DNA of 64,000 nucleotides from the NCBI GenBank assembly GCA_963770945.1, contig CAVYRP010000002.1, positions 381,778 through 445,777 of the forward strand. The letters run 5' to 3'. Within the stretch, counting starts at the first letter, position 1; each line of letters begins with the position of its first letter. Below, in pieces: positions 1 through 64,000 of the stretch. The notes beneath the pieces were generated by a model. That model saw only the letters and a program-made list of their open reading frames with translations. It was not told the DNA's origin and ran no database searches. The DNA comes from an uncultured Bacteroidota bacterium (GTDB lineage Bacteria > Bacteroidota > Ignavibacteria > UBA10030). Both the position numbers and the translations under genes were made by a program.

Positions 1-1700
1 CATTAACAGTACAAGCAAACAATCAGCAAGGAAACCCATTGCCAGGAGCACAAGTAATTCTACAAACACCATCAGGAACACTGAAAGGAACAACAAACAG
101 CACAGGAATAGCAACATTCGAGGATGTAAACGGAGCATCAACAATCACAATGGCAGGAGCATCATACATAGGAGCATCACAATCAATAGCAATAGACGCA
201 AGCAAAACATTCAACGGAGTAATAATAGACGGAGCAGGAATAACGGCACAGTTACTAAAAACAACAAACGGAGTAAACAGCATAAGAAAAAATCCTAGAC
301 TATTCGACATCACGTCACCAGATCCAGTAATTCCTTAGACGCATCAGACTTCGGAACAGCAGATTCAACAACAATAATGGGATACATTGCACAACTGAAT
401 GCCTCTTGGAACATTTACGTACCAGGAAAAGTAAATATGGGAATAGACAGAGGAATAACACTAAAAAGAACAAGCGGCCCAGTCTATAGAACTACCGTCA
501 CACCGCAAGGACAAGACATACTAAACAGCACTTGTCAGTTAAAACCAGATTTATTAGATTATTTTATAGATCATGAATTGTTTGCACACGCAATATGTCA
601 GTTTGGCGATCCAACTCCGCCGGAAACTGTCGGTTATAGTCCGAGCATTTTCAACAGCGACCATATATCGCCGAATGCAACAGATATTGCTTATAGAAAG
701 TTGGGATACACGCTGAAATTTTAAGACAGACTGATAAACAATATTTCGACATGACAGACTTCAGCGATGCCATAACAACAGTTACGAATAATGCTCCATC
801 ACAATCATCAATAACAAATCCGATAAACGGTGACAATACAGTAGATGCACGAGCAGCAATGACACCAACATGGACTCCATCAACAGATGCTGATGGAGAT
901 TGGGTAAGGTACAAAATGCACTTGACAGGCAGCGACGCAAAACTAGATACGATAATGAAAAACATCAACGCAACAATGCTAACATTACCTGCAGGAACAT
1001 TAAAAGACAACGTAACATACGCATGGACAATAGCGGCAACAGACAACGACAAAGAAACTATATCAAGCACATCAACATTCAAGACAATATCACACACAAC
1101 ACAATCGCCACCAATAGTAGCAAAAGCCCTACCTGACACATCGTTTACAAAGAACTCAACGAACAACACAGTATCATCAAACTTAAAGAACAACTTCTAC
1201 TCAGAAGGAAGAATGACATTCACATACACACCAAACCCGAACCTAGAACAAAAACATAAGCAACGACTCACTAATAATCACACCAAAACAAGCATATGAA
1301 GGAAAAACAAGCATAATAGTATCGGCAACAGACACAATAGGACAATCAATAGCAGACACAGCAGACATAGAAATAAAAGGAAACAACGCAGTAGAAATAC
1401 CAACAAACAATGTACCTAAAGAATTCACACTAGGACAAAACTATCCTAATCCATTCAATCCATCTACAAATATTACATTCTCGATTCCAGCAAACCTTGT
1501 CAAGGTTGGAGCCTTGACAAGGTTAATATACGTGTGTATGATGTGCATGGAAGAGAAATTGCTGTCTAGTGAACGAAGAAAAACAGGCAGGAGAATATCA
1601 AGTTGAATTTAATTCTTCACATTTGCCAAGCGGAGTGTATTTTTACCGGCTCTCAGCTGGCAAGTATGTTGATACTAAGAAAATGATATTGGCAAAGTAG
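1..1700 (+). pseudogene. Large cell-surface protein with a type IX secretion C-terminal sorting domain. The 5' end is outside the window. The reading frame is broken about 5 times, at roughly 338, 724, 1250, 1493-1524 and 1567.
   Basis: Successive open frames are 39-338, 377-724, 751-1299, about 1247-1520, 1522-1568 and 1569-1700. The translation contains CarboxypepD_reg-like and Ig/Fn3-like low-complexity repeats (GAS, TTN). The 3' end encodes a canonical Por_Secre_tail: LGQNYPNPFNPSTNITFSIPA...RVYDVHGREIAV.VNEEKQAGEYQVEFNSSHLPSGVYFYRLSAGKYVDTKKMILAK*. The stop codon is TAG at 1698-1700. Confidence 0.6.
1493..1524. repeat. 32-bp perfect palindromic element, copy 1 (aaccttgtcaagg-ttggag-ccttgacaaggtt), inserted inside the T9SS CTD coding sequence.
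   Basis: Arms are 13 bp with a 6-nt loop. 32 is congruent to 2 mod 3, which matches the observed frame change. Deleting 1493-1524 in silico gives ...FSIPANIRVYDVHGREIAV..., an intact CTD. Confidence 0.75.
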
Positions 1701-1701
1701 G

Positions 1702-2476
1702 CTAATTACCCTTGTCAAGGTTTAGAACCTTGACAAGGTTATCACAATTGCTCTCTCCCTTTGCTGCTTCAAACATTACCAACGCACCTGCCACAGAAGC
1801 ATTCAGCGATTCAATCTTTCCATGCATCGGTATTTTTACCAAAAAGTCGCACTTTTCTTTGACTAATCTGCGATCCCTTTTCCTTCGTTTCCAACAACGA
1901 TTGCCAGCGCTCCGCGATAGTCATGCATAGTACAGTTTGTCACTTTCCATTTCCGTGCCTACAATCCAGACTCCGGCTTTTTTCAGTTCGTCAAGCGTCT
2001 GTGCAATATTTGTGACACGCGCAATCGGAAGATGTGCTGTAGCGCCTGCTGATGTCTTGACAACGGTGGAATTTACTGACGCGGCATTGTGCAGCGGAAT
2101 AATGACTCCATGCACGCCGGCACATTCAGCAGAACGAATCAGCGCTCCAAGATTGTGCGGATCTTCAATTTCATCGAGAATAAGTATAAACGGCGGTTCA
2201 CTTTTTTCTCTGTGCAATGGCAAGAATTTCTTCCATCTCGACATATTGGTAGGAATCGATTATTGCAATGATACCCTGCGCCTGAGTGTCACCGGCTAGT
2301 TCCGCAAAACGTTCTTTATCGGTATCTTTTACGGGAATAGCGAGCTTTCGTGCAAGCTGTTTTATTTGATCGATATGGCTGCCGGATGTGCCGTGCAGAA
2401 TTAGAATTCGTTCTATCGGCTGGCGTGATTTAAGAGCTTCCAGAACCGGCTGTCTGCCGACGATTAGATTGTCCAT
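1702..2476 (-). CDS. rlmB: 23S rRNA (guanosine-2'-O)-methyltransferase RlmB (SpoU/TrmH family), frame-disrupted.
   Basis: The N-terminal part reads GRQPVLEAL...ILILHG. The SpoU motif is [29 protein letters not shown]. The C-terminal part reads ...[46 protein letters not shown]. These parts lie in three or four different frames, so there are 2-3 indels. Confidence 0.75.
1708..1740. repeat. 33-bp palindromic element, copy 2 (acccttgtcaagg-tttagaa-ccttgacaaggtt), inside the 3' end of rlmB.
   Basis: It has the same arm sequence as copy 1 and a 7-nt loop. It lies in frame within the RlmB C-terminus, adding the residues [11 protein letters not shown]. Removing it would leave RlmB ending ...[12 protein letters not shown]. 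Confidence 0.7.
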
Positions 2477-2477
2477 T

Positions 2478-3302
2478 TTATTTCGCTTCTGATGTCAGGG
2501 CCGGTTTAGTAAATTTTCGCCAGCCAATAAATCCAAGCGCGATGATTACTAGTGAAATAAGCTGTGCTTCGCTTAAACCAAAAATAAATCTTGGATTCGG
2601 ACGAAGGAACTCTATAATAAATCGTTCTATACCTGCCAGCATCAAGTAAATCATAAAAAGTTTGCCTGTCTGCGGTTGTTTTCTTTCTGATGCTCCAAAG
2701 GAACCAGCATATCAATGCGCAGATGATGAATTCATAGACCGGTGTCGGGTGACAGAGAATATTATCAGGAACTATTCCTCCCGGAAACTGGCCGGTAATC
2801 TCAGGAAAATCTCTGAATGCGACCGAGGGAGGATAAGTTCCGTTCGAATAATTTGTTCCCCATGGAAGTGTTGTCGGGAAACCGTAGTCGCCGTCACCTG
2901 CAAGGTGGCATCCGATGCGACCAATTCCATAACCGAGAATAAGGCCGGGCGAAATGGCATCGGCGATAGTTAAAAATTTTATTCCTTTCTTCTTTCCATA
3001 CAAATAAACGGAGAACATGCAAGGATAAATCCGCCGTAATATGTTAATCCGCCGGGATTGAATATCATACCTAAAGGATCGATAATAAAAGACGACCAGT
3101 TTTCAATTACATAAAATATCTTTGCACCTGCAATTCCGGCAACCAGGGCAATGATTGTAACATTGTTGGCGATGTTCGGATCAAGTTTGCGGCGTTTAAA
3201 CTCGCTGACGAACAGATAACTCCCGATGATAAATCCGAGAGCAAGCATTAATCCGTAACCGTAAACAGTAAAAGGACCGATTTGGAAAAGTCGTGGACAC
3301 AT
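2478..3302 (-). CDS. lgt: Prolipoprotein diacylglyceryl transferase Lgt, frame-disrupted (about 2 indels).
   Basis: N-terminus reads MCPRLFQIGPFTVYGYGLMLALGF. The signature is GRIGCHLAGDGDYG. The true C-terminus ...QTGKLFMIYLMLAGIERFIIEFLRPNPRF...* lies in another frame. The gene ends 1 nt before the rlmB ATG. Confidence 0.75.
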
Positions 3303-3356
3303 AATAGACTCAAAAATAAATTAAAATTAAAATCAGCAAATTACACAGTCGTTAAA

Positions 3357-3758
3357 TTAAGCAAGATTCACAGGATCGCTTGAAATAATAATGAATGAAG
3401 TCTTCGGTTTTTCCAAGATATCGACGGACTTCTGTGAAATATGTACCGAGAATTCATTTATAGTTTTATCCTGTTTTATTATTACAAGACGATATGTTCC
3501 GTCGAGATGTTCATAATCATGTCGTCCTTGTGCCGGGCCTGTCTGCGGCATCAACAATTCGGGAACGTAAAGCCCTTTGATGTGGAGGCGTATCTCATTA
3601 TTTATGACTTCATTCTCTAATAGAATTTCGTAACGGAAGTTGACGAATATTCTCGTCGTCTGAACGAGAAATACTATCACATTTCGCTTGGTTTTTTCAT
3701 CATAGTGATGAAAAATGTTCAGCGTATAATCCGGATCCCTCTTTTTCTTGCTTGCCAT
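3357..3758 (-). CDS. Hypothetical protein of 133 aa, co-directional with and immediately downstream of hisS.
   Basis: Intact ORF of 133 aa with no recognisable motif. Confidence 0.4.
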   Translation of the reverse strand: MASKKKRDPDYTLNIFHHYDEKTKRNVIVFLVQTTRIFVNFRYEILLENEVINNEIRLHIKGLYVPELLMPQTGPAQGRHDYEHLDGTYRLVIIKQDKTINEFSVHISQKSVDILEKPKTSFIIISSDPVNLA

Positions 3759-3760
3759 TT

Positions 3761-5008
3761 TCAGGAAGGGATTTTGATCTCGTCTAATGAGATTGCAGTT
3801 TCCTCGCCGGTATGCATGTTTTTCAATTTTGCAGCTTTGGTTTTCAGTTCCTGTTCGCCGACGACAATAACATAATCTGCCGATTGCCGGTTTGCTTCTC
3901 TCATTTGGGACTTTACACTTCGTCCAAGATAATCAATCTCAGCACAGATTCCTTTTCGGCGCAATTCGCTTGCTTTCAGAAATGCCCAAGTGCGGGCGGG
4001 TTCATCCAATCCGACGAAATAGAGAACCGGAGCAGTTTGGTTTTGTTCGTTTTTTCCAAGTTTGGATAGCACCATCAAAAGTCGTTCAATTCCTGCAGCG
4101 AAACCGACACCAGGTGTAGATTTACCGCCAAGTTCTTCAACAAGCAAATCGTACCTGCCTCCTCCTGCGAGAGCATCCTGTGATCCAAGCGCAGTGCTTG
4201 TTATTTCAAAGGCGGTCTTTGTATAATAATCCAGCCCACGGACGAGCCTTCCATCCACTTCATATTTAATAGCAAGTGCATTAAGCAGCGCTTGAACTGA
4301 AGCAAATTGCGACGCGCATTCATCGCATAGGTGTTTATGCATCAGAGGCATATTACCCGTTAGTTCGCGGTCTTTTTCATCTTTGGAGTCGAGTACGCGA
4401 AGCGGATTTTGCTCTATTCGCGCCTGACTATCCGCTGAAAGCTGAGATGACACATTACGGAGTTCCGTTTGTAAAAGCTTTTTGTATGCAGGACGGCATT
4501 TCTCGCAGCCTACCGAATTTATTTTGAGAGAAAAGAGATCTATACCGAGTTGTTTGTAGATTTCCAGCGGTAATATCATCATTTCGACATCCAGCAATGG
4601 AGAAGATGCGCCGAGAACTTCTGCCCCGAATTGATGAAATTGCCGCAGACGTCCGGCTTGCGGGCGCTCCTGCCGGAACATCGGTCCGATATAATACAAT
4701 TTAGTCAGCGGAGATTGTTCCCCGAGATTGTTCTGAATATAAGCACGCAATGCCGCCGCAGTCCCTTCCGGCCGTAAAGTGAGGCTTTCTTCGCTTCGGT
4801 CGAGAAAGGTGTACATCTCTTTACTCACAATATCCGTTAGTTCACCGATACTACGGGCGAATAAGCCGGTTTGTTCGAATGCGGGAGTCCGGATTTCCCT
4901 GTAGTTGAAGTTGTGCATCACGCGGCGGACAGTCGATTCCACGTGCTGCCAGCCGGCGATTTCATCCGGCAGGATATCTTTTGTCCCTTTTATTGTACGA
5001 AATTTCAA
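3761..5008 (-). CDS. hisS: Histidine--tRNA ligase.
   Basis: 415 aa. It has class II aaRS motifs, a HisRS-like layout (..RPEGTA..YYIGPMFRQERPQ..GRLRQFHQFG..) and a C-terminal anticodon-binding domain. Confidence 0.9.
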   Translation of the reverse strand: MKFRTIKGTKDILPDEIAGWQHVESTVRRVMHNFNYREIRTPAFEQTGLFARSIGELTDIVSKEMYTFLDRSEESLTLRPEGTAAALRAYIQNNLGEQSPLTKLYYIGPMFRQERPQAGRLRQFHQFGAEVLGASSPLLDVEMMILPLEIYKQLGIDLFSLKINSVGCEKCRPAYKKLLQTELRNVSSQLSADSQARIEQNPLRVLDSKDEKDRELTGNMPLMHKHLCDECASQFASVQALLNALAIKYEVDGRLVRGLDYYTKTAFEITSTALGSQDALAGGGRYDLLVEELGGKSTPGVGFAAGIERLLMVLSKLGKNEQNQTAPVLYFVGLDEPARTWAFLKASELRRKGICAEIDYLGRSVKSQMREANRQSADYVIVVGEQELKTKAAKLKNMHTGEETAISLDEIKIPS

Positions 5009-5086
5009 AATATGCAGCCCTTCCTGCAGTGTTAAATGTTTTTCATTAGCAGGTTATTGATATGAAATGAATGCACGCCGGCGAAG

Positions 5087-5557
5087 CTATCCCTCAGTAT
5101 TTGCGTCTTCTTCCTGTCGAAAGATTTCCAGGATATCTTTGGGTGTTTCAGCTTCGAGGAGTTGTTTGCGAAAATCTTCTTTGTTCATTAGACGAGAAAT
5201 GCGGCTCAGGAGCTTTATATGCGGGCCCACCATATTGTCGCGCCCCACAAGAAGGAACATCAGTCGCACGGGTTGGTCGTCTAAGGATTGATAATCGATA
5301 GGCTGTGCAGTAACGGCAAAAGCCGCAACGATATCGCTCACTGCGTCTGTTTTCCCATGCGGAATTGCAAATCCCGACCCGACACCGGTGGACATAATTT
5401 TTTCCCGGTCAAAAATCGCCGTTCGCATGCGTTCTTTGTCGGTAACTTGTTTCTGAGAACCGGCAAGTTCGATCATTCCATTAATAACATCTTCCTTTGT
5501 TGCGCCGGGAAGATTCGTTCGTACAACCGATTCGTTTAGTATGTCGGTAATTTTCAT
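5087..5557 (-). CDS. ptsN: PTS EIIA type-2 domain protein (PtsN / EIIA-Ntr-like).
   Basis: 156 aa. Contains ...STGVGSGFAIPHGK...VRLMFLLVG. Confidence 0.7.
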   Translation of the reverse strand: MKITDILNESVVRTNLPGATKEDVINGMIELAGSQKQVTDKERMRTAIFDREKIMSTGVGSGFAIPHGKTDAVSDIVAAFAVTAQPIDYQSLDDQPVRLMFLLVGRDNMVGPHIKLLSRISRLMNKEDFRKQLLEAETPKDILEIFRQEEDANTEG

Positions 5558-5662
5558 TCAATTCTCCAAATTGCCACAGCTGCATAAAGAATGCAAAGGT
5601 TCACTTCAAACCGGATGTGAACTATTAAAGATTGCAGAATTTCTGTCAAAATACAAATTAAA

Positions 5663-8200
5663 TTACAAATCCTCCCGTTGGCCGCCTACAATCCATTGTT
5701 GAATAAGGGCTTCATACTCGTTTACAAGACGTTCGGCTACGGCTCTATCGCTCGATTCTGCGTTAATATGAAACATTGGCCGCGCACTATCCGGATTCAG
5801 TAAAATTGACGTATGCTCCCCGAGATTGGGAGGATAAAGTTTAATTCCTTCAATTAGATCCCGGGGAATTTGTTCCGATTGTTCTGTAAGTTTGCGTAAA
5901 ATGCGCCCTTTTGTATGCCAAGGGCATGAGATATTTTTCTTGACGAAATGCAGCCGCGGCGTTTCTTTATCGAGCTGACCGATTCGTTTTTTTGTTTTTG
6001 CAATGCATTCAAGCAATTTTGAAATAGAATACATCCCATCGGAAGCAAAAAGGAATTCGTTGAAGATAAATCCGCCTTTTGTTCCGCCGACGAATTTGAT
6101 CTGTTTGTCTGATGCAGCGTTCATCAGAGCAAGATGACTGTCGCGTGTCTTAACGACTTCCAAATGGAACTCTTCTGCAATGAGATCGATTTCCCCGCTC
6201 GCTGAGATCGGTACTGCAATCTTTGTAATATCTTTTTGAGAGAGAACTAGGAATTTTAACATCAGCGTCAGCAAACGGTCGTTGTCGATTAGATTACCGT
6301 GCTCATCGATAATAAATATCTTCTCTGCTCCGGCATCAAACATACATCCAATATCATATTTCAATGAAGTTACAACATATGCCAGTTGACGCAATGATTC
6401 TTCAAATTCTTCTTTTGTTCTTGTAATTTTTCGACTGTCGAGATATGCATTGAGGGCAACCACTTGAACGTTCATATTACCGAGTATGTTCGGGAAAATA
6501 GTGGAAGCGATTCCGTTCGAATAATCAATAACTAGTTTCAGGCCTGCCGCTTGAATAGCTTCAATATTGAGTGTTTCCAGTCCCCGCTGTATATAACTCT
6601 CTGTCGTACGTTCAGGGAATGAAATTGAACCGACCTGGTTGTGATGAGCCCGGTTAAAGTCTTCGCCGAAAAACAACCGTTCCATGGATTTTGTTTTATT
6701 TGACGGCAGGTCCTTCCCCTGCTGGTCGAAGAAAATGATGTCGGAACTGTTTCTATCAAATGGAGATTTACGGACATGAATCCCTCCGCGTTCTTTTCCG
6801 GTCTGCAATTCGTACCGGACGATCGGAATTGAAGTAGTGCGTAGATCGATACAGTGAACTCCGGCAGACATGAGTCCGGACATAATCGCACGGTTTATCA
6901 TCCTGGATACATTGTCCGAATCACGGCTTGTGACAACAGTAGAGCCCGCTCCGACAAGCGCTCCAAATGCGGCTCCCAATTTAGCTCCGAATTCCGGACT
7001 GATTTCTATATTGGAAAGACCGGTGACGCGGGCGTCTGTAAAGAGTTCCCGCAGCCATTTATCTTCCCGCACTAGACTGCGTGTTACGATAGAACCTTCT
7101 TCGATGTTTTTATTCGGCCAAATTTTAATATTTGAGAGCAGCTTGCTGCGCTTTCCTATAGTACATGAATCGCCGATGAAAACATTTTCAAGAATTGTAA
7201 CATCTTCATTGATGGTACATTTGGATCCAATCACATCCATAGATAATTCGGAACGTGAGTCGATTTTCGATTCATTCCAAATGATTGAATTTCTAACTAC
7301 GGTGCCGGGAAAAATTTCACAATTGTCGCCGATAACGGAATTACTGATAACTACTCCATTATGTATGCGGCAGTTCTTTCCAATGATAATTGTCCCGGTA
7401 AGATGACGCGGATCGGCTTCGACTATCGTACTTTCGCCGACAATTAGATTTTCCTTCTTAGTTCCCTCAACATGCAGTTTTACATCGCCGCGGAGAGCGT
7501 CCATATGTGCATCCTGGTACTCGTTTAGGCTGCCGATATCCTTCCAGTACCCTTTTGCGATATAACCAAAGAGGCCAAGATCTCGTTTTAGGAGAATGGG
7601 AAATAGATTCTTACTAAAGTCGAATTCCTGTTTTTCAGGAATGAGATCCAGTATCTCAGGCTCTATTATATAAATTCCCGTATTGATTGTGTCGCTGAAT
7701 ACTTCTCCCCACGATGGTTTTTCCAGGAAACGGGCAATTTTTCCGTCTTCTTTTGTTAAAACAACTCCATATTGGAGTGGATTTGTTACTCGGGTAAGCA
7801 GCAATGTAGCTTTTGCTTTTCTTTCTTCGTGGAAGCGAATAGCGGCTGTCAAATCAAAATCGGTAAGAACATCTCCGCTAATTATCAGAAAACGCTCATC
7901 TAAAAAATCTTTTGCATTACGAACACTTCCCGCTGTTCCATAATCTGCTTCTGCTTTGCGATACTGCATGTTGATGCCGAAGGCGCTGCCGTCTCCGAAA
8001 TAACCTGTGATGGCATCCGGCTGATAGAAGAGCGTGGAGACGATATCTTTCATATTGTGCGATTTAAGCAGTTCAACAATGTGTTCCATAATAGGCTTGT
8101 TGACCATAGGAACCATCGGTTTTGGAATATCGCTGGTAAGGGGCCGTAAACGTGTGCCAAACCCGCCAGCCATGATGACAGCTTTCATGAGCACTTCCAA
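5663..8200 (-). CDS. Bifunctional mannose-1-phosphate guanylyltransferase / phosphomannomutase (NTP-transferase + left-handed beta-helix + PGM/PMM domains).
   Basis: 845 aa. N-terminus reads MKAVIMAGGFGTRLRPLT. It is followed by hexapeptide repeats and then a phosphohexomutase region. Confidence 0.8.
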   Translation of the reverse strand: MEVLMKAVIMAGGFGTRLRPLTSDIPKPMVPMVNKPIMEHIVELLKSHNMKDIVSTLFYQPDAITGYFGDGSAFGINMQYRKAEADYGTAGSVRNAKDFLDERFLIISGDVLTDFDLTAAIRFHEERKAKATLLLTRVTNPLQYGVVLTKEDGKIARFLEKPSWGEVFSDTINTGIYIIEPEILDLIPEKQEFDFSKNLFPILLKRDLGLFGYIAKGYWKDIGSLNEYQDAHMDALRGDVKLHVEGTKKENLIVGESTIVEADPRHLTGTIIIGKNCRIHNGVVISNSVIGDNCEIFPGTVVRNSIIWNESKIDSRSELSMDVIGSKCTINEDVTILENVFIGDSCTIGKRSKLLSNIKIWPNKNIEEGSIVTRSLVREDKWLRELFTDARVTGLSNIEISPEFGAKLGAAFGALVGAGSTVVTSRDSDNVSRMINRAIMSGLMSAGVHCIDLRTTSIPIVRYELQTGKERGGIHVRKSPFDRNSSDIIFFDQQGKDLPSNKTKSMERLFFGEDFNRAHHNQVGSISFPERTTESYIQRGLETLNIEAIQAAGLKLVIDYSNGIASTIFPNILGNMNVQVVALNAYLDSRKITRTKEEFEESLRQLAYVVTSLKYDIGCMFDAGAEKIFIIDEHGNLIDNDRLLTLMLKFLVLSQKDITKIAVPISASGEIDLIAEEFHLEVVKTRDSHLALMNAASDKQIKFVGGTKGGFIFNEFLFASDGMYSISKLLECIAKTKKRIGQLDKETPRLHFVKKNISCPWHTKGRILRKLTEQSEQIPRDLIEGIKLYPPNLGEHTSILLNPDSARPMFHINAESSDRAVAERLVNEYEALIQQWIVGGQREDL

Positions 8201-8411
8201 TTAAGAGAGATTAAGCATAAATGATTCAATGGCAAAAAGGTATGCAAAAAAAAATACTGCCGCAAGCAATTGGCGAATGTAATCTCAAAAACGCATCCGG
8301 ATGACTGAATAAGTTAGAAACAATTAATATCTATATGATTGGTTGACTTTTCAGCACAAAACAGGTAAATTTAATGAAATTTGAGGGCAACTATAAGATT
8401 CTCGAGACTCA

Positions 8412-8669
8412 ATGACTGACGCCCGAAGGTTCAACACATTCTTTTCCTGGATGCATTCATTAACGCTTGCAGAGGAATTGATTGTAGTGGTGGGCGTCGT
8501 TTCATTTTTAGGGGGACTTGTCTTCTCGGCTGCATTGGTGAAGATAATACTCTTATTGTTATCTGTGGCATCGATTGCTTATGTGATTGTCGAGGCAGGC
8601 AAACGCAAAGGATCTATTGCTCAATCAGCAGATGAGAATCAGTCATTCTCTCACATCAGAGGAGTCTAG
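8412..8669 (+). CDS. Small hydrophobic membrane protein, hypothetical.
   Basis: 85 aa with two predicted TM helices. Confidence 0.35.
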   Translation: MTDARRFNTFFSWMHSLTLAEELIVVVGVVSFLGGLVFSAALVKIILLLLSVASIAYVIVEAGKRKGSIAQSADENQSFSHIRGV

Positions 8670-8925
8670 ATATTCGAATGAAGAAACTTGTTTTTGATGA
8701 TTTTCAAGTCAGCGGTAAACAATACCAAGTTGATTTTGTTGACGAACCGGAACGATCACAACCAGATATATAAAGATCAAGAAAATATGGTATCGGGAAA
8801 AAAGGATTCGGAAAAAACGACTTTAACAGTGTTTGAATTAAATGAGTTTATAGAAACCCCCGGGACTGGAGAAAGGTGCAGAGGAAGGTCCGAGAACCGA
8901 ATTCAATACGTTAATTCAGAGAGTA

Positions 8926-10360
8926 TTGAGTGTCGTGAAGGATATACATTTTGCTCATACAGTTGCTCTTTTTTGGATAAATAGAGAGAGACAACAATTG
9001 GTGCTCGAAGGGCATACGACAGACAGCGATAAATTCATGACAAACAGACGATTGCCGATCGGTTCCGATGTCGTTAGTCAAATCGCAGTAAATGGAAAAC
9101 CGCAGATTGTCAATTTTGTGGACACTCTTGGTCAAGCTGATATGGTGCCGTATTACGAGTGCAATAGATCCAATAAAAACATTTGTAGGTGTTCCGATAT
9201 TCTTTAGCGGGATCCAATCGCAGGATCCGGTGGCAGTTCTTACCTTGGATTGTCTGGATGCGGATGCATATGGAAACGAAACTATAACTTCTCTGGCACA
9301 GATTGCAAAACTGATTTCGACGCTTATCCGAAGTTATACTTCAAAGTACGATCTGCTGCTGGATTCTGAAGTACTGCGTTCGATCAGCCGGGTGCGCGAA
9401 CAATTGAGCATTGACTTTGGAGCTCATTCTATTACGCGATCACTTGCCGAGGAGACGTCGCGGCTTGTTCCATGGGATTATATTGCAGTCGTTTTATTTG
9501 ACGACAGTAAAAAATCATGGATAGTTCACAATCTCCTGAACCGCATGAATGATCCGTATGTTCCGCTCATGAGTGAGCTGGATCCTCAACATAGTCTTGT
9601 TATTGAAGTCGTACAAACATGTGTTCCTAAGATCGTTGATGATTTATCAACCGCTGCGCTGCCGCGGTTTTACCAGGCTGAACGATGCGAATCGAAAGGC
9701 GCTTTGGTTATTATACCTTTAAATTCATTGAATCGCTGCTATGGCGCCCTGGTGATAGAAAGCAAGGATCCGAAAACGTATTCGGACGCTGATGTAAAGC
9801 TTGTGCAAAAGCTTGCCGAAACTTCATCGTGGGCATTGGAAATTTTAAGCCTCACGGAAGTAATGAATAATTATGTCTCGCTTGATGAAACAACGGGCGT
9901 CTCGACTCGTAAGAGTTTTATGAGCCGTTTGCACGAAGAAGTGCAGCGTGCGAGCGATTTTTCGAACGATTTATCTTTGGTAATGGTTTCCATCGACCGC
10001 ATGGACGATCATATCTCGCGTTATGGCAGAGAAGCCTTTGATTTTATTCTGCAAAATGTCGGACGAATGATAAAAGTCTCCATTCGCCCCTACGATGTTG
10101 TCGGCAGGTTCGATTTTAATTGCTTTGTCATTCTTCTTGTGAATACGACGTCCAATGAAGCATCGTTATGGGCGGAAAAGATCCGAAAAAACGTTGCCAG
10201 CAATATTCTGAATATCGAAAATAAAAGTTTTTCCGTCACAATCAGTGTTGGTGTCGCCGGTGCAGTCGATGAATCATCCGATGTTGATTTGCTGGAGAAT
10301 ACGAACCGGGTTCTTCAAAAAGCTATTGAAGCAGGCGGTAATATTATACGAGTGTATTAG
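8926..10360 (+). CDS. GAF domain protein with a degenerate GGDEF (diguanylate cyclase-like) domain. Frameshift near 9155. The N-terminal boundary is uncertain and the gene may begin around 8677.
   Basis: The GAF region reads (..LVLEGHTTDSDKF..). The C-terminal GGDEF fold has the motif replaced: VGRFDFNCFVILL instead of RYGGEEF. Confidence 0.6.
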
Positions 10361-10398
10361 AATAATAACAATGTAAATAATTTCTTCTGGAGATTTAA

Positions 10399-10593
10399 AT
10401 GGCAAAACAAACTGACTTTGCGGAAAAAGCAAAAAAAGCCGGACAGGAAAAAGGCGTAAAGTGTCCGAAGTGCGGATCGGTAAGAACTCCGACGCTCTAT
10501 GTACAATCGGTACGTTCGGCGCATGGTTCCTACCGGTTCAATCGGCAGCATGTTCAAATATGTAAGTGCAATGAAAAAGAAATTTTAGGATAA
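10399..10593 (+). CDS. Small zinc-ribbon protein, hypothetical.
   Basis: 64 aa. Contains CPKCG ... CKC. Confidence 0.35.
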   Translation: MAKQTDFAEKAKKAGQEKGVKCPKCGSVRTPTLYVQSVRSAHGSYRFNRQHVQICKCNEKEILG

Positions 10594-10637
10594 CTAGGAT
10601 ATATTAGCAGTCCTCGCAATGCATATCTCGGATTGCA

Positions 10638-11823
10638 TTGAAACAGAAAAAACTGATACTTATTGTTCTTGACAGCGTTGGCGTCGGCGAATTGCCGGAT
10701 GCGGATATTTACGGAGACCGGGGAGCCAATACAATTGCGAACATTGCGAAAACAGTCGGCGGCCTGCATTTGCCCAACCTTGCTTCTTTAGGACTTGGCA
10801 ATATCACTGACATCAAAGGCGTTGCAAGAATTGATAACGCATTCGGTTGTTACGGAAAAATGGCGGAAGTATCGGAAGGCAAGGACAGCACTATAGGTCA
10901 TTGGGAGATAGCAGGTATTATCACGCAACAAAAATTCCCACTGTATCCGAAGGGTTTTCCAGATAAGCGTACTCGAGACATTTCTTCGTATTACTGGATG
11001 CAGCGGATATTTAGGGAACAAACCAGCGTCAGGAACGGAGATCATCAATGAATTAGGTGATGAACATGTGCGGACCGGTTTTCCCATTATATATACATCG
11101 GGCGACTCGGTGTTCCAGATTGCAGCGCATCAGGATGTTATTCCCCTTGAGCGTCTTTATGAAATATGCAAAATTACTCGGGAACGAGGTATTGGTAAAT
11201 GAACATTGTGTGGGTCGTGTGATAGCACGCCCCTTTATCGGTAAAAATAAACAATATATACGTACACAGAATCGACGCGATTATGCGGTTAAACCTCCGG
11301 CAAAAACGATATTGGATATTTTATCGGAGGATAATATTAAAACGGCAGGTATCGGGAAGATAGATGATTTATTCTGCGGTTGCGGATTGCAGGAAAAATT
11401 CATACCAAGTCGAATGCGGAAACGGTAGAGGAAATTATTAGAACAGCCAAAACGATGGGATCAGGATTCCTGATGTCAAATCTTGTAGATTTCGACATGT
11501 TGTACGGCCATCGGCAAGATGTAAAAGGATACGCGAATGCACTTGAGGAGTTCGATGAAAAACTTCCGGATATCCGGACGTGTATCAACGATGGTGATTT
11601 GCTTGTTATTACTGCCGATCATGGAAATGATCCGACAGATCAGAGTACGGATCATACTCGGGAGTACGTTCCTCTGCTTTGTGCCAGTACTTCCGGGAAG
11701 AAGAATGTAAATCTCGGAGTTCGTCGTTCGTTTGCGGATGTCGGGAAAACTGCAGCGGAGTTTTTTGGTGTCGGAGAAGCTCATTTGTTGGCTGGACAGA
11801 GCTTCTTAGGAGAAATTTTCTAG
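10638..11823 (+). CDS. deoB: Phosphopentomutase DeoB, frame-disrupted (at least 2 indels).
   Basis: The gene has a TTG start. The N-terminus reads [22 protein letters not shown] and contains ..[11 protein letters not shown].. The C-terminus reads ..[13 protein letters not shown]...REYVPLL. It spans three overlapping frames (10638-11051, 11057-11428, 11380-11823). Confidence 0.75.
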
Positions 11824-12018
11824 ATATTGAGACAGGAAACAATATACGTGTTGCAGAGTCTAATAAACAGGTCTGGAATGAGATAAATTCGAAAAGTATG
11901 AGGAATTTGGAAAGTAATTTCCGGTAAATGTGAACTTTCCGCACTCCTTATTCTTGTTATAATATAGTGGTGGAACATTCTGCAGGAACTCCCGTAGCAA
12001 TCCTACGGGCAACAAGAG

Positions 12019-12897
12019 TTGAATTTTGATAAAGAGTCAATGGTGAAAATAAGCAAACAATATACAAATCGTGAAAGCCAATCACTTGATAAGTATCTTC
12101 AGGAAATTGGCAAAGTCGAATTATTAGTGCCGCAGGAAGAAATTGATCTCGCACGGCGTATAAAAAAAGGCGATCAAAAAGCGCTGGAGAAACTGACGAA
12201 AGCGAATTTACGCTTTGTCGTGAGTGTGGCAAAACAATACCAGAACCAGGGATTATCGCTCGGTGATTTAATCAATGAAGGTAATCTTGGATTGATCAAA
12301 GCAGCAAAACGTTTTGATGAGACCCGCGGATTTAAATTCATTTCATATGCGGTGTGGTGGATTCGTCAATCGATCTTGCAGGCACTGGCTGAACAATCGC
12401 GTATCGTACGTTTACCGCTGAATCGTGTAGGCGCACTCAATAAGATTGGCAAAGCATTCAGTACGCTGGAACAGGAATTTGAACGCGAACCGAGCGCAAG
12501 CGAATTGGCAGAAGAATTGGATATGTCGCTCTTTGAAGTTTCCGATACGCTGAAGATTTCCGGCAGGCATTTATCAATGGATGCGCCGTTTGCACAGGGC
12601 GAGGACAACCGCTTGCTCGATGTTATTCAGGATAATCGTCAACCGACACCTGATTCCGGGCTTTTAGAAGAATCGTTGAAGAATGAAGTAAAGCGTGCGT
12701 TGGCAACACTCAGTGAACGCGAGGCGCAAGTGATCAAGTTGTACTTCGGTCTCGATTCGGAACATTCGCTGACATTGGAAGAAATCGGAGAAAAATTTAA
12801 CTTAACGCGTGAACGCGTTCGGCAGATCAAAGAGAAGGCAATTCGCCGATTGCGTCATGCATCGCGAAGCAAAGCGTTGCGTGCATATCTTGGATAA
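12019..12897 (+). CDS. rpoD: RNA polymerase primary-like sigma-70 factor (short RpoD, Bacteroidota type).
   Basis: 292 aa. Region 2 reads [18 protein letters not shown] and [10 protein letters not shown]. Region 4 reads [29 protein letters not shown]. Confidence 0.85.
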
Positions 12898-12944
12898 ACG
12901 AAAACGTACCGGAGGAACCGGAAAATCGTGATCGTTATCGAAGC

Positions 12945-12972
12945 AAGCCCCGCGGCGTGCGGGGCTTTGTCA
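12945..12972 (+). terminator. Intrinsic terminator after rpoD.
   Basis: Hairpin gccccgc-ggcgt-gcggggc followed by ttt. Confidence 0.5.
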
Positions 12973-12994
12973 TAACGAAAGCATTTTCTTCATC

Positions 12995-13634
12995 GTGAGC
13001 AGACAACACATTCTATTGGTGATAGGTTTCGTTCTCACAGCCTTTATTCTCGCAGGCTGCAGCGGATCATCACCTCGATTCAGAAGCAAGGAGAAAAAAA
13101 CTTCTTCTGCCGCAACACAGCATCATGGACCGCGTTTTTCATCGAAGGAAGCGGAAGAAGAAGTTAAAGAGACCGATAAAAAACCGGATAAGAAAGAAAT
13201 AGAAAATATAGCCAAGGGCGACCGAGATTTTCGAAAAGAAAAAAACGACTGCAATAAAACCGCTCGATCAAAGCAAGATGATGCGTGAAATTTCCAAGTA
13301 TATGGGCGTATCGTATGTGCATGGCGGATCAAGCGTTGATGGAATGGATTGTTCGGGATATACTATGACGGTGTATAAGAATTCCATGAGTATTCTGCTT
13401 CCACGCTCGAGTTACGAACAATCGAAAATGGGTACAGCAGTAGAATTGAGTGAATTGAAATTTGGTGATTTGATTTTTTTTAACACGACAGGCGAAAGCG
13501 CTTCTCACGTCGGTATCTATTTGGGTGACGATCTGTTTGCACATGCAAGCGTTTCACTCGGCGTGACTATCTCTTCGCTTCAGAGCGGTTATTATGTCAA
13601 GCGGTATGAGTGTGCTCGGCGGATTGTAGATTAA
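12995..13634 (+). CDS. Lipoprotein with a C-terminal NlpC/P60 (C40) peptidase domain. Frameshift near 13280.
   Basis: Signal peptide and lipobox LAGC. A Lys/Glu-rich linker follows. The catalytic region reads ..GMDCSGYT...SHVGIY. Confidence 0.65.
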
Positions 13635-13670
13635 AACCTAAAGTAAAATAAAAAAGAATCATAAAATACT

Positions 13671-14174
13671 ATGTCCATTCTTCCCATCTATCTTTTTGGA
13701 ACCGAAATTCTCAAGAAAAAGGCCAAGCCGGTTGAAACACTGGATGATTCGATCATCAAGCTCATCTATGATATGTTCGAGACGATGCATAAAGCCAACG
13801 GAATCGGTCTTGCGGCAAATCAGGTCGGCGATCTTCGACGCGTTATTACGATAGATATTTCGGATGTCACCGAACCAAATGCAGAAGGTGAGATGGAGGA
13901 TTCTGCGCATCCAACTTCACCGGATCTTCCTCGAACGCTTGCATTAATCAATCCAGAGATTATAAATGAAGAAGATTCTTGGATCGATGGAAGAAGGATG
14001 TTTGAGCCTTCCGAGAGTGCGTAGGTGAAGTAGAACGGGCAGAAAAAGTACGTATCCGTTTTCGTGACAGTGAATTCAAGGTAGCAGGAACTTTTAGCTG
14101 ACGGATTGCTTGCGCGTGTTGTGCTTCATGAATTTGATCATCTCAATGGTGTTCTCTTCGTGGATCGTGATTAA
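13671..14174 (+). CDS. def: Peptide deformylase, interrupted by about 3 frame changes.
   Basis: N-terminus reads MSILPIYLFGTEILKKKAKPV and contains ..GIGLAANQVG. EEGCLSLP lies in a second frame, GEVERAEKVRIRFRD in a third, and ..LLARVVLHEFDHLNGVLFVDRD* in a fourth. Confidence 0.7.
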
Positions 14175-14277
14175 TAAGAGCAAAACGAAGTATGCTGCTG
14201 CCTAAATTGAGAAAGATTCGAAAAGGAGAAGTCGATCCCGACTATCCGGTGGTTACTGCTGCTGAGGACGTAACAGA

Positions 14278-15202
14278 ATGCGAATCCTTTTTATGGGCAC
14301 ACCGGAATTTGCGGTTCCAAGTCTTCGCATACTTCTGGATCATTCCTATGAAATCCCGGCTGTCGTAACAGCCCCGGATAAACCGAGAGGACGTGGTCAA
14401 CAGGTTTCCTTTACTCCTATTAAAGAGTTTGCAATTCATCATCAGATTCCGGTTCTTCAGCCGGAAAAACTTAACGATACAGAGTTTATTGCTGAAATCC
14501 AGGTTGCTTCACCCCGATCTCATTGTTGTAGTAGCATTCCGAATTTTACCGCGAGAAGTATATACGATCCCGAAACTCGGTTCTTTTAATCTTCATGCAT
14601 CGCTTCTGCCGAAATATCGCGGAGCCGCACCGATCAATTGGGCTATTATCAACGGAGAAAAAGAATCCGGCGTTACGACATTCTTTTTAAAGGATGAGGT
14701 GGACACGGGTTCTATCCTGCTTCAGACACGAGTACCAATCGGTCCGAATGACACTGCAGGTGATTTGCATGATACACTCTCTAAGGCAGGTGCAGAGACT
14801 GTTCTTCAGACTGTTCGCCTTATCGAACTCGGCAGCGCACAGCCGCGTACGCAAGACGATTCGCTTGCATGTCCTGCACCAAAGATTTTTAAAGAAGACT
14901 GCCGGATTGATTGGACGAAGTCGTCACAGCAGGTTCATAATTTTATTAGAGGACTTTCACCCAATCATACGGCTTGGACAACACATACGGGCAAGCTGAT
15001 TAAAGTATATCGTTCCGAAATAGTTGAAGGACAATCGACACAGGCAGGAATTATTTTGAGTCGAACACGGGACAAACTGGAGGTCGGAACCGGAAACGGT
15101 ATTGTTTCTCTCCTCGAAATTCAACAGGAAGGAAAACGCCGGCTCGGTATTGAAGAATTTCTTAGGGGTTATTCAGTTGAATCAGGTGAAATGTTTTACT
15201 AA
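14278..15202 (+). CDS. fmt: Methionyl-tRNA formyltransferase. Frameshift near 14510.
   Basis: N-terminus reads MRILFMGTPEFAVPSLRILL. A second frame continues ..HPDLIVVVAF...FNLHASLLPKYRGAAPINWAIINGE... Confidence 0.75.
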
Positions 15203-15396
15203 AAGAAACTTATTGCATTCATTGTCCTGCGTGCATGTGTTTGTAACTTTAAATAATTCTCGTATATTTAAAAAGCAAAAAAAATATCCGCACAAAAGAA
15301 GGTGTGCGCAAGCGATTCTCCTTATGAAAGTAAAAACGATCGACGGAAAAAAAGGCGGAGAAAATCGGATTTCAGACGATATTGGTTTCGGGACGA

Positions 15397-16057
15397 AATG
15401 CTTCTGATTACCAAACTTGCCCGGATGATCGATCATACACTTCTGAAACCGGACGCGACGCTACAGGAAATTGAGAATTTATGTGCTGAAGCAAAGCATT
15501 ATGGTTTTGCAAGCGTATGTATCAATCCGGCGTATGTGAAACTATGTGCTGACTTGCTGAGTAATTCAAATGTAAAAGTCTGTACCGTCATCGGTTTTCC
15601 TCTGGGCGCAACATCGAGTGCAGCGAAAACTTTTGAAACGGAACGGGCAATAAAACATGGCGCCAGTGAAGTTGATATGGTGATCAATATCGGAATGCTG
15701 AAATCCGGCGAATATGATTATGTCGAACACGAAATTCTTGCAGTTGTCGAAACGGCGCATCGCTTGAAAGCGCTGGTAAAAGTAATCATCGAAACCGGAT
15801 TATTGAACAATGATGAAAAGATAAAAGCATGCGTCCTGGCGAAACATGCCGGAGCCGACTTTGTTAAGACATCGACAGGATTTGTAAAAGGCGGGGCGAC
15901 CGTTAAGGACATTGCACTTATACGGAAAGTTGTCGGACCGGAACTAGGAGTAAAAGCTTCCGGCGGTGTACGTTCTAAGAAAAAGGCACTTGCTCTTATT
16001 GCAAGCGGTGCGACGCGGATCGGTGCAAGTGCAAGTGTTAAAATTGTTACAGGATAG
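15397..16057 (+). CDS. deoC: Deoxyribose-phosphate aldolase (first of two paralogues).
   Basis: Contains [18 protein letters not shown]...VCINPAYV...DMVINIG...FVKTSTGF, a class I aldolase DeoC signature. Confidence 0.8.
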
Positions 16058-16096
16058 CAGATGGTGTTATAATCCATTATCTGAAAGAGGCTCTCG

Positions 16097-16669
16097 GTGG
16101 GTCGACTATCTTTCAATATCAGTTTGCTTTTCATCGGTATGACTCTCTCGTTTCTGGGTTGTGTTTCGTCGGAAGAAACAGGCGCAGGCGATAGAGCAAA
16201 ATCTCCGGTAAGGGTTTTCGATCCGATTGATACCATGGGCCTTACAGGCAGCCGGGAGATGAACCAGGATTCCATCCTGAATTTAAAAAACAATTTAAGC
16301 ATTTCAGATCGATCGTTGCGTATTGCACCAAAACTCAAATCAAAACAGGACACGGTGAGAGCATCCGTCATAAGGAAAAAGAAATCTTCCGTACGCCAGC
16401 ACATCAAAATCGAGCGTCCGGAACATCCGATCTATACCGTGCAAATAGGAGCATTCACTCAAGCTTCCAAAGCTTTGAGCACACAAAAAAAAGCAAAAGG
16501 CCGATTTATTTATCAGCCGGTTTTTAATAAATATATAAAGAATGCCAAACTGTACCGTGTGAGCATCGGCAGATATGAAAACCGCGAGGATGCGTTCGCA
16601 CTTGCCGATACTATGAAAGAACAATATCCCGGTGAGTACAGCAAATGCTGGATCAACTTCATACCATGA
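16097..16669 (+). CDS. SPOR-domain lipoprotein.
   Basis: The SPOR domain reads YTVQIGAF...LYRVSIGRYENREDAFALA. Confidence 0.6.
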   Translation: MGRLSFNISLLFIGMTLSFLGCVSSEETGAGDRAKSPVRVFDPIDTMGLTGSREMNQDSILNLKNNLSISDRSLRIAPKLKSKQDTVRASVIRKKKSSVRQHIKIERPEHPIYTVQIGAFTQASKALSTQKKAKGRFIYQPVFNKYIKNAKLYRVSIGRYENREDAFALADTMKEQYPGEYSKCWINFIP

Positions 16670-17209
16670 TGAAAACGCCGATAATATATTCTACACTTTG
16701 TTTTCTGGCATTGTTGTCGGCAGGATGTTCGTCGTCTTCTTCGTTGAGGCATAATGGAGAGCGCGGACAGGAAACATCGAAAGACGGCAATCGTTCATTA
16801 GCGGACTATGAGGCAACATTGGATCCGGCAGATTATGACCAGGAAATCGAAGTTATTGAGAAAATAAATATTGAGGAAGCGAAACAAAAGTCGTCGTTGG
16901 AAATTCCGAAAGACAGTCTGGTTATTGAGGAAGAAGTAGTACAGGGATTTCGAATTCAGATATTCTCTTCCTCCGGCGTTGATGAAGCAACTTTTATGAA
17001 AGGATATAGCAATTCAGAAATTTGTCGGCGATTCAGTATATGTAGTGTACGATGCACCTGTGTACAAAGTACGTGTGGGAGATTTTTTAAATCGCTATGA
17101 AGCAAACCAGCGGCTACCGGAGTTTACGGAAAAAGGATACAGGGATGCATGGATAGTACCTGATAGAATTATTCAGCGGAAATTCGTGCGTATTCCTCTT
17201 TCGAAGTGA
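16645..17209 (+). CDS. SPOR-domain protein with a frameshift near 17030.
   Basis: Contains FRIQIFSS... A second frame continues ..YVVYDAPVYKVRVGDFLNRYEANQRL. Confidence 0.5.
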
Positions 17210-17686
17210 GTTTATATCGGACTTTGCTTTTTTTGCAGCAAATACAATTAATTTTGGTCTATCTTAAAATTGCTCCGCGAAGGATTATTATTCGAGCATT
17301 TGTCAAGTAGCTGCCGCTTTTCCCTTAATGAATTTCTAACGGATAGAAACATTCCGATGAAATGAAGAACTTTTTCGAACTCTGCAGTGTTGGTAAACAG
17401 AGTACCGGAATTGACTTTTACATTCGCGATCCTAATTTCGACAAAACATTTTTTTTCTCTAGATAGGATTGATAGATGAAAGGAATTCTGTTTTTCATTT
17501 TCTTGAAGCTTTAGAATCGTATATATTTTTTTATTAAACGATTACAGCGGCCGGGAGACCTGATAAATGATATTAAGGGTGCAAAAAAAGAAACAAATTC
17601 ATGTTCGCATACATAAAAAATATTTTTTTATGTCAAGTGATTTTTATGACGATGTTCAACCCTTAAAAAAACACTTCATTTTTAAC

Positions 17687-17844
17687 TTGACAAAGGGACT
17701 GTAACAGAATATATTTACAACCAGTTGCGACGCCAAAAAGGCAGCAGGAAGGTACTTAATTCTTATAAAGTTTAGAGTCGTAAAAGAGGAGAATAAATGT
17801 GGCGCGCAACGGCCACTCTTTTTTATCATCAATATTTTTTCTGA
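17687..17844 (+). promoter_or_regulatory. nrdJ leader region. It contains a sigma70-like promoter (TTGACA-N17-TATATT, 17687-17715), a strong SD (aagaggag, 17784-17791), a 15-codon uORF MWRATATLFYHQYFF* (17797-17844) and a terminator-like hairpin with a T-run (17799-17824) that overlaps the uORF.
   Basis: Read directly from the sequence. The hairpin is GTGGC-gcgcaacg-GCCAC followed by tctttttt. The intergenic region spans 17210-17945, about 735 bp. Confidence 0.4.
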
Positions 17845-17945
17845 AAATTGAAATCAAATTATCCCAGCCGTCGTAAGACGTATTTATTATTCATTGGTTG
17901 GAAGCTTTTGTATTGCACCATACCATTTTAAGCAAGGAGTTAGAT

Positions 17946-20716
17946 ATGCAAAATGTGCAGTCCCCCTCAGCCCGAGTCCATTCACATACACAAGAACGAA
18001 ATGCTGTGAAACGGGGATTACGTTTCGAAAGATTTTTTACGAGACAAGGCGTACATCCATTCGATGAAATTGAATGGGAACGGCGTACTGCTACTATTTC
18101 GAACGATCGAGGCGAAAAAATCTTTGAACAAAAAGATGTTGAAATTCCCAAAATCATGGTCGATGACAGCAACGAATGTTGTTGTCTCGAAATATTTCTA
18201 TGGTCAATTGGGAACTGCAGAACGCGAAACGAGCATACGGCAGCTTGTCGATCGTGTCGCCAAATCGTACTATACATGGGGATTGAAAGACGGTTATTTC
18301 GCATCTGAAGAAGATGCGGAAATATTTTATCACGAATTGCTGTATCTTCTCGTCAACCAGTTTATGTCGTTCAACAGCCCGGTCTGGTTTAATGTCGGAG
18401 TTGAAAAAATGCCGCAATGTTCGGCATGCTTTATCAATTCGGTTAAAGATTCAATGACCTCCATTCTGGAGCTAGCGAAAACGGAAGGTATGCTCTTTAA
18501 GTACGGTTCGGGCACCGGTTCAAATCTTTCTACGCTTCGCTCCTCTAAGGAACGTATCACCGGCGGCGGTACTGCATCCGGACCGGTTTCATTCATGAAA
18601 GGGTACGATGCATTTGCAGGTGTTATTAAATCCGGCGGGAAGACACGCCGCGCAGCAAAGATGGTAATTCTAAATATTGAACATCCGGATATTATCAGCT
18701 TCATCAATTGTAAAGCGGAAGAAGAGAAAAAAGCATGGGCGCTCATCGATGCAGGTTATGACGGCGGCTTCAATGTGCCGGGAGGCGCGTACGATTCTGT
18801 GTTCTATCAAAACGCAAATCACTCTATCCGCGTGACCGATGAATTTATGAAAGCCGTGCTGGAAGATAAGGAATTTTGGACTAAAGCAGTAAAAGGCGGA
18901 ATGCCGATGGAAAGATTCCGCGCGCGCGATCTGATGAAACAAATTGCCGATGCGGCATGGATCTGCGGCGATCCCGGTATCCAATTCAATACAACGATAA
19001 ATAACTGGCACACATGTTCCGGTACGGCACCGATCAATTCATCGAATCCTTGCAGCGAGTATATGTTCCTCGATGACAGCGCATGCAACCTTGCATCGCT
19101 GAATCTTATGAAATTCCGCAGGACAAACGGCGATATAGATGTGGAAGCATTTAAGAAAGCTGTTCAGGTAACGATTACCGCAATGGAAATGTCCGTCGAT
19201 AATTCAAGTTACCCGACAGAGGCGATTACGCATAACAGTCACGACTTACCGTCCGCTCGGACTCGGGTACGCAAATCTCGGTGCACTGCTGATGTCCCGC
19301 GGTGTTGCATATGATAGTGATGAAGGCAGAACTCTTACCGCTGCTATTACATCTCTCATGTGCGGTGAAGCGTACAAGCAATCCGCAAAAATCGCCGAAG
19401 TACAGGGACCGTTCAATGGATTTGCAGCGAATAGAGATCCGATGTTGAATGTGATGGCAAAACATGGAATTTGCGCAGAACGCATCGACAAGAATGCAGT
19501 AGAACCCGGTCTCTGGGAAGCGCAGCATGATGTATGGAAAGATGTCGTAGAGTTAGGGAAAGAGCACGGCATCCGCAACGCGCAGACAACCGTTCTTGCC
19601 CCGACCGGCACGATCGGTTTCATGATGGATTGCGATACTACAGGTATTGAACCGGATATCGCTCTGGTGAAATACAAGAAAATGAGCGGCGGCGGTTTGA
19701 TGAAGATCGTCAACCAGACCGTGCCGGAAGCGCTTACGAAATTAGGATACGACGGCGAACAGATCGAGCATATTATTGCATACATCGATAAGAACGATAC
19801 TATCGAAGGCGCACCGCATCTGAAAGAAGAACATCTTTCGGTGTTCGACTGTGCATTCAAACCGGCAAATGGCAAACGTTCTATTCACTATATGGGGCAT
19901 ATCAGGATGATGTCGGCAGCACAGCCGTACCTGTCCGGTGCAATTTCAAAAACAGTGAATATGCCGACCGATGTGACCGCCGAAGATATTACACAGGCCT
20001 ATACCGAAGCATGGAAACTCGGGTTGAAATCCATTGCCGTGTACCGCGACGGATGCAAACGCACCCAGCCGCTCAGTACATCGCTCGATAAGAAAAAAGA
20101 AACACCGCAGATAACCAACAGGCCGGCACGCCGCCACTTGCCGGATGAGCGGGCATCTATTACTCATAAATTCAGCATTGCCGGACATGAAGGCTATATC
20201 ACTGTCGGAATGTTTGAAGACGGAACTCCCGGCGAGTTATTTATCACGATGTCCAAAGAAGGCTCTACGATTTCCGGCTTGATGGATTCGCTTGCTACAT
20301 CGATTTCGATTGCACTGCAGTACGGTGTGCCGTTGAAAGTGATGGTCGATAAGTTCAGCCATGCGCGCTACGAACCGTCGGGTTTTACGAACAATCCGGA
20401 TATTCCGATTGCAAAATCCGTAAGCGATTACATTTTCCGCTGGCTCGGCAGGAAATTTTTCAAAGACGAGAACGCAGCGGTGAATACGAATAATGAAGTA
20501 AGCGATGTGAAAATTTCAGAAGAAACCGCTAAGAAACCGGTAGGTATTCTCAATGCCGCGGCAACGAAAGCCGCTTCGGTGTGGGAGAAAAACGAGAAGT
20601 TCATATTTGAGACACAATCCGATGCGCCTCCATGCCACGAATGCGGAAGTATTATGATCCGCAGCGGCTCTTGCTATAAGTGCCTTGAGTGCGGCTCGAC
20701 TTCAGGTTGTTCCTGA
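17946..20716 (+). CDS. nrdJ: Class II adenosylcobalamin-dependent ribonucleotide reductase NrdJ, frame-disrupted near 18160 and near 19285.
   Basis: N-terminus reads MQNVQ..GLRFERFFT. It contains ..NSPVWFNVG..CSACFI..., the thiyl-radical region and ..RPLGLGYANLGALLM.., and ends in a C-terminal Cys-rich tail CHECGS..CYKCLECGS. The frame breaks sit at short homopolymers, for example tt at about 19233. Confidence 0.8.
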
Positions 20717-20918
20717 GGTTTTCCGAATAGCCGGGGAGGAAAGATGAATATTTTTTGGGGAAGTAAAAACATATAATGATTTTTAACTAACGCCGGTGGT
20801 GGCAGCATCATCGGCGTTTGTTGTTTAGTCTTATCAGCAGGCGATGATATATATCTTCGCCTGCTTGCGTTATTAAGGATTTGCATTTTTACTGTTTGCA
20901 GTTTAATTTGTCGTCGTA

Positions 20919-21530
20919 ATGCCTATCGCGCCAATCGTATATCCATTGCATCGTAACTCACAGAGACGAATCTATGAGGAAGGGGCGAGTTATTTCATTA
21001 CTACGGTTACTTACGATCGATATCCATATTTTCAAATACCTTTGCTTTCCGAACTTTTTATCAATGATTTATTGTTTGCAAGAGATCTTAAACAATTTAA
21101 ACTGCATGGTTATGCCGTTATGCCGGACCACGTGCATCTTTTGATCACGCCATCGGTAAAAGCGAATTATTCAGAGGTAATGCGGTCTCTTAAAACAAAT
21201 TATGCTCGAGATGCAAACGATATTATGTTTGATAGAAAGACAAATATCCAATCTGAAGGCGACGTGGCGCCACGTCGCCTTCAGATACATGCAAGACATG
21301 CGGAGTCCTCTTTTCCCGAATATCGTCGACGTTTTATTGATACTTATGGTCCTAACCATAATATTCCCTTTTTTAAATGGAGAAAATCCTTTCGAGATCA
21401 TATAATCCGTGGTGATAAAGACTTTTCAAATCATCTCGAATACATATTTAATAATGCAATGAAACATGCCCTTGTCGAAGAACCGAGAAAATGGAAATGG
21501 ATGTGGGTAGAAACTATGGATAATCAATGA
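20919..21530 (+). mobile_element. REP-associated tyrosine transposase (RAYT; IS200/IS605 Y1 HUH family TnpA).
   Basis: 203 aa. The HUH motif is MPDHVHLLITP. The C-terminal region reads FKWRKSFRDHIIRGDKDF..YIFNNAMKHALVEEPRKWKWMW. The 32-bp perfect palindrome at 21253-21284 lies inside the ORF in frame. Confidence 0.75.
21253..21284. repeat. 32-bp perfect GC-rich palindrome ctgaaggcgacgtggc|gccacgtcgccttcag (REP-like hairpin).
   Basis: Read from the sequence. It encodes SEGDVAPRRLQ of the RAYT. Confidence 0.8.
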
Positions 21531-21531
21531 T

Positions 21532-22110
21532 ATGGATTATCATTGTAGAAAGCGAACATTGGGAAATATTGCAGCATATTTCAAATATCAATCGACGAAA
21601 TTGATAAACGAATTACGGGATACATCGGGTGTGAAGGTATGGCAGCGAAACTATTATGACCGGATTATTCGTAATGAAAAAGAATTACAGTATATACAGG
21701 ATTATATAGTCAATAATGTAATCGCATGGGCATTTGAAAAGGAGCATTCGGAAAATATTCCATTATAAATACGAATACAGGCGACGTGGCGCCACGTCGC
21801 CTTCAGATACATGCAAGACATGTGGAGTCCTTTTTTCCCGAATGTCGTCAACTTTATTAATACTTATCGTCTCAACCATAAAATTCCCATTTTTTAAATG
21901 GGCAAAATCCTTTCGAGATCACATTATCCGAAGGGTAGGAGCGAGGTCACCTCGACCCTACGAAAGCGAACATCGGGAAATATTGGCAGCATATTTCAAA
22001 TATCAATCGGCGAAATGAAAATGGATGCGGGTAGAGTCGATAGAAAGTCAATAATATCGATATTAATCGCAGAGATGAAGCGGAAAGGCCATAACCATGT
22101 TGTGTTTTGA
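21532..22110 (+). pseudogene. RAYT remnants with a second copy of the REP-like palindrome. Segments of roughly 21253-21604 are re-duplicated at roughly 21779-22060, with deletions.
   Basis: Fragment 21532-21768 encodes ..VWQRNYYDRIIRNEKELQYIQDYIVNNVIAW, a RAYT C-terminal region. The palindrome recurs at 21779-21806. A second FFKWAKSFRDHIIR-coding fragment lies at 21880-21930. The repeat gtagaaagcgaacattgggaaatattgcagcatatttcaaatatcaatcg occurs at about 21545 and again at about 21958. Confidence 0.55.
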
Positions 22111-22188
22111 ATAAAAAATAAATACTATCAAAGTGTTGATAAATAAGAATGATTATATACATATTCCCTTCAGTTAAAAGGAAAATAT

Positions 22189-22563
22189 ATGGAAGATTTA
22201 AAAATTATCCCGCCGGAAGAATCGGAGCAGGAATCTTCATTTGGCAAAATATTTTTAAGAATTGGAGCAGTGTTCCTTTGCATAATCGCCAGTATTGCAC
22301 TGATTCTACTGGGATATTTATCTGCTATAATCTTGAATTTGGATTTAGAAATATTTAATACATATACGGGAACTTGTTTCCTTACCAGCATTGTGATATG
22401 GATGCTGATCGGCCTATTAACGCCTTTCATTCTTTTCCAAAGGTTCTTAGAAGAAATAAGAGAAGTAACTGCCATCAGGGTAATTGTCAGTATTATTACG
22501 TTTATTTCATTGATATTTTTGAATTGGTATGTGGTAAATATTTTGGCAGAAATGATCGCTTAA
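22189..22563 (+). CDS. Hypothetical membrane protein.
   Basis: 124 aa with 3-4 TM helices in an AT-rich stretch. Confidence 0.35.
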   Translation: MEDLKIIPPEESEQESSFGKIFLRIGAVFLCIIASIALILLGYLSAIILNLDLEIFNTYTGTCFLTSIVIWMLIGLLTPFILFQRFLEEIREVTAIRVIVSIITFISLIFLNWYVVNILAEMIA

Positions 22564-22644
22564 ATTCTCATTACTTAATAAAGAGGAGAAAGATCTCCCT
22601 CTTTGTATTTCAATACATAATAGCTGTAGAAAAAGTCTTCTTGT

Positions 22645-22998
22645 ATGGATAACACGTCAGGGCAAGGCAAAGATTCTGAAGTTCCGCCGGTAGTCATAAC
22701 CTGGAACTGGGGGGCTTTTTTCCTTAGCGTGATATGGGGATTATTCAACAGGACATATATCGCATTACTGACATTAATTCCGGTTATTGGAATTCTAATG
22801 GTATTTGTATTGGGATTCAAAGGCAATGAGTGGGCCTGGCAGAACAAACACTGGAAAAGTATCGAACAGTTTCAGCATGTACAAAAGCTGTGGTCAATTT
22901 GGGGAATTATCTTTTTTATTTTTGGTGCTCTCGCCAGTATATTCGCTGCAAGCATTCTCCTTCCTGTCCTCAAAATATTTAAGATAATTCCGGAGTAA
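22645..22998 (+). CDS. Hypothetical membrane protein (DUF2628-like, NWGAFF..IW motif).
   Basis: 117 aa. Confidence 0.35.
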   Translation: MDNTSGQGKDSEVPPVVITWNWGAFFLSVIWGLFNRTYIALLTLIPVIGILMVFVLGFKGNEWAWQNKHWKSIEQFQHVQKLWSIWGIIFFIFGALASIFAASILLPVLKIFKIIPE

Positions 22999-23103
22999 GA
23001 TTCACATTCTCAAATACTTATAATATTGTTCAAAGGCGATATTAATCCGCCAACATTGGAAAACTCAAAATAAAACACCGCAAATTGTCTCAAGGAGTAA
23101 AAG

Positions 23104-23781
23104 ATGAAGATTTTAATCGCTTTCTTTTTGGCTGGTTCTTTTTTAATGGCACAGGTAAAAGAAGTCGTACCGAATCCGCCAAAAACAAAAACCGCTTTAA
23201 TGAATCAATCGTCGGATATCTGGGATATCCTGAAAAACCGAAGATCCGTGCGGAAATTTAAATCGGATTCTATTCCCGATGCGGATGTACTTAAAATTAT
23301 CGATGCAGCCCGGACGGCGCCTACCTCAGGAAATCAGCAGCCATGGAAGTTTCTGGTTGTTCGTGATAAAAACAAAATAAATCAGATGAAAGAATCGTGT
23401 GTTAAATTATCTTTGAAGCGAAACACTCCCAAAGGACTTACAAAAGCACAATTCGAAGAAAAAGTCAGGTCCAACTTAGACAACTATTTTTCTGCCCCTG
23501 TCTATATTATTATTTTAACTGATAATAACTCAACGTATCCGGATTATAATCATTGGGATGGACCGATGGCGGCGGGATATTTGATGCTTGCCGCGCGCGC
23601 TTTGGGGTATGGAACAGTCTTTATTACTGATGGGATACCTGAAAGTGTTACAGAAGATGCATTCGGCATTCCTGATACGTACACGAGAGTATGTATCACT
23701 CCTTTAGGTATACCTGTCGAGTGGCCGCAATCACCTTCCAAGAAAAAACTAGAGGAATTCATTATATATGATACTTTCTGA
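23104..23781 (+). CDS. Nitroreductase-family protein with an N-terminal signal-like segment.
   Basis: Contains ..RRSVRKFKSDSIPD..TAPTSGNQQPWKFLVV.. Confidence 0.65.
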   Translation: MKILIAFFLAGSFLMAQVKEVVPNPPKTKTALMNQSSDIWDILKNRRSVRKFKSDSIPDADVLKIIDAARTAPTSGNQQPWKFLVVRDKNKINQMKESCVKLSLKRNTPKGLTKAQFEEKVRSNLDNYFSAPVYIIILTDNNSTYPDYNHWDGPMAAGYLMLAARALGYGTVFITDGIPESVTEDAFGIPDTYTRVCITPLGIPVEWPQSPSKKKLEEFIIYDTF

Positions 23782-23938
23782 AATTATACAGAAGTATTAT
23801 CGTGGACGCTTAAACAGTCCCCTGATATTGCTTGAGATTGAAAGGAAAACTAATTATCATTTTTGAGCTTAGCGCAGTGATAATTAAGTGTAAAGTTAAT
23901 GTTTTAAATCTAAAACAATTACTTTCAGGAGGTATATT

Positions 23939-24559
23939 ATGAGACTCGCGATTATTTTTCTTTGTATCGTTTGTTTTGTGGGTTGTGCATCAATGAGACA
24001 AACTTCGGATGGTTCGATTCCACAGGTACTATTGAAGCACCCGCTTCCTCCGATTCCGGAAACGGTTCACAAATTGTCTTTTGATCTAGATGTGGTATTA
24101 TTCATTCTACAGGACGGATCAGTTAATAAAGCCCGGCTTCTTAAGGGCAGCGGCGATGCTGAATGGGATACGCTGGCTTTAGCATCTATTAAACAATGGC
24201 GTTTTGCCCCTGCTCATACCGGAAATCAACCGGTTAGTACATGGTTCCACTTGCGGACAAATGTGCGTTATGCAGAGTTACAAATAATGAATCTTGCAGA
24301 AATTTTGTGTACTACCCCGGAAGAAGCCGATACAGTCTACACAGCGATAGGCCAGGGACAGGATTTTGGCGATCTGGCAATGAAGTATTCAGTCGGTCCG
24401 TCGCGTGAAATGAAAGGATTACTCGGAGAAATTAACATTAACATGTATCCGGAGCAAATAAACAAAGCTCTGGAAAAACTCAGCGTCAATGCAAATACAA
24501 AGCCTATTAAGTACGGCGACCTCTATGTAATTTTCAAAAGATTGGAGAAAAAGAAATAA
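23939..24559 (+). CDS. Lipoprotein with a TonB-C-like domain and a parvulin-like (PpiC) segment.
   Basis: N-terminus MRLAIIFLCIVCFVGC, then ..WDTLALASIKQWRFAPA.., then ..GQDFGDLAMKYSVGPSREMKGLLGEI. Confidence 0.45.
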   Translation: MRLAIIFLCIVCFVGCASMRQTSDGSIPQVLLKHPLPPIPETVHKLSFDLDVVLFILQDGSVNKARLLKGSGDAEWDTLALASIKQWRFAPAHTGNQPVSTWFHLRTNVRYAELQIMNLAEILCTTPEEADTVYTAIGQGQDFGDLAMKYSVGPSREMKGLLGEININMYPEQINKALEKLSVNANTKPIKYGDLYVIFKRLEKKK

Positions 24560-24664
24560 TTTTATATAGAGAATAATACAAATGTTCGAAAGAATGAAGT
24601 AACTTTCAATAATCTAAAGTTCAATAAAACTGAATTATATTTTTCTGTTAATCTGAACCATTAT

Positions 24665-24720
24665 TCCGCATTCTGCATTTGCAACGATCAGAGTGCGGAT
24701 TATGGTTCTTTATTTTAATA
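24665..24720 (+). terminator. Hairpin (10-bp stem with 1 mismatch) followed by a T-rich run after the lipoprotein gene.
   Basis: ccgcattctg-N13-cagagtgcgg, then ..ttctttatttt. Confidence 0.35.
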
Positions 24721-24897
24721 TTCTGTACTACCCGGCCTTGCGCCTGCCGGCATTAGATAATCCGCCAGCCGTAATAAATTGTCAGTGATATAACGGCTAT
24801 TGTTAATCTTTTCCCGTTTACCTTTCCTGGTTTTATTGTATAAATCTGTAGATAACAGATAGATCACTGATACACATAATAAATTCAGGAGAAAGTC

Positions 24898-26785
24898 ATG
24901 AAGAAAATCGTTTTAGCCGCGTTAGTGCTCTTGATGGTGATGCCGTCATGTGCTCAAAAGAAAGGCGCAATAATTGGCAGAGTTACCGATGCCGTTTCCG
25001 GTAAACCTATTGCAGGCGTAGCAGTAACAGTTTATGGCACCGGATACGCCGGCAAAACGGACGGCTCGGGGAATTATCAATTAAAATCCGTTCCAGCCAA
25101 TAAACAAATTGTGCAATTTTCATGCAATGGCTATACTCAATTAATTAAGACAAATGTGCTTGTTCAGCCTGATACTACAATGCGGCTTGATGTTCGTCTG
25201 GATACGGGATCTTCCAATATAACTCATACTGAAATTATGCCGGAAGAAAAAGACAAGACTATAGTATCGTCGTTTAGGCTGGCCAAATATGCTGAATCTG
25301 CTCCTATGTGCATAGCTGATTGTGGACAGACTGCTGCGTTCGCTGTAAATTTCAATACAGAGGCTTATGATAAAATCACAGAGAACGAATTTTTAGATGC
25401 CGCACAAAATCCTCTTTCCACATTTTCAATTGATGTTGATGTGGCATCGTACGGCAATGTACGCAGGTTCATCCGTAATGGTTCGCTTCCCCCTATTGAT
25501 GCAGTACGCTACTGAAGAATTTGTAAATTATTTTACATATAACTATCCTGAACCGACGGGCCGACATCCGTTTTCAGTAAGCACCGAGATGACATCGGCA
25601 CCATGGAGCCCAAAGCACCGTCTTATAATGATCGGCCTGCAGGGCAAGCATATTTCAACCGACAACTTACCTCCGGGCAACCTCGTATTTCTGCTCGATG
25701 TATCCGGTTCTATGGAAGATCCGAATAAGCTTCCTTTAGTGAAATCAGCTTTTCATTTACTGGTCAATCAGCTCAGGAGTATCGATAGAGTTGCAATAGT
25801 AGTATACGCAGGAAGTGCCGGGATTGTGCTGCAATCGACATCTGGCGATGAGAAGGCCAAGATTCTTGATGCGATAGATAATCTTGAAGCAGGAGGCTCT
25901 ACTGCAGGCGGGCAGGGGATTAAGCTTGCATATAAAATCGCAAAAGAAAATTTTCTAAAAGATGGCAATAATCGTGTTATACTTGCCACAGACGGGGATT
26001 TCAATGTAGGGGCATCGAGCGATGCCGAGATGGAACGCCTGATCGAAGAAAAGCGGAAAGACGGCATTTATCTATCTGTGCTGGGATTCGGAATGGGCAA
26101 TTATAAAGACTCAAAGATGGAAAAGCTTGCGGACAAAGGGAACGGAAATTATGCTTACATCGATAATATACTCGAAGCAAAAAAGGTTTTTGTCGGCCAG
26201 CTTGCAGGTACCTTATATACAATTGCAAAGGATGTTAAGCTGCAGGTTGAGTTCAATCCCGCAAAAGTGAAAGCTTACCGTCTAATCGGATATGAAAATC
26301 GGCTGCTTAACAAAGAGGATTTCAATAATGATATAAAAGATGCGGGCGATATGGGGGCAGGCCATTCTGTGACTGCTTTTTATGAGATTGTTCCTATAGG
26401 TGTTGATATCGATCTGCCGAAAGTCGATTCTTTGAAATATCAGCGTCCTGCCGCTAATATGCTGTCGAATCAGACGGATGAATTATTAACTGTAAAAATC
26501 CGGTATAAACCGCCAAAAGATACTGTAAGTATATTGCAGGAGATTCCTGTTACGGCAAATGCAATTTCACTTAGTAAGGCTACCGGCGATTTCCAATTTG
26601 CCGCATCAATAGTGCAGTTTTGCATGATTCTCAGGGAATCAAAATATTTAGGAAATACGAATTACAATAATGTTCTTGATCTAGCGCGGGCCTCAAAAGG
26701 AGAAGATAAGGAAGGTTACCGGAGTGAATTTATTCAATTAGTGGAAATGTGCCAGTCGCTGCCCAAACGGATAACCAGCAGGTAA
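24898..26785 (+). CDS. YfbK-like von Willebrand factor A domain protein with an N-terminal CarboxypepD_reg domain. Frameshift near 25500.
   Basis: N-terminal signal and [38 protein letters not shown]. The vWA region reads [11 protein letters not shown]...ATDGDFNVG. Confidence 0.7.
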
Positions 26786-26906
26786 ATAATATTTCATATT
26801 TGTTTTCCTATAAAAGCGTCGGTTATCGGTCGGTAGCCGGCGCTTTGTTTTTACTCTTACTTTTCCGTACACTTTTTCTTATTCGTTAACTTGATAAAAG
26901 GATAGT

Positions 26907-27884
26907 ATGAAAGTATTTATTTCGCGTGATATTCCGGCACAGGGAATCGATATACTGCGTGCGGAGGGCTTTGAAGTCACTGTCTGGCAAATCGACAGGC
27001 CAATGACGCAGCCTGAACTCATTGAGAATGCCAAACAGCACGATGCGTTGCTATGCGTATTTTCAGATAAGATCGATAAATTTTTCCTGAACGAATGCAG
27101 ACACCTTAAAGTCATCGCTCAATTAGCTGTCGGATACGACAATATCGATATAGCTGAAGCGACCCGGCTGCGAATACCGGTTGGAAACACACCTGATGTC
27201 CTGAGTGAATCCACTGCAGATGTCGCCTTCTTATTGATGCTGGCGGCATCGCGAAAAGCGTTTCATCTCCATAAAACCATAGCGCGGGGAGAGTGGACTT
27301 TCTTCCGGCCTAAGGCACATCTTGGAATAGAGTTGAAGAATAAGACTCTGGGTATATTCGGTCTCGGCAGAATAGGATTGGAAATGGCAAAACGCTGTAA
27401 AGGCGCTTATCAAATGAATATTATTTATTGCAATCGCTCGAGAAATCAAGCTGCAGAAGAAACTCTGCAAGCTCGCAAAGTGGAATTTGATGAATTGCTG
27501 GCAAAAAGCGATGTGTTGTCGGTTCATTGTTCGTTAAATGAATCAACAAATGGAATATTCAACAAGACAATATTTCAGAAAATGAAACGTTCGGCAATAT
27601 TTATCAATACTGCACGGGGATCGATTCATAACGAAAAAGATCTAATCGATGCTCTCAATGAGCGTGTTATTTGGGGTGCCGGTCTGGATGTGACAAATCC
27701 GGAACCCATGAAACAAAATAATCCGCTGCTTTCAATGGAGACTGTAGCGGTACTTCCGCATATCGGATCGGCGACAATCGAAGCACGGAATGCAATGTCG
27801 CGTTTATCGGCAGAGAATATTATTCATGGATTACGCGGTGACAGACTTTCAAATATAGTTAATCCCGAAATATATAACAGTTGA
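26907..27884 (+). CDS. D-isomer-specific 2-hydroxyacid dehydrogenase (glyoxylate/hydroxypyruvate reductase-like).
   Basis: 325 aa. The NAD-binding motif is GIFGLGRIG, and ..HIGSAT.. is present. Confidence 0.7.
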   Translation: MKVFISRDIPAQGIDILRAEGFEVTVWQIDRPMTQPELIENAKQHDALLCVFSDKIDKFFLNECRHLKVIAQLAVGYDNIDIAEATRLRIPVGNTPDVLSESTADVAFLLMLAASRKAFHLHKTIARGEWTFFRPKAHLGIELKNKTLGIFGLGRIGLEMAKRCKGAYQMNIIYCNRSRNQAAEETLQARKVEFDELLAKSDVLSVHCSLNESTNGIFNKTIFQKMKRSAIFINTARGSIHNEKDLIDALNERVIWGAGLDVTNPEPMKQNNPLLSMETVAVLPHIGSATIEARNAMSRLSAENIIHGLRGDRLSNIVNPEIYNS

Positions 27885-28103
27885 AAACCGATAATCGGTC
27901 AAATAGACAAGTAATTGAATAAATCCCCGGTGCGGCATTAGTCGTCTTCCCAAAGAGATCTGGATACTCTGCGGCACAACTATCGTAAACTGAATGGGAT
28001 CGATAGAACTACCTTTTCTCGTTGTCTATTTATAGAACAATCAGGAATATTCAACTGCACTCATGGCTGCTGCAAAGCGATAAATAATTTGTTTAAATGT
28101 GTA

Positions 28104-28140
28104 CAATAAAAAAGCCGGGTGTTTTCACATCCGGCTTTTC
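28104..28140 (-). terminator. Intrinsic terminator downstream of the minus-strand lipoprotein gene. It may be bidirectional.
   Basis: gccgg(gtg)tttt(cac)atccggc, flanked by an A7 run on the plus strand (a T-run on the minus strand) and by tttt. Confidence 0.55.
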
Positions 28141-28161
28141 ATCATTAAGATCTTTCTATAA

Positions 28162-28875
28162 TCAAATCCAAGTTCCCGTTTCAGTTTGTACGCCGGATGA
28201 ATCGTAGGTGTACCATGTGCCGGAGCCATTGGCAATCCAGACAGATTTATAATTCATGTGTAATCCATCGTCGTATATTTCAAGACTACCGGATCCGTCC
28301 GGATTATTCACTAAAATCATTTTAGAAGATATTGTTCCATTCGATTCATATGTAATCCATGTACCAGTGAGTACGTTGCTGGCATTGGTTGTATATGCAA
28401 GATCACTTACTTTTGTTGTTTGGTTGAGTTCATAAAATGCCCAGCTCCCGCTTTTCCCATCCGCACTCGAGGTTCCTTCCAATCCTTTAAAATTGTTGTA
28501 AGTTGTCGTACCTGATGTGCCATTAACTACATAAGTCCACACATAACTTCCGTCAGATTGCTTTATGCCGGTAAATGTATATGTTGCCCCGCCAACGGTG
28601 TATGTCCATGTGGATGTATTTCCGTTTTGCTGGGCAGGCAAAGAAGCAAATACTGTGCTTGGCGCTAAAATAGCATTAAATGTTGTTGCAGATGTTTTTG
28701 CCCACATTGCATACGGATCCGTTGAGGTAGTATTTGGTCCTTTAAAAGTGATCTGAGGAATAGCCGCCGTATTTTGTGTTGTTCCAGGTCCGGCAGGGTT
28801 CGAAGATTTGTCATCGCTGCATCCCGTCAACCCAATCAACATTGCGACAATCGTTGCTGTAATTAAATATCTCAT
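28162..28875 (-). CDS. Thr/Ser/Gly-rich lipoprotein, hypothetical.
   Basis: N-terminus MRYLITATIVAMLIGLTGC (lipobox) and repeated T-W-T-Y motifs. Confidence 0.45.
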   Translation of the reverse strand: MRYLITATIVAMLIGLTGCSDDKSSNPAGPGTTQNTAAIPQITFKGPNTTSTDPYAMWAKTSATTFNAILAPSTVFASLPAQQNGNTSTWTYTVGGATYTFTGIKQSDGSYVWTYVVNGTSGTTTYNNFKGLEGTSSADGKSGSWAFYELNQTTKVSDLAYTTNASNVLTGTWITYESNGTISSKMILVNNPDGSGSLEIYDDGLHMNYKSVWIANGSGTWYTYDSSGVQTETGTWI

Positions 28876-29089
28876 AATGCCTCCATAAATAAGGTGATAA
28901 AGAATAATAAAGGAATAAAAAACCCCAAGCAATTAACCATATTTTATAAAAACTAAGTATAAGATAGGCAAGATACAAGGGCCTAAAGAAAGATAGACAA
29001 TTGCTGTGATTTATATCAAATAATTGTAACTATCATAATATAGTAATGGGGATAGTTTGGACAAGTCAAAGAAATCTGTAAAAATGTTC

Positions 29090-30220
29090 TTAAAACTTAT
29101 TTCTTTTAAGATTCCAGTAATCGTATAAATTGTGCAAAAAGGTAGTCGCTGTCATGCGGCCCGGGGAAGCTTCAGGATGGTATTGCACGGAAAATACAGG
29201 TAAAAATCGATGGCGGAATCCTTCATTTGTGTTGTCATTTAAATTTGTATGTGTAATCTCAATGGATTTTGGATCGAGAGAATCCGGATCAACTGCGAAG
29301 CCATGGTTCTGCGATGTGATTTCAATGCTGCCGGTTTTCAAATTTTTTACAGGATGATTTATGCCGCGATGGCCGAATTTCAATTTAAATGTTTTGCCGC
29401 CAAGTGCTAATGCCAGCAGTTGATGGCCGAGGCAAATTCCGAAAATGGGCTTTTTCCCAATGAGTTTTTTGATATTCTCAATGGCATAGTCTACCGCTGC
29501 AGGATCGCCGGGACCATTTGAGAGGAATATGCCGTCCGGATTCATCTTCAATAATTCTTCTGCGGGAGTCCGGGCAGGCAATACAGTGAGATTGCATCCG
29601 TAGGAAGTCAATCGCCGGAGAATATTATGTTTTACACCGTAATCATAAACGACTACATTCCATTTTTTTCCGCTGGAATATAGTGCCGGAAGCGAAAATT
29701 GTGTTGTATCGATTTTATTCCATGTATAGGCTTTATCTGTCGTGACACGGCTTGCAAGATCGAGTCCGGCCATTTGCGGTGATTTTATTACCTTAGCAAG
29801 CAGGCTTTTATCATCTAAATCTTCCGTAGAAATTATTCCGCGCATTGCTCCGGCAGAGCGAATGATCTTCGTCAGCATCCGAGTGTCGACACCCTGTATG
29901 CCAATGATATTATGCCTGCATAACCAATTACCAAGACTCTCCGTCGAGCGGAAGTTGCTTGGAAAATTACTATATTCCTTTACAACAAATCCTGCTACTT
30001 GCGGTTTAGCCGACTCGAGATCATCGATATTCACGCCGTAGTTTCCGATGAGAGGATAGGTCATTGTAACGATTTGTCCTTTATAAGAGGGATCAGTCAG
30101 GATTTCTTGATAACCTGTCATGCCGGTGTTAAATACAACTTCACCGGTCGTCTCGTTATTGGAACCGAATGAATCACCTTCGAAGATTGTGCCGTTTTCG
30201 AGTATAAGTTTTGCTTTCAT
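29090..30220 (-). CDS. carA: Carbamoyl-phosphate synthase small (glutamine amidotransferase) subunit.
   Basis: 376 aa. N-terminus reads [15 protein letters not shown], and the GATase triad region reads ..[10 protein letters not shown].. Confidence 0.85.
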
Positions 30221-30295
30221 AATTATGATAAGATAATGAGAAATGTTGGGCGATGCAATTTCCTAAATGCTTCGAAATTTTCAATAAATGTGTGT

Positions 30296-30323
30296 CCGAG
30301 CACTCGTACTCATTGAGTGCTTA
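30296..30323 (+). promoter_or_regulatory. CIRCE operator (HrcA binding site) upstream of hrcA.
   Basis: cgAGCACTC-gtactcatt-GAGTGCTta matches TTAGCACTC-N9-GAGTGCTAA. Confidence 0.8.
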
Positions 30324-30377
30324 CCTTGACAACGGAGCGTTTAATGGTTAATTTTGTATTGGAGATAAAGATATTGT

Positions 30378-31427
30378 ATGGGAGAATTGACCGATAAAAA
30401 TCAAGCGTTAAACGAGCGCGAACAAAGCATTCTGCACCATGTAGTGCATAACTACATCCAGACGGCCATTCCGGTCGGTTCGCGGTATATCTCCAAGCAT
30501 TTTGAATCCAGTTTGAGCGCAGCATCTATTCGAAATGTTATGGCTGATCTCGAAGAACTCGGTTTTTTATCACATCCGCATACATCGGCAGGCAGGGTAC
30601 CGACCGATCTAGGATATAGATTCTATATTGATTATCTAATGGAAATGCAGCAGCTTGGTGATGATGAAAAGCTGCGGATTCGTCAACAGCTGGATCAGGC
30701 GAACGATGCCGATGAAATGCTGCGTGAAACTTCGAAACTTCTCGGAAAGATCTCGCATCAACTTGGTATAGTAACATCGCCGCATCTCAGCAGCGGTATA
30801 TTTGAAAAGATCGAACTGGTTCCGATCGCCGGCTCCAAAATACTCGTTGTGATTTCCGTTCGTACCGGTATAGTGCGAACGATAATGATGGAGATAGGTG
30901 TTGAGATCAGGAGAGATCACCTCGAAGAGGTCGGCAGGTTGTTGAACGAGCGGCTGTCCGGATTAACACTGCTCGAAATTCGTGATTCATTTGTGGATCG
31001 TGTTCGGGATGTGACGACCGAGCATACCGGGCTGATACGCCTTTTTATTGAATCGGTCGATCAATTATTCACCGATTCCAAGGAACGCGATAAAGTCCTG
31101 ATTGGCGGTACAAAAAATATTATTGAGCACCCGGAATTTGTAGATCCTAAGAATTTTAGATCTGTAATTGAATTGATTGAAAACGAGGATATAATAGTTC
31201 ATCTTTTGGAAAAGCACGATGAACTTCAAAAGGGATTTGTGGTGACTATCGGATCGGAAAATAAAGACGAGACTACAAAAGAATACAGCTTTATAACCGG
31301 TACTTATGATGCAGAAGGAGTGACAGGACGTGTCGGCATTTTCGGCCCAACACGCATGAATTACAGCAAGGTAATTCCACTTGTGGATTACGTTGCCCAG
31401 ACAATTGCAAAGATGTTGAGCGCATAA
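30378..31427 (+). CDS. hrcA: Heat-inducible transcription repressor HrcA.
   Basis: 349 aa. Contains ..IPVGSRYIS..IRNVMADLEELGFL. Confidence 0.85.
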   Translation: MGELTDKNQALNEREQSILHHVVHNYIQTAIPVGSRYISKHFESSLSAASIRNVMADLEELGFLSHPHTSAGRVPTDLGYRFYIDYLMEMQQLGDDEKLRIRQQLDQANDADEMLRETSKLLGKISHQLGIVTSPHLSSGIFEKIELVPIAGSKILVVISVRTGIVRTIMMEIGVEIRRDHLEEVGRLLNERLSGLTLLEIRDSFVDRVRDVTTEHTGLIRLFIESVDQLFTDSKERDKVLIGGTKNIIEHPEFVDPKNFRSVIELIENEDIIVHLLEKHDELQKGFVVTIGSENKDETTKEYSFITGTYDAEGVTGRVGIFGPTRMNYSKVIPLVDYVAQTIAKMLSA

Positions 31428-31468
31428 AAAGAAAATTATAATCTTAAATATTCTATATAAAAGGAATT

Positions 31469-32080
31469 ATGGCAGAAAAGGATTTAAATAACAATAATAA
31501 CGGAAATGGAGAGGAATTAAAACCTGAGACCGGTATTCCGCCTGAATTACCGGAAGCGAACGAATCAGTTTTACAAATAGAGGATCTCCAGAAACAAGTT
31601 GATCAGTATAAAGATTTATTGCTGAGAAAAGCGGCAGAATTCGACAACTATAGACGCCGTATCGAAAGTGAGACATCGAATATTCTTAAATATGCAGCAG
31701 AATCGCTCGTAGAGAATTTACTGCCGGTGCTTGATGATTTTGAACGATCACTTAAGCACATGAAAGAAAACAAAGAAAATGATGCACTGGTGAAAGGCAT
31801 TGAGCTGATCTATCAAAAACTCATGAAAGTGCTGGAAGCACGCGGTGTCAAGTCGTTCGACACAGTTGGAAAAGAATTTAATGTTGATTATCATGACGCA
31901 CTCCTGCAAATTCCCAGCAGCGATGTACCGAATCATACGATTCTTGAAGAAGTTGAAAAGGGATATACATTAAACGATAAAGTTATTCGGCATGCGAAGG
32001 TCGTAGTTTCGTCCATCCCGGAAGAAGCGCCCGGCGGAACCGATAAAACAGAGACATCAACCGGAGCGTCTAAAAAATAA
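31469..32080 (+). CDS. grpE: Nucleotide exchange factor GrpE.
   Basis: 203 aa. Contains ..LPVLDDFERSL.. Confidence 0.85.
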   Translation: MAEKDLNNNNNGNGEELKPETGIPPELPEANESVLQIEDLQKQVDQYKDLLLRKAAEFDNYRRRIESETSNILKYAAESLVENLLPVLDDFERSLKHMKENKENDALVKGIELIYQKLMKVLEARGVKSFDTVGKEFNVDYHDALLQIPSSDVPNHTILEEVEKGYTLNDKVIRHAKVVVSSIPEEAPGGTDKTETSTGASKK

Positions 32081-32089
32081 AAAGAGACT

Positions 32090-33262
32090 ATGGCAAAAAG
32101 AGATTTTTATGAAATATTAGGAGTTGAACGTACTGCGTCGCAGGATGAAATTAAGAAGGCGTATCGACAAATGGCGATGAAGTACCATCCAGATCGCAAT
32201 GCCGGAAGCAAAGAAACGGAAGAAAAGTTTAAGGAAGCGGCGGAAGCTTACGAAGTATTGGGAGATCCTGAAAAAAAACAACGCTACGACCAGTACGGAC
32301 ATGAAGGATTACGAGGTACGAATTACCGCGACTTCCATGATATCAATGATATCTTCAGCACCTTTAGCGATGTTTTTTCCGGCGGTTTCGGCGGCTCGAT
32401 TTTCGACGAAATGTTTACAGGCGGTCAGCGGTCGCGGCGGCGATCTTCTGCTCAGCACGGACAGCCGGGCTCGGACTTGCGCGTCCGTCTTTCTTTAACG
32501 ATGGAAGAAATCGCGAGCGGTGTCGAGAAGAAAATTAAAATCAAACGCCAGAAAAAATGCGATATATGCAATGGAAGCGGAGCCAAGAGTTCCGGCGGAA
32601 AAACGACCTGCCCTCAATGCAGCGGCAGCGGCGAACTGAGACAGGTATCGCGTTCGATGTTCGGCCAGTTCGTGAATATTACAACGTGCCCTTCCTGTGA
32701 AGGCGAGGGGCGAATTGTGAAAGACCCATGTTTAAGTTGTTTTGGCGAAGGGCGTGTACAGGGTGAATCGACTATTAAAGTGAATGTACCCGCAGGCGTG
32801 ATGGAAGGGAATTATATTCCCCTTCAGGGTCAAGGAAATGCAGGACGCCGCGGCGGTCCCGCCGGTGATCTCATCGTTGTAATTGAAGAAGAGCAGCATC
32901 AGAACTTTAAACGCAATGGTGATGATATCATTTATGAATTATGGATCAGTTACCCGACTGCTGCCCTCGGCGGGGATGTAGAAGTTCCGACACTTGCAGG
33001 AAAAGCAAAGCTTACAATCGATCCCGGGACACCGGGAGGCAGGATGCTTAGAATGCGTGAACGCGGTATTCCGCATTTAAATAACTACGGGCGCGGCGAT
33101 GAACTTGTGCGTGTAAACGTGTGGGTGCCGACAAAACTCAATGCCAAGGAAAAAGAATTACTGCGCAGCCTTTCAACCTGCGAGCATGCGAACCCGAGCG
33201 AGGAGGACCGTCTTAATACGGACCGGTCTTTTTTTGATAAAGTAAAAGATGTGTTTTCATAA
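32090..33262 (+). CDS. dnaJ: Chaperone DnaJ.
   Basis: Contains the J domain (..YHPDRN), a G/F region and four CxxCxGxG repeats. Confidence 0.9.
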
Positions 33263-33268
33263 ACGGAT

Positions 33269-33649
33269 ATGTTGAAGCGTATTGCAGAATGGCTGGCATT
33301 GACAAAAACCGAACGGAATGTAATTCTGTTCTTGGTAACAACGATGATTATTGGTGCGGCGATTCGGCTGTATCAATCAGCATTTTCGGTTTTGCCGCAG
33401 TTTGATTATCAGGCATCGGACAGTACATTTGCAGCACTAAGTGCGGTGCCGGAGGACAGCTTGAATGCCGTTACGGCAGGCGCTGAAGCCGGAGCAGAAT
33501 CCGGAAAACTCAATATTAATACAGCGACGAAGCAGCAACTGATGGATTTACCGGGAATCGGAAAAGTGACAGCGGGACGTATTCTGGATTATCGCAAAGA
33601 AACAGGAAAATTTACAACTATCGAAGATCTTCTTCTGTTAAAGGAATAG
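33269..33649 (+). CDS. ComEA-like helix-hairpin-helix DNA-binding protein.
   Basis: Contains NINTATKQQLMDLPGIGKVTAGRILDYRKETGKF. Confidence 0.65.
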   Translation: MLKRIAEWLALTKTERNVILFLVTTMIIGAAIRLYQSAFSVLPQFDYQASDSTFAALSAVPEDSLNAVTAGAEAGAESGKLNINTATKQQLMDLPGIGKVTAGRILDYRKETGKFTTIEDLLLLKE

Positions 33650-33722
33650 GCAGAAATAAATTGGAACATCTCAGTTCTATGATTACGACTCAATAGCCAC
33701 TATCCATCGAGAGATTCTAAAT

Positions 33723-34644
33723 ATGAAATCAATTTATAACGTCGGCTTTTCGTTCCTCAGAGGAAAAATCCAATTAGCCGAGGTTGAGCATAAAAGGAAG
33801 AAAACTATTGTTACAATATTGGCTGAGCGCGATACGACAATAGATATGAGCCGTATAGGTGCAACCATCACACCCGATCATCCCAGTTTAAATATGTTTA
33901 TAAAAGAGCTGCGGGAAATGATGAAGCAGCATAAAGTTTCTACTGAATATATTTCATTTGCGCTGCCGCCCGACCCGCTTTTTATTAACATTATTCCTGT
34001 AGAGCCGGGTCTTGCCGGCAAAGATCTCTCTCAGTATCTTCAGTGGGAAGTTGATCAGTACTTTCCCAAACACGTCGCCGAGAGAATTTATTATCGATTC
34101 TCATGGGCTTCCGCTTGAAAAGACTGATGCCCAGCAGACATTTATGGTCGCGGTGCGGCGCGGAATGGTCGCATTTTTGCAGAAAGTTGTAGCCGGGCTA
34201 AAAATGAAGCTGAATATAATTGATATTGACCAATTCAGCACAGAAAAGACCCTTATAACAAACTATCCTGAAATTCTGGAACACGATATTGTACTAATCG
34301 GGCTTTGTAAAAACGGCATTGATGCAAGCCTCATTCATAACGGGCAAATGACGGATTATCGGTCGTTCATTTACAATAATGAGCCATTTCCCGAAAAATA
34401 CATTATGGAATATCTGAAATACTTGAAGCAGAAAGATGATACTACACCCGCAGCTTTACTTCTGCATGGAATTGATGTTACAAAAAGTTTAGTCTTGTCG
34501 CTCCGAACAACAACCGGGATTAAACAAACACTGGCGCTTAATCCATTTCGCAAACTCATTACAAAAAAACATCTCAATCCTTCATTTATCAGGGATGGAT
34601 ACCGATTTTCTGCAGCAATAGGCCTGGCGCTGCGTACGAAATGA
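33723..34644 (+). CDS. PilM-like (type IV pilus assembly / actin-like ATPase family) protein. Frameshift near 34085 in the homopolymer agaa.
   Basis: Two ORFs join at ..FPKHVAE|(R)FIIDSHG.. The C-terminus reads ..RFSAAIGLALR. Confidence 0.5.
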
Positions 34645-35210
34645 GAATAATTGCTGGCAGCTTTCGCGGCCGATTAATTGAGACGGTGCATGATCTATCT
34701 GTTCGTCCGACAACAGATCGTGCGAAACAGACGATTTTTGATATTCTGACAAACCGCATTGTTTTTGACGATTTGGAAGTGCTTGATTTATTCGCCGGCA
34801 GCGGAAGCCTCGGCCTGGAAGCAATCAGCCGTGGTGCGAGAAACGTTACATTTATCGATAAATCAAGAAAATCGCTGGAGGTACTGGAAAAAAATGCTGC
34901 ATCGCTTGGCTGCAAATCGCAGTGCACTTTATATCAAGCGGATGTATTTTGGTATCTGAAGAATATAAAACGGGCATATGATCTCATCTTTGTGGATCCG
35001 CCGTATAAGCTGGATAATATCGGCCTGCTGCCGAATGCTGTTTATGATTCCGGTGCGGTGCGTAACGGTTCGTATGTCGTGATGGAACACAGCCGTGAAT
35101 CAATAATAGAATTGGATGAGCATAAATATGAAATTCTTAAAAAGCCTTTCGGCCAGACGACGGTATTAATTCTGACAGCTGTTGTTCCACCTATGCATTC
35201 AAGGACATGA
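34641..35210 (+). CDS. rsmD: 16S rRNA (guanine966-N2)-methyltransferase RsmD.
   Basis: Contains ..LDLFAGSGSLGLEAISRGA.. and FVDPPY. Confidence 0.8.
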   Translation: MRIIAGSFRGRLIETVHDLSVRPTTDRAKQTIFDILTNRIVFDDLEVLDLFAGSGSLGLEAISRGARNVTFIDKSRKSLEVLEKNAASLGCKSQCTLYQADVFWYLKNIKRAYDLIFVDPPYKLDNIGLLPNAVYDSGAVRNGSYVVMEHSRESIIELDEHKYEILKKPFGQTTVLILTAVVPPMHSRT

Positions 35211-35211
35211 A

Positions 35212-35697
35212 ATGAAAATTGCCATTTACCCCGGAACATTCGATCCCGTGACAAACGGACATCTGGATATTCTTGAAAGGGCTCTCAAGCTTTTCGATAA
35301 AGTTATTATTACAGTTGCCCGGAATACAACGAAGAGCCCGTTCTTCACGGAAGAAGAACGTTTATCGCTTCTCAAACAAGTAACAAAGCGCTATAAAAAT
35401 GTGGAAGTCGATTCTTTCCAGGGGCTGCTGGTGGATTACGTACGGCGAAAGAAAGCTGCAGCCGTAGTTCGCGGGCTCAGGGCAATGACGGACTTTGAGT
35501 ATGAGCTGCAAATGGCGCTGATGAACAGGAAGCTTGATGAGAAAATGGAAACTATTTTTCTCATGCCTAACGAAAAATATACATATCTCAGTTCCAACGT
35601 CGTCCGGGAAATAGCGCGGCTTGGAGGCAATGTAAGCAAACTGGTACCGCCGGTTGTGAATAAAGCACTTAGACGGAAAAAAGAAAATTCCCGTTAA
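35212..35697 (+). CDS. coaD: Phosphopantetheine adenylyltransferase.
   Basis: Contains MKIAIYPGTFDPVTNGHLDI. Confidence 0.85.
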   Translation: MKIAIYPGTFDPVTNGHLDILERALKLFDKVIITVARNTTKSPFFTEEERLSLLKQVTKRYKNVEVDSFQGLLVDYVRRKKAAAVVRGLRAMTDFEYELQMALMNRKLDEKMETIFLMPNEKYTYLSSNVVREIARLGGNVSKLVPPVVNKALRRKKENSR

Positions 35698-35738
35698 TCT
35701 CTTTTCGCTTTTATAGTATGAATCGGCGGCAATACGTT

Positions 35739-37227
35739 CTACATAATCGGCAGCCGGATTATGAACGTGCTTCCCTTTCCTTCTCTGCTTTTCACTTCGA
35801 TTGATCCGTTATGTGCTTCCGCAATCCATTTAGCAATGGCCAGGCCGAGTCCGCTGCCGGATGCATTATCGGAATTTGTTGAGCTTCTTTCGACGCGATA
35901 AAACCGTTCGAATATTTTATTTTGGTCCTTTCGCGGAATTCCGATACCGTTGTCCTTAATCATTATAACTGCAGTTTCAGCTTCTTCTTTTAGCGACAAT
36001 GTCACAAGTCCATGCGGTTGCGTGTACTTGACGGCGTTATCAATGAGATTTAGGAAAAGTTGTTTTAACCGGGAACCATCGCCTTTTATGCGTATATTTT
36101 CGGAGTATTCTAATTTAACTTTAATTTTTTTTGATTCAGCAAGTACCTGTGCCTCTTCAAAGAGCTGGCGCATAAAGTCATCCATCGGGACCGGCTGCAT
36201 ATCGAATACCAATCGGCCGGTATCCGATTTTACCAAAATCATCAGGCTTTCAACGATCGAGGAAAGCCGGACCAATTCATCGTTCATACTCATAAAAAGT
36301 TCGCGGGATTGTTTGGACATCCGCTGGTTGCGCAGCGCGACTTCAATCTCGCCGCGCATGATAGTAAGAGGTGTCCGCAGCTCATGCGATGCATCGGCTG
36401 AGAATCGCTGAATTTGTACGAACGATGCCTGCAAACGGCCGATCATATCATTGAATTGTTCCGTTAGCCGGCCAAGTTCGTCGTCTACCCGGAGTGTCGG
36501 AAGCCGCCGGTTAAGGTTTTGAGCAGTAATTTCTTTTGCCGCTTTTGTCAATTCATCTACGGGCTTGAGAGATTTGTGGGCTAAAAACCACCCGCCGATA
36601 ACAGAGATCAACAGCGCTAACGGTGTGATGAAGAGAAAATTATAGAAAACACTGTCCGTAACTTCGTAGATCGCCTCAAGAGGATATGCTACAAAAATCT
36701 TTACATAATCATTTTGTGTTAATGCGAGGCGAATCTCCCGGTCATCCGGGCCCTTTGTGACTGACAACATTGATCCATTGATACGGTATATCGGTATAGT
36801 TAATCGTATGCCCGCGCAGGCTCTGCGACCGGTACAGCAGGTCCCCGTTCCGGTCAAGAATCTGTATGTAATGACGCCTTGGACTCAGCAGGGTATGCTG
36901 GTAAATCTGGTTCCACATCTCGTCTATTTCGGTACGTTTACCTGCACTTGTGTCGATTACTTCCGGCTGCTCTTCCTGTTGAGCGGCGCTGCGCTTGAGT
37001 TCCTGCAGCTCTTTAAGCGCGGCACGTTTTATTTTTACTTTCTTTGCTTGAGGTTCGATAAATCCATTCACCCAATTCACTTCGTTTTTTAAGGAATAGT
37101 CCAGATTATCAAGAAGCGCTGCCCGTGATGCAATATATGCAATTATACCCGAACCGATAAGTGTAACGCCGAGAATTGCAGCATACCACAATGAAAGTTT
37201 TGTACGGATGGAGTGAAATATTGTCAT
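35739..37227 (-). CDS. Sensor histidine kinase (periplasmic sensor, HAMP, HisKA, HATPase). Frameshift near 36800.
   Basis: Contains ..FSADASHELRTPLT.. and the G-boxes ..GSGLGLAI.. Confidence 0.7.
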
Positions 37228-37937
37228 GCGGACTTGCCGGCCGGCGTTCCTTTGCCGGGACTGAATGACAGCTTCTTATCGGATAGGTAATATCCTTTAC
37301 CGCGTTCTGTCTGAATAAGTTTTATCGAAAAGTCGGTATCGATTTTCTTCCGAAGGTGGTTGACGTACACATCTACAACGTTTGTGCCGGGGTCAAAATT
37401 ATACCCCCAAATATCTCTCGAAAGCTCCAATCGCGAAATTAATTTTCCACGGTGACGCAGAAAATATTCGATGAGTGCGTACTCGCGTACAGTCAGTTCA
37501 ATGGGAGTGCCGGAACGGCTTACTTTATGCGCGACTGTGTCTAAAACGAGATCGGCATATTTGAGTTTTGTCCTGACCGTGCCCCGGCGCATCAATGAGC
37601 GAATTCGTGCTAACAATATATTAAAGGCAAACGGTTTCGTCAAATAATCATCCGCACCTTGATCAAGCCCGCCGACAATGTCCTCCGTTGCGCTGCGGGC
37701 TGTCAGCATCAAGATTGGAGTTCTAATTTCATCTTTGCGCAAATCACGCAGGATTTCAAAACCATTTTTCCTGGGAAGCAGTACATCCAGAAGGATGATG
37801 TCATATATTTCTGTCCGGGCATACTTCTCGCCGGTTTTTCCATCGGCAGCAGTATCTACTTCATAACCCTCTGCTTCTAAGCCCTTTTTTAGAAAACGGG
37901 CAACTTTCTGTTCGTCCTCAATCACGAGGATATGCAT
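37224..37937 (-). CDS. OmpR-family response regulator.
   Basis: The receiver domain reads MHILVIEDE..DIILLD, followed by a winged-helix domain. Confidence 0.8.
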   Translation of the reverse strand: MHILVIEDEQKVARFLKKGLEAEGYEVDTAADGKTGEKYARTEIYDIILLDVLLPRKNGFEILRDLRKDEIRTPILMLTARSATEDIVGGLDQGADDYLTKPFAFNILLARIRSLMRRGTVRTKLKYADLVLDTVAHKVSRSGTPIELTVREYALIEYFLRHRGKLISRLELSRDIWGYNFDPGTNVVDVYVNHLRKKIDTDFSIKLIQTERGKGYYLSDKKLSFSPGKGTPAGKSA

Positions 37938-38286
37938 AATTGTCTTTCTTTTGATTGAGTAGTCAAGAAATCATACTTGGAGAAGTTACTTGTTTATCGG
38001 AAAAGTGTCAAATGTGAAAAATAATGATAAATGAATACCGGAAATGCCGTGACAGCACTGTATTCAAGCCGAGGATTCAGCATTATAGATAGTTCTGAAT
38101 AGCCGGGTTTCGTGCAAGTGTGTGATAGAGGAAAACTATCCGGAAAATCATATATTGATGAAAAACTCTTAATCCGGTTATCTTTGAATCCTATACATTT
38201 TTCCATATATTTTTATCAAACATTGAAAACTTTTCCTAAAGAACACATCTTATATTTATATTGATACAAATAAAGAGATAAAACCT

Positions 38287-39129
38287 ATGCAGAGAATAAT
38301 ACTTGTCATTATAACAGCGTTTCTCTTCGAAGGCTGTATCCAGACTATCGCGCTCCGTTCGATGGGCGGTATTCTCGACAATGGACTGGCATCGTTCAAC
38401 GAGGAATCCGATTTACAGCTTGCACATGAGGCGCTTGGGAGCAACCTAAAACTCATCGAGGCAATGATTAAAAGTGACCCTGAGAACGAACAATTTCTTC
38501 TCTTCGCAGCGCAGGGATATAATTCCTATGCGCTGGCTTTCTGTGAAGATGATAGTATCGAACGTGCCCGCGTATTTTACCTGCGCGCAAAAGATTATGG
38601 TATGCACATCCTAAAAAAGAACAAGAATTTCAAAAATGCGCTGGATGGCGATATTACACAATTTCGGAGTGCCGTAAAAACATTTACAAAGGATGATGTA
38701 CCGGCGATTTTTTGGACGGCATTCAGCTGGGGAAGTTATGTAAATATTACGCGCACAGATGTTGCGGGACTGGCCGATTTGAGCAAGGTGCAGGCCCTCA
38801 TTGAATTCGTTGCTGAAAAAGATTCCTCGTTTTATCACGGAGGAGCATATTTATTTCTCGGCGTTATTGAAGGCAGCACTCCTCGTTCTCTCGGCGGAAA
38901 TCCGGAAAAAGCAAAAGAATATTTTGAGAAAGCTCTTGCAATCAACGGCGGAAAATTTTTAATGACACAGTTGTACTACGCAAAAGTGTACGCTGTCAAC
39001 ACGCTGGACCAGCCGTTATTTGAGTCTTTACTGAAGCAGGTTGAGGATGCTTCGATAGATGATGTGCCGGAAATCCGGCTTGCAAATGTTATCGCAAAGC
39101 AGAAAGCACGAAAATTATTAGCACATTAA
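38287..39129 (+). CDS. TatT-like TPR protein of a TPR-protein-associated TRAP transporter.
   Basis: 280 aa TatT (TRAP-T TPAT) family. Confidence 0.6.
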   Translation: MQRIILVIITAFLFEGCIQTIALRSMGGILDNGLASFNEESDLQLAHEALGSNLKLIEAMIKSDPENEQFLLFAAQGYNSYALAFCEDDSIERARVFYLRAKDYGMHILKKNKNFKNALDGDITQFRSAVKTFTKDDVPAIFWTAFSWGSYVNITRTDVAGLADLSKVQALIEFVAEKDSSFYHGGAYLFLGVIEGSTPRSLGGNPEKAKEYFEKALAINGGKFLMTQLYYAKVYAVNTLDQPLFESLLKQVEDASIDDVPEIRLANVIAKQKARKLLAH

Positions 39130-39169
39130 AAATGAATTGTTTTAGTTAATCGAAAAGGACGGAATTCAA

Positions 39170-40172
39170 ATGAAACGACTCTATTTTGCGCTCATCATAC
39201 CAATTATGCTGACGGTATGTTATGGTCAGCAATATACAATTAAATTTGCCTCTATTGCGCCGGAAGGCAGCACATGGATGAATGTGATGAAAGAATTAGA
39301 CGCCGCTGTCCAAAAAGAAAGCGGCGGGCGTATTAAATTTCGGATGTATCCGAGCGGTGTTCAAGGGGATGAAAAAACAGTCATCCGTAAAATCGGTGTC
39401 GGACAGTTGCATGCAGCCGGTTTCACCGGTGTTGGTATGGGTGAAATAGCGCCAAAGGTGCGTATCCTCGATACGCCGTTTCTAATTCGCAGCAGTGAAG
39501 AAGCCGATTATCTTAATCAAACATTTGAAAAAGAATTTGAGCAGGCATTTGAGGCGAATGGCTATGTTTTACTTGGTTGGGCAGAAGTCGGATTTGTATA
39601 TGTGTTCAGCAATTCGCCGATTCATAAACCCGAAGATATCAAGCAGATCAAGATGTGGGTGTGGGATGGCGATCCTGTAGCGGAAACTTCATTCCGTGCG
39701 CTGGATATTAAACCGATTCCTCTTTCATTCGATAACGTGCGTACATCTCTGCAAACCGGATTAGTCAATGCATTCTATACAACTCCGTACGCCGCGATTG
39801 CTTTGCAGTGGTACACTCAGGCAAAGTATATGGTAGATTTCCCGTTGACTTGTTCAGCCGGTGCCGTTCTTCTTTCCAAAAAATATTTTGATGCAATGCC
39901 GAAAGATTTACAGGAAATTCTTCTTCGCAACGGCAAGAATTTATATGAAAAAACTGACCGAGGCGGGACGATTGGATAACGAGAAATCTTTGATGGAATT
40001 GAAGAAACGCGGTATTACGTTTACGCAAACCAATGATAAAGAAATACAGGAATATATTGCTGTTGGAGCTCGTGCGCGCCAGATGCTTGTCGGTAAAATG
40101 TACGATGAAGATTTTATGAAACGCGTTGAAAAAGCTGTGGAAGATTTTAGAAAGACTGCGAAGAAAAAATGA
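39170..40172 (+). CDS. TRAP transporter DctP-like solute-binding protein (TatP-like). Frameshift near 39950.
   Basis: Signal peptide, then ..IKFASIAPEGSTW.. Confidence 0.65.
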
Positions 40173-40667
40173 AAATACTCAAGTCTATCGATTCCGCTCT
40201 CAATAAGATTGAAGGAGCGGTGCTGATCTTTCTCCTCCTCGTTATGCTTTTCATGGCTTTTGGACAGGTGGTCCTGAGAAATTTATCTACCGGTGGTATT
40301 GTGTGGGGAGACATTCTACTCCGCCATCTGGTGTTATGGATCGGATTTCTCGGAGCAGCACTTGCTACGAGCGGTGAACGTCATATCAATATTGATATTC
40401 TTACACGGTATCTTTCCGAACGATTTAAAGGAGTAGTTGCCGCAGTCGTCTAATGTTTTTGCGGCTGTAATCTGTTTCCTTTTGTTTCGCGCATCACTGA
40501 CATTTATCGAATTTGAAATTGCTAATAATAACACTGTGTTTGCTGAAATACCTTCGTGGTATGCCCAGATTATTATTCCGGTTGGATATGGTCTATTGAC
40601 ATTCCATTTCATTGTCCGTGCGATTCTTGATGCAGGTAAGGCACTGCGGAAAGGAGCGGCGGTATGA
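40169..40667 (+). CDS. TRAP transporter small permease (DctQ-like). Frameshift near 40440.
   Basis: Small four-TM protein. Confidence 0.55.
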
Positions 40668-41944
40668 GTATCTGGTTGATTGTCGCGATTATTGTTTTAC
40701 TGGCGCTTTGCGGTGCTCCGATTTTTACTATTTTCGGTGCCTTGGCTTTATATTTGTTCTATGGTTCCGGCATTGATACATCGGCGGTTATTATTGAACT
40801 CTACCGCCTTACCGATATGCCGCCGTTAGTTGCGATTCCACTCTTTACTTTTGCCGGATATATGCTTGCTGAGAGCAATGCACCAAAACGTTTGGTCAAT
40901 CTGGCACAAGCATTATTTGGCTGGATTCCCGGCGGTTTGGCGATAGTTGTCTTACTCACATGCGCGTTCTTTACTGCGTTTACCGGTGCATCCGGTGTAA
41001 CGATTGTTGCACTCGGCGGATTGCTCTTTCCGATGCTGATTAAGGAACAGTATCCTGAAAAATTTTCACTTGGCCTTGTAACGGCTTCAGGCAGTATTGG
41101 TTTACTGTTCCCTCCAAGTTTACCTATCATTGTGTACGGCATGGTTGCAGAAGTCAGTATTGATCAATTATTTATAGCCGGTATCATTCCCGGTATAATA
41201 CTGATTTCGATGCTCGGTATCTATAGCGTACGCAAAGGTGTTCAGGCAAACGTGCCGCGTATTACCTTCGTCTGGTCGAATGTTGGCAAGACACTCAAAG
41301 AAGCAGCATGGGAAATCCCATTGCCGTTCATCATTGTGATTGGTATTTACGGAGGATTTGTTACTGCCACGGAAGCATCTGCAGTGACTGCATTCTATGT
41401 CTTCGTTGTTGAGGTGTTCATCTATCGTGACCTGAAAATATTCAGCGATTTACCGCGTGTGATGAAAGAATCGATGCTGCTGGTAGGTGCGATTATTTCT
41501 ATTCTCGGTGTAGCGCTGGGATTGACAAATTATCTTATCGATCAAGAAGTACCGCAGCGTTTATTTGAGTTGGTGCAGACCCAAATTTCAAGTCAGGTAA
41601 CATTCCTTCTTATTCTCAACGGATTTCTGATTATTGTCGGAATGATGCTGGATATTTTTTCTGCAACGTTCGTCGTGGTACCGCTCATTCTCCCGATTGC
41701 GCGCGCGTTTAATGTCGATCCGGTTCATCTCGGTATTATTTTTCTCACGAATTTAGAAATCGGCTACCTGACACCGCCTGTGGGAATGAATCTTTTCCTG
41801 TCGAGCTTGAGATTCAAGAAGCCTATGCTTCAAGTTATAAAGTCGATTCTTATTTTCATCGTTCTAGAACTTGTTGTGCTTATGGTGATTACCTACTGGC
41901 CTGACTTGAGCCTTTGGCTGGTGCATCTGATGGGTACACAGTAG
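40664..41944 (+). CDS. TRAP transporter large permease (DctM-like).
   Basis: 426 aa polytopic membrane protein. Confidence 0.75.
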   Translation: MSIWLIVAIIVLLALCGAPIFTIFGALALYLFYGSGIDTSAVIIELYRLTDMPPLVAIPLFTFAGYMLAESNAPKRLVNLAQALFGWIPGGLAIVVLLTCAFFTAFTGASGVTIVALGGLLFPMLIKEQYPEKFSLGLVTASGSIGLLFPPSLPIIVYGMVAEVSIDQLFIAGIIPGIILISMLGIYSVRKGVQANVPRITFVWSNVGKTLKEAAWEIPLPFIIVIGIYGGFVTATEASAVTAFYVFVVEVFIYRDLKIFSDLPRVMKESMLLVGAIISILGVALGLTNYLIDQEVPQRLFELVQTQISSQVTFLLILNGFLIIVGMMLDIFSATFVVVPLILPIARAFNVDPVHLGIIFLTNLEIGYLTPPVGMNLFLSSLRFKKPMLQVIKSILIFIVLELVVLMVITYWPDLSLWLVHLMGTQ

Positions 41945-42013
41945 ACAACATATATAAAGTCGTTACTCAAAGGGTGAAGCAGAGAATGTTGTTTCATCCT
42001 TTTTTATTCCATA

Positions 42014-43257
42014 TTATTCCAGTGTTCGTACTTGCGGTATAAAAAACCACACGAGGCATGCTATAAAAAAAGCAGCTCCCGCACTAATAAGAGCCGCTTC
42101 CGCTTCTCCCGCTTGTTCCGCTATGGTTCCCAGCAAAAGTGCGCCAATCGGCATTGATCCCATAAAAATTGTGCTGTACACACCCATTATACGTCCTCGA
42201 AGTTCGTCCGGAACCAGAATTTGAATCATTACATTGGAAAGGTTTACGACCATAATGGAACCGATCCCAATGAATGCCATGAGAAGCAGTGAAAACGGCA
42301 GAAAATGCACCAGGGCGAAGAACGCAATTGAAAGCGGGAAAAAGAACGATCCTATCGAAATAAGTTTTCCCCGGTATTTAATGTATCCCAATGATGCAAT
42401 CGCCAGCGCACCTAAAAGTGAACCGACGCCCCGTGCGGAAAATAAAAGACCGTTCGTTGCTGCATCTCCTTTTAGAATTTTCACCGACCATGCAGGGAGC
42501 AATGTTCCTAAAGACATTCCGAACAGACTTGTTGTTGCGACCAATATGATGAGCGCACGAATAGTCGGTTGATGAATTACATAGTTAATTCCTTCTTTTA
42601 ATGCCGAGAATGCGGAACCGTGCTGTGAAGTCTGTGAATCCCGGTTGAAGATGCATAGACGCCAGTGCAATAATCACGGCAATAAATGATATACCGTTGG
42701 CGGCAAAACACCATCCCGGCCCGAAGGCTGCATAAACTATACCTGCAATAGCCGGGCCGATAATAAGAGCTGTGTTAAATATGGTCGCATTGAGTGCAAC
42801 GGCATTTGTTAAATCTTCACGATCCACCATTTCTGAAATAAATGCAAGACGCGCCGGTGCATCGAAAGCATTAGCAGTTCCCAGTCCTAACGCAAGTATT
42901 AGAATATGCCATGCTTTAACGGCACCGGTGAATACGAGTGCAGCAAGAATAAATGCCAGTACCATCATAATGGATTGTGTGATGATAAGAAGCTTGCGTT
43001 TTGAGATACGATCTGCAACCACTCCGCCGTACATCATAAAAAACCAGGAAGGTACGCCCGAAGAAAAATCCCACATATCCGAGATATGCCGAAGATTGTG
43101 TCAATTGATAGACGAGAAATCCCTGGGCAGTTGTTTGCATCCATGTACCGAATAACGATACCATTTGTCCCCAGAACCACAAGCGATAGTTCCTGTGTTT
43201 CAGTGCCGCAAAAGTTTTCTGCCAGATTGGTTTTTTAGGAGATATATTGCTGCTCAT
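42014..43257 (-). CDS. MFS transporter, frame-disrupted (3 ORF pieces).
   Basis: N-terminus reads ..[19 protein letters not shown]. There are 12 predicted TM helices across 3 frames. Confidence 0.55.
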
Positions 43258-43712
43258 CGCTTCATCAGTCGTTTGAGCAATTGAATTTGTCCGGCGTGAT
43301 ATATGTCGTGGCAGGCAATTCCGGATATAGTTGATGCTATTGTAAATTTACTCCCGGCCGGTTTTTGATTAATTTCGGACGGTTTAAGTTGAGTGATTAC
43401 TTTACACATAGAATGATGGATTTCATCAAGCATCCTAAGATTTTCCCGCCATGTTTTCTCGTCAAGGTTTTTAGGACATTTGAACCAATTACTGCCTTTC
43501 AGTGAAAAAGATCCTTTCTTTTCTCCTGATAATCGTCTGCGTACAGCATATTTCCAGTATGCGCAGTGGATGACTATTTCCCAGATATTATGCCGCGTCG
43601 ATTCAGGACGCCATGCTGCTTGATGTGCAGACAGGCCGCGAATTGATCCCCGCAGATTCGGCCCATGCCAGGCCTTGCTTTTATAGGCCTCATCGATAAG
43701 CTGCAGGAACAA
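43254..43712 (-). CDS. DinB/YfiT-like (DinB_2) family protein.
   Basis: 152 aa. Confidence 0.45.
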
Positions 43713-43841
43713 CTGTAATTTGGTTATCCGTTTTTTTCATATAAATACAACATACGAAGCAAAACTTAATCAATCAAGATTGTACGTGTCCTTTGAAAAA
43801 GGATTTAGTATTTTGTTGTATCCAGTAAAATTGTTTTATAA

Positions 43842-44975
43842 ATGAAGAAGATGCATCATATGGCGGATTTTGAAATAGCAGTGATAGGTGCCGGTGTTGT
43901 AGGACTTGCCATTGCGGCACGGCTTTCCGAAAAACATCCGCGTCTTGTCGTTCTTGAGAAAAATGAAAAGTATGGAATGGAAACATCGAGCCGCAACAGC
44001 GAGGTGATCCATGCAGGTATTTACTATGAACCGGGTTCTCTTAAAGCGCGTCTATGTGTGGAAGGAAGAGATGAATTGTATGCATTGTGCAAAGCGAATG
44101 ATATCATCTATAGGCCGCTGACAAAACTTATTACCGCAACTACGCAGGCAGAATTGGCAAAACTTGAAAACATCCGAAAAAATGCTGCAAAGAATGGCGT
44201 AGAACTTCAACTTCTGGACAAATCATCGACATTAAAGCTGGAACCTAATATTCGGACGGAAGGCTCATTGTTCTCTCCGTTAACAGGTGTTATCAGTGTT
44301 CATGATCTCATGGATTTCTTTTTTCATACAATTCAATCGAATAGGGGAGTGGTTCAGCAACGCTGCGCGGTAACGGGAATTCAAAAAGGTAACGGCGAGT
44401 ACCAATTGACTATCGATGATGTCGGGACTCAATCAAGTGTAACCAGCGAGATTGTCATCAATGCGGCAGGCCTGGACTCCGATCTTATCGCACAGATGAT
44501 CGGTATCGATATCGATAAGGAGAATTTGCGCCTTAATTATGTCAAGGGATCGTACTTTGCAGTTACACCTTCGAAAGCAAAGCTTGTTTCGCGACTTGTA
44601 TATCCTGTTCCGGGCAATGAGGGACTTGGAGTACATGCATTGATGGATTGGGGAGGTCGGTTGAAGTTCGGCCCGGATGTAGAATATCTCGAAGGCCGTA
44701 CGATCAATTATACTGTTGCAGAAGAAAAAGGGCATGCATTTGCTGAATCTATTCGCCGCATTTTACCGCAAATCAACGATGAAGATATAACGCCGGATAT
44801 GAGCGGAATTCGTCCGAAGCTTCAAAAGAAAGGCGCACCTGCCCGTGATTTTGTTATTGTTCATGAAAAAGAGCGGGGATTGCCGGGATTTGTCAATCTG
44901 ATTGGTATCGAATCGCCGGGATTGACTTCATCTCCCGCGATTGCGCGGTATGTGGAAAGTATTTTATTCAAGTAG
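43842..44975 (+). CDS. FAD-dependent oxidoreductase, L-2-hydroxyglutarate oxidase (LhgO/YgaF)-like.
   Basis: Contains IAVIGAGVVGLAIA.. Confidence 0.6.
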   Translation: MKKMHHMADFEIAVIGAGVVGLAIAARLSEKHPRLVVLEKNEKYGMETSSRNSEVIHAGIYYEPGSLKARLCVEGRDELYALCKANDIIYRPLTKLITATTQAELAKLENIRKNAAKNGVELQLLDKSSTLKLEPNIRTEGSLFSPLTGVISVHDLMDFFFHTIQSNRGVVQQRCAVTGIQKGNGEYQLTIDDVGTQSSVTSEIVINAAGLDSDLIAQMIGIDIDKENLRLNYVKGSYFAVTPSKAKLVSRLVYPVPGNEGLGVHALMDWGGRLKFGPDVEYLEGRTINYTVAEEKGHAFAESIRRILPQINDEDITPDMSGIRPKLQKKGAPARDFVIVHEKERGLPGFVNLIGIESPGLTSSPAIARYVESILFK

Positions 44976-44989
44976 AAATATGCATGTAA

Positions 44990-45018
44990 ATAAAAATCCC
45001 CTCCGTCAAGAGGGGATT
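44990..45018 (-). terminator. Intrinsic terminator for pfp (minus strand).
   Basis: aatcccctc-cgtcaa-gaggggatt, with a T-run on the minus strand. Confidence 0.6.
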
Positions 45019-45064
45019 AGTCTGATACGCATTTGCCGGGTCAATAAATATTAATCTTCCTTAC

Positions 45065-46727
45065 TCAGCTTTTTTCCAATTGTAAGGTTTTTGTCGTTGC
45101 ATCACATACTTCACTCGGTCCGAAGTATTGTATCGGACCCGGGAAAACATAAGAAGTCTTTACAGACCATTCCCCTCTGTTTTTTGCAAATTCTTTAAAT
45201 GGTTTGCCGTCCAATTTCACCAATGCTTTCTGAATGACAGGTTTCATATGGCCGTGTCTTTTTTCCATGTTCATCATCATGGTAATCGGAACGCCTCCTG
45301 CAATCCATTTCTCAGCCGGAGCGGTAAGATTTCGAACCGATGCCATATAACCCGTCTTTCCTGATCCGATGATTACCGCTGCAGTGTAACCCAAAGAATA
45401 AGTATAGTCGGCATCAAAATTAGATGGTGCCGCACAGCGGCCTTCGTATCCGAAGAAATTAGGCAGCGCGGTAAATTTTCCTTTAAATTTTCCTTCGATT
45501 TTCCATTCTTTCAGTTTTTCTTCGACCATCTCGATCAGCAGTTTTTCTGTCTCAATACGTGAGACCTGCACATTTCCGTGCGGATCGCGGTCCATTAAGA
45601 GCTGAATTTGTATCTCTTTCGGCAGCGAGTTAAATGCTTTTGTCGAGTCGGCGCTGATATGACTGTTAATGAACTGGAATTTTTCATCGTCAGTTTCCAG
45701 TACATTGAAAATCGCCGCCTTATGAGCAATTACGTCGTTAATTTCCGATATGAGTTTTTTTATCTCCGGAACAAATTCAATCAGGCCTTCAGGTATCAAA
45801 CACACACCGAAATTTTCATTATTATCGGAACGTGTTTTAATAACCCTGGCGATATCTTCGACAATCTGGTCCATTGTCAATTTCTTTTCCTGTACTTCTT
45901 CCGAAATAATGGCATAATTCGGACGGGTCTGAAGGACACATTCAAGCGTAATGTGTGAAGCGGAACGTCCCATCAATTTTATGAAATGCCAGTATTTTTT
46001 TGCAGATAATGCATCACGTTCAATATTGCCGATAAGCTCGGAATATACCTTGCAAGCCGTATCAAATCCGAAAGATGCTTCTATCATTTCATTTTTTAGA
46101 TCTCCATCAATTGTCTTCGGGCAGCCTATGACCTGTACGTTTGCATTAATGGATTTATAATATTCAGCAAGCACGCAGGCATTCGTATTTGAATCATCTC
46201 CGCCTATGATCACAAGTGCGTTGATCCCAAGCTTTCTGCAATTTTCGAGGCCTTTATCAAATTGCGATTGCTCTTCCAATTTTGTCCTGCCGCTGCCGAT
46301 AATATCAAAACCTCCGGTATTTCTGTATTCTTCAATTATTTCGGCGGTGAGTTCAATATATTTTCCGTCTACCAATCCTGAAGGCCCGCCTAAGAAACCG
46401 AATAATTTACTGCTGCTGTTCAAGGCTTTTAATCCGTCAAAAAGTCCTGCAATTACATTATGTCCGCCGGGAGCCTGGCCTCCGGAAAGGATAACTCCAG
46501 CATTGATAGGCAGCCGATTTCATTGGTTTTGAACCGGATTCAATATTTAGAATTGGCAGGCCATATGTATGCGGAAACATCGTGTTGATTTCTTTTTGAT
46601 GCGCAATAGAATGAGTTGCAGAACCTTCTTTTATTAGTGAATTGCCGGTCAAATCGGCAGGTAATTTTGGCTTATAATCTGCTCTTGCTAATTGTAAAGG
46701 ACTTTTTGTCATATAATGGGATTCCAT
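45065..46727 (-). CDS. pfp: Pyrophosphate-dependent phosphofructokinase (long PFP type). Frameshift near 46440-46520.
   Basis: N-terminal piece reads ..[15 protein letters not shown]. The main body contains ..GGDDSN.. and ..MGR... Confidence 0.7.
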
Positions 46728-46929
46728 AGATTTTATTGTATTACAAGATATTTGATAATTGAATTGTTAAAATTGCTCACAGAAATGATCATTTGATGTA
46801 TTTAATTAAATCAAGAATTGGATAAAAATCCAGAAAAATAATTATATGAATATATTGCAGGCAGGAGAATATTGCTGTAGCCGGTTTTCCCGCATTTTCT
46901 GAAATTTCTTTTTGATATCGTTTAAAATA

Positions 46930-47649
46930 TCAAGCAGGCTCTTTGATAATTTTGTCGATATCTTGGATGCAGATTTTCGACCAATTCTCGAACGTTTCTA
47001 TTTTCTTCCTAAGTTCTTCCGTGTCTGCAAATTTTGTTTCGTTGATGGATTTTTCTTTCGGCTGAACGAGCGGCTTTTCTAAAGTTAAAACATGTACTAT
47101 GCCGAGATGGACTTTCCCGACATCATTTGAATCATCGTTCAGCAAGGCGACAATCCGCTGTGTGTAACGGGATTCGATATGGACCTCTTCATTGATTTCT
47201 CGTTTGAGGCCGTCTTCGTATGTAGAGCCGAATAAACCCGGATCTGTAACGGATATATGGCCGCCTACGCCCACCGAGAAGCTGCCATGCAGTCTTTTCT
47301 CTGCCAGTAATTTACCGCGCCGGTAAATAAATATTTTACCCGCACAATTCAATAAAGCATAAGGAATTAACTGTTTATAGTCAGGATTGGATTCCGCATC
47401 TTTTCTTTTAATGAAAATATGGTTCTTCGGATTATTGATTAAGTCTGAATATTTATCCAGTTCAAATGAGAGCCCTTGAAATTTGCCAATTTGATCGAGA
47501 AGCTGAGTGGGGAATACAAGAACATGCTCTTCTAAATATTTTTCGTCCGGCAATGTGTATCCTTTCCTTTGAATTTCATTTATTAAATCTTTTTCGTGCT
47601 TCTTCCAGAATCGCTGCGGTAGCAGTAGCGCCGATACGCGCGGCTCCAA
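46930..47649 (-). CDS. Hypothetical NUDIX-like hydrolase. The annotated ATG lies 74 nt inside deoC, so the true start is probably downstream.
   Basis: Contains ..GGHISVTD..GLKREINEEV. Confidence 0.35.
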   Translation of the reverse strand: MEPRVSALLLPQRFWKKHEKDLINEIQRKGYTLPDEKYLEEHVLVFPTQLLDQIGKFQGLSFELDKYSDLINNPKNHIFIKRKDAESNPDYKQLIPYALLNCAGKIFIYRRGKLLAEKRLHGSFSVGVGGHISVTDPGLFGSTYEDGLKREINEEVHIESRYTQRIVALLNDDSNDVGKVHLGIVHVLTLEKPLVQPKEKSINETKFADTEELRKKIETFENWSKICIQDIDKIIKEPA

Positions 47650-48304
47650 GATCGCGCATTTTCAAGACTTGATCCAGAGTTCGTATGCCTCCGGCTGCTT
47701 TTATTTGCACTTCTGGAGAACAGTGCCGGCGCATTAGTATTATATCATGCTCATTTGCGCCGGTATATGAATATTTACCATCGTTCCCTTTGACAAATCC
47801 GTAGCCGGTGGAGGTTTTCACAAATTCAATTTTATGTCTGGAGCAGAGTTCACACAGCTTTATTTTGTCTTCGTCACGCGTAATATAATCCGTTTCGAAA
47901 ATTACTTTTAGAAGTGCGTTGTTTTTTAGGCATATGTTATGGATCATTTTTAGTTCGTTATCGATATAATCCCAGTCGGCTTGTAAAACTTTGCCGATAT
48001 TGACAACCATATCTACCTCGTTCGCACCATCTTTAATAACCTGAAGAGTTTCCGAGGCTTTTATTTCGACAGAACTATTCCCGTGAGGAAACCCAATGAC
48101 TGCGCACACCGAGACATCTGAGCCTTTGACTATATCTGCTGCCATCCTTGTATGATAAGGTTTTACACATACCGTGGCAACATGATATTTCATTGCGATT
48201 GCACAGTTATTCTTTAAATCGTCGTCGGTAAAGACGGGATGAAGGATTGAATGATCGATCATCTTTGCTATATTCTGCACAGTAATTTCTGAATTGTTTT
48301 TCAT
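47576..48304 (-). CDS. deoC: Deoxyribose-phosphate aldolase (second paralogue).
   Basis: Contains ..IDHSILHP...VCVKPY...DMVVNIG...FVKTSTGY. Confidence 0.8.
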   Translation of the reverse strand: MKNNSEITVQNIAKMIDHSILHPVFTDDDLKNNCAIAMKYHVATVCVKPYHTRMAADIVKGSDVSVCAVIGFPHGNSSVEIKASETLQVIKDGANEVDMVVNIGKVLQADWDYIDNELKMIHNICLKNNALLKVIFETDYITRDEDKIKLCELCSRHKIEFVKTSTGYGFVKGNDGKYSYTGANEHDIILMRRHCSPEVQIKAAGGIRTLDQVLKMRDLGAARIGATATAAILEEARKRFNK

Positions 48305-48349
48305 TATGTTGCGATATCGATCTGTAAATTTCTAATTTATTAATATACA

Positions 48350-48384
48350 TAAAAAATCCCCTTGAAATTAAGGGGACTTTTTTA
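48350..48384 (-). terminator. Intrinsic terminator after pfkA, with a run on both sides.
   Basis: aaaaaa-tcccctt-gaaatt-aagggga-cttttttt. Confidence 0.6.
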
Positions 48385-48405
48385 CTGTTAAGTTTTTAAA
48401 ACAAT

Positions 48406-49563
48406 TTAGTATAAGAACATAGGTTTACCAAGCAGGTGTGCAACCTTTGGCCGGTATTTCTCGATATCATATAATTCTTCCACATCGACACACTTTTTTC
48501 CTTCGGTAATCATGCTGGCCGAAATAGTAGTGTATTTACCGTCGCGCAATGCAACCATTCGTCCGGATTTTCTCTGTATTAATGAATCAGCAGCAAGATA
48601 CCCGTAGGTAGTGGCTACCATTCTGTCGAGAGCATCGGGTGCACCGCCGCGCATCAAATATCCGAGCTGCTGGACCATTACTCCTACTCCGGATCTCTTC
48701 TCAATTTCACTCCCGATATATTGTCCGATGCCTCCGAGTTTTTTATGACCGTATGCATCAGCTTCTCCAGTAAAAGACATTTCACCGCCTAAAGGTTTTG
48801 CCCCTTCTGAGACAGTCATAATGGCATAGTTGCTTGGATTATCTTTGCGATCTTCGACGAGCAGCCTTACAAGTTTATCGATATCGAATTCCACTTCCGA
48901 AATTATTGCACGGTCGACACCGGCGAGGTATGCCGAGATAAGCGAGGTTTCCCCGGAATTGCGGCCGAATAATTCTATAACGCCGATTCGTTCGTGCGAA
49001 CCGGCCGGCGTACGCATAGAATTAATGAATTCAACACTTCGTGTAACCGCTGTGGAAAAACCGATGCAGTAATCGGTTCCATATACATCGTTATCCATTG
49101 TTTTCGGAATACAGACGATAGGCACACCTTCCTTATGAAGACGTACTGCATAACTTAATGTATCGTCACCGCCGATAGCGATGAGCCCGTCCAGATGAAG
49201 GTGTTCGATTACGCGAAGCGAATGAGAAGTACAATCGGCAGGTTCTGTACCGCCTATGTGTTCGAATTTACCCTTTAAAAATTCCGGCATATCCTTTGGA
49301 CGTACTTTGCCGGGATTAGTGCGTGAAGTATGCAGAAACGTTCCGCCTGTTCGATCGATCGTTCTAACAACGGTTTTTGTCAATGGGAGAATAATATCTT
49401 CATGAGTTTTCGGATCATCCGGATTGTAATTAAGCAGACCGCCCCAGCCTCTCTTTATTCCGAATATTTCATATCCTTCATCGAGGATCCTTGTTGAAGC
49501 GGCTTTCATGCACGCATTCAATCCGGGTACGTCTCCCCCTCCAGTTAAAATGCCTATACGCAT
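48406..49563 (-). CDS. pfkA: 6-phosphofructokinase (PfkA family).
   Basis: N-terminus reads [17 protein letters not shown]. Contains ..GGDDT.. and ..GYLMRGG. Confidence 0.8.
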
Positions 49564-49707
49564 TGTCTATTATCCTTTCTAAGAGAAGAAAACGATTACG
49601 TCAATCCTGAAAATATTTACTTTAACTAATAATATCGACAATTAGATAAAATATCCGGACAGGCAGGAAAAAGAAAGTAAATGTCCCGGCGATCTTTTTC
49701 ATGAGTC

Positions 49708-50733
49708 CTAAGAATTTACTGAATATCTTTTTTGAACAGCAGGGATCAAATACTCAGAAAATGCCCGATCCAGCGAAAATTCCGGCTTCCAATCCCAATC
49801 GCAGCGCGCTGCCGTATCGTTTACATCTGCGGGCCAGCTGTCAATAATTGCCTGCCGCCTGTAATCCAATACAAATTTAACATTGGTATTTGGAAATGCT
49901 CTTTGAAGAATCTGAGAAATTTCCAATGCCGACGGATTGAATGCTCCGACATTATAGACAGCCTGCGTAAGCTTTTCAAACGGAGCAGCTTGAAGTTTCA
50001 GCAGTGCGGTAATTGCATCCGGCATTACCATAAACGGAATACGCGCATCTTCACGCACGAAACATTCATATTCCAATTTTTTCGCTGCCATATGCAGCAT
50101 TTCAGGGGCGAAGTCGCTGGTCCCGCCGGTCGGCATAGTAACAGCGCTGATTAGGCCGGGAAACCGAATTCCGCGGAAATCAATTTGTCCCTTCGGCGGT
50201 TCGGCATCGAGCTGGCGATAGTAATTGGCATAATATCTGCCGAGTTGTTCGTTGTATAATTTATTAATTCCATACATTGTTCGCGGTAAAAGCCACTGGT
50301 CTTCTTTTATTTTACCTGCTTTTTGTTTTGTCCCTAAATCAGGAAGGCCATATACAGCGATGGAGCTTGGATAGATGAACTTGATCCTGCGGCCCTGCAA
50401 ACGTGATTGTGTGACGGTAATTTCAAGAAGGTTCAATGTTCCATCGACATTTACATGGTGCGCAAGAGTCGGCTGGCGTTCTGCCCGTGTGGAAAGCAGC
50501 GCTGCAAGATGGTAAATGGTATCGAAATCATGTCCGGTCGAAAGTGTCTCGAGGAGATGAGCATCCAGAATATCACCGGTAACGATATGATGACATCGAG
50601 CTTTTACCCCGTCGTCGATGGGTACAATGTCCATTGCGATAATGTGAATATCGCCGCATTCGGAAAGATGTTCGATCAGTCCATGGCCGATTTCGCCGTT
50701 TGCTCCTGTAATGAGAATAGTTTTATTTGACAT
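49708..50733 (-). CDS. NAD-dependent epimerase/dehydratase-family L-threonine 3-dehydrogenase-like protein.
   Basis: Contains ILITGANGEIGHGL...YGINK. Confidence 0.6.
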   Translation of the reverse strand: MSNKTILITGANGEIGHGLIEHLSECGDIHIIAMDIVPIDDGVKARCHHIVTGDILDAHLLETLSTGHDFDTIYHLAALLSTRAERQPTLAHHVNVDGTLNLLEITVTQSRLQGRRIKFIYPSSIAVYGLPDLGTKQKAGKIKEDQWLLPRTMYGINKLYNEQLGRYYANYYRQLDAEPPKGQIDFRGIRFPGLISAVTMPTGGTSDFAPEMLHMAAKKLEYECFVREDARIPFMVMPDAITALLKLQAAPFEKLTQAVYNVGAFNPSALEISQILQRAFPNTNVKFVLDYRRQAIIDSWPADVNDTAARCDWDWKPEFSLDRAFSEYLIPAVQKRYSVNS

Positions 50734-50750
50734 AGAATCTTCGAAGAAAT

Positions 50751-50954
50751 TCAGTGTTTGTGGTGCGCCGCCGGTCTTATTTGTTCAGCGTTCTCTAGTT
50801 TGCCTGTAAGTTTCTGCGGTGCATGGATAAGTGTAGGCAGACATTGTGAACAAATCCACACATCGTCTCCGTTATAATGCATATGCAGCAGCGGAGTCTC
50901 TCGGTCAGATTGTTCGCAATTCAAACAGCGCAATAATGATTTTGATGAACTCAT
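50751..50954 (-). CDS. Small dual-CxxC zinc-ribbon protein.
   Basis: 67 aa. Contains C10xxC13 ... C35xxC38. Confidence 0.4.
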   Translation of the reverse strand: MSSSKSLLRCLNCEQSDRETPLLHMHYNGDDVWICSQCLPTLIHAPQKLTGKLENAEQIRPAAHHKH

Positions 50955-50984
50955 ATGTGTTCCTTTATGACTATTTTAAATTTA

Positions 50985-51638
50985 CTATTCAGGCGCGATC
51001 ATTGTTTTGCCGCCCGGAGCAGGAATAGATCGAGGTGTTTTGATAGACTGAAACTGGTCGATAAGTTTAAGGGCTTCATTGAGAAGTTCGCCGAGTGAAT
51101 TCAAGGTGTCAACTGCGTCAGTGGATTTTGATAGATTCGGATTTTCGAGAAGAATTTGAAGATATAATTTTGCAGCGGCAATCGGATTACCGATCTTATC
51201 AGCGACGGAAAGCGCCATTTCCAAAACTGTTAACCGTTTCGTTTCCTCTGTAATCCGTTCTTCCAGAGTACGAAAACGCAGTCCAGGACGAATCCGTGCT
51301 AATAACTCCTCTATATTAAATGGTTTTATAAGATAATCGTCAGCGCCGGCATCAAGACCTTGGACAATATTTTCGGTTCCTGATCGACCTGTGAGCATAA
51401 TAATATAACGATTGCCATGTGCAGGGTCTTTTTTGACAAGTTTAGTAAAATCGATTCCGCTCATGCCGGGCATCTCCCAGTCAAGAAGAATGATACCCGG
51501 TTGAGACTGCTCCATTTTTTTCCAGCCCGTTTCAGGATCCGGTGCGGTTATAACAGCATACCCATGCTGCTTTAAACCAATTTGTAAAGTCGTCACGAAA
51601 TTGGCATCGTCATCGATAAGAAGCAGCGTATTCGGCAT
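50985..51638 (-). CDS. Response regulator (receiver domain plus an about 90-aa C-terminal domain of unknown function).
   Basis: Contains LLIDDD...LLDWEMPGMSG... Confidence 0.6.
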   Translation of the reverse strand: MPNTLLLIDDDANFVTTLQIGLKQHGYAVITAPDPETGWKKMEQSQPGIILLDWEMPGMSGIDFTKLVKKDPAHGNRYIIMLTGRSGTENIVQGLDAGADDYLIKPFNIEELLARIRPGLRFRTLEERITEETKRLTVLEMALSVADKIGNPIAAAKLYLQILLENPNLSKSTDAVDTLNSLGELLNEALKLIDQFQSIKTPRSIPAPGGKTMIAPE

Positions 51639-51763
51639 TACATAAATCCTTCCCAGCTCAGATTTTCAAATGGAGATAGAACAATACTAACCTGAACAAG
51701 CTAACAATTTGCCTGTAAAATCGCAATTATTTCAGGAATTCTATAATATAACTAAATCTATAA

Positions 51764-51800
51764 GTGAAAAAGTGCAAGGTAATCTTAGTGTACCTTGCAC
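51764..51800 (-). terminator. Intrinsic terminator after the SPFH gene.
   Basis: 10-bp stem gtgcaaggta / taccttgcac with a T-run on the minus strand. Confidence 0.6.
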
Positions 51801-51810
51801 TCAGATCATT

Positions 51811-52692
51811 CTACTTCTTTATTGGCAGAACACCGCCGGCTAATTCACCGATAACATTAACAAGCTCGGCATTAGCCGGGACTACAATTTTGGAATTCTT
51901 TTCAAGCGACCGCTGAACAGTTTCAAGCCGTTTTAAAAGCTGAGCATTTCCTACAAAGAATTTATTTGCTGCTTCGTTTACTAACCGGATGGCTTCAGCT
52001 TCGCCTTCTGCTGCGAGTATCCGGGCCTGACGTATTCCTTCCGCTTCTTTGATCGCAGACCGTTTTTTCCCGTCTGCTTCCGTCTCCGCTGCCGTAGCAA
52101 AATCGACAGCAGCGAGTTTTTCATTTTCTGCTTTTACAATCTTGTTCATCGTTTCCTGGACATCTTTCGGCGGGTCAATCTGCTTCAGCTCTGCCCTGAC
52201 AATATCGATGCCCCAATTCGCTGTTTCCTGGATTAATATTTTATGCAGGTCTTCATTGATTCGTCCCCGCTCGCTGTTGGCGGATTTTAAAGTCATTGTG
52301 CCGATAATATTTCTCAACGTTGTGCGGGCAAGATTCACAATCTGAAAGTTGACATTGTTCACTTTATATTGCGAGTTTTTGACATTTTGCTCGTCATCTT
52401 TCACTTTAAAATATACCTGTGCGTCTACTACCGCATTTAAATTGTCGTTAGTAATAATTTCCTGCGGTTCCGCATCAACCATTTGTTCCGTGATATTTAC
52501 CTGGTACATCTTGTCAATGATAGGAATGATCCAGTGAAAACCGGGATTTGCAAAGTGGCTGTACTTGCCAAGCCGTTCCACTAATCCGCGGTGAGTTGGA
52601 CGGATAATTCTAATTCCAATAAGAAAGATAAAGAAAACAACAATACCAACGATAATCCATCCTGCGCTGACAGTAAATCCGGCATCTTCCAT
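51811..52692 (-). CDS. SPFH/band-7 (stomatin/prohibitin-like) membrane protein.
   Basis: 293 aa. N-terminal TM helix, the SPFH core and an Ala/Glu-rich coiled-coil tail. Confidence 0.7.
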   Translation of the reverse strand: MEDAGFTVSAGWIIVGIVVFFIFLIGIRIIRPTHRGLVERLGKYSHFANPGFHWIIPIIDKMYQVNITEQMVDAEPQEIITNDNLNAVVDAQVYFKVKDDEQNVKNSQYKVNNVNFQIVNLARTTLRNIIGTMTLKSANSERGRINEDLHKILIQETANWGIDIVRAELKQIDPPKDVQETMNKIVKAENEKLAAVDFATAAETEADGKKRSAIKEAEGIRQARILAAEGEAEAIRLVNEAANKFFVGNAQLLKRLETVQRSLEKNSKIVVPANAELVNVIGELAGGVLPIKK

Positions 52693-52748
52693 TATAGTCT
52701 CCTTAAATAATTATTTTTTATGTGTCAAATATTTTAAAGTATGGTAAT

Positions 52749-54424
52749 TTACTTCACATATTCTTCAGCAAAATACTTTGCAGATAAAGGTTCACCTGTC
52801 GCTTCTTTTATTAAGGCATCCCAGCGTAAACCGGCTCCCGGAGCGAAAACTTTCGCTGCCAGGTATTTCCCGACTTCCGGTTTGTTTGCGAAACATACTT
52901 CACGCACATCGTTTTGCTTTAAAATATTCTTTGCTATATATGCCTGAAGCTGTGATGCCATCAATTCGCCGAGTTCATAATTATGATAATAAGCAGGAGA
53001 CTGTGATAAGTGAATTTTAGCAGCCCAATCCGGTGCGTTGCGCCCTTCGGGCGGTGTGACCATTTGGTATTCCTTAACCAGATTCCACCAGAGTTTGTTC
53101 AAATCCTGATCCGGATCCTCGTACATGGATTTTTCAAAACGCATCATAACCTGTGTCCATCTTGAAAAGATCAACGCATGCATGCGTAAATTTTCACGTC
53201 CTTCAATATCTATTGTTCTCTTGTCTTTTCGATTGATTCCCACCATAGTTTCCAGCCAATCAGCATTATCAACCTGGCGTTCCATCAGCATTGCGATGGC
53301 TTCCGTAGCGAAAATATGAGTTTCAGTCCTTAAAATAAACGGCAAATCATGGCGGATATTCAGGCTGTATACTCCATGACCTAATTCATGAAGCATAGTG
53401 CTCATCCAGTACTTATTATCGACGACGCTTTGCATAGTGCGGACATCACCCAGCCTGTCAATATCGTACTGAATGCATGCTGGTATTTTCCTTTGCGCCC
53501 GTAGATATCGCTGTTTTTTAGAATGTTGTCGACCGGCAAACCAATTCCCTTATAAAAAGCAACTGCAAGCTCCTCGACTTTTTTTCCTTTAAAATATTTA
53601 TCTATATCAACCGTACCTATTTTTGGCGCTTCCTGGAAAAACCTGTCTTCGTAATGCCACGGCATCATATTTTCCGGTTTTATTCCGTATTTCTTAGAGA
53701 GTTTTATATCGATTTCGTTTTTTAATTTCTTATACGGCTCATCCGTAAGTTTTTTTAGCTCGTCAAATATTGCAGTGATCTCTTCGACGCTTTGCTCGGA
53801 GGCGATAAGCGACATCTCATAGTAATTCTTAAAACCTAACTGTCGGGCGGCTTCGTTGCGCAACTTGACAAGGTCTATAACGTCTGCGGCAACTGCCTGG
53901 CCGACTTCTTTGCTTGCTTCCCATACTTTTTTCCGCTCTGCAGAGTTATTCTCTTTTTTTAGAATTCCTTCTATTTCGTTATCATCTATTTCTTTGCCGT
54001 CTAAAACAGGCCGGAAGACATTAAACTTATTTTGTACAGCGGCTGCCTTTTCAACTATCTTCCTCATTAATGTTGTGTCGTTCTGGTTTGTGAGATAGTT
54101 ATTATAAAGTAGAATTAATTGACGTTCGAGAAGCTTATCTTTAATATTACCCGCCTCTTTCCATCTCTTGAGCTGTTCAAACTCTTTTTTGTTGGAGTAG
54201 ATTGTACGGATTTCAAGCTCGAGCGCGGCTTGTTCATCGTAATATTTCTTCTCACCGGAAGCGGCTGCATTCCAGTACGCCAGGTTCATCATCTTTAATT
54301 TTGGTTCGATAGTTTTAACATGGCTGTCAATGAACGTACGTAAATCAACTTCGTCGTTTTTCACAGTGCAATACATTAATACGAAAGCAAAAAGAAGGGG
54401 AAGAAGAAAAATGAATGGTTTCAT
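52749..54424 (-). CDS. Peptidase family M2 (angiotensin-converting-enzyme-like peptidyl-dipeptidase). Frameshift near 53420.
   Basis: Signal peptide, then ..MNLAYWNAA.. The zinc motif is HELGHGVY. The C-terminus reads ..DWAAKIHLSQSPAYYHNYELGE. Confidence 0.6.
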
Positions 54425-54697
54425 TACAACTCCGATAAATAGTTGTGATAAATGGCATTTAGAATTAAAATTGTTATCAACGGCACTTTCGGAAGTCTCT
54501 CCTTGTTAGATAATCTACTTAGAGGATTGATTAAGAGCAAGCCCTATTAGAGCATTGAAAATAGCCGGTTTTATATGCGTTTCAATCCGCTGCACGACGC
54601 TATGAAAATACAGCCGGAATCTATTTCTACGGGCTGTAATTTACGGGAGTTATAATGAGATAAAGAAATTAGTGCCGTTCAAATAGTATTTTCTAAT

Positions 54698-56134
54698 TTA
54701 TTCTTTTATAGTCTTGATAAGATTCCATAGATTCATAATATGTTTCTCGGTGGTAGCAAGATTTCCAATTGCAACACGGATCGTATATTTCCCGTGCAGT
54801 TTTGTGTGTGAGAGAAAGGCTTTGCCGGTTGCATTAACCTGGTCTATTATCTGCGTGTTCAGCTGTTCGAGCTTTACTTCGTCGGAGATTCCATGCGGAT
54901 GATATCGGAAACATACAACGCTGAAGGGAACAGGAGCGAGCAGTTCAAAATTATTATCGGTATCGATCCATGATGCAAGTTCGCGCGCCAGCCGGCAATG
55001 TTCACGAAGGTGACTAATAATTCCTTCAATACCGAAGGAGCGGATAACGAACCATAGTTTCAATGAACGAAAACGCCTGCCTAATTGTACGCCCCAATCC
55101 ATATAATTGTTAACGTTTCCTTCTGCTGTTGTAAGATAATCCGGAACCAGACTGAATGCCTGCTTTAATATGTCGACATGGCGCGTGTACAGTGCACTGC
55201 AGTCTATTGGAGTGAAGAGCCATTTATGAGGATTGGTAACAAAAGAATCAGCACGATTACAGCCGTCAAGAACATATCGCATTTCCGGCATAATTGCTGC
55301 TATACCTCCATATGCACCGTCTACATGCAGCCAGATATGTTCCCGCTGGCAAATATCGGCAATTGCCGGAATCGGATCAATACTGGTACTGGAAGTCGTC
55401 CCGACTGTCGCAACGACTGCAAACGGAAGCCATCCGTTCTTTCTATCTTCCTTAATTGCAGCAGCAAGCGCTTTTATATCCATTTTATATTCTGCATCTG
55501 ATTGAATTTTTCTTACGCCATCCTGACCCACGCCGAGTACAATGGCGGCTTTTTCTACTGATGAATGTGTTTGATCCGAACAATATAATTTGAGCTTTGG
55601 AATGTCTGTACGTCCTGCTAATCCTTCTTCGCGTATCCGCATGTGAATTGATTCACGTGCGGCCGCAAGGGCCACAAGGTTTGAAGCAGATCCGCAGTCT
55701 GTGATAACTCCGCGAAAATCCGGGGGTAGTCCGAGCATTTGCCTGAGCCAGTCAAGAACGACTTCCTCTAGTTCTGTAGCAGACGGCGAAGTCCGCCAGA
55801 GCATGCCATTTACATTCAAAGCCGCACTCAACATTTCACCGAGTATACCAGGAGCGGAACCTGTAATTGAGAAGTATGCATGGAAATTAGGATGGTTCCA
55901 GTGCGTCATACCTGGAAGAATAATACGGTTGAAATCATCAAGAATCTTATCCATTTTTTCCGGTGACAATGGGGGGGAATCGGGTAATTGTTTTTTAATG
56001 TCGCCTGGTTTTATATTCGGATATACAGGATACTTTTCAGTGTCCTTCAGATAGTCGGCGATCCAATCGACTACTTCTTTGCCGTACTTGCGGAAATCTT
56101 CAGGATCCATTCTGTTTAAATTCTTATTTTCCAT
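54698..56134 (-). CDS. Pyridoxal-dependent aromatic L-amino-acid / tyrosine decarboxylase (group II).
   Basis: 478 aa. Contains ..HWNHPNFHAYF.. Confidence 0.7.
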   Translation of the reverse strand: MENKNLNRMDPEDFRKYGKEVVDWIADYLKDTEKYPVYPNIKPGDIKKQLPDSPPLSPEKMDKILDDFNRIILPGMTHWNHPNFHAYFSITGSAPGILGEMLSAALNVNGMLWRTSPSATELEEVVLDWLRQMLGLPPDFRGVITDCGSASNLVALAAARESIHMRIREEGLAGRTDIPKLKLYCSDQTHSSVEKAAIVLGVGQDGVRKIQSDAEYKMDIKALAAAIKEDRKNGWLPFAVVATVGTTSSTSIDPIPAIADICQREHIWLHVDGAYGGIAAIMPEMRYVLDGCNRADSFVTNPHKWLFTPIDCSALYTRHVDILKQAFSLVPDYLTTAEGNVNNYMDWGVQLGRRFRSLKLWFVIRSFGIEGIISHLREHCRLARELASWIDTDNNFELLAPVPFSVVCFRYHPHGISDEVKLEQLNTQIIDQVNATGKAFLSHTKLHGKYTIRVAIGNLATTEKHIMNLWNLIKTIKE

Positions 56135-56173
56135 TTTCTGTTTCTTCGTAGCTGATTTGTGATGTCGAATAAT

Positions 56174-56650
56174 TCATTTCACTTCCTTCGGTGGTCCGTC
56201 GGGATTACCCGTATCGAGCACTATTTTCCACGAGCCGTCCGGTTGTTTCTTCCAGGTAGATGTATAAGTGCCTGTGGATTTCATCAGCTTGTGTTGTTTG
56301 TTTTTGTGCAGTCTCTCCCATCTGCCAATGGTATAACCTATAACTCCCGGAATCATAACTTCAGCTTTCATTGGCTGCCAGCGAAGAGAAAAACTTGTAT
56401 CGCTGAATGCCGGTTCCATAGCTTTCCGTATTTCTTCCAGCCCGGTAATCGGCTTGGTTGTATCGCTCAGCATAGAACCATTTGGCGCAAAGTAGGCAAC
56501 CCAGCCTTCAACTCCTTTTTCAGCGGTAGCTTTGTCAAAATCACGGTCCAGCTGTAAAAGAAGCGCAGCTTCATCGATTTTTTCCTGTGCTTGAATTACT
56601 CCCATTTGAAGAATAAAATAAAGACCGATGAGTAGAATCATTTTTTTCAT
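56174..56650 (-). CDS. SnoaL-like / DUF4440 secreted protein.
   Basis: Signal peptide plus an NTF2-like fold. Confidence 0.45.
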   Translation of the reverse strand: MKKMILLIGLYFILQMGVIQAQEKIDEAALLLQLDRDFDKATAEKGVEGWVAYFAPNGSMLSDTTKPITGLEEIRKAMEPAFSDTSFSLRWQPMKAEVMIPGVIGYTIGRWERLHKNKQHKLMKSTGTYTSTWKKQPDGSWKIVLDTGNPDGPPKEVK

Positions 56651-56788
56651 AATAGTGTCCTTTTTTTTGTGAGAATGATCCTTGCTATAGAATCTCATGA
56701 AAAACTTGTTCAAGTGCAAACTATTGAAATTGTGTAAATATTAAAGTATCTAATAAATATCAATCTAATAACATGAAAGAGAAAAGCA

Positions 56789-57223
56789 ATGAAAGAACAA
56801 GAAGCATTGGAATATTTTAGAGATGGATTTAACTGTGCACAGGCGGTATTTACCGTTTTTGCCAAAGAAAAGAAGGTTGATGAAGCGACAGCTTTGAAAA
56901 TTGCATGCGGTTTTGGAGCGGGAATGGGACGCATGCAGGCAACATGCGGAGCCGTTACAGGGGCATATATGGCAATCGGTTTGAACCATGGTAAATCTCT
57001 TGATGATGAAGGCAATGAAAAGCGGGAAAAAACTTACAGCCTGGTTAAAACTTTCGATGCTGAATTTAAAAAAATATTTTCGGCTACATCCTGTAGAGAA
57101 TTAATGCAATGCGATATGAATACAGAGGAAGGCAAGAAATACGCTGTCGAGCATAAACTGACGCAAAAGGTTTGTGAACGCTGTGTAGGTGAAGCGGTAA
57201 AGATTGTTGAGAGGATTTTATAG
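56789..57223 (+). CDS. C_GCAxxG_C_C family protein.
   Basis: Contains FNCAQAV.., ..ACGFGAG..ATCGAVTGAY and C-terminal CERCVG. Confidence 0.6.
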   Translation: MKEQEALEYFRDGFNCAQAVFTVFAKEKKVDEATALKIACGFGAGMGRMQATCGAVTGAYMAIGLNHGKSLDDEGNEKREKTYSLVKTFDAEFKKIFSATSCRELMQCDMNTEEGKKYAVEHKLTQKVCERCVGEAVKIVERIL

Positions 57224-57246
57224 AAGTTGATCTAAGTGTGATTATT

Positions 57247-57330
57247 TCTTCCCCTCGCATGAGGGGAAATGTCCCGAATTATACCGTAGTTCGGGATGAT
57301 GGGGTTGAAAAGCAATGTCCCCAGTTTTTA
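57247..57330 (+). repeat. Three consecutive stem-loops. The last one is followed by a T-run, making it a probable terminator.
   Basis: ttcccctc-gcat-gaggggaa; tcccgaa-N11-ttcggga; tgggg-N13-cccca-gttttta. Confidence 0.45.
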
Positions 57331-57477
57331 ATCTAACAACCGAGAAAAGAAGACGAAAACAACTACGAAAGGCAATGCCCGATGCGGAGGTTATTCTATG
57401 GTCTCGGTTGAAAAACAGACATATAGAAAAGGGGAGGAAATAAATAACAGTAAAAACACTTTTAAAGGAAAATTCCT

Positions 57478-58227
57478 TTACAGCATCTTCTTTAATTTGT
57501 CGTACCCAGCGCGGCTGATAAGAATTTTCGTTCCGTCTTTTAAAATCGCCATGCGGCTGTCTTTTGCATATAGTTCGATGCGGGCGATGCGTTCAAGGTT
57601 TATGATGGAAGAACGATGAACGCGGATGAATTTTGCCGGATCGAGCTGTTTTTCCAGTTCAGACATGCGCTGCTGTTTAAGATGCGATTTCCCATCTGCT
57701 TTAATCGCCACGTAATCATCTTCTGCCTCGATATAATCTATTTTATCTGCAGGAATGACATGCACTTTTGGACCGTCCTTCACGAGCACGCGTTCGAGAA
57801 GCGCCGGTTTCATTCCTGCATCGGCTGCGATTGTTTCTACTGGCAGAGTATTTTTTGACTTTAATCGTTTTAATGCATGGTCTAGAGCCTCATCCAGCCG
57901 TTCTTTGCTGAACGGTTTTAACAAATAATCAACGGCGTGCATTTCAAATGCCTTAACGGCATATTGATCGTATGCAGTGGCAAAAATTACAACGGGTTTA
58001 TTTTCGATAAGTTCAAGAACCTCAAAACCGTTCAGCTTGGGCATCTGGATATCCAGTATCGCAAGGTCGGGTTTTAATTCGGTGAGCGCCTTGACAGCTT
58101 CGAATCCATTAGCACATTCCGCAACAAGCTGAATATCATCCCGCTGTTTAAGATATTCGATCAGAAGAAGACGCGCAGGTTCTTCGTCGTCAACTATGAT
58201 TGTCCGAATAAGAGATTTTGCAGTCAT
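57478..58227 (-). CDS. LytTR-family response regulator.
   Basis: Receiver domain plus a LytTR DNA-binding domain. Confidence 0.8.
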   Translation of the reverse strand: MTAKSLIRTIIVDDEEPARLLLIEYLKQRDDIQLVAECANGFEAVKALTELKPDLAILDIQMPKLNGFEVLELIENKPVVIFATAYDQYAVKAFEMHAVDYLLKPFSKERLDEALDHALKRLKSKNTLPVETIAADAGMKPALLERVLVKDGPKVHVIPADKIDYIEAEDDYVAIKADGKSHLKQQRMSELEKQLDPAKFIRVHRSSIINLERIARIELYAKDSRMAILKDGTKILISRAGYDKLKKML

Positions 58228-58255
58228 AAAAGTAATTTTGTATTATTCATCAATC

Positions 58256-59305
58256 TTATACAGGAAAAATAAGTTCGACAGTAAAAATATTGTCTTTCTT
58301 ATCAATGTCAAGCCGCCCTTCATTTTCATAGAGTGTTTGAATTCGGGAACGGACATTTCTGACGCCGAGGCCGGTGCCTTTCCTCGGTATATAATCCGGA
58401 TCATAAGGATTTATTATTGATATTTTCAGTCTACTATGAAGCAATTGTGTCCGGAAAGTAATAGTACCGCCTTCAATGAGCTGTGAAATTCCATGCCGGA
58501 CAGCGTTTTCAACTAATGGCTGTAAAAGGAGCGGCGGAATTTTACAATCCAATGTTTTCTTATCGATTTCCTGCTGAACATTTAACCGCGATCCGAATCG
58601 TACTTTCTCGATTGTTAAAAACTTATCGATTAACGATAACTCATCGGAAAGCAGAATGCGGTCTTTTGTTCCTAAATCCAGGCTATTTCTGAAAAATTCA
58701 GCCAGAAGGATTATCATGGTACGCGCTTTTGCCGGATCAGCGGCGGTCAAGGCGCTGATTGAGTTCAGGCTGTTGAATAAAAAATGAGGATCGATTTGAG
58801 CGCGTAGTGCGCGTAATTCAGCATCCTGTGCAAGCACCTGCAGCTCTAATGTCTGACGTTCCGATTCGCGCGATTGTTCAAATGCAATGAGAACATAATG
58901 GATGACTGCAATTAGCAGAAAGATAAGAACTAAAGTGAGATAAATTCCAGCAGACCAATAATCATATAACGGTAATATTGGTGATGATAGTTTAATGGAG
59001 TCTATATAAGATATCCATGCATAACCAATAAGAAATTCGACACCTGCAGCAATACAGCCGGCAACAAGAAATAATGAAACAAGGTTATACCAATTTGTTG
59101 TCTTAATTGGGAAAAACCGACAGATGTAATAGGAAGAAAGACAAATGAATGCAAAAAGAATATTGATCGGTAGATCAGCTATGAGAATAGGCAGCCATTG
59201 GGATCTAGAAGACCAAATAAATGGTATCTCAGAGAGGGAAATGATACTCAGCCAGATTATCAAATAAAGGGCGAGTGTTCGCCTATTTGAAAGTATTGGG
59301 TGCAC
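58256..59305 (-). CDS. LytS/YehU-like sensor histidine kinase (His_kinase PF06580 type).
   Basis: Five or six N-terminal TM helices. Contains ..HFLFNSLNSI.. and an HATPase domain. Confidence 0.7.
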   Translation of the reverse strand: MHPILSNRRTLALYLIIWLSIISLSEIPFIWSSRSQWLPILIADLPINILFAFICLSSYYICRFFPIKTTNWYNLVSLFLVAGCIAAGVEFLIGYAWISYIDSIKLSSPILPLYDYWSAGIYLTLVLIFLLIAVIHYVLIAFEQSRESERQTLELQVLAQDAELRALRAQIDPHFLFNSLNSISALTAADPAKARTMIILLAEFFRNSLDLGTKDRILLSDELSLIDKFLTIEKVRFGSRLNVQQEIDKKTLDCKIPPLLLQPLVENAVRHGISQLIEGGTITFRTQLLHSRLKISIINPYDPDYIPRKGTGLGVRNVRSRIQTLYENEGRLDIDKKDNIFTVELIFPV

Positions 59306-59308
59306 GAG

Positions 59309-60010
59309 TTAGTTTTTAATTTCCACACCGCCCATAACAGCTATTCCTTTAATAACGAGGCGTTTCGTGCTTGTTTTCGGCGGGCGAGTCTTATCTTCAT
59401 ATCCGCCCATAAATGGAAATCCTTCGATAATAATAATCCAATCCTCCGGGACCCGCATTTCCACACCGCCCATCATGGCAAAGATATCAATGACTGCTTC
59501 ACCATTGATCGATGCGTCCCGCAGATCAATCTCAAGCCCGCCCATGATTGCAGTAAATTCACCGCCCTTAAATTCCTGCGAACTACTGGAACGTTTAAAG
59601 CCGCCCATAACGGCTATTGCTTTAATATAAGAATTCGCATCAGCCTTTTCGATTGGTGTAACGCCGATGCTTCTCCAGTGGGAAGAAGCTTTAACGATCA
59701 TCATAATACCGACGGCAATGAGAATAACCGGCCAATAACTCCAAATACTGAAATATATAAAATGGAGCCGATGTAAGAGCATAGCACTGCCGATCAATAC
59801 AAGAATGATCCCCCAAACCCGTCCTGATCCTTGACGGCATTGAATGATGTATGCGACTCCGATCAAGATAAGGAATACCGGCCAAAAGCGAAAATACTCA
59901 TGCGGATCTATTATATCCATATTACCTAATAAAAAAAGGATTCCCATGAGAATGATTCCTATTCCCAGTATTAACCGCGGCGCTATAATGGAAGAATTTT
60001 TAGATTCCAT
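59309..60010 (-). CDS. LiaF-like membrane protein (DUF5668 N-terminus plus a DUF2154-like beta-rich C-terminus).
   Basis: Two TM helices, then repeated MGG / GGVE motifs. Confidence 0.5.
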   Translation of the reverse strand: MESKNSSIIAPRLILGIGIILMGILFLLGNMDIIDPHEYFRFWPVFLILIGVAYIIQCRQGSGRVWGIILVLIGSAMLLHRLHFIYFSIWSYWPVILIAVGIMMIVKASSHWRSIGVTPIEKADANSYIKAIAVMGGFKRSSSSQEFKGGEFTAIMGGLEIDLRDASINGEAVIDIFAMMGGVEMRVPEDWIIIIEGFPFMGGYEDKTRPPKTSTKRLVIKGIAVMGGVEIKN

Positions 60011-60368
60011 GGCAATGATCTTCTGTTGTATTTTGTGAAGGATAAAGGGATTTCCATAACATGCCTATGCCGAAACCAATAAGCAGAATAGGCCACGAGT
60101 TATGATAGCTTAATCCAAAGAGATGTAATTCTGAAATAAGAAACCATGTCCCAAGGAAAAGCATCCAGAATGCTTTTTGGTATTCTTGCGGGAGACGGGC
60201 ATCCAATAATTTTCCGATTCCGATGATAATTAGGATCAACGGCCAGAAATTCCAAATCGACGGCGTATTGATGATATCAAAATTATCCAGCAATAAAATA
60301 CTGCCGATAACGAGAAGGAAGACACCAACCCCGAGTTGGCCGAATGAAAATCTATTATTACGTTCCAT
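60000..60368 (-). CDS. Small membrane protein paralogous to the N-terminal part of the LiaF-like protein.
   Basis: Contains ..FGQLGVGVFLLVIGSILLLDN.. Confidence 0.45.
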   Translation of the reverse strand: MERNNRFSFGQLGVGVFLLVIGSILLLDNFDIINTPSIWNFWPLILIIIGIGKLLDARLPQEYQKAFWMLFLGTWFLISELHLFGLSYHNSWPILLIGFGIGMLWKSLYPSQNTTEDHCHGI

Positions 60369-60518
60369 AAAATTCTCCTTTAAAAAATGATCTATATTAT
60401 AATACAGGGATTTTTTATGGATGTTGCAGCGATTTCGGTGAATGGTGAGATGAAGTCGGCGAGTGGCGTGCTAAAATGCCTCACAGGCCGTTGTAACCTG
60501 TGAGGCATGAAAATAATG

Positions 60519-60971
60519 TCAAAAGAAATACCGAACACCAAATCCGAAATCAAATTCAAATTGCGAAACAGGCTCGAAGTATATTGTAGGTGCCATTTGT
60601 AAAAATAAGTCGATTGATGATCTGCGCGGCCACCAAGCTATCCCCAGGACACCGCGTGCTCCCATCAAATTTGTGCCGCTGCTTACGCCGAAAATACCGC
60701 CAAGGCCGTAGAATAACGGAAAAGACTCGCGTGATCTGAAAATATGAGAATGCCAGATGTACTCTGCACTAAGTGCGGTTCCCCACCTTGACGAAAGTGA
60801 CGGGTATCCTATGCCTAATTGGATGGCGCTTGAGCGAGTAACCCAGCCTTTAAAGCTAATGCCCGTCGGTTCGCCGATCATCAGTCCAAGACCGAGTCCA
60901 TTACCCTGTGAAAAACCTGTGTTTACAAGAAGCACCGTTAGCAGGCTAAAAAAAAGACATTGTTTAATCAT
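60519..60971 (-). CDS. Small outer-membrane beta-barrel protein.
   Basis: Signal peptide, Gly/aromatic-rich beta strands and a C-terminal ..GVRYFF. Confidence 0.45.
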   Translation of the reverse strand: MIKQCLFFSLLTVLLVNTGFSQGNGLGLGLMIGEPTGISFKGWVTRSSAIQLGIGYPSLSSRWGTALSAEYIWHSHIFRSRESFPLFYGLGGIFGVSSGTNLMGARGVLGIAWWPRRSSIDLFLQMAPTIYFEPVSQFEFDFGFGVRYFF

Positions 60972-61086
60972 GATGAATCCTTTAGTTTGTAATAGTATGC
61001 TAAATCTCCATTTTACTTCGCAAAGAAAGAAGATACATTTAAACAATCAAAAATGTCAGTGAGCGGGATCATCTATTTGATTATTT

Positions 61087-61587
61087 TTATTCCGGAGCTG
61101 TCATACCAATTTTTTTCCATTCTTCGCGAGACGGCCCATAGATGCCGGGGACATTCAATCCCGCCTGGCGCATAAGCACTGTCATTTGTGCGCGATGATG
61201 AATTTGATGTGAAACGAGCGAGGTGAGTGTAGCTCCGCGCGTCCATTTTTCTCCATACATATCAATTTGATCCAACAGCATATCATCTGTCCAATTTGCT
61301 TTCACATATGATTCAAGTGAAGAGCTTGCTTGATCATATGAGTTAACAATTTCCGATGCTTTTACAGGAACCGGAGCATCTTCTGCGGGTGATTCAATCG
61401 ATAACCCTGCTTTTCCGCCCATCTCGCCGAGCGTGGTTGTGATATGCCAGGCAAGAAAACCAAGTGAGCGTCCGGGTGTACTTACTTTTTGTTGAAGCGA
61501 AGCATCCGTAAGAGCTCTCAATATTTTTATCGTCGCTATCCGTTCATACTTCCATGTTTCGAGAAAATCCTGAATTAATCTATACAT
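61087..61587 (-). CDS. DinB-family protein.
   Basis: 166 aa. Contains ..WHITTTLGEM...HQIHHRAQ. Confidence 0.55.
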   Translation of the reverse strand: MYRLIQDFLETWKYERIATIKILRALTDASLQQKVSTPGRSLGFLAWHITTTLGEMGGKAGLSIESPAEDAPVPVKASEIVNSYDQASSSLESYVKANWTDDMLLDQIDMYGEKWTRGATLTSLVSHQIHHRAQMTVLMRQAGLNVPGIYGPSREEWKKIGMTAPE

Positions 61588-61620
61588 AAAAATATCCTTC
61601 TTTCTAATGAGTTTTAAAAG

Positions 61621-63024
61621 TTATTTTCCTTCAACAAATAATGCGATCTGTCCCAGCCTGATTAAGTTGATTGATTCACCGAGAATGCGGGCGGCTTCCT
61701 GCGGGGCATGGAATCCTGTTGAATTTTCCGCTTCAACGAAATCAAGATAGAATTGTGCTTTCCGCTGGTAGCTGCGTGCAGCAGATAGTTCGGCATCTGT
61801 TTTCCCGGATCCTCTGGCATTTTTTATATCTTGAATAAGAGAAATAAGAGCATCCATTGCAAGATTCCGCAATCGATACGTCCGCTCCTGGATAATCTCG
61901 ACCCGCTCTTTTAATTCCTTTTCATTCCACTTGTGGCAAGTTTGACATGCACGATTTATATTAAGAATCGGACTTTGGACATGATGATCGCTGATTTTTA
62001 GAGCGCCGACGCGTTTATACGGCATGTGGCAGTCCGCACACGCTACACCGGAACGGGCATGAATACCTTGATTCCACATTTCAAATTCCGGATGCTGTGC
62101 TTTTAAAACCTCAGCTCCGGTTTCTGCATGCAGCCAATCCTTAAATTTTATTTCCTCGTAGTAAGAAAGGATGCTGTCCACCTTCAAACCTTTTGACCAC
62201 GGATACGTAAGACGTTTTTCGGGCCCCTTAAAATAGTATTCAACATGACACTGGCCGCAGACGAATGCGCGCATCTCCTGCCGCGTTGCCATAGAATTTA
62301 CATCGTAGTTCTTAACACCCTGAGATGCTTTGAGTGCTCGGATGCCTTCAATGAATCCGGGTCTCGTAATGCGTAATTGCATTGTGCCTGGATCGTGGCA
62401 ATCGATACAGGCGACAGGATGAGTGACGAGCTTGCGTGCCTCGGAGTACGGCATTTGATTCATTTTCTCGAATCCTTGAATCAAATCACCGTTGCCCAGC
62501 TTCTTATAAGGTACATAAACAGAAGCATGGCAATGCATACAGGTTCCAGGTTGTTTTGCAACGACCTGACGTTCGGTGTACGTTTGATCGTCAAGCATAT
62601 ATGCATGTCCGCGTTCTTCCCTGAAATCTTTCGCAAATGCATATCCTGCCCACATAGTTTTCAAGCGCGGATCTGCTTCGAGTTTCGACTGAGCAACGAT
62701 AGAACGCGGATCGGCTTGCGTAGGCGTGCGCGGCATTGCTTCGCTGCCTCCATACTTTGTCCTGATCTGATCGACAGTACGAAGGTAGTCGTCATATTGC
62801 ATGGGAAAATCCCTCCCCCATATTTCAGGAGATTCGGTTGTGTCCGTCAATTCTACTACCTTATAAAACGGGTTTCGGGCTTCCTGTTTTCTCTCAAATA
62901 TATTTACAAGCAGCGCTGTGACCGCAACCGCCATAGCTGCAGTAAGAACTATAATAATAGCAATAAATTTGATAGAAGCGGTTTTCCTTTTTTCCATAAG
63001 TCGCTCTCTTAAAAAATTTAACAT
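61621..63024 (-). CDS. nrfA: Pentahaem cytochrome c nitrite reductase NrfA, a variant in which all five haem motifs are CxxCH.
   Basis: N-terminal TM anchor. Haem motifs are CMHCH, CIDCH, CGQCH, CADCH and CQTCH. No CxxCK is present. Confidence 0.75.
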   Translation of the reverse strand: MLNFLRERLMEKRKTASIKFIAIIIVLTAAMAVAVTALLVNIFERKQEARNPFYKVVELTDTTESPEIWGRDFPMQYDDYLRTVDQIRTKYGGSEAMPRTPTQADPRSIVAQSKLEADPRLKTMWAGYAFAKDFREERGHAYMLDDQTYTERQVVAKQPGTCMHCHASVYVPYKKLGNGDLIQGFEKMNQMPYSEARKLVTHPVACIDCHDPGTMQLRITRPGFIEGIRALKASQGVKNYDVNSMATRQEMRAFVCGQCHVEYYFKGPEKRLTYPWSKGLKVDSILSYYEEIKFKDWLHAETGAEVLKAQHPEFEMWNQGIHARSGVACADCHMPYKRVGALKISDHHVQSPILNINRACQTCHKWNEKELKERVEIIQERTYRLRNLAMDALISLIQDIKNARGSGKTDAELSAARSYQRKAQFYLDFVEAENSTGFHAPQEAARILGESINLIRLGQIALFVEGK

Positions 63025-63042
63025 TTCAGATGTTTTTTTATG

Positions 63043-63552
63043 TTATTCTAAATGTCCTACTGAAGTATGGCATCTTATACAGGATAAGTCCTTTCCTTCA
63101 CCGGCCTGCGTCCCTTTCATCATATCGGCAATATCCTGGTGGCATTTCAAACAGGCATTCTCAGTTACCCCGATATTCCTTTGTGTAATTTCTATATTAT
63201 CGGGATACCATCCGGTCGTGAAATAAAATGAATGCCAAAAACCATTCGATGCTTTTGTGTAATATTTGGCGAATATATTTTGCGGAGTATGGCAATCGTT
63301 GCAAACAGCAACAGAACGATGGCTCGATTTAATCCAGCCGCTGAATTGGGGGGTCATGCTGTGGCAATTTGCACAGGCGTCCGGATTGTCAGTAAGATAG
63401 GAGTAACCTTTCGCATATAGAAATGTATACGCACCAATGCCGATCATCGCGCCGATGATAATAAAAAGCAATAAAAACAGCATATGCGGTGTTCTTTTCA
63501 TAAATAGTACTAATAGTTGTGCTAATGTGGCAAAAAGAGTCGTATGAATCAA
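63043..63552 (-). CDS. nrfH: Tetrahaem NapC/NirT-family quinol dehydrogenase NrfH.
   Basis: TM anchor plus CANCH, CNDCH, CLKCH and CIRCH. Confidence 0.8.
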   Translation of the reverse strand: MIHTTLFATLAQLLVLFMKRTPHMLFLLLFIIIGAMIGIGAYTFLYAKGYSYLTDNPDACANCHSMTPQFSGWIKSSHRSVAVCNDCHTPQNIFAKYYTKASNGFWHSFYFTTGWYPDNIEITQRNIGVTENACLKCHQDIADMMKGTQAGEGKDLSCIRCHTSVGHLE

Positions 63553-63645
63553 ATCAAAAAAGTACTGAAAACCGGGATGTCCCTATATCATCCAGGTGAG
63601 ATGGTGCAGGATTTTCAAAAACGAAATGTAAAACAATCCACTTGC

Positions 63646-64000
63646 TTAATCAGCAGCAGTCCTCGGCGGTTTCGTCTGAAAGTGCCGATCAATCCAGTAG
63701 GCCCATGCTACAAGGAGCCATTGTGCAAGGCCTGCATAACCAATTGCTCTTGTATCTTCGGGAGGCGGTGATAGGATGCTGGATATGTAAGTAATGATAA
63801 GAAAGAGTATTAGTCCCCAGAACGCATATTGTCCGGTTTTATCTTTACTCTTATTAGTCTGTAAATAGAAAAAGATTCCGGTAAAAAATATTGCGCTTTC
63901 AATAATAATAGTGGCCGGAACAGAAGACCACAAGCCGAGTCCAAGGAAAGTATTTATTCCGGGAGCGACAGGAAGATCGGGAATGTGCGTGAAGAAATCG
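63646..64000 (-). CDS. Hypothetical membrane protein. Its 5' end runs off the window.
   Basis: The open frame continues to the window edge, and there are 3 or more TM helices. Confidence 0.35.
   Translation of the reverse strand, partial: DFFTHIPDLPVAPGINTFLGLGLWSSVPATIIIESAIFFTGIFFYLQTNKSKDKTGQYAFWGLILFLIITYISSILSPPPEDTRAIGYAGLAQWLLVAWAYWIDRHFQTKPPRTAAD

Follow-up and report, generated by a model that had tools for sequence, protein, structure and literature searches.

Two palindromes beside rlmB in an uncultured Ignavibacteria bacterium as very probable members of a compact RAYT-linked REP family

Repetitive extragenic palindromes (REPs) and BIMEs with an associated RAYT (TnpA-REP) have been described in E. 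coli (yafM) and as the REPtrons of Pseudomonas and Stenotrophomonas (Nunvar 2010, PMC2817692; Ton-Hoang 2012, PMC3479197; Quentin 2018, PMC6006769). Within the TnpA-Y1 proteins, subclasses 2.1 and 2.6 correspond to Bertels groups 1 and 5; subclass 2.1, with a C-terminal HTH domain and a mean length of 238 aa, reportedly has no REPs, and subclass 2.6 is rich in Bacteroidetes and has ‘atypical secondary structures’ (Quentin 2018, PMC6006769). REP-type repeats are already known in bacteria; the compact 33-nt form is poorly described. Here we report two palindromes from a 64 kb window (the whole stretch of DNA analysed, 64,000 nucleotides) and the 33-nt family to which they appear to belong. Loci from other genomes are referred to by L numbers.

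Like REP/BIME units, the family consists of hairpin palindromes within the range of 20–40 nt that appear to be dispersed and are mostly extragenic and biased towards 3′-ends. Repeats of the same kind lie on both sides of a Y1/HUH transposase gene that is usually single-copy and form arrays with variable spacers around it; there is no target-site duplication. It differs from REP/BIME in that the GTAG or CGTC foot tag is missing, the length is fixed at 33 nt with a perfect 15-bp stem, a 3-nt loop and arms that are each palindromic, the copy number is low (~4 per Mb in the loci sampled), one core sequence is found across several phyla and the RAYT clade falls under the NCBIfam cutoff. The joining of two inverted short palindromic units into a longer hairpin is shared with REPINs (Bertels and Rainey 2011, PMC3116915). 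The RAYT association and the apparent remnant singlets of L121, L213 and L214 are further REPIN-like traits. Pseudomonas REPINs are roughly 70–110 nt, whereas the present element totals 33 nt, has a 3-nt spacer that is far shorter than in described REPINs, and forms much smaller populations. Rickettsia palindromic elements (RPEs) are roughly 100–150 bp, whereas the 33-nt family inserts exactly 11 codons. The RPEs and intragenic REPs resemble it in lying in frame within functional genes and adding a short peptide (Di Nocera 2013, PMC3733652). As at IS200/IS605 ends, there is a Y1/HUH-fold transposase with subterminal hairpins that would be recognised on single-stranded DNA; in contrast to IS200/IS605, it is only the hairpin that is dispersed, and no extra copies of the transposase gene accompany it.

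The transposases linked to the hairpins were compared with the published subclasses by motif signature. On this basis the NHYH, FQ and YIHLNP motifs of the L083/L213-type proteins match the signature of subclass 2.1, although at ~186 aa these proteins differ from it in length, and the Flavobacteriia-type YIH[QR]NP resembles the subclass 2.6 signature (PMC6006769). Identity of the element with the atypical structures of subclass 2.6 was rejected, as the supplement gives GCTG-tagged hairpins of 9–10 bp instead (PMC6006769).

The two palindromes of the window

Both palindromes reported by the first-pass annotation were read in the window (Table 1). Copy 1 has the arrangement that was given for it, with perfect 13-bp arms (AACCTTGTCAAGG-TTGGAG-CCTTGACAAGGTT). 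For copy 2 the length was correct and the arm register was not, the left arm ACCCTTGTCAAGG containing one mismatch; a better register is CCTTGTCAAGGTT-TAG-AACCTTGACAAGG (1710–1722/1726–1738), which gives 13 perfect pairs and the 3-nt loop TAG. Copy 2 is located between the convergent T9SS cargo gene (stop codon at 1698–1700) and rlmB.

Table 1. Features at the two palindrome sites, in window coordinates
Feature	Position	Strand	Description
T9SS type A C-terminal sorting domain coding region	1436–1700	+	QNYPNPFNP...MILAK and stop; broken by copy 1 and a 1-nt gap near 1567
REP copy 1 (very probable)	1493–1524	.	32 nt, AACCTTGTCAAGGTT-GG-AGCCTTGACAAGGTT; inside T9SS sorting-domain coding sequence
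REP copy 2 (very probable)	1708–1740	.	33 nt, AC-CCTTGTCAAGG-TTTAGAA-CCTTGACAAGG-TT
rlmB (SpoU-family methyltransferase)	1742–2476	−	Frameshift-split in the assembly
1-nt deletion site versus relatives	1756–1757	−	GGG-AGA vs GGGAAGA; pairwise alignment with L124 and five-way alignment

The 11-mer CCTTGWCAAGG occurred exactly four times in the 64 kb window, each time within the two palindrome sites. With one mismatch allowed there were six matches in the window against 0.6 expected, a count reached in 0 of 100 shuffles. A 15-mer search of the window allowing up to three mismatches found no further copies. Folded as single-stranded DNA, both copies gave −13.4 to −14.6 kcal/mol (z = −6.2 to −7.5). 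An Rfam covariance-model scan of 1300–1900 returned chance-level matches alone (E ≥ 0.28), and searching full-text literature for the 11-mer, spelled as DNA and as RNA, returned unrelated eukaryotic primers and guides alone. Taken with the family data below, both palindromes are very probably copies of a compact, RAYT-linked REP family, copy 2 lying at a REPtron site beside rlmB.

A dispersed 33-nt family and its transposases

In a genome scan for the doublet, matches came from at least 120 loci of Bacteroidota, Kryptoniota, Chloroflexota and Actinomycetota, many of the genomes having several; the figures given here cover the matches listed. Multi-copy genomes among these included Chryseobacterium sp. 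CBSDS_008 (n = 3) and Amycolatopsis sp. NPDC051903 (n = 5). The reading of a miniature hairpin of REP type in the first-pass annotation is supported, the palindromes being members of a dispersed family that is mostly extragenic. The family form is A-N-CCTTGTCAAGG-TT-NNN-AA-CCTTGACAAGG-N′-T, which is 33 nt long with a 15-bp stem, a 3-nt loop and sharp boundaries. Its basic unit is a 15-nt near-palindrome, AACCTTGWCAAGGTT, of which the dispersed form is an inverted doublet with a 3-nt joint. The arms AACCTTGTCAAGGTT and AACCTTGACAAGGTT are inverted and are also 14/15 identical as direct repeats; the central bases of the two arms were a T and an A, in either order, in 125 of the 127 copies listed, and this complementarity marks the arms as inverted and not direct repeats. 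Among the 99 listed copies with a 7-nt spacer, A was found at −2 in 90 and T at +2 in 89, and positions −1/+1 were complementary in 90, with all four bases used. Pairing beyond −1/+1 dropped to background (25–42%). At its foot the hairpin lacked the 5′ tetranucleotide (GTAG or CGTC) that tags REPs; conservation there was confined to A at −2 and T at +2.

At least 111 of the 129 copies listed lay outside long ORFs. Where gene context was classified among the matches listed, 73 copies were between tandem, 20 between convergent and four between divergent genes, and the median distance was 73 nt to 3′-ends compared to 138 nt to 5′-ends. Extra doublets numbered three in 850 kb of 113 non-RAYT loci, which is ~4 per Mb or roughly tens per genome. 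The density of the family is far under that of classical REPs; the 64 kb window holds two copies. Scanning of 2.9 million viral contigs gave six matches, so the family is not mainly phage-borne. In-frame copies were present in the Frigoriflavimonas CarB, against which E. coli CarB aligned with a gap of exactly 11 residues, and in the L052 RAYT gene, with a degenerate form in the L031 RAYT gene. No RAYT lay close to the Actinomycetota copies in the loci listed, and their neighbours had no gene family in common; these copies may be of a different kind.

Nine loci encoded a RAYT flanked by hairpins (L009, L017, L031, L034, L052, L054, L083, L213 and L214), and in two of them the cluster was beside rlmB, which bears out the RAYT link that had been suggested from the window alone. 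Seven of the at least 120 listed loci encoded an HUH/Y protein of 170–205 aa with hairpins on its flanks. The hairpin-linked proteins matched Pfam Y1_Tnp at 20–23 bits and NCBIfam REP_Tyr_transpos (NF047646) at 44–59 bits; as the latter is under the 80-bit cutoff, they represent a divergent RAYT clade. PNH[YF]H and YIH[LRQ]NP were invariant in the alignment of this clade, and the one PDB match of a clade profile (E = 6e-6) was 4ER8, the E. coli TnpA-REP, whose HUH and YIxxNP motifs lined up with those of the clade. Some of the homologues carry the JGI name RayT. In the loci listed the recurrent neighbour gene of the elements was this Y1/HUH transposase, and no regulator gene recurred. Among 66 metagenomic RAYT relatives for which both flanks were available, 24 had strong hairpins on both sides; two flanking hairpins with a common 10-mer were found in 21 metagenomic loci. 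Stems of 15 nt and loops of 3 nt were the modal forms of these hairpins, whose sequences were lineage-specific. Searching the 64 kb window by tblastn with the hairpin-linked RAYTs found no member of that clade. Weak tblastn matches at 21.1 kb were attributed to a different, canonical RAYT.

The family would thus go with one clade of RAYTs (REP-associated tyrosine, Y1/HUH, transposases), the hairpins lying on either side of their genes. Folding of the 33-nt doublet, whether as single-stranded DNA or as RNA, is predicted to give a 15-bp stem closed by a 3-nt loop. If it acts like E. coli TnpA-REP and the IS200/IS605 transposases, the RAYT would bind this hairpin on single-stranded DNA, cut beside it, and copy or move it without target-site duplication. 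The absence of such a duplication, already remarked on in the first-pass annotation, was borne out, the flanks being complementary and not repeated. Singlets may derive from deletion between the two arms. Of the recent mobility that had been proposed, presence/absence differences among relatives are the part that was found.

The copies at rlmB and in the sorting domain

Copy 2 had been placed inside the rlmB coding sequence. It does read in frame in the assembly, adding 11 residues, but these are probably not a real RlmB tail: the RlmB frame runs through copy 2 solely because of the 1-nt deletion at ~1756, which was absent from three aligned relatives. With one A restored at this point RlmB ended in ...AAKGREQL, one base before copy 2, the inferred true stop being TGA at 1744–1742, followed by a TAA that overlaps the first bases of copy 2. 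Among relatives, RlmB stopped at GR in L121, and in L124, L213 and L214 it continued for a few more residues. Many frameshifts were present in the first 3.3 kb of the window, with further indel sites at 1872, 1925, 2210, 2675 and 3018. Judged from the restored reading frame, copy 2 is probably extragenic.

In L213, L214 and L121, hairpins or a singlet followed the rlmB stop at the same position as copy 2; L121 had the singlet and L124 had nothing there. L213 and L214, close relatives with HisS 85–86% identical, had a cluster of RAYT and hairpins adjoining the 3′-end of rlmB, the RAYT flanks carrying AACCTTGTCAAGGTT-NNN-AACCTTGACAAGGTT hairpins plus singlets. A REPtron lies immediately 3′ of rlmB in close relatives, and copy 2 is very probably the hairpin at this REPtron position, just past the true rlmB stop, with the RAYT gene missing from its place.

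The gene upstream of the sorting domain was split over several frames, and reconstructed variants of the domain matched TIGR04183 and PF18962 at 46–56 bits. Alignment to the L125 copy revealed copy 1 to be the 33-nt family element minus one base, with the 1-nt gap in the loop region. The 32-nt length and the frame jump that had been reported for copy 1 are both present, but amount to this 1-nt gap relative to the family form. Removal of copy 1 was also said to restore an intact gene. Deletion left four residues between the conserved P and VYD, whereas this spacing was eight residues in 76 of the 101 scorable homologues; excision thus leaves the domain four residues short and does not restore a textbook gene. 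Profile scores of the sorting domain were 4–5 bits higher with 15 nt of copy 1 retained, and a clean-excision model was ruled out by the P/VYD spacing together with these scores. Additionally, a second 1-nt frameshift persisted at ~1567 after deletion of copy 1 (alignment to L125).

Coding of the same stretch in orthologues had been named as an argument against insertion, and the homologous sorting domain of L125, with 84% column identity in the alignment, comes near to it, as the element is there in frame as 33 nt of coding sequence. The element was absent, however, from 118 of the 120 sorting-domain homologues, so copy 1 is still an insertion. It would sit in the loop joining strands one and two of the T9SS sorting domain. 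With a length of 11 codons, and two of its three frames free of stops whichever way it is oriented, the element can be tolerated in this domain.

Alternative explanations and meaning of the family

The position of copy 2 between convergent genes, one base past the inferred rlmB stop and 8 nt past the cargo-gene stop, is what would be expected if the palindromes were local transcription terminators or mRNA 3′-end stabilisers of the cargo gene and rlmB instead of mobile repeats. The stable folding of both copies and the closeness of the family to 3′-ends compared to 5′-ends agree with this. We nevertheless consider it quite unlikely, as there were zero terminator-like sites in 1300–2000 and no T/U run after either copy on either strand (the first-pass annotation had likewise held them not to be ordinary terminators), at least 120 loci from several phyla share the 33-nt sequence, which also flanks RAYT genes, and copy 1 and the CarB copy are within ORFs. 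Terminator or stabiliser activity could be a secondary effect of a REP, for which a role as an RNA 3′-end hairpin may be envisaged. The two-fold symmetry within each arm could also suggest paired 11-bp operators (CCTTGWCAAGG, centres 17–18 bp apart) bound as duplex by a dimeric regulator, with TTGACA as a −35 box. A promoter scan scored TTGACA-17-TATGAT at 1514–1542 as 11/12, and units also stand alone, as they do behind rlmB in L121 and within the L213/L214 arrays. A regulator bound to duplex operators would not account for arm central bases that are complementary and not identical in all but two of the copies listed, and the covariation at −1/+1, with pairing kept in 90/99 copies, argues for a hairpin and against an operator pair. 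Just four of the classified copies lay between divergent genes, the recurrent adjacent gene was the Y1 transposase and not a regulator, and copies were in frame in CarB and sorting domains. Arm complementarity, flank covariation and the gene context led to rejection of the paired-operator idea, which is very unlikely.

The in-frame 33 nt of the L125 sorting domain would also fit a native coding stretch whose likeness to the rlmB-side palindrome is coincidental, and the many frameshifts in the first 3.3 kb would fit palindromes that are artefacts of a noisy assembly. Both are highly improbable: the 118 homologues without the stretch keep the eight-residue spacing, and an identical element was found in many independent assemblies, complete genomes among them. 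A MITE, which would derive by deletion from a DDE-type insertion sequence and have terminal inverted repeats together with target-site duplications, would likewise be small, palindromic and dispersed. The element had no direct target-site duplication, however, which ruled out this identity; its flanks were complementary with no conservation past ±2, 33 nt leaves no internal sequence, and the sole recurrent neighbour encodes a Y1/HUH and not a DDE transposase, making a MITE origin extremely unlikely.

With membership of the RAYT-linked REP family as the preferred reading, the two odd palindromes would be explained as ordinary REP biology, and two misreadings are corrected, the 11-residue RlmB tail probably being a frameshift effect and the sorting domain not being cleanly restored by excision. 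It is possible, although we propose it tentatively and with some doubt, that the family constitutes an undescribed compact untagged REP class, in which the CCTTGWCAAGG core is conserved in sequence with an adjacent RAYT in three or more phyla (Bacteroidota, Kryptoniota and Chloroflexota) and in the lineage of the window, given as Ignavibacteriales or as Bacteroidota depending on the source, the RAYT clade matches the signature of a ‘REP-less’ subclass, and the 11-codon length with two open frames lets the element persist in genes. If this is true, copies would be able to survive within essential genes (CarB), within T9SS sorting domains and within the gene of their own transposase. The family adds, from outside Proteobacteria, a REP-RAYT system of low copy number in which the 33-nt architecture is unusually regular and the sequence is conserved across phyla. 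Its recognition is of use for the annotation of hairpins in Bacteroidota, Ignavibacteriota and Chloroflexota that are otherwise called terminators or translated as spurious peptides, and it offers a small substrate for asking how RAYTs recognise REPs without a GTAG guide.

The 33-nt hairpin and its distribution

As ssDNA, both palindromes of the window folded into stems of 13-14 bp (-13.4 to -14.6 kcal/mol, z about -7). The core 11-mer CCTTGWCAAGG occurred exactly four times in the 64 kb, always within copies 1 and 2; at ≤1 mismatch it gave six matches in the window against 0.6 expected, a count reached by 0/100 shuffles, and a 15-mer search of the window (≤3 mismatches) added no credible copy. 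Each arm is a palindrome in its own right, centred on W, so the two arms differ at W alone; they are inverted repeats and, equally, direct repeats with 14/15 identity.

Coordinates of repeats, palindromes and associated features (L-numbers are comparison loci)
Feature	Position	Length	Sequence or remark
Copy 1	window 1493-1524	32 nt	AACCTTGTCAAGG-TTGGAG-CCTTGACAAGGTT
Copy 2	window 1708-1740	33 nt	ACCCTTGTCAAGG-TTTAGAA-CCTTGACAAGGTT
Copy 2, best register	window 1710-1722 / 1726-1738		CCTTGTCAAGGTT-TAG-AACCTTGACAAGG
T9SS cargo gene body (+)	window 1-1440		
Near-perfect palindrome	window 20836-20865	30 bp	AGCAGGCGATGATAT/ATATCTTCGCCTGCT
Canonical RAYT gene (+)	window 20919-21530		
Perfect palindrome in canonical RAYT gene	window 21251-21286	36 bp	ATCTGAAGGCGACGTGGC/GCCACGTCGCCTTCAGAT, in frame (SEGDVAPRRLQI)
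Repeated segment	window 21257-21380		recurs, degenerate, at 21779-21900
Second palindrome by canonical RAYT gene	window 21779-21802		
Doublet array	L009 388-643		3 doublets, 112-bp period
Copy within RAYT gene	L052 2779-2807		in frame, SLVKVSTLDKA
Copy within RAYT gene	L031 about 6390-6418		degenerate
Copy within carB	L028 1723-1755	33 nt	in frame, TLSRFKTLTR

The first-pass annotation had proposed a search for the motif in related genomes, and a species-level scan (one genome per species) for CCTTGWCAAGG-N1-15-CCTTGWCAAGG revealed at least 120 loci beyond the window. Among the loci listed, the majority were from Chryseobacterium and other Weeksellaceae and the rest from other Bacteroidota, a Kryptoniota MAG, Anaerolineae and Actinomycetota; several genomes contributed 2-5 loci each among the matches listed. 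The consensus of the 99 listed copies with a 7-nt spacer was A-N-CCTTGTCAAGG-TT-[YNR]-AA-CCTTGACAAGG-N'-T, a doublet of two inverted 15-nt units with sharp edges at 33 nt. In these copies the foot bases were A at -2 (90/99) and T at +2 (89/99), positions -1 and +1 were complementary in 90/99 with all four bases in use, and pairing further outward was at background (25-42%). The central bases of the arms were complementary in 125/127 listed copies. The sharp 33-nt bounds, the -1/+1 covariation and the complementary central bases indicate a hairpin, not an operator pair. Neither a GTAG/CGTC-like tag nor a direct duplication at the flanks was found in the alignment of the 99 copies, the latter bearing out the earlier remark that no target-site duplication was visible.

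At least 111 of 129 copies among the matches listed lay outside long ORFs, and the 18 flagged as within ORFs were mostly upstream of the true start or in spurious high-GC ORFs. A rough gene call placed the listed copies in tandem (73), convergent (20) and divergent (4) contexts and within ORFs (4), at a median of 73 nt from 3' ends versus 138 nt from 5' ends. Mostly extragenic, 3'-end-biased placement is the pattern reported for REPs (PMC3733652). The 850 kb of DNA flanking the loci held three extra doublets and three singlets (single units), a low density which suggests, by rough extrapolation, tens of copies per genome.

Two of the three frames of the 33-nt consensus are open in either orientation (peptides NLVKVxNLDKV and TLSRxxTLTR) and the remaining frame is closed by TGA. 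The copy in carB of Frigoriflavimonas asaccharolytica corresponded to a gap of exactly 11 residues in the alignment with E. coli CarB. Other REP classes are also reported to insert within genes, RAYT genes included (PMC3733652, PMC6006769).

The Actinomycetota copies (L023, L068, L092, L108 and L111 in Amycolatopsis sp. NPDC051903; L004 and L008 in Umezawaea; L012; L040) had the 11-mer arms of the family. Their conserved loop, about CnGGAAAGCGTG, was longer, and the stem was extended by 10-12 bp specific to each copy. Those of L023, L092 and L111 were within ~60 nt of contig ends, and no RAYT or common gene was found near the copies in these loci. They may be a different element.

Linkage to a clade of RAYT genes

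Clustering of the ORFs around the hairpins revealed one recurrent family, found at seven loci among the matches listed: L009, L017 (Kaistella), L031 (C. schmidteae), L034 (Anaerolineaceae), L052 (Moheibacter), L054 (Chitinophagaceae) and L083 (Kryptoniota). The proteins, of 170-205 aa with motifs YHxYNRG, PNH[YF]H and YIH[LRQ]NP, scored 20-23 bits against Pfam Y1_Tnp and 44-59 bits against the NCBIfam REP-associated tyrosine transposase model (cutoff 80), and the sole PDB match of their profile was E. coli TnpA-REP (4ER8). Hairpins were placed immediately 5' and/or 3' of the RAYT gene, and a third copy lay within the gene itself in L052 and L031; at the L052 site the Kaistella RAYT had a diverged stretch of similar length. 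In L009, a degenerate doublet followed each doublet of the array immediately upstream of the RAYT gene; the array is a BIME-like cluster.

A metagenome scan using the RAYT protein alignment revealed 581 relatives. In the 66 metagenomic loci with both flanks, strong hairpins were two-sided in 24 and one-sided in 11, and a 10-mer was common to both flanking hairpins in 21 loci. Their modal stem (15 nt) and loop (3 nt) were those of the doublet family, and their sequences were lineage-specific (e.g. AACCTTCGCAAGGTT, AGGTGACWGTCACYT, AGAAACCWGGTTTCT). The RAYTs linked to the CCTTG core (L083, L009, L054 and, from relatives of the window organism, L213 and L214) were mutual nearest relatives (54-77% identity), and their next neighbours had core variants differing by one base. 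On sequence comparison, this kinship and the core variants are consistent with REP-RAYT co-evolution.

The window itself encodes a RAYT of another kind, a canonical one, which scored 109 bits against NCBIfam REP_Tyr_transpos, over the cutoff. The site of the 36-bp palindrome within it is a gap in the other RAYTs of alignment A2, and a further RAYT-like C-terminal fragment lies between the repeated segment and its degenerate recurrence. The 30-bp palindrome, ~55 nt upstream of the start of this gene, is unlike the intragenic one in sequence.

The two copies in the window

Frame breaks abound in the leftmost 3.3 kb of the window: rlmB and lgt (-) occupy three frames each and the T9SS cargo gene (+) several. 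Within 1700-3020 (-), alignment of rlmB and lgt with the relative L124 (HisS 88%) revealed six indels that shift the frame (3018, 2675, 2210, 1925, 1872 and 1756), against none in the adjacent hisS or the 133-aa gene; they represent either local assembly error or true decay of two usually essential genes. With so many breaks in the region, a frame jump beside a hairpin is weak evidence.

Copy 2 had been placed in the RlmB coding sequence, adding 11 residues. RlmB ended ...AAKGR* in L121 (HisS 90%), ...AAKGRKKV* in L124 and ...AAKGRKS* in L213; the window RlmB end sequence, GGGAGAGAGCAATTGTGATAACC, was one A short of the GGGAAGA present in these three. Restoring the A gave ...AAKGREQL followed by TGA TAA, the TAA overlapping copy 2. 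Since the restored RlmB stops at the element, a 1-nt frameshift most likely accounts for the additional 11 residues, and copy 2 is most likely extragenic. A five-way alignment put copy 2 at the relatives' post-rlmB repeat site. In L213 and L214 (HisS 85-86% identical), a clade RAYT shared a contig with hisS-lgt-rlmB. The order in L214 was sigma-54 regulator, hairpin, 220-aa gene, hairpin and singlet, RAYT, hairpin and singlet, rlmB 3' end; that in L213 was hairpin/singlet array, RAYT, hairpin, 230-aa gene, hairpin, rlmB 3' end. Every hairpin in both was AACCTTGTCAAGGTT-NNN-AACCTTGACAAGGTT. One singlet was present in L121, 1 base past the rlmB stop, and no hairpin or singlet followed rlmB in L124. 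Copy 2 has the appearance of one flank of an ancestral REPtron (RAYT gene with flanking hairpins) whose RAYT gene is missing in the window, with the T9SS cargo gene in its place. Synteny with L121, L124, L213 and L214 was broken exactly at copy 2; in the relatives rlmB faces a convergent gene for a sigma-54 response regulator, in some of them together with the RAYT cluster.

Copy 1 interrupts a type A sorting domain, with FSIPA on one side and NIRVYDV on the other. The spacing from P to VYD was 8 residues in 76/101 scorable domains (120 homologues). Deleting all 32 nt left 4 residues (TIGR04183 48.6 bits, PF18962 50.6 bits), retaining one 15-nt unit left 9 (52.5 and 55.4-56.1 bits), and an 11-residue in-frame insert scored 46.3 and 51.2 bits. 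The one-unit versions scored higher than the full deletion, which had been expected to give a textbook CTD. Homologue P0133 on L125 (also L126) carried the element in frame (AACCTTGTCAAGGTTGAGACCCTTGACAAGGTT, 33 nt, NLVKVETLDKV). Copy 1 is a true intragenic copy, lacking in 118/120 homologues. The window and L125 sorting domains shared 84% column identity (blastn 74.5% over 259 bp), with one base missing from the window near 1567, and the proteins N-terminal to them were unrelated. Compared with the L125 element, copy 1 had one gap and one substituted base, in the loop, and indels of 12 nt and 18 nt set the flanks apart. Copy 1 is thus not a clean recent insertion, its 32 nt reflecting loss or error of 1 nt, and the two elements stem from either one old common insertion or two separate nearby insertions. 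The claims of insertion into coding sequence and of restored genes were right in part: copy 1 lies in coding sequence, copy 2 most likely does not, and excising copy 1 did not restore a standard sorting domain.

The T9SS cargo gene body showed extreme codon bias, with third-position A at 52-68% in three of four ORF segments and 39% in 377-724 (22-30% in other window genes) and AT skew up to 0.35; composition was normal again from the start of the sorting domain, about 1441. Pfam gave weak Big_1, CarboxypepD_reg and Cadherin_5 matches and nothing else. The body looks foreign or modular.

Relation to known REP-RAYT systems

REPs, REPINs and RAYTs are well known (PMC2817692, PMC3116915, PMC5581495), and Quentin et al. 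2018 gave signature motifs subclass by subclass (PMC6006769). The printed signature of subclass 2.1, for which REPs were not found, is NH[YF]H / FQ / Y[IV]HLNP; for subclass 2.6, rich in Bacteroidetes, 'atypical secondary structures' are described (PMC6006769). Identity of the element with the latter was rejected, as the supplement shows other hairpins. Chryseobacterium RayT genes have been annotated with their repeats unmentioned, and no description of the 33-nt element was found in the literature searched, which is not proof of absence.

By analogy with TnpA-REP and IS200/IS605, the enzyme would bind the hairpin as ssDNA and cut alongside it. As the GTAG guide is lacking, hairpin recognition may depend on the stem itself; speculatively, the stem would form a two-fold symmetric duplex, the same as a single unit in dsDNA. 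The first-pass guess of a REP/RAYT family was right. The element is a hairpin with covariation, is placed as REPs are, flanks RAYT genes and varies in presence at an orthologous site. It is an ordinary repeat class, a REP with its RAYT, that is compact, low-copy, untagged and little described.

Follow-up and report, generated by a model that had tools for sequence, protein, structure and literature searches.

What controls nrdJ, the gene for a vitamin-B12-dependent (class II) ribonucleotide reductase (RNR), in an uncultured lineage in which this gene is preceded by a long, AT-rich gap? RNR sets the supply of DNA precursors, and its control in bacteria is usually ascribed to NrdR, that of B12-independent enzymes to cobalamin riboswitches. 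In the window, i.e. the whole stretch of 64,000 nucleotides that was analysed, the upstream SPOR-domain ORF ends with its stop codon at 17209 and nrdJ starts with an ATG at 17946. The gap has a GC content of 30-35%, compared to 42-50% in the flanking genes. Pfam domains Ribonuc_red_2_N, Ribonuc_red_lgC and TSCPD were found on the ORF pieces downstream of the leader; single-base indels in the window interrupt a SPOR gene, fmt, def and nrdJ, the last with two frameshifts. Genes for tRNA or tmRNA were not found in 16500-18500.

The nrdJ upstream region and its promoter

Related nrdJ leaders were recovered from metagenomes, peat and sediment samples among them, at 55 loci and split into groups A, B, C and D; the window reads in the group A register, and the closest group comprises 10 relatives with an NrdJ N-terminal identity of at least about 87%. 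The metagenome leaders were retrieved by a pattern that fixes CTTGACA, TATATT and AGTTGC and, therefore, the conservation of these bases is partly by construction, with independent confirmation from only 4-5 loci that were retrieved through the protein. Relatives from the genome collection, with NrdJ identities of 72-74%, have long leaders of their own with different promoters and could not be aligned with the leader in the window. The features upstream of nrdJ are:

17210-17625, plus strand: AT-rich, unconserved spacer between the stop codon of the SPOR gene and the nrdJ promoter region
17631-17639, minus strand: upstream element TGTCAAGTG, which repeats the -35 block ACTTGACA in inverted orientation (inverted repeat I16)
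17685-17715, plus strand: sigma-70-type promoter ACTTGACA-N17-TATATT, with a match to the consensus at 11 of 12 positions and an unusually conserved spacer
17723-17945, plus strand: putative nrdJ 5'UTR of about 225 nt, with a transcription start site (TSS) assumed 7-8 nt after the -10 box
17934-17948, plus strand: nrdJ Shine-Dalgarno sequence (SD) AAGGAG and start codon ATG (17946), invariant in all groups

The initial annotation had treated the entire gap as an AT-rich leader of 735 bp. Gap and low GC content are indeed present, but most of the gap is unconserved and only the last ~225 nt are likely leader. Compared with the closest relatives, the stretch 17210-17625 was identical at 43-58% of positions, which is background, whereas promoter, UTR and coding sequence reached 81-89%; within the closest group the nucleotide identity of the 5'UTR thus equals that of the nrdJ coding sequence. 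Judged by this pattern, the spacer probably lies outside the leader. The whole region 17631-17715 around the promoter is conserved.

The promoter TTGACA-N17-TATATT at 17687-17715, already recognized in the initial annotation, is the sole strong plus-strand promoter-like site before nrdJ, and the same block was found 240-330 nt upstream of nrdJ in the 55 metagenome loci, and likewise in 4 that were retrieved independently through the protein. A second promoter further downstream was not found, so nrdJ depends on read-through of the leader. The position of the TSS was placed from the promoter sequence and would lie at about 17723. As a motif of a larger regulon the promoter pattern was rejected: 68 other metagenome matches turned out to be unrelated promoters or truncated copies of the nrdJ leader. 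A search for the 16-bp NrdR box (acaCwAtATaTwGtgt) with up to 3 mismatches gave no match in the gap, in line with the earlier statement that a clear NrdR palindrome is missing; the sole match at this threshold, at 17033, falls within the upstream gene and is no more than expected by chance.

Competing helices in the nrdJ leader

The following RNA elements were found in the inferred 5'UTR:

17724-17735, plus strand: segment 1, the 5'-terminal strand GUUGCG(A)CGCCA, which pairs with segment 3 (helix P1) or segment 2 (helix P1')
17777-17783, plus strand: segment 2, GUCGUAA, predicted early partner of 17725-17731 (P1'), inside an insertion specific to the closest group
17799-17824, plus strand: T1, terminator-like hairpin with U-tract UCUUUUUU, from a terminator scan; GUGGC-N8-GCCAC at 17799-17816 and U-tract at 17817-17824
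17842-17851, plus strand: invariant block UGAAAAUUGA, which includes the stop codon of an upstream ORF (uORF) and is conserved in groups A and B
17864-17913, plus strand: T2', a stem CCAGCC/GGUUGG around the GNRA hairpin CGUC-GUAA-GACG, followed by AAGCUUUUGUAUU

T1 corresponds to the hairpin GTGGC-gcgcaacg-GCCAC followed by TCTTTTTT, as first annotated. It has 5 base pairs, 4 of them GC, and an energy of -7.9 to -9.1 kcal/mol. With a 5-bp stem and an 8-nt loop T1 is weak for an intrinsic terminator, though it has the order of stem-loop and U-tract. The hairpin was kept with its U-rich tail in all 10 close relatives, the U-run being interrupted in three of them. Over 26 sequences T1 was 71.9% paired and both sides had changed at 4 of the 5 pairs (e.g. 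CG:10/UA:5/UG:2); in part of the next group it was likewise kept with compensatory changes. On the basis of these structural features T1 is a putative site of actual termination.

What the first account had missed is a conserved helix, P1, that would act as antiterminator. The 5' arm and loop of T1 (17800-17810, segment 3) also form the 3' strand of P1, which pairs them over 11 bp with the predicted 5' end of the transcript (17724-17735). P1 is the most widely conserved RNA feature of the leader and the sole helix returned by RNAalifold on groups A and B together; the duplex has an energy of -19.4 kcal/mol. Pairing in its core reached 95.5%, one base pair changes between AU and GC (AU:11/GC:10) and more swaps occur in the extension; cognate pairs of strand and target were better than non-cognate pairs (permutation p ~5e-5).

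P1 and T1 are mutually exclusive via the shared nucleotides 17800-17804. This is reflected in alignment A2, in which a single column, 83, has three partners: column 10 for the register of group B (AU:4, GC:4, GU:3), column 11 for that of group A, where the pair corresponds to G17732-C17803 of the window (GC:11), and, in T1, column 92 (CG:10, UA:5, UG:2). P1 and T1 thus have the properties of an antiterminator and a terminator: two exclusive helices that share a strand and are both under selection. The 6-bp pairing of the loop with the 5' end, taken by itself, could in principle form a pseudoknot alongside the T1 stem; strict exclusion is brought about only by the 5-bp extension of P1.

A third helix, P1', is the minimum-energy fold of the nascent RNA at lengths of 63-76 nt and was predicted by RNAalifold for the closest group. 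Changes in P1' were only G-U compatible, a double compensatory change was not seen and the helix is absent outside the closest group; on thermodynamic grounds alone, its formation is predicted. In a series of folds with growing RNA the order was P1', then P1, then P1' together with T1. For the RNA that ends at 17816, the decision point, both the minimum-energy and the centroid fold are P1, and the two states are balanced, with -19.7 kcal/mol for P1 and -19.5 kcal/mol for P1' plus T1. For most of the closest group's 10 members the energies of the two states differ by no more than a few kcal/mol. All through group B, P1 is much more stable than T1 and, therefore, P1 may have a conserved role other than antitermination, for example as a domain-closing or 5'-end-protecting helix.

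Downstream of T1, T2' (-9.3 kcal/mol) aligns with a terminator of group B, T2, of which it is a weak positional counterpart. T2 is a strong and covarying terminator in the same leader of groups B, C and D; in group C, where the covariation includes GC:8/UA:5, it is preceded by a GC-rich conserved domain. The presence of T2 in groups B, C and D therefore marks attenuation as a clade-wide theme. Some candidate structures were discarded: the fold of the whole leader was no better than that of shuffled sequences (z = 0.29), a general pairing of the 5' strand with T2 was not consistent in group C, and the complement of UUGGUUG (17895-17901), an ACAACCA just before the TSS, is probably untranscribed and the match is missing in group B.

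We tentatively conclude, at a little less than even confidence, that the ~225-nt leader of nrdJ is a transcription attenuator made of competing RNA helices, with an antiterminator at its 5' end. Transcription would start from the sigma-70-type promoter at 17687-17715, with the last ~225 nt before nrdJ as structured leader, and formation of P1 would prevent T1. In the closest relatives, the earlier and local helix P1' would hold the 5' strand, leave T1 free to form and so stop transcription before nrdJ. Such a leader resembles trp-type and riboswitch-platform leaders in that competing helices share one strand (1:2, 1:3 and 3:4), a terminator carries a U-tract, the structure precedes the regulated gene within its 5'UTR and the alternatives have nearly the same energy. 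Unlike in the trp leader, where the antiterminator pairs 2:3, the nrdJ leader uses the outermost 5' end of its transcript as antiterminator strand, in a 1:3 pairing, and neither a conserved aptamer core nor a set of regulatory codons was seen.

The uORF at T1

A short reading frame has its SD and start codon between the competing segments:

17784-17791, plus strand: Shine-Dalgarno-like sequence AAGAGGAG of the uORF; GAGGAGA is invariant in 10 of 10 close relatives and absent from groups B and C
17797-17844, plus strand: uORF of 15 codons, MWRATATLFYHQYFF, with ATG at 17797, an SD spacing of 5 nt and the stop codon at 17842-17844

The uORF, its strong SD and the 5-nt spacing are present as initially annotated. 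GAGGAGA is among the five longest invariant blocks of the UTR in the close relatives, on par with the SD of nrdJ itself, and the ATG was kept in 9 of the 10 (one, L149, has ACG). Conservation of the uORF as such was not borne out. The SD-uORF is restricted to the closest group, the sister groups having the motif of the hairpin region but no SD-uORF, and the peptide is conserved only over codons 1-7/8, which overlap the RNA motif, the remainder being scrambled by frameshifting indels. Its length varies from 11 to 27 aa among the close relatives, and since the window itself carries single-base indels, the lengths of homopolymers in the leader are uncertain, and with them the length and stop of the uORF. 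A comparison of the close relatives revealed neither regulatory codons nor a codon run in the uORF. The uORF is not an amino-acid-sensing leader peptide.

These findings bear on the model put forward first, translation-coupled attenuation with the uORF as sensor: a ribosome that translates MWRATAT... would melt the hairpin and give read-through, and an RNA antiterminator would be unneeded. The conserved leader, the hairpin and the invariant SD stand, and so do the 5-nt spacing, the retention of the ATG in nearly all close relatives and its overlap with the hairpin. Precedents are known as well. At the ampC attenuator of E. coli, a ribosome on the leader SD-AUG reportedly prevents the terminator and so brings about growth-rate control, as is said to have been proposed by Jaurin et al. 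in 1981, and the pyrBI leader peptide of E. coli is a case of ribosome-dependent terminator relief. In both, as here, SD and AUG lie at or inside the terminator hairpin, so that a bound ribosome would block it, and the demand for the enzyme scales with growth. The nrdJ leader differs from them in that the SD-uORF occurs in one shallow lineage, that no distance separates AUG and hairpin, and that an RNA antiterminator independent of the ribosome exists. A strong attenuator is ascribed to chromosomal ampC in PMC11024256.

It counts against the uORF as sensor that groups B and C, which have no SD-uORF, keep the promoter, P1 and partly T1, that L149 has ACG at the start, and that indels scramble the peptide and shift its stop in a frame free of any regulatory codon run. 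Moreover, the ATG abuts the hairpin as neighbour of its first base pair, which would give a ribosome hardly any space to load ahead of hairpin formation, with the initiation site barely clear of RNA polymerase, and the start region is sequestered in the P1 as well as in the T1 fold. We consider a uORF that acts as the sensor unlikely. Under the attenuator of competing helices, the uORF is probably an add-on to an older switch and outside its core: with SD and start codon between the competing segments, a loaded 30S subunit or ribosome would keep T1 from forming and so promote read-through. Loading of ribosomes at this site is plausible as an input specific to the lineage, which would couple nrdJ transcription to translational capacity.

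Other readings and known systems

The conserved 5' helix could also serve the mRNA after transcription. P1 would then bury the 5' end, GAGGAG would be a ribosome dock of the STAB-SD type against 5'-end-dependent RNases, and T1 would terminate to no meaningful extent. P1 starts from about +2 of the predicted transcript and is not only the most widely conserved RNA feature but also dominates the folds of group B. Parallels are offered by the STAB-SD concept (Agaisse & Lereclus 1996, as it appears in the references of PMC7509114) and by 5'-stem-loop stabilisers, in an SD-like element within a 5'UTR far from the main start and a helix at the 5' end; in the nrdJ leader, the SD instead precedes a start codon and a terminator-like hairpin. 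[quoted passage not shown] A stabiliser leaves unexplained the covariation of the T1 stem, the U-rich tail that follows it in 10/10 close relatives and the strong covarying terminators in groups B, C and D, and this reading, too, has a low probability.

Control mainly at the DNA level is rather improbable. Here, a transcription factor would bind the two ACTTGACA copies in inverted orientation (17631-17639 and 17685-17692) as well as the conserved promoter spacer together with its GCAAC...GTTGC repeat, which surrounds the -10 box, and the RNA hairpin and the uORF would be by-products. The upstream element TGTCAAGTG is a candidate operator or second protein-binding site; its distance to the -35 block is fixed at 53-55 nt in 23 of 23 group A and B relatives with enough upstream sequence. 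ACTTGACA occurs 6 times in the window where 1.4 copies are expected, and the conservation of the promoter spacer far exceeds the needs of sigma-70. A divergent promoter that uses the upstream TGTCAA copy as -35 was discarded since, by eye, no acceptable conserved -10 was seen on the minus strand. As in NrdR operons, which carry tandem 16-bp boxes in the promoter, two conserved DNA elements flank or overlap the promoter of an RNR gene, but in nrdJ these are 8-9-bp inverted copies 53-55 bp apart and do not match the NrdR consensus. DNA-level control does not explain why the UTR is as conserved as the coding sequence or why P1 and T1 covary at the RNA level; both layers can coexist.

Cobalamin riboswitches are known before nrdAB and nrdDG, usually before the B12-independent alternatives, and a 2'-deoxyguanosine (2'-dG) riboswitch before RNR genes in Mesoplasma. 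With these the nrdJ leader shares a structured 5' leader before an RNR gene and, in its relatives, terminator platforms; it differs in that its gene encodes the B12-dependent enzyme itself and in that Rfam gave no family at gathering score in the whole window or in 13 related loci, and nothing relevant at E<=10, including cobalamin and 2'-dG, in 17100-18050 or in one group C leader. An orphan riboswitch or protein-binding leader, in which the P1/T1 module (possibly as a pseudoknot of hairpin loop and 5' end) and the blocks RCCAYYC and UGAAAAUUGA bind a metabolite, with a deoxynucleotide or cobamide as candidate ligands, or an RNA-binding protein and so set read-through at T1 or T2, would fit the covarying closing helix, the terminator platforms, the invariant blocks that have no coding explanation, the lack of an Rfam match and the GC-rich domain before T2 in group C, but it is quite improbable: the 40-70 nt enclosed by P1 are not conserved among groups A, B, C and D in sequence or length and in this are unlike a ligand-binding core, cobalamin and 2'-dG aptamers bear no resemblance to it and the z-scores of the fold are unremarkable.

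No nrdJ leader, attenuator or riboswitch was described in the literature that was searched. A broader reading, which we offer as speculation of low probability, is that this uncultured Ignavibacteriales-like clade has, in its nrdJ leaders, a family of cis-regulatory RNAs not described before, which senses a cellular signal that bears on deoxynucleotide supply and functionally replaces NrdR for the class II reductase. Its common parts would be the promoter, a GUUGC strand at the 5' terminus with its pairing partner further downstream, YGCAAY, and the terminator platforms T1 (in the group of the window) or T2 (in the others); its signal could be a nucleotide, a cobamide, a dedicated RNA-binding protein or ribosome availability.

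In sum, the B12-dependent RNR of an uncultured lineage is preceded by no NrdR box but by a promoter flanked by conserved elements and a leader with competing helices and terminators that matches no Rfam family. If the switch is not real, the locus simply has a long, structured 5'UTR. If it is real, it would offer a case, accessible to experiment, of a class II reductase controlled at the RNA level, and would show how a short SD-uORF can be grafted onto an older RNA switch.

Extent of the leader and quality of the sequence

The SPOR-domain ORF upstream of nrdJ, the gene for the B12-dependent class II ribonucleotide reductase, stops at 17209 and nrdJ begins at 17946. The G+C content is 30–35% in this gap versus 42–50% in genes. 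The only strong promoter-like site on the + strand upstream of nrdJ is that noted in the initial annotation, and the Shine-Dalgarno sequence (SD), start codon and terminator-like hairpin with T-run described there, the last overlapping a short upstream ORF (uORF), were all found in place.

Features of the nrdJ leader
17687–17715, + strand: promoter TTGACA-N17-TATATT, 11/12 match
17685–17692: -35 block ACTTGACA
17784–17791: SD of the uORF, AAGAGGAG, 5 nt 5' of its ATG
17797–17844: uORF MWRATATLFYHQYFF, ATG at 17797, stop at 17842–17844
17799–17816: hairpin T1, GTGGC-gcgcaacg-GCCAC, followed by TCTTTTTT

A tRNA search of the gap found none, and the Rfam search proposed in the initial annotation gave no match for the leader region, whether by gathering score or at E≤10. 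Likewise, the lack of a clear NrdR palindrome was borne out, since no NrdR box was found in the gap at ≤3 mismatches.

The closest NrdJ homologues are from uncultured 'Bacteroidota/Ignavibacteriales bacterium' assemblies. Among loci retrieved by protein, those with at least about 79% identity (L001, L082, L083, L205 and L084, the last with a truncated leader) share the promoter block followed by AGTTGC, whereas those at 72–74% have different promoters and different long leaders. Metagenome contigs were scanned with the pattern CTTGACA-N17-TATATT-N6-7-AGTTGC, whose bases are conserved partly by construction, all other positions being unconstrained. Of 120 loci found, 55 have nrdJ 240–330 nt downstream, five are nrdJ leaders interrupted by a contig end and the remainder are unrelated promoters. 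The nrdJ leaders sort into four groups.

Groups of nrdJ leaders, with NrdJ N-terminal identity
Group A: 10 distinct sequences, one of them the window; about 87% or more
Group B: about 82–89% in most members
Group C: GC-richer; about 70–83%
Group D: small (L001/L106 and L169)

Identity of the window to each group A relative, by segment
-470 to -70 from the promoter: 43–58% (background)
Promoter region: 82–89%
UTR, both halves: 72–89%
First 210 nt of nrdJ: 79–89%

Because identity upstream of the promoter is at background, 17210–17625 is a spacer, and the pattern of conservation marks the promoter region (17631–17715) plus a 5'UTR of ~225 nt as the functional unit under purifying selection. The AT-rich gap of about 735 bp thus exists as first described, but not all of it is leader. 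In L083, a 120-aa gene without Pfam match is called over the homologous leader (L083:1818–2180, a JGI contig); it is most likely spurious, because the conservation is indel-rich and non-coding in pattern.

In the window, nrdJ (17946–20716) is broken into three frames by single-base indels. Compared to the intact 922-aa ortholog of L176 it has two 1-nt insertions, at about 18146–18150 and about 19245–19250, one of which falls in a C-run. Splits also affect def, fmt and a second SPOR gene (13671–15202 and 16645–17209), which suggests either error-prone assembly or genome decay. Since such indels split genes, homopolymer lengths in the leader, and hence the uORF stop, are not trustworthy. In two relatives nrdJ is called as two genes (L081:18–2774, 530+334 aa with a 160-nt gap; L084:206–2949, 719+195 aa, overlapping), which could reflect assembly frameshifts or else, for example, an intein or programmed frameshift. 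Directly 3' of nrdJ, at 20919–21530, lies an ORF with a Y1_Tnp domain (IS200-like/REP-associated tyrosine transposase).

Hairpin T1 and the uORF

T1 alone has a folding energy of -7.9 to -9.1 kcal/mol. Conservation in relatives, which the initial annotation had put forward as a check, was found for the hairpin: T1 and its U-rich tail are retained in 10/10 group A sequences, with the U-run interrupted in three. Alignment A2 comprises 26 sequences from groups A, B and D, with the 3' motif out of register in the two group D rows. On it, pairing across the five T1 pairs amounts to 71.9%, and at four of the five both partners vary, with CG:10, UA:5 and UG:2 at columns 83–92 and GC:11, AU:3, CG:1 and UA:1 at columns 79–96. 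Both percentage paired and covariation score exceed 500/500 column shuffles and all slid controls. The independently retrieved group B leader L206 carries AUGGU-N8-GCCAU followed by UCAUUUGUUUUGU. T1 is real and under selection, in group A at the least and in roughly half of group B.

The uORF fared differently. Within group A, its SD block GAGGAGA is invariant and, like nrdJ's own SD, among the five longest invariant UTR blocks; the ATG is retained in 9/10 sequences (ACG in L149). Conservation covers codons 1–7 only, which overlap the RNA motif. Past codon 7, indels in the U-rich stretch change the frame, giving products of 11–27 residues with unrelated tails, and no codon class is enriched in the group A uORFs. 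Were the uORF to act, the binding of a ribosome or its passage would thus be what counts, and the peptide would not. Groups B and C lack an SD-uORF, which marks it as specific to one lineage; in part of group B an AUG or GUG stands at the start position but no SD precedes it, and the 16-codon ORF of group D comes with a poor SD. The element UGAAAAUUGA at 17842–17851, invariant in groups A and B, contains UGA in two frames, one being the uORF stop of the window; the unrelated leader of L014 has a similar CUGAAAAUUG.

Helix P1 and its competition with T1

A further helix, P1, had been overlooked. At the 5' end of the inferred transcript, GUUGCG(A)CGCCA (17724–17735) is complementary to UGGCGCGCAAC at 17800–17810, where T1 has its 5' arm and its loop; the duplex, 11 bp interrupted by one bulge, is worth -19.4 kcal/mol. 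P1 is the only helix predicted by RNAalifold on groups A+B. Pairing in its core reaches 95.5%, one pair being AU:11 versus GC:10, and the extension has AU, GC, GU and UA as variants. Cognate pairs of 5' strand and target reach -13.8 versus -11.6 kcal/mol for non-cognate pairs (permutation p ~5e-5, 32 distinct 5'-strand types). In group D, and in many leaders of group C, an equivalent pairing is present, with an 11-bp helix in L106. P1 and T1 contend for 17800–17804, and an alignment column common to the two covaries with its partner in either helix, which indicates selection on both.

Nascent RNAs from 17723 were folded at increasing length. The minimum-energy fold is P1' (17725–17731 with 17777–17783) at 63–76 nt, P1 at 89–94 nt, and P1' plus T1 once the U-tract is free; at the decision point, with the RNA ending at 17816, minimum-energy and centroid structures are both P1. 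The two states are level in the window (P1 -19.7 versus P1'+T1 -19.5 kcal/mol) and mostly differ by a few kcal/mol among the 10 group A members, whereas P1 is favoured by 3–15 kcal/mol in every group B member. The segment carrying P1' and the SD is a group A-specific insertion; since variation in P1' is wobble-compatible only, P1' remains a prediction. Taken as a whole, the leader shows no unusual stability (z = 0.29).

In groups C and D, a strong hairpin with a U-run after it lies 60–70 nt 5' of the nrdJ start, at -16 to -23 kcal/mol in most leaders measured. Its stem covaries in a 14-sequence alignment (GC:8/UA:5, AU:6/GC:4, GC:11/AU:2). At the equivalent position group B carries a terminator-like element, and group A just a weak counterpart (17864–17913, -9.3 kcal/mol). 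Terminators are thus a clade-wide theme of nrdJ leaders, and the window's group seems to have moved the U-tract-bearing hairpin to T1. The GC-rich group C leaders (for example L162:5090–5450, L112, L183 and L101; alignment A3) share a conserved domain, UUUACCCCCGAGACG ... ACACC ... CGAGAGGGGUCUAC; because related leaders including group C gave no Rfam match, they are a candidate undescribed cis-regulatory RNA.

Proposed attenuation and alternative explanations

The best-supported reading, which we hold tentatively and at just short of evenly balanced, is that the leader is a transcription attenuator whose RNA 5' end acts as antiterminator for T1. With the 5' strand free as 17800–17810 emerges, P1 would form and the polymerase would continue into nrdJ; with that strand occupied, by P1' in the window's lineage, T1 would form. 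In group A, where SD and ATG lie between the two segments that pair with the 5' strand, a docked 30S subunit would occupy 17777–17812 and block T1, and could couple read-through to translational capacity. Such an arrangement is closer to the ribosome-dependent ampC attenuator than to trp-type leaders. We nevertheless consider a ribosome role less likely than not, because the ATG adjoins the hairpin, both folds sequester the start region and the sister groups work without an SD-uORF. The observation behind the initial annotation is therefore confirmed and its interpretation, translation-coupled attenuation, partly supported: the leader is conserved and attenuator-like, but the uORF is probably not its core.

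An unlikely alternative is that the 5' helix, with a STAB-SD-like element, stabilises the mRNA. Somewhat less probable again is control chiefly at the DNA level, and least probable is an orphan riboswitch or protein-binding domain.

Features at the DNA level are seen in the promoter region. The -35 block recurs in inverted orientation as TGTCAAGTG at 17631–17639, at a fixed spacing of 53–55 nt in 23/23 group A/B relatives, and the -35-block 8-mer occurs six times in the window versus 1.4 expected; a third copy at 17299–17308 is confined to the window. The promoter spacer AAGG.AC.G.AAC.G.. is conserved across all nrdJ leaders, and a GCAAC...GTTGC inverted repeat flanking -10 box and TSS (both within 17693–17729) may be a DNA operator overlapping the RNA 5' strand. 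TGTCAAGTG and ACTTGACA are a candidate operator pair for some regulator, with no divergent promoter evident there. The inverted copy and the conserved spacer with its repeat make an additional DNA-binding regulator likely; the motif does not fit NrdR.

A literature search found no description of an nrdJ leader. Attenuator leaders as a kind are already known; new here is a class II ribonucleotide reductase leader that resembles them and carries a conserved putative antiterminator.
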